From Vicugna vicugna (taxonomy: Eukaryota): 64,000 nucleotides of DNA. Numbering within the stretch: the first letter of the stretch is position 1; every line of letters starts with the position of its first letter. The stretch is from contig MU058213.1 of NCBI GenBank assembly GCA_013265495.1, forward strand, positions 3,224,001-3,288,000. The letters run 5' to 3'. This document shows positions 1-64,000 of the stretch, one piece after another. The notes under the pieces were generated by a model, which worked only from the letters and a program-made list of their open reading frames with translations, did not search any database and was not told where the DNA came from. The translations under genes and the position numbers were made by a program.

Positions 1-238
1 GTTCACATCTTGTTTTTTTTCTTTTTTCAAGTATAGTTGATTTCATACCTTGTTTTAATTCCTTTCTACAACAATGATTTTTTTAAATATTTCAAATCAT
101 TTTTTGTTTTGTCAGGTATATTGCAAAGAATAAATTCAATGCTAAAAATGTAAAATAATGGAATCACCTAGAATAATCCCAATGACTTTTTCTTCACAGT
201 ATAACTTGGAACTTAAAACATTTCTATCAATTTCTTAC

Positions 239-344
239 CTTCTATGTACAATTCTAGTTGACAGAATGCTGTTCCACGTCGTATGTGTGCCTTCATCCTT
301 GCATTAGCATTGTCTGCAACAGGTGGCGTCAACAATTCTAGTGC
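239..344 (-). CDS. DNAAF4: DNAAF4 coding exon 8 (TPR); the gene continues beyond the window start
   Basis: tgtaag|GCA...GAA G|gtaaga; 106 nt; [35 protein letters not shown]. Confidence 0.96.
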
Positions 345-1290
345 CTTACAAAACAACAACAAGGGAAAGATGTAATTTCCTAATTTAAACTTGAAAAACA
401 TGATAAAAACCTAAAAACAAGCCTCAAGCCCTCAGCCACCTAAATTTTTGGCTTAGTTGGGACAGGAATTTATCAAATACATTTATGTTGAACAAGTTTA
501 GGAATTGCTTAACTGTTCCTGTATGAGATTCATATCCCTGCCCCCAAACTTATGGTTTGGTTTATCATTTGAAGCCTTTACAGGGATGAATAAATAGCAT
601 TTGTGGTCTTCTGTCCTCAAATTGGGTGACTCAGTTTATTCATTCATTCAATAAATTTTTGTTTGTGCATGAAATTGTGCTAGTAGAAAGGAAAACTGGA
701 TCGTAAAAATACTGTCGGATCTTTAATAGCTTAATGAGATCAAAGCATTAAGACTTGAATGTTTCTTCCATATTCTCAATCTCAAGGAGCCACATAAGAG
801 GTTTCTCATGTGATTTCCCTTAAAACAAGTTACTGTGTTATATAATAAAAGGCAAAAAACTAGACATTTAAGATAATGACATGACATTAATTATGGAAAT
901 TAGGATACTGAGTTACTCTGCAAACGGGAAAATGATTATGAGATATCCTTCTACTGTGCAAGTGGTAGTGACATGAAGTGTTCGCCTTTCCACCTTGCAT
1001 TAAGTCTGCAAAACTTTAATAAAAAAGGTGAACACAAACTGACAACCATTTACTAATTTTCTTAACTTCAGCTGATACAACAAGGCAATACAGTAACAAT
1101 TGATAGGGGATCTCTAATCTGACTTGAAATCTCTAGATACACTAGTTCCTTGTCTATTTAAAAAATATTTTTAAGGAAAAAGATGTAATAAGCAAGATGA
1201 TTCTTAAAATCCTGCCATCTCAAATTTAAATTTAATTGGCAAAAGATAAGGGCATCATTTAAACCAATAAACAGCAGCATATCAATTTTA

Positions 1291-2130
<840 letters not shown>

Positions 2131-3404
2131 ATAAATACACTCTTTCAGGTCAGATCTTCCAAAATTCTCTTCAAATAAAGAAATATACATAATTAAAGTA
2201 CTTATTTTAAATGCAAAGTTTCTTTTTTGTTTTTCGTGTACAATTCCTGGTATTTTGAAAAACGCATAAACATAAGGAAAATAGAAAATAGTTTGCCAAA
2301 TATTAAAGTGCCATTTAAATAACACTTTGTATTCATTTTCAGCTGACTGTACGATATACTTTACAGTCTAGAATATTAAATGTGATGACATCAGAAGTAA
2401 ACCCAGTGAATCATGAGTGCAAGGTAAAATGACACCACTGTGACATCTAGCCTAAGCCTGACTCCAGTTTAAAATTAGTTGCACAGACTAGAGAAGCTAA
2501 TTCTGCGGGAACAGTTTCTGAAATGCCTCCTATCAGCTAGGGTGTTTCTAACCGTAAGTAACAGAACCTCAACTCAAACTGGTTTAAACATGGAAGGAAA
2601 CAGATCACCTCACATTAAAAAAAAGTTCACAGGGAAAGGCTCCATGCCCAATGCGATCAGCAGCTCAAGGATGTCACCAAGGCCTCCCCGCTTCTCCATT
2701 CCACTGGAGCCAGCAATGACTTCCCCCTGGGGCTGGCATTCCTCATGCATAGTAGAAGGTGCCACATGCAGGCACATCCATTTGAAGAAAATGGGACAGT
2801 ATCTTCTGGTATATGCTCCGTGAGAGCAAGAAAACCTTGCCCAGAAATCTCCCAGTTCACCTTCTTTCCCATCTCATTGACCAAAAATGCCTATCCTTAA
2901 AAGAAAATTTTGCCTTAAAAAAACCCCACCAGTTTCTCTGTCAATCTCTCTCTCCCCAACCTCTCTCTCCCCAGTTTCACTCCCCAATTTTTTTTCAAGA
3001 GGATATTAAATTGTTTATTGATTACACAAGATAATGGATGAGACACAAGCTTGATTCCCATCTGTAACTTTATCTGGTATTACAATTCAATTTAGATTTA
3101 TCACATAGAATGCGCCAACAATCAGACTAAGGACCAAAACTCCATGACTTTGCTTGAGTGACCCTTTACCCAGTACTATATATTTCAATTTGGGAACTTT
3201 TTAAAAAATTTCACCAATATGACCATCTTTCCATGTTAATAAATATAGATATATTATTTTTACAAAGATTTTTTACAGAGCAGTCTCTCATTATGCAAGG
3301 ATTTCCAAAACCAGTCTCCTCCTACTGACGGACATTTAAGGCTTTTATTTCCCAATACTTTGGTTTTATAAACAAGCTTATAATAAAATTCTGTACACAT
3401 ATAT

Positions 3405-3407
<3 letters not shown>

Positions 3408-3443
<36 letters not shown>

Positions 3444-3446
3444 ACA
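3408..3446. repeat. (CA)n microsatellite
   Basis: Directly visible CA run with one interruption. Confidence 0.95.
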
Positions 3447-3729
3447 AACCCAGCAGTGTAATGAAAATAACCTGATCTGTTGAAGTCAATCAGAAAATAT
3501 CCCTGAACTTGGGGTAGGGTCCCCATCCTAAACTACATGGGCAAGGTCTACATACTGAAACTAACAGGGACTCAGCCAACAAGGATAAAAGAAGACAATA
3601 AATGTTAGCTAGATAACCTATTGTGTCTACTACAGACCTTCTTTTTAAAATTAATTTTAATTTTCAAATTTACCATTTTAACCATTTTAAAATGGTTACA
3701 GTAATCCTAGTGGCTGGATGGAAATGAAC

Positions 3730-4180
3730 TCTTTATCAGATATGTGATTTGCAAATATTTTCTCTATTCTAAGGACTATCTTTTCATTCTGTTGACAGTG
3801 TCCTTAGTGCACAAAAGGTTTTAATTTCGATGCATTCCAACTTAACCATTTTTTCTTTCGTTGCCAGTGCTTTTGAAGTCACATCCAAGAAATACTGTCA
3901 AATCCAATAAACCCTATGTTTTCCTCCAAGAATTTTCTAGTTTCAGCTCTTATGGTTAGCTGTTTGATGCACTTTGAGTTAATTTTTGCATATGGTATTA
4001 GGTAAGGGTTCAACTTTGTTCTTTTGTATGTGGATATCCAGTTTTTCCAACACCATTTGTTGAAAGACTGTCCTTTCTTCATTGACTAGTCTTAGCACCC
4101 TTGATGAAAGTCATTTGACCATATGATTTTCACACATGAGGGTTATTTCTGGGCTGTCTATGCCGTTGGTCTGTATCTAC
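3730..4180 (-). mobile_element. L1 ORF2 3' fragment
   Basis: ORF 3879-4082 reads SFNKWCWKNWISTYKRTKLNPYLIPYAKINSK...FLEENIG, typical of the L1 ORF2 C-terminus. Confidence 0.88.
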
Positions 4181-4887
4181 ACAAACCTTATAGTAATACA
4201 TACATTTGGAGTTCTATTTTTCATCTTTAGTGTAAGTTTATAGTTTTATAATACAACAGTTTTATCAGAAAAGTTCTCCTAGGTTCTAAGGGAAAAAGAG
4301 CTTACAATGAGCAGTATTAAAAGAATACTGTAGGAGGCATAACAGCAAAAAATATAAAGTATTAAAAAAATTTTAATGTTTACATATATATATTAAAATA
4401 TAAAACCAACTGAACATTACATTCTTTACAGTTCAACACCAGTACAAACATGCAATAAAGCATCATTTGCTTTATGACTTTCAAAATGGTTCTGAACTCA
4501 GAAACAGCTGAATTTCAAAAGGAAGGGAAAAAAAATTAAACCTGTCTGAAGGGCAATAGCCTTTGAACACCAGATTTAAACAGAGAAGCTAATAACCAGT
4601 GTCTCCTGTGATGGCTCCAAATAAAGCAATGCCCATGAAACGAATTATGCAAAAGTAGTCATTCAGCACATACTGAGTGCTTACTGTACTGACTGCACAG
4701 CGAGAGCAAAAGAGACATGGACAACTGCAAACACGCACTCCTGTCATTTCTATGATGACTGATCGGTTTGCCTTTGTAAACAAAGAAACATCCTGATTGG
4801 CAACGGCCAAAAGGGCCAAACATTTTGGGAAAGCCTTAGGCATGGGAGAAGCTACAAGAGGCAGGAGTGATAAGAAAGAAGCAATGT

Positions 4888-4983
4888 ACTTGTTTGGTTT
4901 TTAAATGGAGGTACTGGGGATTGAATCCAGGACCTTGCACATGCTAAGCACATGCTCTACCACTCAGCTATATCCCCACCCCC
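4888..4983 (-). mobile_element. tRNA-derived SINE (camelid vic-1-like)
   Basis: Reverse complement of a tRNA-like head with A and B boxes; exact 15-bp TSD AGAAAGAAGCAATGT at 4873-4887 and 4984-4998. Confidence 0.9.
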
Positions 4984-5639
4984 AGAAAGAAGCAATGTGG
5001 AGGAAAGTAAAAAAGGGGGCAGAAGAGTTAAGAGAAATCCAAAGTCGTGGGGCTTCGAGACAGCCATGGGAGCAGGGAGAACCACACATTCCAACACAAG
5101 ACAGAACAGCTCCACTTTGTGGGCAATAGGAACTTGAACAGCCACCTGCCCCTCAAAGGACTTTTAAGGTCTCTTGTTTCTTTCAGCATCTTGTAGGGGT
5201 GGAAAACATTCCTGGGTATCTCGAGAGCTTCTAGAATTAAGTATTAGTGCACTGCAGTGAAGGAACACCACCGGTACAATTCAGCACTCGGGAGGAGGAG
5301 GCTGCCGCATACTAAATAAAATGACAGGTTAGGCCAGAAGAGGGACTGTCCTGCAGCAGAATAGCATGGGCTGTAAAATGCATACAACCAGTCAACAAAC
5401 AAAATTACAATTATGTCAAAGAGGTCATCTTAGAATATGTATTCTAAATTTCTTGAAGGCTGGCAAAAGGTAGCAGCATAAGAAATCTTGTCTCTAAAAA
5501 CAAAGAGAGTTGTAAAACCTGCAGCAGAGCAAGGCAGATTTGGCAGATCTGTTCTGCCAGGAGGTGGGTACAGGAGGATACAGGGAGACAGTTCTCCAGG
5601 GGTCTTTTATGTTCCTTCATGTTTTACGTCAGATGCACT

Positions 5640-6030
5640 GACAGCTTTTGCTTGGGACTATCTTTTCACAGATGTCTGGATGGTGCACAGCCTTGAAGTC
5701 AGGGACAGTGTCTCTCTCTGGGGCAAAGAGCAGAGATGTCTGCTGCTCAATGTAATAAAGTCAGTATCTCCTTGTGAAGCTAAAGGTTGGACAGGTTTGC
5801 TTACAATCTTTTTCTAAAAAATTGTGTTCCTTAAGCTTGGCTTTCTCAGTTATGGCATAAACCTACTGTGTGTACAGCATCCACCTGGGCCCACCTCTGC
5901 ATTGGCCCCACAGGACTGGAGGGGCAAAGGGAACCAAGATGAAAGTCATGTTATAAAGTCCTTTGTCTTGACTAATGAGTCTCCTGGCTTCCACTAGCAT
6001 CTATGAAATTATGGTAGGCTACCTCGTCAC
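5640..6030 (+). mobile_element. ERVL-type LTR (MER68/MER77-like)
   Basis: TCTCTCTCTGGGGCAAAGAGCAG...CCTACTGTGTGTACAGCATCCACCTGG...ATAAAGTCCTTTGTCTTGAC; family from recall. Confidence 0.5.
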
Positions 6031-8584
6031 AGTTCTTGCCAGGGCATGGGTTCAAACCAAAAAATTGGAGAAAATTCAATTCGGCAAGTAGAACTGTATT
6101 CTGTGTTGGGAGAAGATGGTAACAGGTGGTCAACGATCAGTATGAAAAAATCTAACATGAAGTAAAAGGACATCCAGACAGGCAGGCAGAATCCAGCCTC
6201 AGAAAATTCACAAACAGCAGGCAAACAGAAACCCAGACTGGCACAAGCTGGTACTAGGTCAGTCAGTCAGCAAGCAGCAGGGACCTACCTACAGAGCAAG
6301 GGTTCAGAAGCAGAATTAACCTGGGTGGTAAGAGAAAAAGTAAAACCAAAGCAGAGCCTCAGTCTTAAAAGGACTGGAGAGTAGGCAGGCTACAAAATCT
6401 GGCACTTAGGCCACGAGAGAAAAAAAAAGAAAATTCAGATACTGGAACTAGTTAGGTGATTTTATGTAACAACAGTAACACGATGCTGGCTGCTGGACTG
6501 TAGAGGTGTATATCCTTAATCTCCTCCTATCTAACATTAGAATCTGCTGTGGAGAGTGAGGTATGCAGATGCGATTCAAGTGGTCCTACAGTGGGGGGAA
6601 GAAGGAGCTTGCAGCTTGGGGTTAAGACAGGGGGGTCCAAGCACAGAGAAACATCGGTGAGACAGAACAACAATCACACCTTATGTGATCACAAGGGTCT
6701 GGAAGGGTAGCTATTAGAGTCACTTACAGATTCTGAGTCATGTAAGGCTGTTAAACAACATCATACCATGCGAGTATCTAAATCAGAGCATCTAGACTCT
6801 GTTTTATGTGAGATGTTCTCAGTAAAAAGCTTTCTGGTACACTGCTAATTGGAAAAGGTAAAATGCTTTAATGAGCAAAGAAAATTACCTAAGCTTATAT
6901 ATTTTCCTGAAAGGTGATTTGGCATTGACAACTAAGAGCTGGCTGTAGAAGGCTAGGTAAAGAAAAATGAAAACATTCTGTGGCTTTTTCTAAGAGCCTT
7001 TTTGAGTAGATATAAGCCCTTACACAGCTTCCTGAAGCGACTGCGCCTTTGGAAGGCCTGCCCACTTCTACCCTTTTGTAAAACAAGTGTCCCAAAGGTT
7101 TAAACACAGTAAGGACACTTGGCCTGTTTTTGCCAGTGTAAATAGAGAAAGCTACCATGAAACAAAGTCTCAGGAGATGGAAGTATTTCATCCTTTGGCT
7201 TAAATTCAAAGCTGTTTCTGAATGGGTTCTATTATGTGCGCTTCTATCTTTTGTACTGCATTACATTGCAAAAGAGGATACATTTCTCTCTAATAATTCT
7301 TACCTTTCCTTTTATCTGTTTGTACTTGGCACTGTAATTAACTGTACTCTGCTCTGTTTCTCTGGGTGTCATTAGTTACTAAGTTCTCTTCCATCTCTCC
7401 TTATTTTAACTCTCTTCCTCTCCTCTTATTTTGCATCTCTTTCTTTTTCTACCCAATTGGAGGCAATAAGGCAAAATGGTACCAAAAAAAAAAAAAAAAG
7501 AAAAGAAAAAAAGGACACTAAAGTGATTACAATCTACAAGTCACACCTGACTGCAACAAAGTACACTTTGCACTAGGTTGTTGCCAATTCATTGCTTTTG
7601 CCAGCAACCACACACACATATACACACACAAACACACATACCAGTCTTTTGCTGTCAGTCAAAAGTTCCAACCCTAGTTCAATGATCTTATCTGCCCTTT
7701 TGATTCTTAAATCCAAATCATGTCATTATTATATCAGAAATAAGACCAGACCGAACACTGCCTAGGACATTTAGCCAGTCCCAGCACTGGAAGACTTTGT
7801 GCCAAACGACCTTCCAACCACGTCCAGCAACCCTGCTATTTTTGGGTTCTGATCAAAAAGCATGCTCTTCCTTGTCCTCATGTAAACATCCCAGTTTGCT
7901 GGCCTTTCCTACTCTCTTCTTCCTCGCTTCCTTTACACTTTGTTACTCCTGATTCTGCCACAGTTGACTTTCCCTCCCAACCCAATCCTTCCTTAATCCT
8001 CAAATTTTCCACCCGATGCTTTCTAAAATAAACCTGGCTCTTCTTGGAGGGCAGTGCTATCTCTACCACCCTCTCTACTGAGGCCCCCCACTCCCCATGT
8101 CAGGGGAGGGAACTGGCATTCTCCAGACTCACTTCTGCTAGTTCCAAGCTGTAACTCTGCCTTGATGTAAACAGCATCATCCTTTGGGACTTCTGACATC
8201 TTTACCCTATAGCCTCCTAGTCACTGTCATCTAACTGGCTTTTTAAAATCATTTTTCTCTTTTTCACTGAGGGCTTTGAAACCTGCCTCCCAGCACCTGT
8301 ATCCATCCCAACTTATGCCATAATTTCAGAAGATTCTACAGTTTATATATATGACTTATTTATCAATTTAGCCTCGAAATACCTGGAACTCGTTAACTCA
8401 AATTACCATCCCTTCAGCTCCACTTTTGCTACGCATTTCCTGGGCCACATCTTGAACTTTGTCATCATCTGAACTGCACCACGTCAGTGATATTAACCTC
8501 TGGAATCCCAACCACTGACCAGAAATTTCTATTCTGCCAATTTTCCCTTTATACTCAATCTTCAACCTTATAGGGTCCTCTAAT

Positions 8585-8701
8585 GATTTTTTTTCTCCTT
8601 CTTCTTCTTCCTTTTTTTTTTAGTGGAGGCAGTGGGGATTGAACCCAAGATCTTGCACATGCTAAGCACATGCTCTACCACTGAGTTATACCCACCCCTC
8701 C
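8585..8701 (-). mobile_element. tRNA-derived SINE, same family
   Basis: GGGGATTGAACCCAAGA...CATGCTAAGCACATGCTCTACCACTGAG; T-rich tail; TSD CCTCTAAT. Confidence 0.88.
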
Positions 8702-9324
8702 CCTCTAATTTCTTAAATGCTCTGTTTTCTCTTAGTCCGCTGGGCCCCTCACGATATCTCTTCCTTTCTAGCCCAGCCTAGATTTCACGGCTAAATATCT
8801 GAGTTATTTTTCTATGAGCAATCTGGTCCCTTGTGTTACTAGCCCTCTACTGTACTTGTGAGTCAAAACTCCAACCTTAGCTCAATGATCTACTCTTAAA
8901 TCCAAAAGACTAAACACTATAGAAGATAAATCACAGAGCTGTACTGACTAGCATCTCTATGAGTTCATGCTCTCTTATCTAGGAGAGCCCTCAACAGTAC
9001 CCACTCAGCAATTTTTGTTAGAAATGTATCTAGTTTCACACTTATCTTCACTTTCTTCCCTTCCATCTCAGAAAACAAAGTATCTCCATTTATTCCAAGT
9101 CAACTTCTCAGTATTTTCTAGACCACAGTAACCAATCAACAGGACAGCACATTCAGCTATGCACACTTTAGCACTCCAGGCAGCCAGGAAGAGCGATTCA
9201 CAGCCACACCACCTGGGCTGCTTTCACTAAGGCTGATCAATTGGAACAAACGGGCAGGAAGATTTTCTTCATCTGTCAGAGGTGGACAGCCGTATTTGGA
9301 ACACAAGCTTCATAATCATATTGA

Positions 9325-9510
9325 CCCAAGATTGAATTCTGGTTCTACTTATTAACTACCACCTTAGCCAAGTTTCTTAACCTCTCTAGCCCTGTTTCTA
9401 CATTTGTAAAATGGGGATAAAGATAATAATACTCAATGAGTCAGATTGTTAAAGAAACTAAAAGAGCTATTGTGTAAAGATGCTGGCTTCTCAATAAACA
9501 TTTGTTAAAT
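9325..9510 (+). mobile_element. MIR SINE
   Basis: CCTTAGCCAAGTTTCTTAACCTCTCT...TTTGTAAAATGGGGATAA. Confidence 0.68.
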
Positions 9511-9979
9511 GGGTACAAAAGCAGTGGTTCCTAGCCAACTACAGTTGTGAGGATTTAATGAGATGGTGTATGTGAAGCTCGTGTACCTATCACAAGATAC
9601 ATATTAACTGTGATTATGACAATGGCAACTTAAAGAAAATGCAATTAAAGTAACGATTTAGACTGGATACACCTAAAACTGGATACAGGGTAGGTAAGAG
9701 GCCAGCAGACTGGGTGAAAACCAAAGGGGACTTTCACTTAATATGCAGTGTAAATTTTTTTCTGAAGATATATTTTGCTATAAAATGTAAAAATGAATGC
9801 AACTTTTAACAAGAGGAAAAACAGAAACAAAATCAAGATAATCTATCCACCCTTGGCCGTGACCCAATTTTATCCACTCTTCTTGAGGACATTTCAATCA
9901 CCTCACCACCTGCACATCTATTCAAACCTTTTCTATTCTTACTGAAGAACAAAACAAAATAAAAACTCTTTCCTTAAAG

Positions 9980-11000
9980 TTTCTATTCCATTGGCTTCTG
10001 GGAGTATTTTGGGATATTCCTTTCTTTTCCCAGATCTTCAAATGTTGGTAGGTCACAGGGTTTTATCCTCAGGCCAGTGCTCCCCTGGGCTACACATTCT
10101 TTTTGGATATCTCACCTACTCTTACAAATTTAACTGCTATGTAAATGCTGATAACGTCCAACTCTACATCTATAGTGCTGGCCTCTCCCCTGAGTTTCAC
10201 ACTTGCTCTACACTGTCCCCTAGATTGACCGAGAGACATGTCAAACTCAACACAGTCAAAACTGAACTTACCTGCATTCCCTCCTTCCTAGCCCCTCTTC
10301 CGATGTCCTCTAATTCAGCTGGTGGCATCATACAATCCATCGTTCATACTAAAACCCAGAAGTCGCGCACCACCATCCTCACTCCCCAACAATCACACGA
10401 GAACTTCTCCCTGTTTTACCTCCTGAGCATTTCTCAAATCGTCCTCCTCTCCAGCCCTGCAACAACTTCATAGTTCAAACCTCTGCCCTGATTTCTGCAA
10501 TACACTTCCCCCTACCTTTACAGGATAAAATATAAGAATCTCAACGAAGTACACAAGGCACCTGCCTATTTTTCTAGGTCCATTCGGCATTACTCCTGGC
10601 ATAAATTTTTATGCTTCAGCAAAAAATAAACTACCCATAATTCCTGACTATAGTTTGACACTATTCTTGTCTGTGAGCTTTTGTTCATACTGTCTCCTCT
10701 GCCTAAAATAAATGCCTTTCTCTCCCTTCCTCCTCAAACTCCTGCTTATCATCAAGAGGAGCCCAGGTACTATGTCCTCCAGGAAGTTCTTCCTGCAACC
10801 ATCTTCCCTACTTTAAGGTAAGGTATCCCTCTTCTGTACTCTCATTTTCCCTTGTTCTTTCTATGTACTGTACTTCTCACACAGTGTTTCAAGTATCAGT
10901 ATGTGTCTCTCTCCTCCACTGATCTCCGTGGTTCACAGCCTTGCCTACAGTCCGGCAAACAGCAAGCAATCAGTAGATGTTGATTTAATGGATCAATAAA
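9980..11000 (+). mobile_element. L2 LINE fragment
   Basis: Pyrimidine-rich; CTCTCCCCTGAGTTTCACAC, TCAAACTCAACACAGTCAAAACTGAACT; degenerate L2 3' end near 10940-11000. Confidence 0.65.
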
Positions 11001-11240
11001 TGGAGAGGAAGGGGGAGAGGGAGGAAAGAAGAGAAGGGGAGAGGAGAAAGAGAAGGGAGGATCTTGTAGGATTTTGTTGTTGGGAGTAGGAGGAACAAAC
11101 CTGTCAGCCCTGGGCTTCTGAACATCAGAAAAATGATCAACTCCAGCTCAACTCCACAAATCAATCTCTGGTGTTGTATTAGATAGGAGAAAAGGTCAAG
11201 AAAGAAGAGACAAAAGATGAGAAAAGAAAAATAGAGACTT

Positions 11241-11719
11241 TGTGGTTAGACAGATAACTGCCCCTCCCAAAGATGTCCACATCCTAATCCCCCAAACCTA
11301 TGCATATAGTAACTAAAATGGTTAGTTAGAAAGGACCTTGCAGATATGATTAAGGATCCTGAAGTAGGAGATTACCCTGGATTATGCAAGCGGGACTACT
11401 GTAATTACAAGGGTCCTCACAAAAGAGAGAGGGAGGCAGGAGAGCCAGAGGAGACGTGACTATGGAAGCAGAGGGCAGACTGATGCTACTACTGGCTGGG
11501 CCATAAGCCAAGGAATGTGAGCAGCCTCAACGCTGGAAAACCCAAGGAAACAGATTTCCCCTAGAGCCTCCAGAAGGATCGCAAAGGATACCCTAATTTC
11601 AGTCCAGTAAAACCCATTTTGGACTTCTGTCCTCCAGAACTGTAAGATAGTAAGTTCGTATTGTTTTAAGCCACTAAATTTGTAGTAGTTTTCTATGAGA
11701 GTATTAGGAAAATGATACA
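11241..11719 (+). mobile_element. MaLR solo LTR (MLT1C/D-like)
   Basis: CCCAAAGATGTCCACATCCTAATCCCC...GATTTCCCCTAGAGCCTCCAGAAGG...TTTTAAGCCACTAAATTTGT. Confidence 0.82.
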
Positions 11720-12261
11720 AAAGTACACATAATGAGATATAGTAAATACTATCTACAGTTGCCTCAAAATATGAACTCAAATTGCCACAGAATGTACCAG
11801 AATTTATTGTTTCTGACAACTGTATAAAATTCACACACATATAAATAACAGGACTGCCTACATACAAAATGATAATTTTTAAGATATTTGATAATCTTTT
11901 AAATATGGATATGACTAATCAAAGTAGCCCTAGTCTTAAAGAACCATGATTTTAAGGGAAGTATCAGGAAGGGCTGATGTTCAATGTTAAGTGATTTTAA
12001 AAGGGGTTTTAATAAACAATCCAAAAGATGTCATATTTTTCATTTCCATGACATTTAAATACAAAAGCAAATAAAAATAAGAGCCTTATTTAATTCCTAT
12101 TAGATCTGACTTTTTTAATATGGAGGCCATGACTACCTACTTAGCTTATTTGTATTATTTCTCCCAAACCACCACACGTCAAGACATCTAGAAAATGTGG
12201 CAAGTATTAATATCTATGTAAATTTATCATAAATCTTATGGCCAGAGTTCAGACAACTTAC

Positions 12262-12371
12262 TTTCCTTTGTCCTTCAACCATTCTGGGTTCTTTTCCTCT
12301 TCTTTTAAATCACTAAGCTCAGGAATATCAGCGTTCATTGCTCTTCGTGCCTCTGCTTGTTTGTGTAGCCA
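12262..12371 (-). CDS. DNAAF4: DNAAF4 coding exon 6 (absent from the ORF track)
   Basis: tacag|TGG...GGA AA|gtaagt; 110 nt; translated by hand: [36 protein letters not shown]. Confidence 0.96.
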
Positions 12372-12468
12372 CTGTAATGAGAGTGCAGGCTACTGAAGGA
12401 CACATAGATCTTATTTTATCAAGTTACTTGTACATTTTCCGTCTTCCTACATGAGATGGAAATATTAT

Positions 12469-12780
12469 TGTTACGGACTGAATGTTTGTGTCCTTGAACT
12501 TCCACATGTTGAAGCCCTGATCACCAATGTGATGGTATTTGGAGGTGGGGCCTTTGGGAGGTAATTAAGTCTAGATGAGGTCATGAAGGTGAGACCCCCG
12601 CAATCGAGTTAGTGTCCTTATGAGAAGAAGAGACCAGAGCACATGCTCTTCCCTCCACCCCTAACCCCAGCATCCTGACCGTGGACTTCCCGGCCTCCAG
12701 AACTATGGGAAATAAATGTCTGCTGTTTGCTGTACCTGGTCTGTGGTACTTCGTTATAGCAGTCTCAGTGGACTGATGCA
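12469..12780 (+). mobile_element. MaLR solo LTR (MLT1A-like)
   Basis: TGTTACGGACTGAATGTTTGTGTCC...GGTGGGGCCTTTGGGAGGTAATTA...GCCTCCAGAACTATGGGAAATAAATG. Confidence 0.82.
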
Positions 12781-13317
12781 ATATTTGATGATGATTTTAA
12801 ACTTCCAGTTTCTACACACATTTAAGCTTTTTTTTTTCAACTTCTCTAGCTGAATAAGATCAAATGTATAAAAATTTCTAGTCCAAATTTCATCCAAATT
12901 TCTGGGAGTTCATGTGAGTATTACCTTACTTTTCTTATTTATAATATATATTTTTTACATTCTAAAAATATGTAAATGACTTTTTAAAATAATTACAGTT
13001 TTATAGTTATAGAAATACTTCTATAAATAACAAAATACAGAAATATATTCTTAATAAGAAAAAAGTTAATATTTATCAATTGTCATTATAGCTTAAGGAG
13101 CTTCAATTAGTTCCACAGATTTTCAGTTGAGAGAGATATCATTTCACACCTTACAGTAAAAGAAAAAATTCAGCTCTTAGTGCTTATACAACTAAAGATA
13201 CAATATTCAAAATCCCAGAGCTCAGGAATTTATAAATGAATGAAGGATATTAATGCCAAATGTCACATTATTAATATTTTATATTAATAATAATTAATTG
13301 TAATAATATAGTTATAA

Positions 13318-13450
13318 GGATGGAGGGTATAGCTCAAGTGGTAAAGCACATGCTTAGCATGCATGAAGTCCTGGGTTCAATCCTCAAGCTAATTACCTCC
13401 CCTCCAAAAACAAAATAAATAAATACATAAAATATATATATATAAAATAA
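13318..13450 (+). mobile_element. tRNA-derived SINE, same family
   Basis: GGGTATAGCTCAAGTGGT...CCTGGGTTCAATCC; A-rich tail; TSD TAATAATATAGTTA. Confidence 0.88.
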
Positions 13451-13812
13451 TAATAATATAGTTACAATAAATTTCCAAATTTCTTCTCACTACAAAACAT
13501 ACTGATACAAAATTTACAAATTATGGAAAATGATGTATTTGATAAAATACATGGCACATGCAACAGCTTATCTCCTGGAATAAGCAACAATACTGTATAT
13601 TATATCAATGTTTTCTCATCAGCATTCTGGAGCCAAAAAAACCCTGTAGATTATTTTTCTCATATAAGAAAATGTTACATTTTTTTCATGAAGTAGTATC
13701 TTTAGTGTAACAAATACTTTAAAAATTCAGATTCCGAAAGAGTTTCAATAGACAAAATAAAAAAGAAAGTATTTTCATTTGCGATCATTGTAACTAAGAA
13801 CAGTACACCTAC

Positions 13813-13958
13813 CTCCTCTTCTTCTGCTACTTGTGATTCCCGGAGGGCAGTTGGGAATACTCGAGGGGTAAAGTTGATTTTAATACTGCCAACAGAGCGA
13901 GGGGCAGGAATACTGTCTTCCTTTAGCTTCTCAAAAAACATATTTTCTGAATTTCTCC
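13813..13958 (-). CDS. DNAAF4: DNAAF4 coding exon 5
   Basis: tgaag|GG AGA...GAG|gtaggt; 146 nt; (G)[48 protein letters not shown]. Confidence 0.97.
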
Positions 13959-15823
13959 CTTCAAAAATAATGTTAGCAAGTAAGTTCTTTCTCTCTCATA
14001 TCCTAGTTAACAATCAAACTGACTTTTAAGGTAATTATACATTAAAGCTACTTCTAAAGTCCAATACAAATATTCCAAACATATTTGCTTCAAGAAGGAA
14101 TGTAAAATCCCTTATTGAAAGTATGGCAGCTAATTATCTGTTCTTTAATCAATGACCCCAGCTACTCTTCTGGGATTTTCTTTGTTAATCCACACAGTGT
14201 CTAACTTCCATTCACTCTAGAGGAAGGCACCTGGGCAGAGCCACCTCTGCCAACACCACCTCTGTTTCTTAAGCTCCTATAGCAATTCCTTCTATAAGCT
14301 CCCTGGTGACGATATAAAAAGATTTTCAGCTATTAGAGACAGCTAATGAGAACAGGCAAAGGGTAATAATGAAAAGCTGTATGTCTGTATAAAGGTAGTG
14401 AGATGTAATAATTGTTAAGTCAATGTAAGAGGAGAAATTTATCAAAATGTTAGACTATAAACTATATGAATAAAGGGAAGGGAAGGTGCTAAAAAAAAGT
14501 ACCATAAATATGATAGATTTAAAAGGCAAATATAAAAATTGGTTTAAAAAAAGATTTATTCTTGATATAAAATGAACAGATACAACTAAGATAAGAAACA
14601 AAATTTCCAATTTAAAAATTTGAAGTTTAACATTAACATTTCAAAAGGAGGGAGGCAGGTGGCAAGGAGGAAAGAATAAAGACTCAAACAAACAAGAAAG
14701 TAACATCAAGAAAAGTTTGAGCAAAATTTTCTACAGATGCTTGTGGTTGGAAATGCTGTCTTCCAGCATCCTATCAATTCCCTCCTCTTTCTTTTAGTAA
14801 GAGAATCTGCTGTGCTATTCTACTGTGCAGTATCTACATAACCCCGCCTCCCTAAAGAATAGGTGTGGTTATGTGCCAAACCTGAGACCACAGACTGTGA
14901 GCAGAGGTGATGTATACAACTTACAGGTCATCATCTTACAGCTAAATCTACTTGCAGTGGCCTTCCTCTTTCCCACTTCCCGCTGGCTAAAAAACAATGC
15001 CAACTACAGCAACCGCCTTTGACCTAGAGATGGAAGTCAAATGATGTGGTAACAGATGTGGCCCCACCAGCCTGGATGCCCTTGTGTAACAAAGCTATCT
15101 ATCAGGCCTAGACTGATGACTGTTACATAATAAGTATTACATTACAGAGAACTAAATTTCTATCTTATTTGATCTGTAACTTTTGATCTCTTTATTACAA
15201 CAGTTGTCTTGAGCCTACTTAATACAAATGTCCCAAGAATTTCAGAGCCAAGCAAATTGTTTTTCACTTGTGAAGCCAAGAGACATTTTTAGATATGTAA
15301 GAACAAAGTAAATACACCACCTAGCCATCTTTTCTGAATAAATCACTCAAAGAAATGTTCTAGAATATGGAGAAATAAAATTAAGAACTCAGGAGTAGGA
15401 AACTTGAGGGCAAAAATGAAAAAGGATGGGTTTTCTAAAATAGTGGAGAACATACTAAAAATGTTGTGAACAGATTCTTAATGTTAGTACAACAGAAGGA
15501 AAACAGAATACAAAATTAAAATGACATATATAACTTCAAATTATTACACTGATGATTACTAGGATATAGAACATGCAGGGAATAAGCACCATTCCCCCAC
15601 ACTGAGAAATAAAAAATTATTTTACTATTAATTTTGCTAAAGAAAAGTAAACAAAATTTGAAAAGAGAAAAGTTTTTCACCTTAGGCTTTGTACTGTAGT
15701 ACTTCATATACCAAAATAATGACCTAATACCATGAATAGATTCACACACACACACAAATCGTGACATAAATACTTTACTATATGGAAAAGGCTCACTTTC
15801 TCAGAAAATATTAATCATTGTAC

Positions 15824-16055
15824 CTTTTATGGCGAGATTTCTAGATGCTGAACTTCTAGTAAGACTTTTACGTTTTACTTTTTCCCTCTCTTCTTCTATT
15901 TGCTTTTCTTGCTGACGCAATTCTTCTTCTCTCTGAATCCTTTTTTGTTCTTTAGCTTTGCTTTGATGCTCTTTCCAGGCTTCCAATTCTTTAGTTGCTT
16001 TTCTTCGTTCATTTTCTTTCATATCTTCTATTTTTTTTCTCTTTTCTTCTTCAAT
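15824..16055 (-). CDS. DNAAF4: DNAAF4 coding exon 4 (charged, coiled-coil-like region)
   Basis: tacag|ATT GAA...AAA G|gtacaa; 232 nt; [31 protein letters not shown]...SRNLAIK. Confidence 0.96.
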
Positions 16056-16899
16056 CTGTAAAAATTACAATTACCAAACACATTAAAAACACATTAAACA
16101 CATTAAAAACAACATGTTAAAATACATTAAAACAACATGTTAAAAATAAGAAATTCATTATAATACTTAGTTATTTTTACCTCTAAACTCTAGTCATTAA
16201 ATCTGCAGCAATAGCTAGCAGTGAATAAAGAACTAAAAATGGGAATGGTGAGTGATTTAGCAGAATGCTCAATGATCTGGGTGTCACTGAACACAGGTTT
16301 CAGTTCCAGATTTACCATTAACTATTGATACGTTCTTGTGCAATCACTTTCTCTAGCCTCAGCTTCCTCATATATCAAATGTGGGCAGGCATTCAATTAG
16401 ATGATGTCTAAGGGCTTGGTTAAAAAAAGAGAGAGAATTTATTATTCTGAAAGTTAAGTCACTTGTCCCAAAACCCACACACACAAAAATACACATGTGC
16501 AAACATTCGCCTTCTACTTAGGCCAGTCTTACCTTGTCTTAGGACAAAGTTGAGCTGAGCCACACCTGAAGAGTGAGGGAGTAAGAGGAAAGGAAATAGG
16601 AAGGAGGAACTAGGAAGTTTGTCTCTGGTGAGTTGAAATGTTTGAACCGTGAATCCCGCTGCCAACCACATTTGCAACAGCAGTTATTTGAAACTTCCAT
16701 ATGAAAAGCTAAATATCAGGTGAATTTGAAGCAATGCATTGTTAATTGGGTGCCAATTTTTCTCCCTTTCACAAACTTCCCTCATATGGACAAGAAAAAA
16801 CCACTGTGAAACAGAGTAACTGGTTAATACATATGATAGGCTCCATGTATCTGACTTTCCTGTTGTAACAAAATTTTCTCACCTCTAACCTCTAGATAA

Positions 16900-17088
16900 G
16901 CAGTGTCTAACAGAACTTGTTTCAATGGTAGTAATATTCTGAATTATCCAATACCTTAGCCACTAGCCACATGTGGCTAACTATGCACTTTAGTGTGACT
17001 GAGGAACTGAATTTTAAATTTTATTTACATTTCATTAATGTAAATTTAAACTAATTTTATATTTTAATAGGGCATCTGACACAGCTCT
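16900..17088. mobile_element. MER3/MER33-type hAT element
   Basis: TAGCCACTAGCCACATGTGGCTA...GTGACTGAGGAACTGAATTTTAAATTTTATTT. Confidence 0.7.
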
Positions 17089-17789
17089 AGGATGACATAC
17101 TGAGAAAAAGCTTCCTAAGGGCTGAATTATTTTAGGATACAGAATTAACATTATAGGTATGAAAACTGTACACTGAAAAGGTACTCTATAATATTTGCGA
17201 GACTTAATACCCTCTTCTGGAAGGCTGACTGTTTACTGAACTTCTGAAATTAAAATAAACTTCACAGATTACTGAACAGGAGTTTCCTGCAATCCCAGAA
17301 TAGCACCTAAGGCTTAAACTAGGCACAAAAGATGCAAATCACCACATGTCCTAAGTTCAGAGAGCTGCAGTGAGCTGCCAACAGGTTGGGCCAAGAAGAA
17401 TCTGCATACGGCAGTGAACCAACATTTAAAAGCCTGACAACAGGCCATGATGAACAGTCAGTGTTAGCCAGAGGCAGCCACAACCTAAAAAGAGAAGATG
17501 ACAACTTCCCCTGGTTAATAATATGTTTGTCTTTTTCCCTCTCCTTCCTCTCTGTCCCCACACATGGAAGGAGGAAAAAGTATGTGAAGAGTCAGAACAC
17601 CTGACACCATCATCTCTCTAAGTGGAGTGAATTTTGAAAAGTTTTTAAAAATGCGTAAGACTGTCTTCTCTCACTTCTTTTTTTTTTTTAAGACTATGTC
17701 TTAATTACCAAAAACAAGACTGTTCTTAGAATCAAAAATAACAAGAAAGTTCTTCTACTAAGCCAAGATGTAGTTAAGGGAAAAATATA

Positions 17790-17851
17790 TATGTGTGTGT
17801 TTATGTGTGTGTGTGTATGTATGTATGTATGCATGTAGAAATCAATCAATC

Positions 17852-17894
<43 letters not shown>
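17790..17894. repeat. Compound microsatellite (TG)n/(TATG)n/(AATC)n/(GTAA)n
   Basis: Visible tandem units; about 10 perfect GTAA copies from 17853. Confidence 0.92.
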
Positions 17895-17895
<1 letters not shown>

Positions 17896-17991
17896 TATGT
17901 ATATAATTTATAACAGGCTATATTAGAGACAGAAAAATACATCTTCAGGGATTTATAAGGAAGAGGAAGGATTAACAAAGGCTTCCCAGAG

Positions 17992-18133
17992 GGAGAGGGA
18001 TAGCTCGGCAGTAGAGTGTGCACTTAGTATACACAAGGTCCTGGGTTCAACCCCCAGTACCTCCATTAAACAAATAAATAAAAACCTAAATTCCTCCCCA
18101 CAAAAAAATTAATTAAAAAAAGTTTTTAAAAAG
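17992..18133 (+). mobile_element. tRNA-derived SINE, same family
   Basis: GATAGCTCGGCAGTAGAG...CCTGGGTTCAACCCCCAGTACCTCC; TSD AAAGGCTTC(C/A)CAGAG. Confidence 0.88.
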
Positions 18134-18449
18134 AAAGGCTTCACAGAGCAGGTGACAGAAGGAACTAGAATGAAGGGGAAAATATGAAGAAGGTAACACC
18201 ACAAAGCTTATGATAAAGAGAAAAGAGAGACTATATTATACAGCAAACAGAAACAGACAAATGTTAAATAATCCTTGAAGTTTTAGATTTTAAAAAAAAG
18301 TAATAAGGGGAACATACCACTTAAAGGAGGAATAAATATGTAATAACAAATAAACTCAGAAGGCTGGAAGAACAATCACTGCACATGAAGGAACTGGATT
18401 TTAAGTGCTTTGTGCTAAAAAAAAAAGGATGCCCTATAGTATGGGATAT

Positions 18450-20710
18450 TAGTTTATTTAACACAGACAGCAAACGTAAGTAATGGGAGAATAATGAGCA
18501 GCTCCTAAACTAAATTCCTGAAGAAAGGGAAATCTATAATTCTTTAAATCCAGGATGAATCTCTGGTTTATCAAGGCATTGTTCCTTATAAGCCAATCTC
18601 ATTTATGAATTACATACAAAACCAATAAATATTAGAAAAGTGAATCAAGGAAAATATTAAAAGTATAATACATTTTGATCAAACAGGGTGTTTCTTATTT
18701 ATGACATTAGGAAAGCAAAAGAGAAAAACAATATAATCTGAGTACATGCCAAAACATACCAGTTTGATACTAGGAAAAAAATTTAGATCAGTTAAAGGAC
18801 CTATACAATATCATACTTCATGGCAAAGTATTAAAAATATTTCCAGCAAAGTCCCTAAGGTCAATATGCTTACAGTTTTACTGTTTTTCTGGAGGGCATA
18901 ACCTATAAAGTGAAATTTTTTAATTAAAAAAATTTTAAGTAAGAAATATAAATATAGGTTATACAGAGATAGAATCGTTACTATTTGCAAATAATATGGT
19001 AGACAACTTAAAAGAACAAAAATAATAAACTGACAAACTATTAGAAAGAAGAGGTAGGTTCAGCAAGGCAATTACATACAAGATCAACTTACACAAACTC
19101 ATAAAAACTAACTTTCCTACAAACTGGCAATAAACAATTAGAAAATACAATGAAAAAATCATTTCATTAGTAATTGCCAGAAAAGCTTCTAACATGCTAC
19201 AAATAAGCTTAACAAAATATGAGTCAGCCCTATACATAAGCTAAATAATTTTGCTGAGGGACAGTTAAAAAAAAAAAGTCTGAATAAATAGAAACAAATG
19301 CCACACTCTTGAAAGAAAATCTCAGTATTTTAAATGTATTAAAATTCTGCAAATTAATTTATAAATCAATGTAAACCTAATCAAAATACCAAGAGAACTC
19401 TAAGGGAGCTTGATAAGTAAATGTAAAATTCATCCACAAAAGAAAATGTGCAAGTTTTACGGTGGCATGAAGAGGTGAGCAAATCTCATCCACAAAGATC
19501 AAGCATAAAACTAGACAAATTTTTCAAAAAACAACCAATTCAGGGCAGTGGGAATTAAGCGCAGCCTGCAAATTGCTAAGTGTTTATTCCAGAAAAACTG
19601 CTAAAGTTACAGGTAAGAAGAGTGGGAGGCTCTGCCTTTCTGCCTGAGGTTACTCCAAACCACCCACCTGGGTGGGTGGCAGGATGACAAGACTGGTATT
19701 TTTACCAACGTGAAACTAGCAAAAAAGAACCCAACAGCTCTGTTGGCAAAAATGGTGGGGCAGTGAAAACCTGTGGCTTTGGTGGAGAGAAGTGGTAAAC
19801 TTGGTTGAGAATGAAGTGGGAAAATTTGCAGTTGACTTTTGAGGTTGAGGTCCTAGTTAGGGTAAGTGCTTGGCGAGTCAGAAAATTACCAGAAAGATAT
19901 GTAAATAAGAGAGCCACAGAAGGACTGTGATAAGCTCACCATACACCCCTAGCTAAACAGAAAGCCAATCATTTCTGGGGGAGACCTGAGGAAGCCTGGC
20001 ATAAAATGAAGCCAAGGGAGACTTGAAAACTCGCTCTAACTTTGAAAGTACTCCCAAAGCCACACATAGATAAAACAGCAAAGAGGTAGAAGCCTTTCAG
20101 GCTGAAGGTATTTACTATCTCTGCCCAAATCATTAGTTAATACACGTAAGTAAGTTATGCAGACACAGGGAAGACCCTTAAGGAAGCCCATCTTAAAAAT
20201 AAGAATTAAAAAACTCAGCAGAGACATCAGCAGCTCTATACCACAAGGGAGACTAGAATGATTCCACAGGTAAAGTCCAGGCAAGTTACCAAAAAATAAA
20301 TAACTCTCAATAAATAAACAAGCAATTAAATAAAACAGAACCCAGAATTACTATAATCAATTAACTGTCTAGTTTTCAACCAAAAATACATCAAGAAATT
20401 AGTAAAAATGTCTCAAATTTGATGAAAACATTACATAGTTCCGGGAATTTCAGCCCAAAGTAAAATAATACAAAGAGATACACCTGGATACAACTTAGTC
20501 AAACTGCTAAATTAATACAAAAGCCAAACAAAAACAGGAAAATCTTGAAAGCAGCAAGACAAAAAGGAACATCATGTACAGGGAACAATAATACAATTAA
20601 AGGCTGATTCTTTATTAGAAACAATGGAGGAGAGAAGGCAGTGAAATGACATATTCAAAGCACTGACACAAAAAACTATAAACCACAAATTCTACATCCA
20701 ACAAAATCTT
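18450..20710 (+). mobile_element. Old L1M fragments (ORF2 piece followed by 5'/ORF1-like piece)
   Basis: A-rich, with degenerate L1 motifs (CAAGATCAAC, AAAATCTTGAAAGCAGCAAGA, GACATATTCAAAGCACTGA); boundaries approximate. Confidence 0.65.
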
Positions 20711-21034
20711 AGTAAGGTCCTCAAATAAGATACAACTTTCAATTTTTAGGCTGTGTGTTATTTTTTCAGTCAACATCTTCCACACGAAGCTATATATCAT
20801 TCTAACAATGAGCTCCCTTAAGAGAAGAAAATTAAAGTATTAATTCAGTCTTGTTTAATAAATACAGTGTTAAAATTTCTCTCAGAAAGTTGTTAATTTC
20901 TGAAGTTTAATTATTTAGTTATTTGTTTATATTCTGTGGAAATGATAATTTGGTGTTTAGAATTGTATAGGTACGTGTTTTGCCAAAGCAAAAATGTAAC
21001 AAAACATTTTCACTTCAATTCCCTTCTCTTCACC

Positions 21035-21418
21035 CTATGAACTGAATCAGGTCCCCCAAAATTCGTATGTCAAAGCCCTAAACCTCAATGTGAGATTTCT
21101 GGAGCCTTAATTTGGAGATTAAGGCTTACAAGGAGGTAACTGATGGTAAATGAGGTCCTAAGGGTGAGGCCCTGATACAACAGAATTATTGTCCTCACAA
21201 GAAGTTACACCAGAGGGCCTACTCTCTCTCTCTGTCCACCATGTGAGGGCACAGCGAGGACACACCAGCTGCAAGAGAGGCCACCAGAAACTGAACTGGC
21301 TTGTACCTAGACCTGGGGCTTCCCAGCTTCCAGAACTGTGGGAAAACATATTTCTGTTGCTTAAGCCCCACAATCTGCATTTTTTTGTTACTTGTTATGG
21401 CAGCCCAAGCATACTACA
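21035..21418 (+). mobile_element. MaLR solo LTR (MLT1A/B-like)
   Basis: CCCCCAAAATTCGTATGTCAAAGCCCTAAAC...CTTCCAGAACTGTGGGAAAACATATTTCTGTTGCTTAAGCC. Confidence 0.78.
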
Positions 21419-23229
21419 TTTCCTTTTCTCTTTGGCAGATTTTCAGATTGGTGAAAGGTGGCCCAAGGATAGCAATGAGAGCTAGAAGGAGAGCCAACGG
21501 CTGACTTAATTCACAAGCTAAAAAGTCAAACTCATGAATAACTGAGAGGAACTTGCTCAACTTTCCAGCAAATTTGGATATATGTTATTCTGCCTTTCGG
21601 TTTACTTAATTAAATAGAAATCTGGACTTTATATATAAAGCATAAGACTTTGTAAGTTCCTTGGAAACCACGGGTAGACAAGGATAAGAGCAAACTCTTA
21701 GTATAGTAGTTAGCTCCATCTGTCCCTGGACACAAGTTATTAAATAGTAGAAAATTCCTTGCTTTTACACTATATGATTTCTACAATCCTGCTATGATTT
21801 GTTTGGCATCTTTTAAAGATTCAGCTTTGGCTTACTAATGAAGAAGTCTTTAAGTCGGTAGCTGGGTTTACTACACACAGATATCGTACTGACATATTTA
21901 ATGATATATATGTTAAAATACTTGTAATAAACTAGCCTTTAAATTCAAGGAACAAACCTGACAGAAATGAGGAACAAGAAAAACTGTTAGCTTTTTAAAC
22001 CAGATTTTGACTAATGGAAATGAGTTAATATCATACAAAGTACTCTACACTTCACCTTACCCTTGTTGTTCAGTAGTAACTTTATTCATCTCTGATAAGA
22101 GACTTTTGCAAACAATTTCCTTTTTGGAGGCATTCATCTCAAAAGACCTTGCTGTTGAGATGATAGGAACCATCAACAACTTAAATTCTCTCAACTTCTC
22201 TCTGAAACAAAAGTATTTCTTCTCCCACACTCTGTTCTTTCCAAGGCTAACAAACACCCTGATCAGTATTATGAATGTGTGACCTTAAAACATCCACCTC
22301 TTTTCCATAATACTATTTCCATAATACATATACTACCCACTAACAACTCCACTGGTACTCAAGCTTAACTCCACAAAGGATGGGTCACCTACTTCCATAT
22401 ATAGAGCATTTAAAAAAACATTATTTCCCTAAAATTATCTATTTATAAATCTTCAGTGATTTCCCAAGAAGCTCATTAGGGTCTAGCTTCAGGGACCTGG
22501 GGAAAGGATGGAAAGAAGATTGATTATCCTGTAATCAAGTTGTGAGAGCTCTGAATAATCTTTCAAAGATTTTCTCTGAGCCCTCTGAAGCAAGAGGACA
22601 TAGGAAATTAAAAAAAAAAAAGATTTTAACTACACGTCTGGAAAAGATAAAAAACCCTGTAGTAAATGAAAAAGTGGCCACATATGATTGTTGAAAGTTT
22701 ATTTCTGCACAGATGCTGTAAATGTCGGATATATTTACACAAAAATGAAGTAGGTCAGTAGACTTCACAAAATGTAAATATAACAAAGACAATGTCAAAG
22801 ATACTGCCTTTTCTCATGTTACCCTATTAATGGCTGAAGTTAATTTCTCATATGCTTGGGATTTGGTACATTTACATAGACTATTAGTAAATTCCTGTTA
22901 GAGCAAGAAGAAATTAAGTCTGAAAACAATCATGGGAAGGTTAAGTATTGTCCCTTTCTTTAAGAATAAATGTATTCTCCTCTGCATACCTGCATTTCTG
23001 CAAGATAAAAACATCTTAAAAATTTTTTAAAATAAACATATTCTTATCAGGAAAAATGTATGTTTATTATTAGGAAAACATAAACAAGAGAAAGCAAAAG
23101 AAAAAAATCACTAGTGTTCTTACCTACCATTCATTTTCTATATTTTTTAATTACAAAAATAAGATTTTATATAATGACCTTTTTTAAGTTGTCAGAAAAC
23201 ACATGGGTATGCTACAATATTAACTGAAA

Positions 23230-25010
23230 TGGAAAAGTCAACCTTCAAATTCAAATGTGACTGCAAGGGACCAAATAGTCTTGAAAAAGAACAAAGTTAA
23301 ATGGCTTACACTTTCTGATTTCAAAATATATTAAAAAACTACAGTAATCAAGAAAGTGAAGTGTGGTACTGACATAAGGACATATAGACCAATGGAATAA
23401 AATTGAGAGTCCAGAAGTAAATTCATACATCTATAAGCTGATTGATTTTTGACAAGGTTATCAAGACCATTCAATGAGGGGAAAACAGTCCTTGTAACAA
23501 ATGGTGCTGGACCACCTGAATATCAACATGCCAAAGAATGAAGCAGGACTTATACCTCACAGCATATATAAAAATTAACTAAAAGAAATCCACAAAGAGA
23601 AAGAAAAATACCATAAAATATCACTTACATGTGTAATCTCAAAAAAAAAAAAGGACACAAAAGAACTTCTTTACAAAACAGAGACAGACTCACAGACATA
23701 GAAAACAAACTTACGGTTACCGGGAGGAAACAGGGTAGAGAGGGATAAGTTGGAAGTTCAGGATCTGCAGATACTATATATAAAATAGATAAAAAGTAAG
23801 GGCCTACTGTACAGCACAGGAACTATATTCAGTATCTTATAATTGCCTATAATGGAAAAGAACATGAAAAGAAATATATATGTAATATATATGTATATAT
23901 ATGTATAAATGAATCACTATGTGTATAAATTAACATAACATTGTAAATAGACTATACTTCAATTAAAAAATCAACTAAAAATGGATCAACAACCTAAATA
24001 CAAGAAGCAAAACCATAAAACTCTTAGAGGAACACAAGGGATAAATCTTCATGACCTTGGATTTGGCAACTGATTTTTAGATATGACTGACACCAAAAAC
24101 ATGAGAAATAAAAGAAAAAAATTTTTTATTGGATTTCATGCAATTTTAAAACTTTTGTGTGTCTAAGGATACTATCAAAGTGAAAAAACAATCTACAAAG
24201 TAGGGGAAAATATTTGAAAGTCATTTATCAAATAAGGGTCTAGTATCTGGAATAAAGAACTCTTACAACTCAACAACAAAAAGACAAATAATCCAATTTT
24301 AAAATGGGCAAAGGACTTGAATGGACACTTCTCCAAATAAGATAAACAAATGACCAAGAAACAAATGAAAAGATGCTCAGCATCACTAGTGTGAGGGAAA
24401 TGCAAATCAAAACCCACACTGAGATACCAATTCACATCTAATAGGATGGCTACAATCAACAAAATGGAAAATAACAAGTATTGGCAAGAATGTAAGAAAT
24501 AGGAATCGTCATAAATTGCTGAAATGAACATAAAATGGTGCACCCATTATGAAAAACTGTGTCATGGTTTCTCAAAAAATTGAACATAGAATTACAAATG
24601 ACCCAGCAACTCTACTCCTAGGTTTATACACAAAAGAATTGAAAATAGGTGCTTATTTACTCAAACAAATATTTGTAATTTCAAGTCAATATTATTCACA
24701 GCAGTCAAAATGAATAAATTTCTACCATGAGGGGATAAACAAATTGTGGTATACCCATACAATGGAATATTGTTCCGCTGTAAAAAAAGAATGAAGGTCT
24801 CAGACATGTTACATCATGGACAAATCCTAAAAACACTACACTCTGTAAAAGACAGCAGATACCAAAGGCCTTATTTTTATATGAAATGTCCAAAATAAAC
24901 GTTGGCAAGAATATGGAGAAACTGGAACCCCTGACTATTAGTGGGAATGGAAAAAGATGCAGCTGCTATAAAAAACAGTATGGTAGCTCCTCAAAAAGTT
25001 AAAAATGACT
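23230..25010 (+). mobile_element. L1M(B)-type ORF2/3' fragment interrupted by a younger L1 3' end (23585-23965)
   Basis: ACAGTAATCAAG..GTGTGGTACTGACATAAGGACA, AAATGGGCAAAGGACTTGAAT, ATGCTCAGCATCACTA; inner element flanked by AAAAAT(T/C)AACTAAAA. Confidence 0.85.
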
Positions 25011-25409
25011 ACTGGAGGTGTGCTGACCCCTGTGCCTACTGGCTGTGAGGCCCTTCCTCATGGGGAGGCAGTCAGACAATGATGGGCAGAGCTGGGTCTT
25101 GGCATGGTTGGCTGCTTGGCTTAGGTTGTTCCAGGGCTGGCACCAGCCTGCTAATGAGCAGGTCTGCGTCCCAGCAAGGCTGCCTGTGGGCAGGGAATCC
25201 TGAGAGAGCTGTCTGCTCCCTATCAACCTAAGGATGAGGCATACGCAAAGAAAAGGCAGTGCTAAGGATGCTGCAGAGAGATGGAGTCAGAGCCTCGATT
25301 TAACCCCATCTTATCACTGCTCTATCTCTGAATTTTTCCTGCGAGATGAGTTAAATTCTCTTTATTGTTTAAACCCTAATCTTTTCAATTCAAACTAATT
25401 AATTAAATT

Positions 25410-26182
25410 GTAAAATGGCCACACATTCTTCCCATAACTCCATGCATGCCCCTTTACAATGCAACTAAATCTTTCCTTCCCAGAAAAGGTGCAGTCTATT
25501 TCTCCATCCTTTAATCTGGCCTTAGCTATATGGGACATTTGGCTAATGGGACATTAGCAAATATGACATAGCAGAGGCTTTAAAAATGCTTGTGCATTAG
25601 GGCTTTCCCTTTTGGCCACCAGAAACACTAAGTATAAAGTAAAGAAGTCTGTGCTAGCTTCCTGGAGAATGGAATACCACATGGAGAGGGGCTCCAGCTT
25701 TCCCAGGCAAGGCTCTAGACATGTGAGTGAGGCCATCCTGGAACATCCAGCCACAACCAAGCCAGCCTCAGGTCACAAAAACTGCTTAACCAACATAGAG
25801 AATCTTAAGCAATAAATGTTTTAAGCCACTAAATTTTGGATAGGTTTTACACAGTATTATTGACTGGATGTTTGTGTCCCCCCAAAATTCACACGTGGAA
25901 GCCTTAACCCACATTTGGAAACGGACTTCTGAGGAAGAAATTAAGGTTAAATGAGGTCATAAGGGTGGGTTCCTGATAGAACAGGATTAGTGTCCTAATA
26001 AGAAGAGACCCCCGAGGTTTCTCTCTCAGCACTCTGCGAGCCAGGAATACATTTACCAGAAACCAACCCCACTGGACCTCGGTCTGAAACTTCTAGTTTC
26101 TAGAACTATGGGAAAAGAAATGTCTGTTGCTTGCCATCCAGTCTGTGGCACTTTGACCTGGCAGCCCAAGCTGACGAACATT
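25410..26182 (+). mobile_element. Two adjacent or nested MaLR LTRs (MLT1 family)
   Basis: First ends TTTTAAGCCACTAAATTTTGG (~25840); second starts GGATGTTTGTGTCCCCCCAAAATTCA (~25867). Confidence 0.72.
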
Positions 26183-27229
26183 ACACGGCACAGCAGGACA
26201 TAGTGAGTCTTAGCACTAGCCCTGCTGATTATTTTTAAAAGGTTACTACTAAAAAACTATTATTTTTCAATAGATATAATTCAAGTCTTAAACTAATTTA
26301 CGGTTTAAGCTAATAACAGGTTGCCTTCTGCTGTCCTACCTCTTCATTTGCTCTTCCTGGACCACTAAAGTTCTTTTCTGAGTGTTTAATATTGAATAGA
26401 GTAAAAACAGCTTCATCTATTGACCAAAACAGAATTTTAGTATGGTTACAGGGTACTAGAACAATGTATTCACATTAATTCATTCAGACATTTGAGCACA
26501 TACTATTTACTTGACTATGATAAGGATGCAAGAAAACACAGTTTCAACTCTCAACACTATTCAGGGAAAGAGATGGACAAAATGAATAGTTTGTAGTACA
26601 GGGTGATAGACTTTCATAGGTTCTATCATGTCAATGTAATCTATAGCTTCATATTTTATACATTAATGCTCCTAAACCAACTTTCCAAATACCAAAGTCA
26701 GGCTTTCATATATCAATAGATTAACAACTTCAAGGTATAGCATGGTCATACTGCCTGCCAACTAACTGTTCACTTTTGTTACACTTACCAATACAGCCAT
26801 TATTTAACTATTTTATTAGTTCAGTAAACACTTGTCTGCTGCCACAAATTTTATATTATTTTGCTTTTATTATTTTAAATTCAGGAAAATGACAAAACCA
26901 AAATTCTGATAGCAGTGATAATATGATCAAGAAAAGGTAGAACTCATAAAGTATACTGAAAGGAGGAAGCTTTGGACGGCCAACCACGTGTTCAATTATT
27001 AAGTAAAAACCAAAGTGTATAACCACTGGCTATATTTAAAAGTCAAGCCAAAGTGACAAAAGAAGCGGAGAAGTCTTTGGAATTATGAACTGCTGATTAT
27101 AAAAACAATACTAGTGATCCAAATGCACAAGAACAGTCATGGGTCCATAGAGTTTTTGATGAGATACTGCTTGCTATAGATTCCTTAATCATTTCAAAAG
27201 GTCAAAATGAGAATCTGAGATAAGAAATT

Positions 27230-27470
27230 AATTGTAAAAATTAGAAAAGGTAAATGTATAGAGACAGAAAGTAGATTAGTGGTTGTCTAGGCCTAGGGGT
27301 TGGGAGGAATGGGGAGTGACTGCTGATGAGTACAGGGTTTCTTCTTGGGGTGATGAAAAAGTTCTAAAATTGATTGTCGTGATGGTTGTGCCATTCTAAA
27401 CATACCAAAAACCACTCAACTGCAAGCTTTAAATGGGTAAACTGTATGGTATGTGAATTATATCTCAAAA
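27230..27470 (+). mobile_element. L1MB-type 3' end
   Basis: ATAGAGACAGAAAGTAGATTAGTGGTTG...GGGTTTCTTCTTGGGGTGATGAAAAAGTTCTAAAATTG...GTATGTGAATTATATCTCAA. Confidence 0.8.
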
Positions 27471-27859
27471 AGTATATTGCTGATAAAAGTTTTAACCTGA
27501 AAGCCTCAACAATTAAAAAGATATTAATTTGTCAGTAGTTAATGTTCAATCTATGCTTTTCATGTCCATTAATTCCAAGATTAAAAAAGAAGTAAAACGC
27601 ACCACAAAACATTACACCCTTGGAAAGAGAACATCCTCCCTGAAACAAGTAAATCTATTGTTCAACCTTCATACTTTCAACTTTCATACAGATTTTCAGA
27701 AATACACATCACTAGCAGATGGCCTATATAACATAGTAAGTCCTATAACCAAAGTGTGAACAAAAAGGTGAGGAAGTACAGTGGTTGGAACACAGTATCA
27801 GTGCATGGTTTACTACTGTGTCTTTAATTAAAAGACTTTCCTATCAATCTGCAACTTAC

Positions 27860-27993
27860 CTTCATCATGATATTTAGTGCATATTTTTGATCTTCCCTCC
27901 TTGCTACAGCTTTTGCTTCCATTGCTTCTTTTGCTCTTTCTTGTGCTTGTAGGATAGATTTCTCCCTCATTCTCTGCATCATCTCTTTGTCAA
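27860..27993 (-). CDS. DNAAF4: DNAAF4 coding exon 3
   Basis: ttttag|TT GAC...AAG|gtaagt; 134 nt; (V)[44 protein letters not shown]; phase matches the previous exon. Confidence 0.97.
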
Positions 27994-28217
27994 CTAAAAC
28001 ATAAGGAATATCACTCAATTAGGATCATGATGAATTTGTTTCACTTAGGAGAAACTGCTTACATACTGATCCGGGATGAGACGTTTCTGGACCCAACTTT
28101 ACATGGAGAAGTGAAAACGTTTCTCAATATTAAACTGGTCAAGAAGCTAATATTAAAAGGTAAGCAAGCAACTGTAATCGTAAAGGATGAGTACAGAATG
28201 CACACCTTTGTGCACTG

Positions 28218-28412
28218 AGAGAGACAGACAGACCGAGACAAAGAAACAGAGAGGGAGGATAAGAATGGGAGACAAGAGGAACAATGGAGAGGAGAAATAA
28301 GACGGGAAATGAGGAAGGGGACAGGGGAGGGAGAAAAAGGGAAAGTGTCTCAAGAGGGAGAGAGAAGATAGTGCAATGGGAGGGAGGGGGAGAGGGAAAA
28401 AGAGCAGGAAGG
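28218..28412. repeat. Purine-rich (GA) low-complexity tract
   Basis: ~190 bp dominated by A/G on the plus strand; a second tract at ~28765-28880. Confidence 0.8.
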
Positions 28413-29386
28413 GTCGAGATGGGGGAAAGAGAGCACATTTATCCCCCCTCTCTGTTGAGAAACAGGGCTACTGCTTATAAACCTGATCACAGTAAATTAT
28501 CACTATGGGGTTCTCCTAGAAGAGAAGATGGGTTGAGACCACCTGATATGACCATCACCTACAAAAATGGTGAGTTATACATAAGAAGAATATAGGGCCA
28601 GCCCTAGGAAAAATCATATAGTGTCATGACATGTATATACAGAACTTTAACATTCACAATTATCTTTTATTCATGTTATATATAGAACCTTACCATTCAC
28701 AATTATTTTTTATTCAGTGATTCATTGGTTCAGAAACTGCAGGCTGTGATCCATTAGCGGGTAAAAGGGAAGAAGGATAAGGAAGGGATCTAGACTTTCA
28801 GGGAGGAAAAAACAGGAGGGGAGAGGAAACTTGGGAGGAGAGGGCGAAGCAGGGGAGGAAAAAGAGGGGCAGGAGTGGAGTTATGAATAGTAAAGTCCTA
28901 TACACCCCTTCGTATTGCTTTAAAATCTATGAAAGAATACACAAAGAAAACTAGTTATATTAAAATGCTTACAAAATATTCAAAAACAAATTTGTGATAC
29001 ACAAGTATGTGCTTCATTATTAAATAATATATAGCAAGATGTCTAACAAATACTAAAATTTCAAATTAACTACATATAAAAGATAGTAGCACCTGTGACA
29101 TGAATATATTTGTGATTTTTATTGATACTACTGTTGTTTGTTGCTTACATTCATAATTGAAGAGAACACTAAATTTCAGTCAAAAATAAGTAAATGGTAT
29201 GGAATTTTTACCCATCCAAGATCTTGGCTGGAAAGTAGTACTGGAACTAGGCCTGAAGCCTCTCCCCAACTCTCTTCCTGTTAAGTAACAGGTGGGCAGA
29301 CAGTTGGACCAGCTTCAGGGACAGAAATAATTAAAAGAAAATCAAATTTCCAAATGAAATTCTTCACATCTAAAAGAAATGAAAAA

Positions 29387-30587
29387 CTTTTGGCCAACTA
29401 ATCTTTGACAAAGGAGGCAAGAATATACAATGGAATAAAGACAGTCTCTTCAGCAAATGGTGTTGGGAAAACTGAACAGCAGCATGCAAAACAATGCAAT
29501 GNNNNNNNNNNNNNNNNNNNNNNNNNNNNNNNNNNNNNNNNNNNNNNNNNNNNNNNNNNNNNNNNNNNNNNNNNNNNNNNNNNNNNNNNNNNNNNNNNNN
29601 NNNNNNNNNNNNNNNNNNNNNNNNNNNNNNNNNNNNNNNNNNNNNNNNNNNNNNNNNNNNNNNNNNNNNNNNNNNNNNNNNNNNNNNNNNNNNNNNNNNN
29701 NNNNNNNNNNNNNNNNNNNNNNNNNNNNNNNNNNNNNNNNNNNNNNNNNNNNNNNNNNNNNNNNNNNNNNNNNNNNNNNNNNNNNNNNNNNNNNNNNNNN
29801 NNNNNNNNNNNNNNNNNNNNNNNNNNNNNNNNNNNNNNNNNNNNNNNNNNNNNNNNNNNNNNNNNNNNNNNNNNNNNNNNNNNNNNNNNNNNNNNNNNNN
29901 NNNNNNNNNNNNNNNNNNNNNNNNNNNNNNNNNNNNNNNNNNNNNNNNNNNNNNNNNNNNNNNNNNNNNNNNNNNNNNNNNNNNNNNNNNNNNNNNNNNN
30001 NNNNNNNNNNNNNNNNNNNNNNNNNNNNNNNNNNNNNNNNNNNNNNNNNNNNNNNNNNNNNNNNNNNNNNNNNNNNNNNNNNNNNNNNNNNNNNNNNNNN
30101 NNNNNNNNNNNNNNNNNNNNNNNNNNNNNNNNNNNNNNNNNNNNNNNNNNNNNNNNNNNNNNNNNNNNNNNNNNNNNNNNNNNNNNNNNNNNNNNNNNNN
30201 NNNNNNNNNNNNNNNNNNNNNNNNNNNNNNNNNNNNNNNNNNNNNNNNNNNNNNNNNNNNNNNNNNNNNNNNNNNNNNNNNNNNNNNNNNNNNNNNNNNN
30301 NNNNNNNNNNNNNNNNNNNNNNNNNNNNNNNNNNNNNNNNNNNNNNNNNNNNNNNNNNNNNNNNNNNNNNNNNNNNNNNNNNNNNNNNNNNNNNNNNNNN
30401 NNNNNNNNNNNNNNNNNNNNNNNNNNNNNNNNNNNNNNNNNNNNNNNNNNNNNNNNNNNNNNNNNNNNNNNNNNNNNNNNNNNNNNNNNNNNNNNNNNNN
30501 NGACTGAAAAATTGTGCTGAACACTGGAATTTGACACAACATTGTAAAATGATTATAAATCAATAAAAAATGTTAAAAAAAAAAAAA
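29387..30587 (+). mobile_element. Young-looking 5'-truncated L1 spanning an assembly gap
   Basis: L1 ORF2 sequence left of the gap (CAACTAATCTTTGACAAAGG...CAAATGGTGTTGGGAAAACTG); L1 3' end with AATAAA and polyA right of it. Confidence 0.8.
29502..30501. other. Assembly gap (1000 N)
   Basis: Run of n; the round length suggests a nominal size. Confidence 0.99.
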
Positions 30588-31005
30588 CCAAAAACCCAGG
30601 TGCACGTTCACGTGTTAGAGAGGACTCAGGAGTTGTTAGGCCCTTCCTTCTCCTCCTGCTTCCCTGGGCTACACTTGCCCCTTCACCTTCTCACTCCACT
30701 TCCCTCCTCTGTCCCCTTCACACTTCTTTCCCTTTTGTCTTTGGTGAGGGCCTGGGCCTTGACAGACCAAGACTGGCCTGCCCTCTTTGGCTATACCACA
30801 TTTTTCAGCCTGTAAAGCAAGTCCTGGTGTTGGTGTTTTTTCCCATGTGGTCTATGGGGCCCTGCGTAATACCTGCTATGTCCTTGACAAAAATGAGTAC
30901 CTGTGAGTTCCCAGAAAAACCAGACCAAGAAATTAGAATGACCAGTCATTCTCTGATTTCCTCTTTATCCAATAAAACACACAGAAAAAAAAAAGAAATG
31001 AAAAA

Positions 31006-31190
31006 TGAAAAACAACAAAGTCCTATCGTATGACACAGAGAACTATATTCAATATCTTGTAATAGCCCATAATGAAAAAGAATATGAAAAATATGTATGT
31101 AAAAGTATATAACTGAATCACTGCTGTACACCAGAAACTAACACAACACTGTAAGTCAACAATACTTCAATAAAAACACAGAAAAAAAAG
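31006..31190 (+). mobile_element. L1 3' end fragment
   Basis: AACTATATTCAATATCTTGTAATA...ACTGAATCACTGCTGTACACCAGAAACTAACACAAC; similar to 23800-23965 and 34900-35040. Confidence 0.8.
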
Positions 31191-31431
31191 AAAAAAACTG
31201 CTAAAGAAGGAACTTCAGGAATAAATGGAACAAGTATGTTTTGAATAATGAGGGAGGCAGCCTTAGAGTATAGACTAGAGTTCCACAATACTGTATGTGA
31301 AAAAAAGACTGTTCAACAATTTCACTGAATTGAATGTGAAACTGAGTTTGACTTCAATCTCAAACACAATTTCTAAAGTAAAATCAGTGTTTATTACTTG
31401 TTATATAAGTTAGCTTTAATACTGTTTTGAT

Positions 31432-31722
31432 TAGTCTAATTGGCAAACAATGGTCAAACCCAACCTGCTGTCCGTTTTCCTACAGCACACAAGCTAAGAA
31501 TAATTTTTACAGTTTTAAATAGTTGAAAAAAATCAAAAGAATAGTAATATTTTATAACATACAAAAATTATAATAAATTTAAACTTGTCTCAATAAATAT
31601 ATATTGTCCATGGCTGCTTTTGTGCTACAGTGACAAAGCTGAGTAACTGTAACAGAGACCTTATGGCCCACAAAATCCAAAATATTATCTGGTTCTTTAC
31701 ACAAAAAGTTTGCCAAACCTTG
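31432..31722. mobile_element. MER58-type hAT-Charlie element
   Basis: TTGGCAAAC ... AAAAGTTTGCCAAACCTTG inverted ends; internal GTAACAGAGACCTTATGGCCCACAAAA. Confidence 0.8.
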
Positions 31723-32012
31723 GTTTAAATGGTCAAAATTTGGAAGAGTTGGAATAGTAAAGGCCGTATCGGGAGGCTTTATCCCCTGAAGATATGAGCC
31801 CACATCCTTTAAGAGCTATTATTAATGTATTTTGAATAACTCGATCTTTAAGCTATTTAAGTGGCGGCTGAAGCACTAACTCATTTAAATCGTGCTCATG
31901 TGCCTATTTACTTTTACTAGATGAGCAACATAATCATTTCAAAAGAGGAATTTTTCAGTGGTATAAAATATAAAAAGCACAACGAGCCGAACATTTTTAA
32001 TAAAGAACTTAC

Positions 32013-32160
32013 CACCTGACAGAGAAAGGGTCTCCCACATGGCCGCTTCTTTCTTGTACAAGGTGAAAACAACAGTGTCATTCCCAATCTTGGCTTTACT
32101 GTTCTCATCGTCAATGGGAGCATAGAGAAACACCTCAAATAAAAATGGAGGAGAGTTGAC
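32013..32160 (-). CDS. DNAAF4: DNAAF4 coding exon 2
   Basis: ag|GTC...GGT G|gtaagt; 148 nt; [49 protein letters not shown]. Confidence 0.97.
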
Positions 32161-32537
32161 CTATTCAAGAAGGGAGAAACGGAAGTTAATTAAGTTACAC
32201 AAATTAAAGACACTTATTAAGAAATAAGTGATAGAGGCCAAAATCATTTTCTTAAATTCCTGCTATCAATTTTTCCAGGTCGCGAAAAACCTGCAAGGCA
32301 TCTGAGGAAGCCCTGGATAAAATGATCTCTGCTCTGCTGACATATGTCTACGGATGAGGTGTTGCCTGTACGGGATTCGTGTTTTGTTTGTTTTTGCTTT
32401 GTTTTATTTTTTAATAGGACTAGAATTTTAGGATGCTTATCTGCAAGGACGCGCCCGTTGAGCGCCCACAGCCGCGCCCTCGCAGGCGCTTCGGACGACA
32501 CCCCCGCGGCCGCAGCAGGCGCGACTCGCTTGCCTAC

Positions 32538-32660
32538 CTTCAGATAGCTTTCCGTGCAGAACACGTCGGCGTCTCTGACGCTGACGCCTCGGAGGGGCAC
32601 CGAGATGAAGACCGCAGCCTCCGTCTGCTGCCAGCTGTAATCGCTAACCTGCAGGGGCAT
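32538..32660 (-). CDS. DNAAF4: DNAAF4 (DYX1C1) first coding exon, start of CS/p23 domain
   Basis: ATG at 32660; translates [41 protein letters not shown]; donor AAG|gtaggc; 123 nt; lies in a CpG island. Confidence 0.97.
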
Positions 32661-32705
32661 CCCGGGAGACGGCGGGAGAGGCTGGGAAGGACTCGCGCCC
32701 GCTCG

Positions 32706-32719
32706 GTTGCTAGGGAAGC
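32706..32719. promoter_or_regulatory. RFX X-box-like motif
   Basis: GTTGCTAGGGAAGC, 10/14 to GTTGCCATGGCAAC with one good half site, ~50 bp upstream of the ATG of a motile-cilia gene. Confidence 0.5.
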
Positions 32720-35700
32720 CAGAGTTACCACGCGCCAGCCCTTCCGGGTCAAGGCCGGGCCCGGGCGCCCGCGTTCCCAGCGTGCCCCGGGCGCGCCCCT
32801 GCGGCCGCCGCGCGGACTCCCCTCGCGCCTGCCCGGGGTCCCCTGGCGGGGCATTCCAACTGCTTGAGGGGGTGTGATCCCTACCCCGCAGTCTGAGCGA
32901 GTCTCCGAAGGAATCGGTCCACATCCGCTTATGCAAGAAACGTGCTTCACGCCAGAGAAAGCAGAAAAGAAGCACGGGAACGCGTGACCCGCGCGGAGCA
33001 GGTGCGACGCCCAGGCTCCATGGCAGCCCCCGCCTTTTGTTAGTCCTGAAGGAGGCTGTAGAAGTTCGCACCATTTGGCGTCCCTGTTTTGGAAACTTCC
33101 TGCTCATATAGACTTTGTGGCCTGGGAGCTTGCCGGTGCTATTGTAGTCCTTCAAGTCTATAACCTATCAGCCCACTCACTACAGGCATGTAGGTGAGGT
33201 TCGCTCCCTGCTTTGAGAACTGGAGAGAAACGCCCCTAGGACTCACCTGACGACGAATGGCTGCAGCTTAACCATAGGATAAGTTGAATTTCCGTGGATG
33301 CGTTTTACAGTTGCTTAAAAAGACAAGTTAGCGGTGAAAGGAGCTTGAAGATGTTGTAGTCGTCCCACATACAATAAGGAATCTGAGATCCATACACCCA
33401 ACCCAATAGCCACATAGATTAGTGTCAGAACTGTGATTGAGACTCTGATCTCGTAACTCCTGTTCCCGTGGTCTTGCTTTGGGATGCTTTCTGGAAACAG
33501 TTTATAAATTATTGGAATTTGATTTTTTTTGAGGACATTAAAATTAAGCACCTACGAACTATTTGCCCACGTAGGGATGGGTTTTTGTTTTGTTTTGTTT
33601 TTTAACATTTTACTTTTGGAAGTCATTAATGCAAATTTAAAAGCTCCTGAAAAAGCCCTTGAGGAAAGTTTAAGAGCAGCAGACTTGGGAGGGAGAAAAA
33701 TCAGCTTTTACCTCCCAAACAGGCCACCCCTGAGTATCTTAACCAGTTTGTCACAGGTCCATCATCTCAAGGTTCCCTAACTGAATACTGGGGCCATATT
33801 AGATTTCTTTTCCGTTGCCTTCCTACGCGAGGAACCTAAGGCTCAGTCAATCTTATGGATTCTTTTTCATGCTGCTATTTGCATTTTGTTCCCTTGTGTT
33901 CTATTCCTTTTACCATTTTGTTTCAAACTCTCCTTTATCTTCAAAACACAGGATTTATGCATTCCTTTTATATAACATTTTAAAATGTAAATTTTGCCAC
34001 TATATAAAAACACAATTGATATAATTAATGTATGTATGGAAAGTAATCAAAATGATACTATGTGCTGTTCGGGAGTTTCAGGAAAATTCATTAGCAATCA
34101 CTTTGTTAAGCACATACACACCTGTGCGGTGAAATTATTCTCAGGACTACCATAGTCTTATGAAACTTTCTACACTCTAAATGAATTATATCTTTAAAAA
34201 AAAAAACTTGATCAGTTTTATTACTGAATCATTACATCAACTGATACCAGTTTAAAACACCATAATTTTTATACATTATTTCAAGACTTAGGTACTTACC
34301 CAAAAAGTGTTTCACAAGCCTTGAAATTAATTCAGTCTTAAAAGTCTTAATCTGTGTTTCTTATTAGATTTAAAAAACAAAAACAAAAACAAAATCTATA
34401 CTCTAATCCCAGTATTGATAGAAATTTGATATATGACAAAGGTGGCTCTGCACATAAATGGGGAAAAGCAAAGGAGTGACAACTGAATACATTATTGCTT
34501 GGCCAAATGGTTACCATATGGGAAAAAATGAGATTGGATCTGTACATGTGTATGGTATCACACAAAAAATGAATTTCGGATGAACTAAAGACATACAAGT
34601 TTAAGACTTAAAAAATATATATATTAAAATATATATATATATAAAACATATATATATATAAAATCTAGGAGTAAGAAAGGATTTCTTAAGTATGACATCG
34701 AAAGCACTGACCATAAAAGAAAAAGACTGAAAACTTGAACTAAAATTAAGAACTGGTGTTCACTAAAAGGCCCAATAAGACTAGTGAGATATTCATGTAT
34801 GTATATTTTTACGTATGATAATGGAGGAGACTGCATATGTGGGGTTTTTTTTTTTAAAAGAAAAGCATCTTAATTTATCATTAAGGAGAATTTTTAAAAT
34901 TCAATATTTGTAGTAACCTATAATGGAAAAGAATATGAAAATGAATATATGTATGTACATGTATGACTGAAACATTATGCTATACACTAGCAATTGACAC
35001 ATTGTAAACTGACTACACTTCAATTTTTTAAAAAAAAGAATAGCTATTATTAAAGGAGGAAAGTACAGTTTTACATGCTTAATAAAGTAGATTAATAAGA
35101 AAATATAAATAAATATAATTTTTTAGTTTTGTCAACAAATTTCTGAGCATTTTATAACTGAGTATAGTTTAAAATTTTAGAATTTTATCTTTAAAGACAG
35201 ATATTTATTATTGTAACACTAAACTGTTAAAAGTTCCAACATTTATTAAAGAATATCAGGAGATATTACCACATTAATACCAAAATTAACATAATTAACA
35301 TTATTGGTGAAATATTAAACCATTATCTTATATTCAATATGAATCAAGTATTGCCCAGTAGTTATAAATTCAGCTAACCAATATGCTCTATTTTCCTACT
35401 TTGACTACATGTACCTTCATAATGACGTGGAAGGCCAGATTCAGATTTGGAATTCTCATTGTCCTTGGAGTTTCACGCAGGAACATAGCAGAGGGAACAG
35501 CCTATCCTTGGGCACAGAGATATACACACAAGAAGCACAGGGACCACCCAGGGGAAAGACTCTTGGTGTTCAATGAAGCAGTCTGGGCCCACTGGGCAGA
35601 GAATTCTAGAGCTGAGGCAGCCAAACCATGGTCTAGAAGAGGGAGTGTGGGTGTCAGATGGTGCATCCTTTTGACCACAGCTTCCTTTCCTTTTGGAAAA

Positions 35701-36964
35701 AGTGCAGTTAGAAAAGAGTCAGAGGGGGGTTCTTGAAAGCAGGGAGTTCAGATCTAAGGTCAGGAATTTGGGGAATGCTCACATATCTTTTCAAACTAAA
35801 ATCTTTTTGTTTTTTAAACTCTTCGGTGTTAACATTTGGTCTTCCAACCTAGTGTTTAAAGTCAGGCCAACTGGGTTAGAACCAAATCTACATGTATTAA
35901 CTGTATGACCATGAACAAGTTTCTCACCCCTTAAGCTCCAGATTCCTCATCTGCAAAATAGAGGCAATAATATCTATTTGTATGGTGTTGAGAGGATTAA
36001 ATATGATTTTGTGTAAGGCTCTCATTGCTGTGCTGTTTTGTTTAGATGCAACACTTTTTCTCTTGGACCTCACCATAAGCATTTTTCTGATTGTGACAGG
36101 TTGAAATGACTTTCTAGTGAAGAATAAAAGTGAAACTTTTAATATTCATTAACTGATGCTTTTAACTTTGACAACTATACCTATGCTAGAGACCACAAAT
36201 CCTATCAATCTCCAAGTCTTAAATATCTCTCCGATCCATCCACTTTTCACTGCCACTGTCTTCATATCTTGAGGTATCACTAGTTGAGAGTACCTAGTAG
36301 AGTCTTTTCTACAAGGCTCTAAGACGCTCCTCCTTGGCTGAAGACCCAGTTTCTAACCTGCATCTTACAGCACAGGCTTCAGGCACGCATGATAGAAAGA
36401 CAAAACCTGTTGATGATACAACTGAATGGCTAAGGCTAAATGAGAATGGAGGAGAGTCAGATTTTCTATTTAAATTCTCTAAATTTAACAAGAATTTGTT
36501 CAATGGTTTCCCTAAAGGAAAAAAACATACTATGGATTGTGAGGGCACTGACAAATTATGTTCAATACATAATCTCTGAAACATGTTTATATTAGTAGTA
36601 TTTATCTAAAATTTGAGTTAATTTTTTTTTAAATTAGGGTGAGGGCGAAGTTCTTCACAACTTTCTGTATCCTAAACCTATGCCCTTAGTTTCAATACGT
36701 AATATTTAAGTTATCTTTAGGTTTAAATGTTACATAACTTTCATTAGTTACTTAAGAGTTTACTTTTATTTTCTAAATATATGATTTTTTCCATTATTTT
36801 TAGGTCAAACAACAGTCTGCATGACAAATGTTCTTTGCAATGTGTTGAGATCTCCTTTATGACTTGGGATGTGGTAAAATTTTGCAAATGTTTCTTGAGT
36901 GTTTGAAAAGAATGCATATTTCTTATTTATTTGGTACTAGGTTCTTATTTATTTGGTACTAGGT

Positions 36965-37150
36965 TCTTTTTTTATGAGTTTTTATTTTATTTTATTTTGA
37001 GTTATAGTCAGTTTACAATGTTGTGTCAGTTTCCAGTGTAGAGCACAATTTTTCAGTTATACATGAACATACATATATTCATTGTCGCATTCTTTTTTAC
37101 CGTGAGCTACCACAAGATTTTGTATGTATTTCCCTGTGCTATACAGTATA
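36965..37150 (-). mobile_element. L1 3' end fragment
   Basis: T-rich tail, then TTTACAATGTTGTGTCAGTTTCCAGTG...TTCCCTGTGCTATACAGTA; imperfect TSD GGTAC(TAG/CAC)GTTCTTT. Confidence 0.78.
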
Positions 37151-40100
37151 GGTACCACGTTCTTTGTTAGCTCAAGCTTGTTAATTTTTGACAGATGCAA
37201 CTGGTTGCTTATCCAAAAAACATTCGCCCCTTGCTGTTAGAACTATTGGTATTTTTTTTTTTTGCACATTAGATGGAAATATTTTCAGAAAAGATGAGTC
37301 TAGCCCCAAAGGATGAATCATGTTTGGTCTAAACTAATCAAAGGAAAATCAGCTGAGGGCTTCTGAAAGATCTTCCTCCTAATAAAAAGAGAACAACCTG
37401 AGCCTCTTTTCCTGCTTGCTTTTGGATGTTGTTCTGTGAGAAAACGATATATGGAGCAGTAGTAGCCATTTTGCAACTATGAGAGGAATGCCAAGAGAAT
37501 CACAAAGATGTCTTTTGTAAACCTTACCATTCAAGTAAGTTTGTTCTTAACATTGTTACAGTGGTGCCTCTACTTCAGGGATCGTGGAGCTGCTGAGTTT
37601 GTAGAACTCCTCTCCAATTAATTTTCTATTAACAAGGCTGAAGTCCTAGTTTGTAAAAATCAAAGTAGAGACATGTTCACATTTTCTTAAGGAAACTCAG
37701 GACTCAGCATTATGCATAAACTTCACAGGAAAAAAAAAGTTGTATATAGCAAGACCTGCCCAAAAATACCAGTTTGCTCCTCAGTATAAAATTAAATTCC
37801 TGATAAACTGTAGGCTATTGCCCTGCTTAATGTTTGCTGGGACATCTACCCAAAGCCAAAATTATGACACTTACTTGTCTTGATGAAAGTCAAGCATTTA
37901 AAAAACAGTTATTTTTCTCTTTAAAAACTAGCTTTATTTAAAAGAATCTGAAGCATAACACTGATAGGAAACAAACTTACAATACATATTGTTTAAGAAA
38001 GCCTGCCATACATAATTTCTACTAGTAGTAGGTCTATAGACTGATAAATAACATTCTTTATACAATGCACAAATGACAGCATGATCCCTGAAAAGAATAG
38101 CCAACAATAACATGGACTGTTTTGATAGAACCTCTACTTGTCTCACTACTTATCTAGAGTAAAAAACTAAAATGTGGGAGATAAGTTAAACTCCCCAATT
38201 TTAAATTCTAGTATGGTGTTTAAGAAAGAAGGAAAAAGGACACGAAGGAAAAAATTATAAGAGTTAAATATTTTAAAAAGAACAATGAGAACTGGCTTAC
38301 TACTACTTATTATAATTATTAAAAAGTAATTCAGAATTGAGAATTTTTTGGTTTAACATTTGGAAGCTCTTAGACAGTCAAACTATAATATATCTACTAT
38401 ATTCAATCAGTCACCAAGCCAATTTTATTTCTCCAAAAACAGTAACCTGCACATTGACCACATAAGAAAATGAACAATTGGGGGAAACCTAGTTATTTCC
38501 TACTTTATTCAAATTTTTTCACAAAGCAACTCATGAATCATTTAAACCTTCATGATCCAAATAGAAACAGACCCAGTTCTAAAACACTGTATCTGAAAAT
38601 ACCAGAAAAAAAATCCCTAACACGTAAAACTAAATTTTTAATACAAAGAAGCCCATGAAAACATTTGGCATTCAAGTAAAATACAATGGGATTATGACAC
38701 AGTATGGTATCTGGCATTTTTAAAAATATTGAGAACGGAATCAGATTTATTGCTATTTCAGTTCTACCAATAGCTGACAATCAAATGTACAAAATACACC
38801 ACAACAACCATGCCAAAAATGATGCTGTATGGAGAGACATTAGCATAACAGCAGTAGACATTTATCTTGTAATATACATCACTGATACCGTAAAACCTGG
38901 TTAATTCAGGAGAGTCTAACTTGGTAAAAGTCTAAAAATTTGAATATTTTAAAAAGATATGCAGTTTAAGCACTCTCACAAGCATTCTTTTTTTTTCCTG
39001 TTAGCCATGTAATTTCAAATATACAAATTTGAAGTATTATCTATTACAATTCTTTTGGGTACTTGGTTTAATGACAAAAGAATGCTTTTAAACTAGCATT
39101 TTGAAATAAATGCCCCTAAAAAGCTGAAAATTTTTTCAAGGTTAAACATTTTTTTCTTTAAAATCTTGATTATGACTTTTATTAACAAATGTTTTCATCA
39201 GATAGTACAAAGTAACCACCATTCAAGTCCATGTATCAATGGTTACAAATTCTAAGTAAATTAGAGGAGTTTTACGGTATTTTAGTAGTTTCTTTATAAA
39301 TAAAGATTAACATTACTACTTATTTTGGTTCTGGTGGAGTGAATATCTTTTTGGGTTGGAAGATATCAGAATAAGTTCAAGGTCTAGCAGATAATTTTAA
39401 TGGTATTGGCTAAAAAATCCTTATCTGCACTGTCAATTAAGAGAATAATTCCTTAGTAAATGATAACTGTAAGAGAAACATCACATTTTTAACAAGTATT
39501 TATTGTATTATGAGTGATATGAATTGCTAACACCAAATTTTACCCCTCTCTCCCAATTCAAAGACATCAGGCCTTCTAGTAATCCATAAATATTGATGTC
39601 TCACATACTTCATAGAGTAGCTTAAACATACCAGCATAAGAAATTATTAGTATTACATAGTAATTTCCTTTGCCATAGGAATAAATGTTGGACAAAGTCT
39701 GGAAACATTTTATGTTCCAATTTGAATTACAGTAATTTTGCCACAGACCACAGCACTAGTGCATGTGTTAACTTCAGACATGCTCTAAGAACAAAACAAA
39801 AATTTACTGCAAAAATACATGTCACCAATGTGGAACACACTCAGATTTGTATAAAAGTACTGAACTAATATCCCAAAAAGAGGTATATGTAAGCAGTACA
39901 TAAGGAAGAAATAGTTTTAATATGAAACAGTCATTTAAGTCACATACATCATGATAAGAAGCAGGACTTTCTTTTATAAAAGATATTTTAACTAACAAGC
40001 AACATCATCTACAGAACAAGGAAAGTACAGATATTTAGAAGATTTTAATATAATTACAAGCAATGCATTTTGACAAAATATGACAAAGATGAAGCTTATG

Positions 40101-42812
40101 CATTGGGTTTCATGAAAAGTTTTCTTCCCTTCATTTGCCCTACACATCTTGTCTTGGGAGATACTGCCATCCCTAGCCTCTTTACTCCAGGGGTGCTTCT
40201 AAACTTCCATCACTGAGCTGGAAAAATACAGATGTGACTTCTATACCGCTTTATCAGCTACATGAAACAGAGGAAAAGGGGAAGTTACTAAAATTTGGAA
40301 ACCTCTGAGTTCAGAAGTAGAGGAAAAGCAACTGTGAAAAGTCTCAACAATCTAAAGGAAACTGGGAAGTAGTCTCAAGAACGTATCAGTCAATTTGATC
40401 AGTAAATACTGCTTCCCATGGTGCCTGAAAAGTGGTCACACTGTCTGAAATCTTAGGTACTAAAGATTCATTCTAAATAAAGTCTTTTAAAAAAAGAAAC
40501 TTAATCCCGCTTTCTTCACTGTCTTTGTTCAAATCTTGCTGGAAAACACTTTTCCCTTGAAATCTAGCCAACCACAGCCAACAGAAATGGGAATTCTGAT
40601 TAGAAGAACTATGAAATTTTGAAGTACAGAGCATCCAGGAAGCAAAAAGGCAAGTTGGTTTTATGTAGCATTCCATTGGGGAAGTTTGGGATGGTAAGAG
40701 GGTAAGTGGGAAACACTCACACCAAAGAACTTAACCTTCCTCAATTAAATCAGAAAAAAGGGAAAGACCTCTGCTTCTTTCTCCTTCCTACACTGTTTCC
40801 TTAAAGAAAACTGAGCACTCAGCATGATACTATTGGCTAACTACATGATGGTTGAAATAAGGCTTTATGAGCTTCCTTAAGAATCCAATCATCTTGTACA
40901 GAGTTCTAAACCATTATTTACAAATGAACTTTGGAAATCTGGATGCTTTTAATTAAATTTTTAATTAAAAAAATCTTAAATAGCACAAATGTTCATGCCT
41001 ATGAAACTTCTATACACTGCAAAAAAGAAATTCAAAAACTCTCAAGCTCCCTTTAAAAGTCATTGCTTATATATATTATACAATTACTATAGTACGTTGG
41101 ACAGTAAGTACTAGCACTCAGTTTGTTCAAGACAAACAAATATGAAAGAATGTTAGAAGACTCCTGATACTTGTTTTACCTGGATTATTATAGTCAGCAG
41201 ATTTCATGGTGACCTGCTAACGTTTTTTTTTTTCCTACCACTAGGCAGAGTTAGGAGTCTTAAAAACACACACACACACATAAATCGGATTTCTTTATAT
41301 TGTGTTCATCTATGAAGAGTAACCACTAGTACAAGAAAATCTTCAGTTTTACGTACATAACCTTCTAATTTGGATAACAAGGATCATAATCGCAGTACTC
41401 TAAAATATTTCACACAAAAGGAAAACACGGATCACAAGTCTAATTCTAAGCACTCTATCTGAAGAACAATTTATTTTTCTTTTACAAGCTAATCTGTTTT
41501 AGTATTAGTGAGTCCAGTAGCATCTTGAAGCAAGTGGACCAGGAATTCTCTAGTGAAATGAACAAAGCAAGTTCTGAGAAAGGAACTGACGCTTTAAAAT
41601 TTTCTATCAGTAACCCAGCCTTGATGGGAGAGCCTAGCTATTGATAGTTAGCCATGTTGAACTTTGGCAAAACTTAAGAATGCAGGAGAAACCCCAAGAT
41701 TTCCTGCTTAGTTCTTTGTTGATATGTGTGCATGTGAGAGTAGGCCTTTCAGTGAAGGAAAAGGATTACACTCCCCAAAAAGGTGTAATGCTGCTGGAAG
41801 ATTATTCCACCTGTGTGTATTTCTTTCCCTCACTGAATATTTTTAAATGTTTAGGGCAGCTTGTCATTTGTCTTAAGAAAGCCATACCAATTTGTATAAT
41901 AGCCTTCTCTGAGTCAAATTAGGCAAATATCTGGCCATTCTTATAGCTCATCATTTTCCCTACCCAAAAGCATCCAGATAACTTTTGACTAAGTGTCATG
42001 TAGAGACAAATATAGAACTAGTAAGAAAATTAATTCAAATACATGAAAACATTCATCAGCTATGACTGTAGTCTGCCTATTGTCAGAATCAACCATGGGT
42101 TTTTCTTTTGAATATTTACAGCTTCTTACTTAAGTAAAGTGCTCTGAAGACCTAAATACATGAATTAAAAAATCACTTGTTTCTAGGTTTTTAAAAGCAA
42201 CGACTTGGAAATGGAAAATGAACAAATCATATTATAAGCCAAGTATTTTTAGACTAACTTGGGAGAGGTTATTTCATTCTCACAACCAACTATTAAAACT
42301 GTAAGCAGTAGAGGGCTTAAGAAACTGCACACTCATCTTTAGCAGTGAGCACAACTCAAGTCCTACCACGTGAAGTGTTAACTCCTGAGGACATTGGAAG
42401 GTTCTACTCAGTCTCTAACCAACTGTATTCGGTCATAAAACATCAAGATCTGATGCTAGGACTGGGCATATAGCAGTCAGTGCACCATTTCTAACAAATC
42501 AGCACTCACAAGATTTCAAAAACAACATAACTAGGTCCTTAAGCATTTAGACAATTATGTTAATGAAAGCTACAATGTTAAGCAAAATGTGACCTTCGAG
42601 TATGCTGCTGAACACATCAAATGTCAAGAGTCATCCAAAACTACTGCATTTTAACCTGCTTCAGCTGGTAAAGTTTTCACACAAAGGAGTACCTAGTATT
42701 AGAATTTGTATCATTTCATTTCCTAAAACCATAAAGACACATAGCTTATAACTGTATTTAAAATATTTTGTACTCATCTCTAACTAGTCACAGGCAAATG
42801 GAGAAAACCTTA

Positions 42813-44038
42813 TATTATCTTGTACCATACGAAATTGCTGTTTTGTAGGTCAAAATTAAAACAATGCATTTTAAAAAGTAAGTTTTATTCAATCAAAATA
42901 CACATAATGAGCATTAATACTTTTCTTCTAATAGGATATTAAATATTTCATTCTAAGAAAATTCATCGTTAGGCTCTGTAAATTGTTCAAACTCTCTAAT
43001 TCCTATTTCTCAGCTGGAGAATATATTGTTTCTTAGAAAAATCTCCAAATGATGAAAAAGATGGCAATTCACTAGACAAAGTTCTGGTGACTACGATAGA
43101 CACAAACTTTAATAGCTCAATTCAATGAACTTTGCTTTAGTGGCTTGTGACATGTGAAGTCAAGTGCTGTCATGTCAAAGTGTTGGGTTCATGTTTATTA
43201 ACCAAAGGACATTTAATCAGACTTTTCCTGCATAACTTAAATTTCTTGGCAATATTGCTGCCACTGTCATTTCACCAAGGTTTAAATGGTAGTAATTATC
43301 CCTTCTGCAGATCACCATATGGTCTTCAGAACTTTTTCGGTCACAATGATAATGATGATTCAAGTTTGGGAGCTTCATCAATATCCAATCATTTACGTAA
43401 ATTATTATCAACTGTTATAGAGTATCTTTTTTTTGGTCACAGATTATGATCCACTCCAAAAATGGGTTTCTGCTATTTTGACTCTTAATTCAAGCACCTC
43501 CAACTGTCTCCATTCTTGATCATCTCTCAAGAGGATACTCTCAAGTCCATATTTTACACTTTCCCAGTCACAGCAGAAACTCTTTGTCGATTGGAAGGCC
43601 TCGAATTGTTGTGAGTTAGTGCTCACCTTAGCTCTTCATTGATTTTTGCTTAAAATGGATTTTGAATTCCCCTGAGGCTCATTTTTGAATTCAGATCCCC
43701 AGAACAAGATTTTTTTCAAACCACCACTGAGTGGTTCTTTTGCCAGCAGAGCTCTCTAAGACCAAAGTGATGTTTCTACCTATCTTATTTGCATATGTCC
43801 CAGTTTGAAATGATATTAAGAAAAGTATTCACAATTCTTCTGAGGATACTGTATTATTTATTTCTCTGGAAAACAGTAACAAAACAACTCCATAATCAAA
43901 GAAAATTGAAAACTGAAGAGCAAAATACTTTTATATTTCTAAATAGCACAACTAAAAACATACTTTATGACAACTCTACTAATTGTAGTCAATTTCAACT
44001 GATCTAACATTAGCAATTTCATGTGGTACAGTCCACAA
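42813..44038 (-). mobile_element. Fossil near full-length mariner (Tc1/mariner) DNA transposon
   Basis: Inverted repeats 42821-42840 and 44011-44030 (17/20 identical, MADE2/MARNA-like); ~1.2 kb; decayed transposase inside. Confidence 0.85.
42889..43850 (-). pseudogene. Degenerate mariner transposase
   Basis: Hand translation gives colinear motifs HFKLGH, RTTQWWFEK, NPFLEWIIICD, KILYN, LDIDEAPK, TIW*SAEGII, HDST*LH, *SPELCLVNCHLFHHL and terminal YFD*, with many stops and frameshifts. Confidence 0.85.
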
Positions 44039-44332
44039 GTTAATCAACAAATACTTATTGAATATCTATTATATGTTAACATCTGTCTCATATCTGTACA
44101 GATATCCTGGAAAGACTGACTTGAAAATATGAAAGTCACTAACTTCAAGGACCCTAGTACGGGAGGAATTTGGTGCCATACTCTATTATTTTTTAAAACA
44201 TCCATTAAAATGTATGCTTTCTTCCATGTTTCAGCTACCTATATTCTTTCTGAAAACATGTTAAATGGATCCTTAAATATTTTTTTGAAATAAATGTTTA
44301 ACTTGATATTGCCAAAGTTCAGCACTGAAACA

Positions 44333-44549
44333 CAGTTGACCGTTGAACAACACAGCTGTTAGGGGTGCCAACCCCTCAATGGTCAAAATCTGCCCACAGT
44401 TTTACAGTCAGCCCACCGAATCCATGATTCCCCATCCTCAGATTTAACTAACCATGGATCACATAGTACTATAGTACATGTTTACTGAAAATAATTCACA
44501 GATCAGTGGACCCATGTAGTTCAAACCTGTGTTGTTCAAGGGTCAACTG
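44333..44549. mobile_element. MER8/Tigger2-type MITE
   Basis: 23-bp terminal inverted repeats CAGTTGACC(G/C)TTGAACAACACAG, 22/23 identical; 217 bp. Confidence 0.85.
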
Positions 44550-44889
44550 TTAAACTTTTCAAAGATTCTAACTTTTAGAAGTCAAAACTTGCCTACATTT
44601 GCTATATATTATTTTGAAGCTTCAAGAGGCTTTTTTGTTTATTATTAACAACTAACATTTATTTGTATAATATTTTCTAGTGCACCCTCATATACATTAT
44701 TCTTATTTAAGATAGCAAACAAGGACAACACAGTTTGCACTAGCAATGAAGTGGGATATTAATAAAAACAAAAAGATAAATAATCTTTTTGTGTGTGCAT
44801 TGGAAAAAAATGTGAAACACTAAAATCCTGTGTCACTGAATCTCCGTAACACACAGGGGGAAAAAAACCACTGTAGTTAATGCCCGTGA

Positions 44890-46014
44890 TTAAGCATCAC
44901 TGCCCACTGCAGGTGGACCAAAAGTCTCTCTAGTGCGCATTAACTGAACATCTTTGTCAGCCATACAGGTATCACAGCCCCATACCGCTGATGCTTCTGC
45001 TGTTAGGAGGCCATAAGCTGTTTCAGTCATTCCAGTGCAGATCCGATGAAACCACTTCTGACAAGAGGCTTCACACAGGATAGCATCCTGATCATCATTC
45101 ACTTCATTTGTACAAATTCCACAAGGATACACTGGGTCAGAGGAAGAATGGCCATGACGGCTTGGGTGGAGAGAGGATTTATTGCTTTTCTCAGTGGTGC
45201 ATGTATCTGCAGCACCTCTAGGTTGTCGTGGCTTATTCTGTGTCCCATTTGCATGGCTGTTGTTTGTAGCTTCAGTGCTACTTGAGCGGCTGTTCTCTTG
45301 GTTTACTGCATTGTTTCGATTAACATTTTTTAATTCAATATTACTCTGATTCACTGTGTCATCCATATTTAAGTGAGGTGGATGAGCAGAGGAATTTTGA
45401 TTAGTGTTTTTGGTTGCTCCTTGACTAAAGTCTTGTTTTGGGGGTGGTGCTTTTGCTTGACCAAAAGTGTTTGGGGGAGGAATAAAAGAATGATTAGATT
45501 CTAATGGAGAACTAAAATTTGAATTATTTCCAGGGACAAAGTTAGACGCCAAGTCAGGGTTAGATACTTGGCTTGCATTCTGTGGAGGAATCTGATTGAA
45601 GTTTTCAGCAGGATTTTGTCTAAAATGTTGATTAGGCATGTTAACATTCTGACCTAGTGCATTATTATAAGATGGATTTCCAAAACTTGAATTATCGTGT
45701 GGCCCAAAGTTAAAAGCATGAGGTCGATTAAAACCCATGCCCAAAGGATTCTGAGGAAATGGGTGTGGCTGATTCCTGAGTGAGTAAGGACCACAGTATG
45801 GGGAAGACATTCTTGGAGGAACGTGTGGTGGCATTCTGAATGTGCTATAGCCTCCAAAGCCAGGGTACCCAGGGCCAAGATACGGATTTGAAGAAGGTAG
45901 TGGTTTATAGGAAATAGTATTATAATTGTCATCAAATGGATTAGCAGCTACTAGATGGTCAGAGTTTGGATTCGGTGGCGGAGCATACTCAGACAACGGA
46001 GGAAAAGAAGGCCC
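44890..46014 (-). CDS. PYGO1: PYGO1 last coding exon: NPF motif and C-terminal PHD finger
   Basis: tttcag|GGG CCT; GPSFPPLSEYAPPPNPNSDHLVAANPFDD...CGIC...CEASCQKWFHRIC...CDTC...GSDA*; TAA at 44890-44892. Confidence 0.98.
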   Translation of the reverse strand, partial: GPSFPPLSEYAPPPNPNSDHLVAANPFDDNYNTISYKPLPSSNPYLGPGYPGFGGYSTFRMPPHVPPRMSSPYCGPYSLRNQPHPFPQNPLGMGFNRPHAFNFGPHDNSSFGNPSYNNALGQNVNMPNQHFRQNPAENFNQIPPQNASQVSNPDLASNFVPGNNSNFSSPLESNHSFIPPPNTFGQAKAPPPKQDFSQGATKNTNQNSSAHPPHLNMDDTVNQSNIELKNVNRNNAVNQENSRSSSTEATNNSHANGTQNKPRQPRGAADTCTTEKSNKSSLHPSRHGHSSSDPVYPCGICTNEVNDDQDAILCEASCQKWFHRICTGMTETAYGLLTAEASAVWGCDTCMADKDVQLMRTRETFGPPAVGSDA

Positions 46015-46996
46015 CTGAAATGAGAATGTAAAGTAAAATACATGTTTTTGATCAAATAAGCCATTAAAATGGTCCTGTTAACACTTAGGAGCCTAGCTTT
46101 AGTTAAATTTCTCTTGAAGTGTTACAAAAATTTAATTCATTTAGAAATAAGGTATGCTCTTTTGAGTTCAAATCGATTGTTACAAACTCTAAAAATATTC
46201 AACCCTCAAAAGAAGCTTCATTATAATAATTTTTCATTTAATAAGCTTACCTATAACTCCAGAATCATTCACTTAAAATTTTAACTAAAAATACCTTTTA
46301 CACCTTCAAACAGCCATAAAATTAAATAACAATAAACAGAATCTAATTCTTTTTCCCTAGCTTAACTTTGGGAGTAGCTATTAGGGTATTCCCAAAATAC
46401 TAAGCTCTAGGCCTCAGAATGGAAAAATAAACGGCCAGTTTTAGTCACACTGCAAGTTTAACACATGAAACTTAAAGTAAAGAAAGTAATCTGTACACAC
46501 TTCATACCTATTTTCAGTCTTTATAATAAAAAGAGTACTTCAGATTTATACAGGATAAAACCAAGAAAGTCTGTATTTGTAACTGTTTATTACAACCACA
46601 GGTTACAGACAAAAGATGCCTCCACCATGACTATTTCATGATACGTACATCCTACTGATTTATTGCAATAGCTGAACATCACTCCAGGTTAAATTTGTAT
46701 CCATATATTTTTAAATCTTTTAGCAAAACTACAGGCATCAATTCCTTTTAAATTAGATTTAAGAATAAGCATTTTAATTCATCTGCCTATACTTTCTTCT
46801 CACAATATTCACCCTAGGCCTACGTCAAATAATAGCCACTAGTTGCAGAGTTAAAAACAAAAAACAATCACTGCAGAATTCACTACTAGGTTCTGAATGA
46901 GGACAGGAAACAAAACCCATGACCTAAGTTAAATTCACCTAACAGCCTAAGCATATCAGTGAAGAAAAACTGTTATTAAAGAAAATACCAATTTAC

Positions 46997-47082
46997 CTGT
47001 GTGTTTGTCTTGCGTTTTTTCTTATCTGGGCTTCCTAGTTGTACACCTGGTCCTCCTAACCCATCCAGTCCACTATCACCAC
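46997..47082 (-). CDS. PYGO1: PYGO1 exon 2 (contains the KKKRK NLS)
   Basis: tttag|GT GGT...CAG|gtaaat; 86 nt; (G)GDSGLDGLGGPGVQLGSPDKKKRKTNTQ. Confidence 0.96.
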
Positions 47083-50000
47083 CTAAAAATAAATAAATAA
47101 ATCCAGATAATATTTCTACTTGTAAGGGAAATTTTGTAGCTCTCATAGCAATATCTATTATAGCTACCCATTCATATGCTTTCTATTTTTTTTTTTACTA
47201 GGTAAAAGCAATACTAAGCTTTTATTATCTTTGTTCTTCAAAAAAATCTTCCCCATAATCTCAGCCAGAAACAGTAATTCACCTCTACTCCCATAGCATT
47301 TTTTTATTATTCTTCCAGTGATTAAGCCTCCATCCCACTCCCAAACCTTCAGTCATCCGGTTCTCCGTCCCTGAGGCAACCACTGTTGGTAGCTTCTGGT
47401 CTATCTGTCCAAAGATAATCTAGATAAATCCCAGTATAATATCTTTTCGGAGTACACAAACGATGGCACGCATACCCTGCACAATGGCCTGTACCTTGCT
47501 TTCCTACTTGGAAATCACTCCATTTCATTGTGTATAGTACGAATTAGTAGTTATCTCATAGTATGACTGTGCCATGATTCATTAAAGTAGTCCCTTCCCT
47601 ACTGATGGATATTTTGGTGGTTTATAAACCTTTGCTATTCTGCAATGAAAATCTACATATAAATGTCCTTACATTCATGTACAAGTCATTCCTAGAACTG
47701 GAATTATGGCATCATAGCTATGTGCCTTTTACTTCTTCAAGAGATATTGTCAAAATACAACAATGTATGTGAGTATGATCTTCTCAATAGTGTAGGATCA
47801 GGCAAAAGCAAAAGCTTGACTGTGAATCTAAGAAGTTTTAAAAATTTTATCAGTGGAATTTTTTCCATTTAAAAAACAAAATTTTTATTACAGAGAATTC
47901 TGAACAATAAAGAGAAATCAGCATGCTGGCCATAGTCCCATACATAACAAAATGCAAAGTAGATTTCTGTAAGAGCTATTTAGGAGAAGTTTAAATATTA
48001 TGGAGGTGAAAAACTATGACAAACAATAACAAAATTTTAGTGAGGATTCTGGAAGTTAAATTAATATTTAAACATCAAAAGCTTTCATATATACCAACTA
48101 CAACCAGTTAAAAGATAAAGTGGAACAAAAGCTTTCACTTACAGGAACAAAACTAAACTATAATAGGTAGCAATAAATTTAAGAAATGCACAAGATCAGT
48201 ATGAATAAAAACTTTTTAGAAGCCTTACTTAAAGACGAAGAGGAAGACTTCTAACAGGGGGAAAGGTATTCCCTGTTCTGGCTAGCCATCGAGAACAAAA
48301 TAACATTGTTTTTATTTACCCTGCTGATTATCCCAGACAGCCCTGTTGTACCCTCCTCAGAGACATCAGCACTGGGCGTCTGAGTCTCAGGCCCACAGGG
48401 TCCATCCTCTAACTCCATAGACATTCAGATAACCTAAGCAGCACCCCCTTCTTAGAGACCTGAGTGTAAATGCTAAAGGATCCCTCCTGTGAATTTATAT
48501 ATTTCAATAATTCCTCTTTTCAGTGTCCCACAGCCTCAATAATGGTAGCTGTTTCCCCCAGTTTATACCTCTGTAAAAACTTTAGTATATTATTTTGCCG
48601 GTTTAATATCTGTTAACAGTACTTTATATTGAATTCTGTTAAAAATAACTGGTATGGTTTCTGTGTCCTGACTAGACCCTGACTGATAGATATCTCAAAC
48701 CCACCAGCCAGAAACTATCATTACTACTACGTTAGCATCATTCCAGTCTTCCAGCTTACCTGTCTACTTTTCCTTCTGCATATAAAGAGTGATACTAAAA
48801 TCAATAAAAAATGTTAAAAGAAAGAAAAAAAGAAAAAAAAGAGTGATACTAATACCTTTATAAAAATGGGATTCTATTTTTAAAATAAAAGCAATAAATT
48901 TTAACTTTATTAGAATTTAATGAAGGAAAATGGACTAAGTTAAATGGAAGACTATACTAAATCTTTCTTTACCAAAAGAGAAATTTTTGAAAGAATTCTC
49001 TAAGACTAAGAAAAAACATCAAGAAAAATACGAAGTCGGAGAAGGTATGGTTTTTCTTTCTTCAATCCTATGTAGACTGACTTCCTGTTTTGAAAGTTGA
49101 GGATAGTATGGTATCACATCTCATTCTACTTTTTTCCTCCCTAAATTTAGCAGGGTATTTTCTAATCTCTAGATTCAATTCTTTGTTTCAGGTAAACTTT
49201 CTTTTTTCATATCTTTGAATACTTTTTATGTTCTATTTGTTGAGTGCTGTTTCAGGGATATTATCATTATGCTAGGGAAATTTTTAGCTCCATATCCATT
49301 AGTTAATCCTCTGACCACTCTGTCTTTTTCATCTGCACTTGATCTGTTTATTTAAAGCTTTTCTATTATGTAACTTAATTGTTACCTTTATTCTGCTTCT
49401 TATTTCTAATTTATGCATTTGTTCTACATATATGTTGTTTTAGTCCTCAATTTGTTTCCTTAGGTCTGCAATTTACCCTTCATCTCGTTGTGTGTTATTA
49501 TCATCTTGCCTTTGAGTTCTTGTTTTATTTTATAAAGTACATGTGGGTTATTTCCTTCCGTCTCATAGGTTATGGGTTCTTCATCTTCTGTATGCTGTTT
49601 CTTTTCTTTGTGTTTGTTAGCTCACTAGTTTGCTATAGTGTGTCTGCATAGTTATCATGCTTTTATTTTTATCTTGTAACTTTGCCCAGACATTTTAAGC
49701 TCTGATTTAACATGGATGACTTTGACTCCCTCTTATTCATATCTAAGACTGTTTGTTTGGCATAAGTGATATGCTCCATCTATTGAGATAACCATATGAT
49801 GTTTTTCCTTTACATTGTTTTAATGTTGAACCCAGCCTGATTAACTTGGAATAAACCCAATTTACTAATTTTTATATGAATGCTGTATTTATATGGACAT
49901 GGATATTTTTACATGGATATACAAATATTCTCTTTATAATGCTTGCCTATGTCAGTAAGATTAGCCTGTTGCATTTCCTTGAAACATCCATGCTCTTAAT

Positions 50001-50627
50001 TCTGAGGTTTTGTTAAATGCACATCTACCTAGTTGAGGGGTGCAGTAACCCACTAACATGGGGGGATTCCCTCGTATCCTCTGATTCAGTTGGTATCCCT
50101 GAAGCCTTTTTTCTGTCAGAGTCTTTTAAAAGAAAAACAAAAATTTCCTCTGTGCACTCATTTTTTTCTTATTCAAAGGAGTGAGAAGATAAGACTACTC
50201 ATTTAATTAATTGGCTTTTCTCCAGACTTGGGGTTATTAGTGAGAATTCTCCAAACTTCATACATCATCAACAGCTTCCAAGGGGCAGAGAATGTTTTAG
50301 AAGCCTAAGCCAGTGATTCGCATTTCACTCTCTTCTAGATTTATGTTATTGGGCTGTGCTACTTCTCATTTGGTGCTGCTGCTGAACATTTTTGCTACTT
50401 TTGAAAGACGTTTTGGTTAATTTGACTTGAAATTTAAAAAGAGACTCTGTAAAGTAGCTTTGTTCTACCATCTTATCTTGAAAGTTTGTATCTAACTATA
50501 TCTATGTTCTTTCACTTAATCTTCCTAAACAAACCTGAGGTAGGAAAATCATCCCCATTTTAAAAAAAGAAAGAAAGAAATGGAATTATAAAGGGGTCAT
50601 AACCCTGGTCAGACAAAAGAAGCTATG

Positions 50628-50763
50628 AGAGGGGAGGTTATAGCTCAGGGGTAAAGTGCCTGCTTAGCAGGCACAAAGTCCTGGATTCAATCCCCAGTAC
50701 CTCCATTAAACAAACAAACAAACAAACAAACCTAATTACATCCCACTCTCCCCCCAAAAAACA
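50628..50763 (+). mobile_element. tRNA-derived SINE, same family
   Basis: TATAGCTCAGGGGTAAAG...CCTGGATTCAATCCCCAGTACCTCC followed by (AAAC)n. Confidence 0.85.
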
Positions 50764-53524
50764 GATTTGTTTTAATATAGCCACACTAGTGGGCATGAAA
50801 TGGTATCTCCTTGTGCTTAATTTGCATTTCTAAAATTACTAATCATATTAACCATCTTTTCATGTATTTATTGACCATTTATATATCTTCTTTGAAGAAA
50901 TGCCTATTCAAATGCCTATTTTTTCAGTTAAACTGTTTGTCTTTTTTGTTAAGTTTTAAGAATTCTTTATACTTAGTATATACTTTATCCTTAGTATATA
51001 TTAGAATCTTATCAGATACATGATTTGCAAATATGTCCTTTAACACACATAAGTTTTTAATTCTGATGAAGTCCAACTTACCTATTTTTGCTCTGTTGCT
51101 TGAATAAAACTAGGTTTATCTACTTCTAAGATACTATTTTGCCTCCCTAAAATCTTATGCATATACTGTCTTCCTCGGTGGCCCACAAAAGGCAAAAATG
51201 GAAACTTCTGGTTCAAACTAAAGGAACTCTTATCTTAGTATTATGTATAAAAAATAATCACTATGTTGTACACTTCAAACTAATATAATATTGTAAATCA
51301 ACTATACTTCAATTAAAAAAACACAAATAGAGAAAGATATACACATTTCATTAAATTAAAATATAGTTGTGATCATTAAATTTTTTTAAATAAAAAAATA
51401 ATAAAGGAAATCCTATCTTTTAATTCTAATTTGATGTGGTAATCCCATCTGAGTAAACGTAAGTAAAGAATTATAGAAAGATCCAGTCAACCCCTTAAGG
51501 TCATTTGTTCAAAACTGGATGGTTCAGGAATGACTAAGTCTATCACTAATTTATAACTATTCAGTAGCCTATATAAAATGAACTGATGAGTTCATATTAA
51601 CAATTTGTATGCAGTTTTCCACAACAGTATATGCTAACATACTGAACACAGAGAAGTCTTGTCCTTGAATCTGAACACCTAGAAATTCTGATGAGTCTCA
51701 TACAGAAAAGAATTAGCAATGGTCTCGAAGTCAAATAATAAAGTGGTCACATAAATAAACAAAGGGGCGAAATATCAAAGTCCTGTCTTTCCTAACATCT
51801 GTTACGGCTATTTCATTACAACAAAAACATAAATTAAAAAAGGTAATTCTTAAAAATAAAACTATTAACAAATAAGCTTCTAATCTAGAATATATAAATT
51901 ACCATTCACAACACTGTTAAAACTATTGGATAACTATAATTTTACAATTAAAATTCTGTAATTTTAATGTACAGATGGACAAAATGTACTCTTAATGGTT
52001 AGTACTGACATCTCTGTTTACTTTCTAAAACTTTTAATAATAATTGCTTATACTTACTATAAGGCAAAACTCTGACATTTGAAATCATTTGTATAAATTC
52101 ATTATTTCCAAGTAATCTGTGAGAAAAACCATGTAAAATTCTTTTTTGAAAATTGAATTTTATGGTATTAAATTTTTTTACTTAAGAGTCTAATATTTCC
52201 CTCAATAAAACAAATCCTGAAGTTCTCACTGATCTCTGTTGCCCCCCTATTGTTCATCTAAAGGGTTAACTACATAACACTTTCAGTGGCTCTGACTCCT
52301 GACCTTACCTAGGTCCTTCCTGCTTCTACCTGCAATACTGGTGGTTCTGTCATCTCCATGATGTAATAAGTAATGTTAGATCAGATTCATGGTCAGCAGG
52401 GCTAATTAGAATATACGCTATCAAGAATTTCTGTAACTCTTACTCTTTAAAAAAAAAGTAAAAAAAGTACAACGTCAGAATCCTGGGGAGCGGAAAGTAG
52501 TGGTTAAAGAGCTAGTTATTTAAGTTATCCTAATTAATTTCGGTACCAAAGTTTCTCTTTATCTGCTCTACGTATCTGCTGCTGCCAACTCTACAAGTAG
52601 ACCACGACAATTCATCCAGATATTGAGAGTGGTGGGGCACAGAACCAAGAAAAAGGGGACTTCTAAAGCTTACTGTAAGAATGGCCACTCTAATCCTTTT
52701 GTTAATATTTCAATGTCTTCACCTCATCTCTTCACTCCTACCTGCCCAGTGCCCTCTGCATGCATAAGGGGAACAGAAGTGGGAAAGGGTGATGTCAACA
52801 ATAGAAAAAGAAACCTCTCCCATCTTAAGAAAGCTACGGAATTTCATCTTTCTGTCTATATATTATCACCCCTCATCATGCAAATCACTTCAACAAAATA
52901 ATACCTCTCCTCTCACCCTTTAACCTTTATCCAGAGCTGGAAGCTGAAGTTGTTTCTCTCCTTACAGGCTTACAAGAGAGTCCAACCTAGTAAATGAAGC
53001 AATTTTTTCCCATCTAAAGAGTCTACAAATTAATGATTTTTTGATATGAAATCCATTTATAAGTATAAAGTTATTTTTTCTATTTGTAGGTACTTTTTAT
53101 GTTGTAAAGAGTGGATTATTTACTTGAGGCCTTTTATGTATTTTTTTGTTTTTAGATCTAGTTACAACTCCTTTATTCTTCCTATTAAAGACTCAATCTA
53201 AAAAAAAAAAGACTCAATCTATTTTGGCTCCAAGTCCTTAAAAGGGAGGAGAGCATTATTCAGTACACTAGATAGCAGTGTGCCTTTTATATATTTAAAA
53301 TTTTCCTTTTTAAAACTCACTTTATTCACAATAATGGTTTGGTTTATGATAGTAACTGTTCTCGTAAGTAATGTCACTGCATTATTTTAATATAAAAATA
53401 GTTTATAATTAATATTTTCCTTTAAACAGACTTGCTTCATCATTATTCCAAGTAAGTGTGTATTCTCATATGTGTAAGTACTGGTATAAGTATGTATTCT
53501 AGGCTGATTAAATGACACAAACCA

Positions 53525-53856
53525 GGTTTTCCCCCAAAATTCCTATGTTGAAATCCTAACCCCTCAATGTGATAGTACTAGGAAGTCGGGCCTTCAGTAG
53601 ATGATTAGGTCCTGAGGGAATTAGTGCCCTTATAAAACAGACCTGGGAGTGCTCCCTCTCCCCTTCCACATGTTAGGACAGAGTAAGGAGACTGCTATCT
53701 ATGAACCATGAAACGAGTCTTCATCAGACACCAAATCTGCTAGCACCTTGATCTTGGACTTTCTAGCCTCCAGAATTCTAACAAATAAAATATCCATTGT
53801 TTAAAAGCCACCCAGTCTATGGTGTTCTGCTACAGCAGCCCAAGCAGACTAAGACA
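53525..53856 (+). mobile_element. MaLR solo LTR (MLT1A-like)
   Basis: CCCCCAAAATTCCTATGTTGAAATCCTAACCC...CACCTTGATCTTGGACTTTCTAGCCTCCAGAA...GACTAAGACA. Confidence 0.82.
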
Positions 53857-54989
53857 GTGCCTAACACACTGCCTGGCACACAGTGAGCACTCAAATATTA
53901 GTTCTCATTTTGCTTTCCTTTAGATTAGACTATACCATTAGCACACTTCATTTCAGTTTCTATAGTACTTAACATCCCATCAAAACATCTAATAGCCAGT
54001 AGTGTCAAAACAATCAGTGGACCTCCAAATATTAGTTATTCACAATAGCACAGAAGTCTGGGATATAATGTCAGTTTATTCTATTGTTTACTATAGATGT
54101 GAGTATCTTAGCTAACAGCTGTGTCTTCACCTGAAACACATACTTCTGAAATACTGGTCTCTACCTTGGGATGGAAATATTGTGAATTAATATGTGAATA
54201 GAGTATTGTATGAATTCCATCAAGCATTTGGCAAAATGGCCTTATGAGATTGAAAAGAAAGAGCCATTATTTCCTTTGAGAATTGAGGCAGAAAGTGTCC
54301 ACTATGTGATGCCCCAAATCTGGATCAATTTGGGCATGACATAAATATCAAATTCAGAAAGCCCTCAACGTCAGTGATTTAAGGTTTCAAATGTTTGTGG
54401 TTCCTGTGCCAGGTGTTCTCTCCAAACTAATGATCTTTGCATTGCTGAGGTGCATGAGCTTTAAGGCTGTTCACAAAAGTAAAGCTAGGAGGGCAGGTGG
54501 ATAGTGTCCATGTGTGAAGCTGACTCTATACAATAATACTTCTAATAATACACTTATTTTATTAGCAAAGTCAAATTTTTAAACAGACTACTTCAGAAAT
54601 CATGGAGAACAAAGCTGCAGTTATGCACAAAAATCATGTGGTAAACAGCTTACACTTGTCTTTTTCAGCTAAACTGTGAGATCTGAGCAGTTTCTGCTTT
54701 TACAGTTTTTGTTGCTGTTCATTATATTCTTCCTAGAGTGAAGGAACCTTCATTTTTGTTCACTTCATATCCACACTCAACTGAAACAAGAAAGAATATG
54801 TTGTAGGCCATTTGATTGATTAATTGATTAAATATACCTAAAAGTGAATGTTGATCAGATTACTTATTTTCTTTTAGAATGTATATTTTAGAGCTTCTAT
54901 TTCTGAATTTAAAGGTAAAACATGCAGATAACTTACAATGTACCAGACACCATTTTAAGTGCAACCATTCCAATCAACCATTCCAATCC

Positions 54990-55140
54990 TTCAAGCCACG
55001 CTATGAAATAAATCCTGTTATTATTCTCATTTTGCAGCTGAGGAAACTGATGGAGGAGAGGTTAAGTAACTTGCTAAAAAACACACAGCTAGTAAACAGT
55101 AGAGCTGGGATAAGAACCCTGGCAGCCAAGCTGCAGAGTC
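54990..55140 (-). mobile_element. MIR SINE
   Basis: CATTTTGCAGCTGAGGAAACTGA...GAGGTTAAGTAACTTGC...ACACAGCTAGTAA. Confidence 0.8.
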
Positions 55141-55999
55141 AAAATGCTGCACTGTTTCTCAATATTGCTATTAGCATGTCTACAGAGACTGGGAATAGGA
55201 AAGGAGACTCCTGACCATCCCTTATGGCAAACCCTGAAGGTAAAGATGACTTCGACCTCTTCAGTTGCCTGGAATAAGAGTGCTGGAAGAGAGAATTGTA
55301 TAATCTTCACAAGAGGTAACTCCTCCACAACTCTGGGGAAAGTAAACTAAATTACCTGAAGTTACTGAAACCTTTTTGTTAACATTCATCAAATTAGATT
55401 TTAGAAACATCTGCTGAGCTTCCATAAGCACAGAAATAAAAGCAATGATTCCTCCCTGTAAGGATTCCATAAATTTAGAGGAAATAATTTTTTCTTTCTT
55501 TTTTTGGAAACCCTTAAATTTAATGTGATAAATACGATGACAGATGAGGACTGGATGTCGAGGGAATATGAGGAACTCCCATCTAATCTTGACTGAGGGA
55601 GGAGCATCAGCAAAGACAAGCTGAGAGGTTTCAACAGAGCTGATGCTTTAAGAATGAGTGAGTATCTTAACAAAGCTGGGGAAAAAAGAGGTTGTATCCA
55701 GCAGAAGGAACAGAATGTGCAAAGAAAAATTTAAAGGCAAGAGAGATCATGACAACATCTAGAGATGAAATGTGAGTATTTCAGAACTGGAGCACGAGAG
55801 ACAAGGGCGAGCACTTCATGGAATATGAAGGATGGAAGACTAAGTGGTAGGCCTGTGCCAAGTGAAAATACAAGGAGGTTGGACTGGGTTAATAGAAAAA
55901 GGTTGGATTTTTATCCTAAATGCAATGGGGAACCACTAAAGAATTTTACAAGGAAGAGTAATATGACTAAGTTGTGTCTGGAGAGCACTATGGCAATAG

Positions 56000-56250
56000 A
56001 ACATAGTGGCCAAGATTTAGAGCCCTAGAATTTAAGATCTAGCTTTGCCACTTACTAGCTGGGTAAACTTGAATATGTTACTTAACCACATATTACTTAA
56101 CCTCTCTGAGCATCAATTCCTCAACTGTAAACCTAGAATGATAATAACATCTCACTTACAGGGTTATTGAGAGAATTAAGCAAGATGATCCATTTAAACT
56201 ACTTAGCAAACTGCTTGGTATCTACTCAAAAGATGGTAGTTATTTATCAC
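56000..56250 (+). mobile_element. MIR SINE
   Basis: TTTGCCACTTACTAGCTGGGT...TTACTTAACCTCTCTGAGCATCAATTCCTCAACTGTAAA. Confidence 0.78.
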
Positions 56251-56357
56251 CAGCAGTAAGTAGCATTGTGGGAAATGGGTTAAGAAAGACAAAAAAGGGG
56301 GGTCATGGAAACCATGGCTGTGGAAAGGCTGAGGAGATGATGGGTTCAAAAACTAAA

Positions 56358-56440
56358 GCGGGAGGGTATAGATAGGTATGTGCTTAGCATACACAAGGTC
56401 TGGGTTCAATCTCCAGTATTTCCATTAAAAAAAAAACAAA
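56358..56440 (+). mobile_element. tRNA-derived SINE, internally deleted
   Basis: GGGAGGGTATAG...TGCTTAGCATACACAAGGTCTGGGTTCAATCTCCAGTA + A tail. Confidence 0.8.
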
Positions 56441-58827
56441 CCAAGACCGAGAATCCAGGATAATCTCGGACTTCAGAACAGTGTTGAGTAAGTGGGGGAT
56501 GCGTTTGGGTCACTAGATAAACAATGTTCATCAAGTTAGGGGATATGGGAGACTGAGCATGCTGAACGTCTCACAGATAGACACCTTTCATCCAACTTGT
56601 TAAAAACAAAATCCATTTATCTCCCCCTCATAAATTTACTCTTCTTTTTACCTACCTGTGACACCACTGTCCTATGTTTTTCTCCTCCACCTCTCTGGCT
56701 ACTCCTTCACATCAAGTTTTTCAGAGTCCTCGTGTCTCTTTTTATTTCCTAAATGTGAGTGTTCCCGAAGTTGTTTTTCTCAATGCTTTTCTCACATTTC
56801 ACTCTCTTGGGTGAGCTCATCTACTCCCAGGGCATCAATTAGTATTCACATGTTTACGGATAACTTCCAGATCTCTATTTCTGGCTCAGACCACCTGCCT
56901 CAGTTCCAAGCCATGTATATCCGCTGCATACCCTGGAACATCCCAGAGGGATATTTATTCAGTGTGTCGAAAACCAAATTCACTTTCCTGACAATCTGCC
57001 TAGCCTTACTTGTGCTAATTAAAAAACAACACAAAACAACAACAACAAAAAAACCCAATCCTTTCCTTTAGACTTATTCTCACTGGCTCTTCTCAATTCT
57101 GTGACTATGTAAATTATGCTTCCTCTTCAATCTTAATCCAGATCTTCCATACACTGCTCTGATCAAGACAGTCTATATTTCTTAGTAAAGTCTACTTTTA
57201 GTACTTTTGCAACATTTGTTATTATTCCACTCTAAAATACATCCTTACCTCTCCAATGTCATTTTTAACTCTGGTTAAAAGCATTTCACCTGAGGGTGCA
57301 AGCTTTTAAAAGCAGATAGGTCTTTAATCACTTTTGCCTCATGAATAGTGAAACCTCTGTTTCTACTCAAGAATTATCACTTGTTCATAGTCCAGATGGA
57401 ATTATCTTAATACTATAGAGTGTTCAGTGTATTTCTGATACAACTCATAAAAGTTTGCTGTCATAATTTCTTCAGGCAAAATTAGTAACAAATCAGACAA
57501 TTGTGTGGCATTTATGCCAAAAAAAAGCATTTTATCTGAAATGAATGCTTCAACTTCCTTTAAATTTAAATTCCTTTAAATCTTTAAATTTCTGTTTTTC
57601 TGCCTTCATTTTCTCTTTTTTGTCCAAGAGTACTTCTTCTTTTGCATCCTTGGTGCTACTCCCCTTCTCTCATATGCAGAAACCTAACTTAGGAGAACAG
57701 GAGCCTCATCTGTCTCATGCCTGGCTTCCGGAACAGTGAGTGCCTAGCACATAGTAGATACTTAAAAACATGTACTGAATGCTTTATTAATGAGTTAGCC
57801 CCTCTTTCTGTTGCCTTTTCAGTTTCTCCCCTCTCCCACTATATCAGGTTCTTCTGTAAGTCTACAAATAAGTCTTTTTTTTTCAAGGGAGAAAAAATAA
57901 AGAGAACCTATATAAACTTTCTCTTGATTCTGTCTTTCCAAGTTATTGACTATGTCTTTCTTTCTACCACCAAGCTTCATTTAAATCACATCTTCACCAC
58001 TTAATATTCATAGCTTTGAAATGTGGTTTTCTTCCAAAAGTGCCTTCTCAAAATCATCATTGACTTCCCAGACCTTTTTCTCATCCCTCACCCTCCTTGC
58101 TGCTCTTTCTGCATCATTTCAAACAAAGGAACTCTCACTGCTTCTTAGGACTCTCCTCTAGGAGACCTTCCTTGATTCCCTTAAAGATAGGTTATATGCT
58201 CCTTTATTTCCTGTAGATGATCATAGTTCTTATCGTACTGTTTGTAACTGATTACTTATTTGTCAGTATCCTAGACTAGACTAAAAGTTCTTGAAGACAG
58301 GTGATACGTCATCTTAATCAATGTATTTCCACTGTCTGGTACTACGACTGCCCAACAAATGCTTATTGAATAAACGAATGGGTATGGTCATCAGATCAAT
58401 ACCTAAGAGTTCTAAGAAAACCGGATACTGGGAGTGTTGGTTAGAATAAGGATGACAGGTAACATTCTAAGGGAAAAGGGCAAATAAATCAAAAGTAGTG
58501 TGAGGGGCTACGACAATTCAAAAGCAGCATAAAGATACGAATGAGTTTCTTCGTGTAGTGCCTCATTCATTCATTTGGTATTTACTGTGGGCAAGGCAAT
58601 TAGGGAAGAAATAAAAAGATAATCAAGATGCTGAACCTATCTATCCTCATGGATCTGGCTTATGTCCAAAGGTTGAAGGTCTGGGGTTGTAACTGATAGG
58701 AAACAGGAGTAAGATACTTTGCCACTAAATAGCAATTCTGAATCTAATATTAAAATATCAGGACAAGTTTGGAAAACCACAAATCAGCCTCCTATGGTCC
58801 ACTCACCTTTGCAATCTAGGTTTACCA

Positions 58828-58992
58828 GGAGAGGTTCTCAAACGTCAAGGGAGATAAGGAACCCCTGGGGATCTTGTCAAAGATGTAGAGAAATCTCTCA
58901 GAATTCCTGATTCTTTGGGTCCAGGAACCTACATTTCTAATACGCAACCCAGAGAAGTATGATGCTCTTGGTCTACAGAGTGTACTACTGTA
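58828..58992. mobile_element. MER5A-like hAT element
   Basis: GGTTCTCAAAC...CCCCTGGGGATCTTGTCAAA...CCAGGAACCTACATTTCTAA. Confidence 0.6.
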
Positions 58993-59475
58993 AAGCCCTT
59001 AGTCAATCATGTTGTCATAAGTTTGCCGTATCTGAGTTACACCTTTATTTTCTAATAATTCATTTAAATTGAAAAAAATATAGATCTCTCTCTCTATACA
59101 GATACATATATATAATGTATACCTATCTATCTAAATATCTTAGTCTTATCCTAAGCAAGAGGTTGGATGACTTTCATTTTTTATAATATTCATGAAATAA
59201 ATGCATAATAATTAAAGTCTGTCTATATACATCAGTGGATGAGAAAGTTTGAGATGTTCAAGAGTTTATGCTCTGCAAACATCACATCCTGCCTGCAGTC
59301 TGATGATACAAATTGCAACTAAAAGCTCCAGGGCGGTGAAGTTCAGCAGAACTGTGCTTCAGAAGAGCTTATGTAGATATTCTGGTACCTTTTATGGATT
59401 ATAAAATAATTTTTAAATGTTTTAAAAATTAATGCTCTAATTAATACAAAATGACTTATTATAAAAACCCCTCTT

Positions 59476-59600
59476 GGGGGGGTATAGTTCAAGTGGTAAG
59501 GCATATGCTTAGCATGCATGAGGTCCTGGGTTCAATCTCCAGTACATCTTCTAAGAATAAATGCATACATAAACTAATTACCTCCCCCACCAAAAAAAAA
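59476..59600 (+). mobile_element. tRNA-derived SINE, same family
   Basis: GGGGGGTATAGTTCAAGTGGT...CCTGGGTTCAATCTCC; A tail; TSD AAAAACCC(C)TCTT. Confidence 0.88.
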
Positions 59601-60409
59601 AAACCCTCTTCCTATTCTAAAAAGTGCTTTGCCTTTTAAAAAAAAGGGTTTTTTTACTTTTTATTTTGAAATAAATGTACTTACATTTTTATCGTAATAC
59701 TTTTTATTTAGACAATTTGACTCTATATGCTCCTTTCATCTGGAAGTGCTTTGTCTTTTTATTCTGGTACTTAACTCAGAATATTCTTGAGTTGACACCT
59801 GAGCCAACTCCCAACAGGTAAGGCAGCAAACTTAAAAGCAGCAGTTGTAACAAAATGAAGGTGGATCTGTGCTCTTGACACACAATAAAATAGCTATCTA
59901 TTCTATTTAAAATTACATATGATTAAGACTGATAATTGAGTTCAAAGGTATAATCTTGATAACACTTTCTTTTTCTTCAACTCCAAAGTAATTTATAATA
60001 ATAGGCAAAATAGCACAGCAAACTCATCAAAGTCTATCTCAGAAACGTCTATTCCTCAAAGCCTTTGGCGACTTAAAACCACACACAGAAAGAAAGCTGA
60101 AATAGAAAACTTTCACAAAATGAAAGACTGTGCTGGTATTAAGGCTGTAAAAACAATATTCTGTTCTAAATTATGTTTTTGCTTAAACGGCTAAGAAAAT
60201 CAATCTCTACTGAAATACTCAAGTGATGTTATTTGGATATCACACTGTCATTGCATCACAAGCCAGTTCTGTAGGTTTAATCTCTACTCACAAGGTACGA
60301 AAACACAGACGAATGTTTGTGGTCCTTGATCTCTACATCACTTAAAGTCAAGTGGGAATTTACCTTACTACTTACTTATAAAGCACTTTATCCCGTTTAG
60401 ATGAAAGGA

Positions 60410-61045
60410 TTATTACAATGGCCTCCTAACTAGCCTCTCGACTTCAGCCCTTGTTCTCTACAGTCTACTCCGCACACAATAGTCAGTTACAAGTGTAAGT
60501 CAGTTCAGTCACTCTTGTGCACAAAACCATCCAGACCCTATCTTCGAGTGAAAGCCACAATCTTTTAAATGGCTCACAAGGCCCCCAACACACAATCACC
60601 CTACCCTTCAGTTCAGCTCACACTACTCTCCCTTTGCTCACTCCACGTCAGTTACAGTAGCTTCTTTGCAGTTGCTTGAATACACTAGGCAAATTCCTGA
60701 CTCAGGGCCTTTGCACTTGCTGTTCCTTTGACCAAGTCTGCTGTTCCCACACATACCCACGTGGCTTTGCTCCTGTTGGGTCTTTGCTCAAACATCATCT
60801 TCCAGGTGAGCCCTCTTGCATATATATAATCACTACCTCCTCACTTCCACACGTTTTCCCTGCTTTGATTTTCTCCAAAGCGTTTACCATTTGACATTCT
60901 ATACCTTTCATTTGTTTGTTTACCCAACGAGAGTGTGCACTCCTGCAGAGTGAAGGTCTTTTTGCTTTGTTCACTCTGGTATCCCAGTGCCAAGAACAGT
61001 GCCTAGCACACAGTAGTTGTTCAATAAATATTTGCTTAATGAACA
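60410..61045 (+). mobile_element. L2a LINE 3' part
   Basis: CTCAGGGCCTTTGCACTTGCTGTTCC...CAGTGCCTAGCACACAGTAGTTGTTCAATAAATATTTGCTTAATGAA. Confidence 0.8.
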
Positions 61046-61840
61046 AACAGTACGACTTCAACTTTGGGACTTTCAGCCTTAACCCTACTAAAAGCTGGAA
61101 ACAAGAGCTGGAGGATATTCCCCAAATTTCCAGACGGCACTCGGTGTCTGTGAACTTAACGTGCATTCTTTTGTCTGGTACATCGTTCCCTCTGATTTTT
61201 CTTAGACAGTCTGGCAGCAGGAAAATTCCTAACTAGTGTGCGAGGAAGAAGCAAACCGATCGTGTATAAAACAGATCTGGGGCGATTTGATTCTTATCCA
61301 TAAACCAATAGAGAAAAGCCTTTTGAATGAATAGTTTCTCCTCCTAAGCCTAAGGAAAATAAGCTGTCTGTTGCCTTTTGAGGGTGGGAAGGGGGGCTGG
61401 GAGAGACGCAAAGGCCCCCTGCACCTTCTTCGAGAGCGTCAACTCCGGCGCGGTCCAACTTACTTTCCGGGGGGGTGGGCATCGTCCGTGGTCTCTGCCA
61501 GGGGGTGTTTCTTTCTCACCCTCTGGGCTGCCTATTGTGCCTGTCTGGCGAATGGGGTGAGGTGGGCGAGGAGCGGGCTATGAAGGGATGCGGAGTGAGG
61601 CTTCAAGTGCCTCCTAACACAAAGTCGGGGCGGCGAGGGCTCGGCGCGGAGGTCTCCGGGGCGGCCGGGCTCCGGGGCCGCGCGCCTCCGACCGCAGCCC
61701 GGGCCCCGGGGCGCAGGCGGGACGCGGGCGGCGCGGAGTTAGGCCCGGACAGAGCCCCGTGGCCTCCCAGCGGCCGGGCACGCGGCCCCCGCGCGCCCCG
61801 CTCACCCCGCTCCCCGCCATCCGGCGCCCTTCTCGGTTAC

Positions 61841-61889
61841 CTCGAACTCTCTTCAGCGAAATGGGATCCTTCTCCTGTTCTGCTGACAT
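61841..61889 (-). CDS. PYGO1: PYGO1 first coding exon (MSAEQ isoform)
   Basis: ATG at 61889; MSAEQEKDPISLKRVR G|gtaacc; 49 nt, phase 1, fits exon 2; total CDS 49+86+1125 = 1260 nt = 419 aa + stop. Confidence 0.93.
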
Positions 61890-61906
61890 TACAGACCGCA
61901 AAGCAT
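61889..61906 (-). other. uORF MLCGL* whose stop overlaps the PYGO1 start
   Basis: Minus strand GTC ATG CTT TGC GGT CTG TAA TG: the last A of TAA is the A of the main ATG. Confidence 0.7.
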
Positions 61907-62820
61907 GACTCCCCCCCAGGCCGCGGGAATTCGGTCTCTTTGATGCGGCGGCGGCGGCTCCTCCTCCTCCTCGCGGGGCCGCTGCGGCTGCGAGGCGAGC
62001 CTCCGAGCCGAGGCGCGGCCGAGGGCGGCGGGGCCGCGGGCCGACTTTGCAAAGTTTGGGAGGAGGACGAGGCCCCGGGGCGGCCGGGCGGCGAGCGGGC
62101 ACCGGCCGGGCTCAGCGGCCGCGGCGGCAGCGCGGCCTGGGAGCGGCCCCCCACCCCGGGCCGGCGTGTGCGGAGGACGAGTGCGCCGCCGCCGCCGCCG
62201 CCTCCCACTCCTTCTTCTTCGCCGCCGCCGCCTCAGGAGCCGCTGACAGGGGAGGCGGGAGGCGGGCGGCCCGGCCCTGGCGGCGCACTCACAGCGCCCT
62301 CTGAGGAGGAGGTCTGCGCTCTCGCCGCTCCGGAGTCGCAGACACAAAAGCCCCCAGCCTGGAGCCGCCTGCAAAACCCGCTCTGGGGCGGGCGAGGGAC
62401 GTGGCGCGGCCCCGCGGCTTCCCCGCCCCGAGCTCCCCAGCCCCGCGCGGGGACGGACTTCGGGGGGCGGGGGCCGCTGCCTCGTCCCGCCGCGCCTCCC
62501 GCCGCCGCCGCCGCCGCCGCCTCGCGCTCCGCCTCGGCCCAGCCCCCACGGCCCGCGCGCGCCTCTCGCTCCGCACGGGGCTGAGCGGGGCCGCGGCCCA
62601 GGCGGCCGGGGCGGGCAGCGCGCGCCGAGGGGCCGCTCTGCCCGGCCCCGCGCTGCCCCGCGTCGAGTGTTCCCCGGCCGCCGCCAGGCCCGGGGACGAC
62701 CGGCTCCGCGGCCGACGCGCTCCAGCCCGGCTTCTGCGAGGAAACGGCATCTCCGAACTTCGGCGGAGGCCGCAGCAGGCACCTTGGCTTCGCGGCCAGG
62801 GATCTGAAAGAGGAACGTAC

Positions 62821-62869
62821 GATCCGAGCAAACTTTGTAAGCGGGAGCGGGGGAGTTCTCGGCGGGCTT
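62821..62869 (-). other. PYGO1: Homologue of the alternative PYGO1 first exon (MPAENS type) lacking an ATG
   Basis: AAG CCC GCC GAG AAC...GAT C|gtacgt = KPAENSPAPAYKVCSD; 49 nt, phase 1; resembles the human MPAENSPAPAYKVSSH N-terminus (recalled). Confidence 0.65.
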
Positions 62870-64000
62870 GTGGAGACCCAGGTTCTCCTACTCCGTGTCC
62901 GTGGTCTGGACACCTGTTTGTGCAGTGCCCCAACGGGAAGTTTTAACGACTTGACTCTTCAAGAAAGAGCGATGCGGAATGAATACAAAAAAGGAGGGTG
63001 GGTGGAAGCAGTGAGACGCCTGGACTTGATGTAGACGTTAAATTTTAGGAAAAGCACCTCCCCACCCAGAAGGTGATTGTAGATTGGATTTGGTCACTGA
63101 TTACACATCAGTCATTTAGGCTGTGTGACCTGAGGCAACTTGGGTAACCTCTCTGAGTCTCAGATTTGTGATCTTTCCATCTCTGAGGTCCCGTCTAGCT
63201 CTGATATTCTTTGGCTTACTTTTATGCCACTGTTCTCCCTTTTTGTTGTTAAGGGTTCCAGTTTTCCTACTAAAGAGAATCTGTAGATGCAAACCAGTCT
63301 TCAGTCAGGTGAGACATTATTTTAAAGCTAGAGTCACTGAGAAGACTCTTTAATCATATGAGAACTTAGAACTAACCACAAATAGGAATCTCCTAACGGA
63401 GATAAGACCCATAGAACTCATTCACTTGCGCACATAATGTCAGAGAGAACAGATGTAAACAGGAGGCCAATGTACAGTCTTAAAGACTGCGTAACACATA
63501 AGCACCACAGCAGCAGCAGCAGCTTTAAAACACAGGATATGGTGTGGCCAGGGGACAAATGTTATCCTTTCTCTTATAAGTTTGGGGGGAAATTCCTGAT
63601 TAGAAGATTCAGAGTAGGATAGGCTGGGGAAATTTTACAGGAGGTGCATCTTAGGAGAAGCCTCCCACCACCACCTCATCCCCCAACTAGACTGTAAGCT
63701 CCATGCAGGCAGGAATTTTACCCAGTCCACTACTGCATCCTTTGGTACTGAACAACGACTGGCAAGAATTCAAACAATTTTGTTGTTGAGTGAATGCGTG
63801 AATAACAGCAGACTGGGAGTGGCCCTGGATCAACTAAATTGACAGGGCTTTGGTACGTCTGATAAACTCATGCTAAGTATTGGATCTTACCCTCTACCGC
63901 ACAGGGTTATTGAGAGAAGATGTGAAAGCACTTTGAAAATATCAGTCAATATGGAAATAGAGTTTTTATTATATGGTCCTTAGTGCAAAGAAAGTGGTTG

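Follow-up and report, generated by a model that had tools for sequence, protein, structure and literature searches.

A decayed, almost full-length mariner transposon, likely in the PYGO1 3' UTR of Vicugna vicugna, and its apparent relatives

The PYGO1 locus and the limits of the element

We analysed a stretch of 64,000 nucleotides of Vicugna vicugna (assembly GCA_013265495.1, contig MU058213.1, positions 3,224,001 to 3,288,000), hereafter the window. Its minus strand carries an open reading frame at 44890-46077 that contains the last coding exon of PYGO1 (44890-46014), and the PHD finger encoded there has PYGO1 chains as its best PDB match, with an E value of 9e-44. A near full-length fossil mariner transposon of 1222 bp, at 42815-44036, lies on the same strand, starting 853 nt behind the PYGO1 stop and ending about 2.1 kb behind it. 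The original prediction had placed the element in sense orientation to PYGO1, and this is supported, the identity of the gene being given by the PHD finger matches in the PDB. At 44332-44550, in the interval from the PYGO1 stop to the fossil, we also observed a younger-looking element of 219 bp with 24-nt inverted repeats at 96%, which we take to be Tigger2/MER8-like. At about 29500-30500 of the window, a run of N of about 1 kb marks an assembly gap in the neighbouring gene, presumably DNAAF4/DYX1C1.

The fossil ends in terminal inverted repeats of the mariner type (about 26-30 bp), the 3' repeat at 42815-42840 and the 5' repeat at 44011-44036, both read on the minus strand; the inner 19-20 nt of the 5' repeat are well kept and its outer 6 nt are decayed. 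The arms 42821-42839 and 44012-44030 are 89% complementary over 19 nt; of 3000 inverted pairs of 90-mers drawn at random, 6 reached their alignment score. A pattern search of the window for the repeat returned the two arms only, a result that is circular as a test of significance. The left end of the fossil matches the perfect inverted repeat of an intact mariner, L030, at 19 of 26 positions without a gap, TA included. Because this end matches the L030 repeat and the two arms pair with each other, the limits of the element were set at 42815 and 44036. On the outside, the target-site dinucleotide TA is present at the 3' end (42813-42814), where it lines up with that of L030, while the second TA is not intact: at its expected position, 44037-44038, stands AA, likely a decayed target site. 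The predicted inverted repeats at 42821-42840 and 44011-44030 were confirmed, with 17 of 20 positions identical. The predicted range of 42813-44038 does hold the element, but it includes the target-site dinucleotides as well.

The mariner L030 (L030:200-1500) is complete with perfect inverted repeats; its contig, of 1547 bp, is part of a Bacteroidetes bin and is likely a eukaryotic contamination there. In metagenome contigs, a pattern of the fossil's 3' end was found at 29 loci, none of which extended the match, and all were treated as chance. A plasmid search with the element gave zero matches, and no tandem repeats were found in 38000-47200.

The decayed transposase gene and its relatives

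Between the repeats, frameshift-aware alignment delimits a decayed transposase gene at 42889-43852 on the minus strand, which lacks an ATG at the start position and has a deletion near the linker. Its stop codon, TGA, occupies 42889-42891, which leaves a trailer of 74 nt up to the 3' end, and the leader between the 5' end and the start position measures 184 nt. The remnant of a two-HTH DNA-binding domain is found at 43568-43864. The first and second catalytic Asp codons, both GAC, are at 43436-43438 and 43169-43171, and the third catalytic site, at 43067-43069, now reads Asn (AAT), with 33 codons between the second Asp and this Asn. The triad reads D, D, N, the Asn being one base off an Asp codon and the spacing one codon short of D34D, as decay would give; D34D is present in P0261, the intact transposase described below. 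These codons, the spacing and the stop agree with the original prediction, and the motifs that it had read across the frameshifts (RTTQWWFEK, NPFLEWIIICD, LDIDEAPK, HD, SPELCLVN and YFD, stops as asterisks) were all recovered where they had been placed.

The frameshift-aware translated check that had been proposed yielded a colinear transposase alignment. All of the 120 full-length relatives aligned, with scores of 126-268. Two templates, for which controls were run, scored 217 and 268; with 200 shuffles for each, the highest scores were 47-48, and 84 other tiles of the window gave 48-53. The best template, P0261, reached 339, compared with a maximum of 47 in 200 shuffles; the alignment runs from the start site to the terminal YFD with 147 of 313 residues identical (47%), and it is colinear over P0261 residues 54-394, in the single-gene layout of two HTH motifs followed by the catalytic domain. 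Of 127 transposase-type queries run in tblastn, 70 matched the element with E<1e-3, and no query matched any other part of the window. Against the PDB, minus frame 1, with stops as X, returned SETMAR chains only (all 3 rows, the best at E 7e-10) and frame 2 gave two weak SETMAR rows (E 0.31); the four weak rows of frame 3 were unrelated proteins and were rejected. A Pfam scan of the six raw frames gave no match in any of them, nor did a word-indexed protein search with frame 1 among 954 candidates.

The damage counted depends on the template: 16 frameshifts and 12 stops with P0261, 10-13 frameshifts and 9-12 stops with the top 20 others, and 9 frameshifts with one other template, that is 9-16 frameshifts and 9-12 stops overall. 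The open transposase frame that an active autonomous mariner needs is absent from the fossil and, because of these frameshifts and stops, no protein can be encoded by the element. Both repeats, together with the colinear decayed transposase, bear out the reading of the locus as an ancient, once-autonomous mariner of almost full length.

The transposase had been likened to the Hsmar1 type. The likeness holds for the motif order, as it does for the two-HTH and DDD architecture, the terminal YFD and the length of about 1.3 kb, but Hsmar1 is a cousin only: the fossil is 35% identical to an Hsmar1-like transposase, and Hsmar1/SETMAR form a separate clade with an SH value of 1.0. The fossil is also far older, and this copy, unlike SETMAR, was not domesticated. 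We take the Hsmar1/SETMAR transposase to belong to the cecropia subfamily. Judged by sequence, the nearest relatives of the fossil appear to be the mariner domain of a C16orf87-mariner fusion, treated in the next section, and P0261. Aligned with the fossil's DNA-binding domain, 14 full fusion domains scored 146-172 (53-61% identity), two shortened camel models 129, P0180 131, the best of 34 others 115 and the domain of an Hsmar1-like synthetic transposase 79, after 3 of the 54 rows had been dropped in which the cut motif was not found. In FastTree trees of the domain (46 rows) and of the full-length proteins (36 rows), which hold Hsmar1-like relatives only and no irritans or mauritiana outgroup, the fossil and the fusion form a clade with SH-like values of 0.96-0.99 with all three read-through templates, the fossil being a long branch (0.6-1.3). 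P0261 (JGI/Logan/ENA) is the best full-length match to the fossil and is 66-73% identical to the fusion domain; two of three trees place it as the sister group, with SH values of 0.998-0.999. Unlike the fossil, it has an open frame and an intact D,D34D. This transposase comes from environmental data. Of the relatives that look active it stands nearest to both the fossil and the fusion, and its host might give a clue to where the old invasion came from.

It is very improbable that the element is a copy of Hsmar1, or of a young lineage-specific mariner such as Oamar1, which belongs to another mariner subfamily. In its favour, the PDB matches of frame 1 are all SETMAR, and there is a precedent in Oamar1, a mariner fossil that PMC1687206 places in the prion-protein gene's 3' UTR in cow, deer and sheep. 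The likeness to Oamar1 is one of description only, and Oamar1, unlike the PYGO1 fossil, is an insertion of the ruminant lineage. The low identity to Hsmar1, the separate clade, the heavy decay and the grouping with a pan-placental gene all speak against a copy of this kind.

The ends of the fossil may resemble those of MADE2 and MARNA. These are short non-autonomous mariner derivatives. A probe of the MARNA-derived miR-340-5p reached a best score of 23 on the element, a score also reached by 401 of 1000 shuffles and in 19 of 49 window tiles. According to passages of PMC2689173, MARNA is classed as DNA/Mariner and is common to primates and laurasiatherians. HSMAR1, HSMAR2, MADE1 and MARNA are given in the Repbase review of human elements (PMC5753468), where MARNA, in the accessible part of the text, is not among the mariners with coding sequence.

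The C16orf87-mariner fusion and the age of the family

A search of 1.84 billion representatives returned 26 matches, among them a zebra protein named 'SETMAR-like', which is the N-terminus of C16orf87 (UPF0547) joined to a mariner HTH domain. A search with P0006, a relative of this protein, gave 46 matches, 17 of which combine UPF0547 and HTH_48 (Pfam), and this combination was confirmed in 6 of 6 rescanned models. In these fusion models (P0016, P0030, P0158-P0177 and P0198-P0268, from a locus outside the window) the host domain is in frame with the transposase domain. The fusion is known from predicted gene models, and these cover each of the four superorders of placental mammals, with elephant for Afrotheria, sloth, anteater and armadillo for Xenarthra, marmot for Euarchontoglires and many members for Laurasiatheria; the named rows overall include bats, carnivores, whales, horses and camels. 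No primate or mouse member is found among the named matches listed (15 of the 44 members in the largest cluster).

The mariner domain of the fusion retains both HTH motifs and the linker, unbroken, is truncated after the linker and is 86-96% identical at the protein level among eight species. The fusion, annotated as 'SETMAR-like' or 'C16orf87 homolog' in many placentals, is like the fossil in the DNA-binding domain and in its junction, but it is intact and conserved, is fused to a host zinc ribbon and lies at a different locus. The label 'SETMAR-like' is probably wrong for this gene.

The junction of the fusion models matches the fossil's splice acceptor, a pyrimidine tract and AG at 43866-43885 on the minus strand, just upstream of the transposase start. 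Similarity between the fossil and the fusion locus in non-coding DNA is weak: two of seven upstream pieces beat their shuffles (8 of 300 and 2 of 300) and five did not. In the accessible part of 10.1101/2020.05.07.082677, Cosby et al. describe how KRABINER and eight further fusions arose by capture at an acceptor that lies within the transposon, shortly before its open reading frame. By analogy, this mode may fit the C16orf87 copy, whose host part is a zinc ribbon and not KRAB; it is not applicable to the PYGO1 copy. Among titles and the starts of abstracts, we found no literature on a C16orf87-mariner fusion, and of the papers listed in a wider search none combined mariner with C16orf87 or UPF0547. 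Neither of these two names occurs in the accessible part of the main text of Cosby et al. or in that of PMC12062965.

Some of the models depart from the common form. In three camel models (P0175, P0176 and P0234) and one of a horseshoe bat (P0177), the junction lies further downstream and the first HTH helix is missing, which a shift of the acceptor or an error in the gene model would explain. The horse model P0030 has two different C16orf87 zinc-ribbon exon copies flanking the mariner exon, and these two UPF0547 stretches point to an exon duplication at the birth of the fusion. A single-sequence AlphaFold model of the fusion protein P0159 was poor, with a mean pLDDT of 49. The idea that the fusion recruits HDAC1/MIER1 was weakened: passages of PMC13133221 report that C16orf87 binds HDAC1 by its C-terminal 24 residues and not by the zinc ribbon. 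HDAC recruitment by the fusion is doubtful because the short fusion models lack this HDAC1-binding C-terminal helix. The models of a preprint (10.1101/2025.08.08.669391), in its accessible part, place the C16orf87 N-terminus against HDAC2.

The fusion is found in all four superorders and the family was therefore active before the placental radiation. This radiation took place about 90-100 million years ago. A neutral simulation with 20-25% nucleotide change gave 54-62% identity and 7-8.5 stops (sd 2.6); the fossil, with its 53-61% identity to the fusion domain and its 9-12 stops, is near these values, neutrality being assessed by coding capacity only.

Seven scraps of ORFs agree with the fossil at 59-94%, in part in frames other than that of the transposase. 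A frameshift near 43486 is shared by all three scraps that span the site; at the shifts near 43335 and 43293, three scraps run through both, and P0011 is without them. This nested pattern fits orthologues decaying along a tree, and the scraps are, on their sequences, probable orthologues or possibly paralogues. They are ORF fragments without flanking DNA, and the query that found them was frame 1 of the fossil itself, so that shared frameshifts were favoured. One further protein in the cluster of a scrap, P0263, is an unrelated tRNA synthetase and was dropped.

The fossil in the PYGO1 transcript and its meaning

It is likely that the element lies inside the PYGO1 3' UTR. The exon and the UTR upstream of the element make up about 48% of 42000-46100. 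Five runs recorded as RNA, from two studies, and nine guessed to be RNA hold 0.50-0.55 of the words of this stretch, and six other runs hold 0.96-0.98. The share in the RNA runs, compared with the 48%, indicates that the covered part probably extends into the element or beyond it, although these runs carry other organism labels and pre-mRNA or DNA could also explain the share. A literature search found nothing on a transposon in the PYGO1 UTR.

Two AATAAA hexamers stand upstream of the element on the mRNA strand, at 44638 and 44658, about 240 nt behind the PYGO1 stop, and use of a poly(A) site there would leave a real fossil outside the mature PYGO1 mRNA. We regard this as unlikely, since the RNA runs, with the reservations just given, hold more of 42000-46100 than the exon and a proximal UTR explain, and the human PYGO1 3' UTR is long, about 7 kb.

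Also to be weighed is whether the copy remained almost whole by being exapted in the PYGO1 mRNA, as an alternative poly(A) site, through RNA pairing of its repeats or as a binding site of the fusion protein. An AATAAA in mRNA sense overlaps the transposase stop (42884-42889) and is followed by CA and a U/GU-rich tract, which makes it a candidate poly(A) signal, but there are 11 such hexamers in 38000-44890, about the chance number (67% AT, hand estimate of about 10). The two inverted repeats pair in the minimum-energy and the centroid folds, computed at this length with no shuffle control, while the 2 and 8 weak rows from Rfam all fell far short of their gathering scores. The below-average substitution rates of MARNA repeats given in passages of PMC2689173 would favour exaptation if the fossil belongs to MARNA's family. 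Against it, the probable orthologues differ in their frameshifts and, the closest one aside, at 28-41% of residues, and the ATTTA density and CpG depletion of the element resemble those of the rest of the region. No signs that the copy was kept for usefulness were found among these features, and exaptation is, in our judgement, quite unlikely.

The sense orientation and the kept acceptor (43866-43867) would also allow one to imagine PYGO1 splicing into the element to give a fusion of PYGO1 with the transposase, of the kind known from SETMAR and KRABINER. The element is behind the last exon, however, and PYGO1 exon 2 spliced to the acceptor would meet a stop after 3 codons, the transposase frame having its own stop after 11. 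An in-frame fusion is absent, so this explanation is refuted at the protein level and is extremely improbable.

We therefore favour, with good confidence, a dead and almost full-length mariner that likely inserted before or around the placental radiation, likely lies in the PYGO1 3' UTR and is likely a neutral passenger, the fossil and the fusion exon being, as we infer, of one old family. The element would have inserted at a TA by cut and paste, before or around the placental radiation, and would then have been carried passively in the long PYGO1 3' UTR under neutral decay. Fossil and fusion exon would be two insertions of this family, of which the fossil decayed. The insertion at C16orf87, to go by its sequence and by the protein identity between species, would have been captured by way of the splice acceptor that the element carries and then retained under selection. 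The fusion protein would most likely bind the inverted repeats of the family, and the fossil may preserve a sequence of this kind that the protein would recognise.

Taken alone, the fossil is ordinary, dead DNA transposons being present in many UTRs. Its value is that of a reference copy, from which the ends of an old mammalian mariner family and nearly all of its coding region can be read; the accessible part of the Repbase human review (PMC5753468) does not list this family with coding sequence. The inverted repeat in the window is a ready probe for binding by the fusion protein.

A bolder proposal, which we consider rather unlikely but worth stating, is that the fossil represents a third mariner family, older than the placentals, of which it would be a rare and near-complete relic, and that here lies the autonomous parent so far missing for MARNA and MADE2. 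The DNA-binding domain of this family would live on in an undescribed C16orf87-mariner fusion of all four superorders and would still bind the family's repeats, including the pair behind PYGO1, as an old regulatory network hidden under the name 'SETMAR-like'.

The part worth following is the link to the conserved fusion gene. The fossil ties the old family to a strongly conserved gene that is labelled 'SETMAR-like' in non-primates and, if the fusion is unreported, this gene would be a new, placental-wide case of transposase capture.
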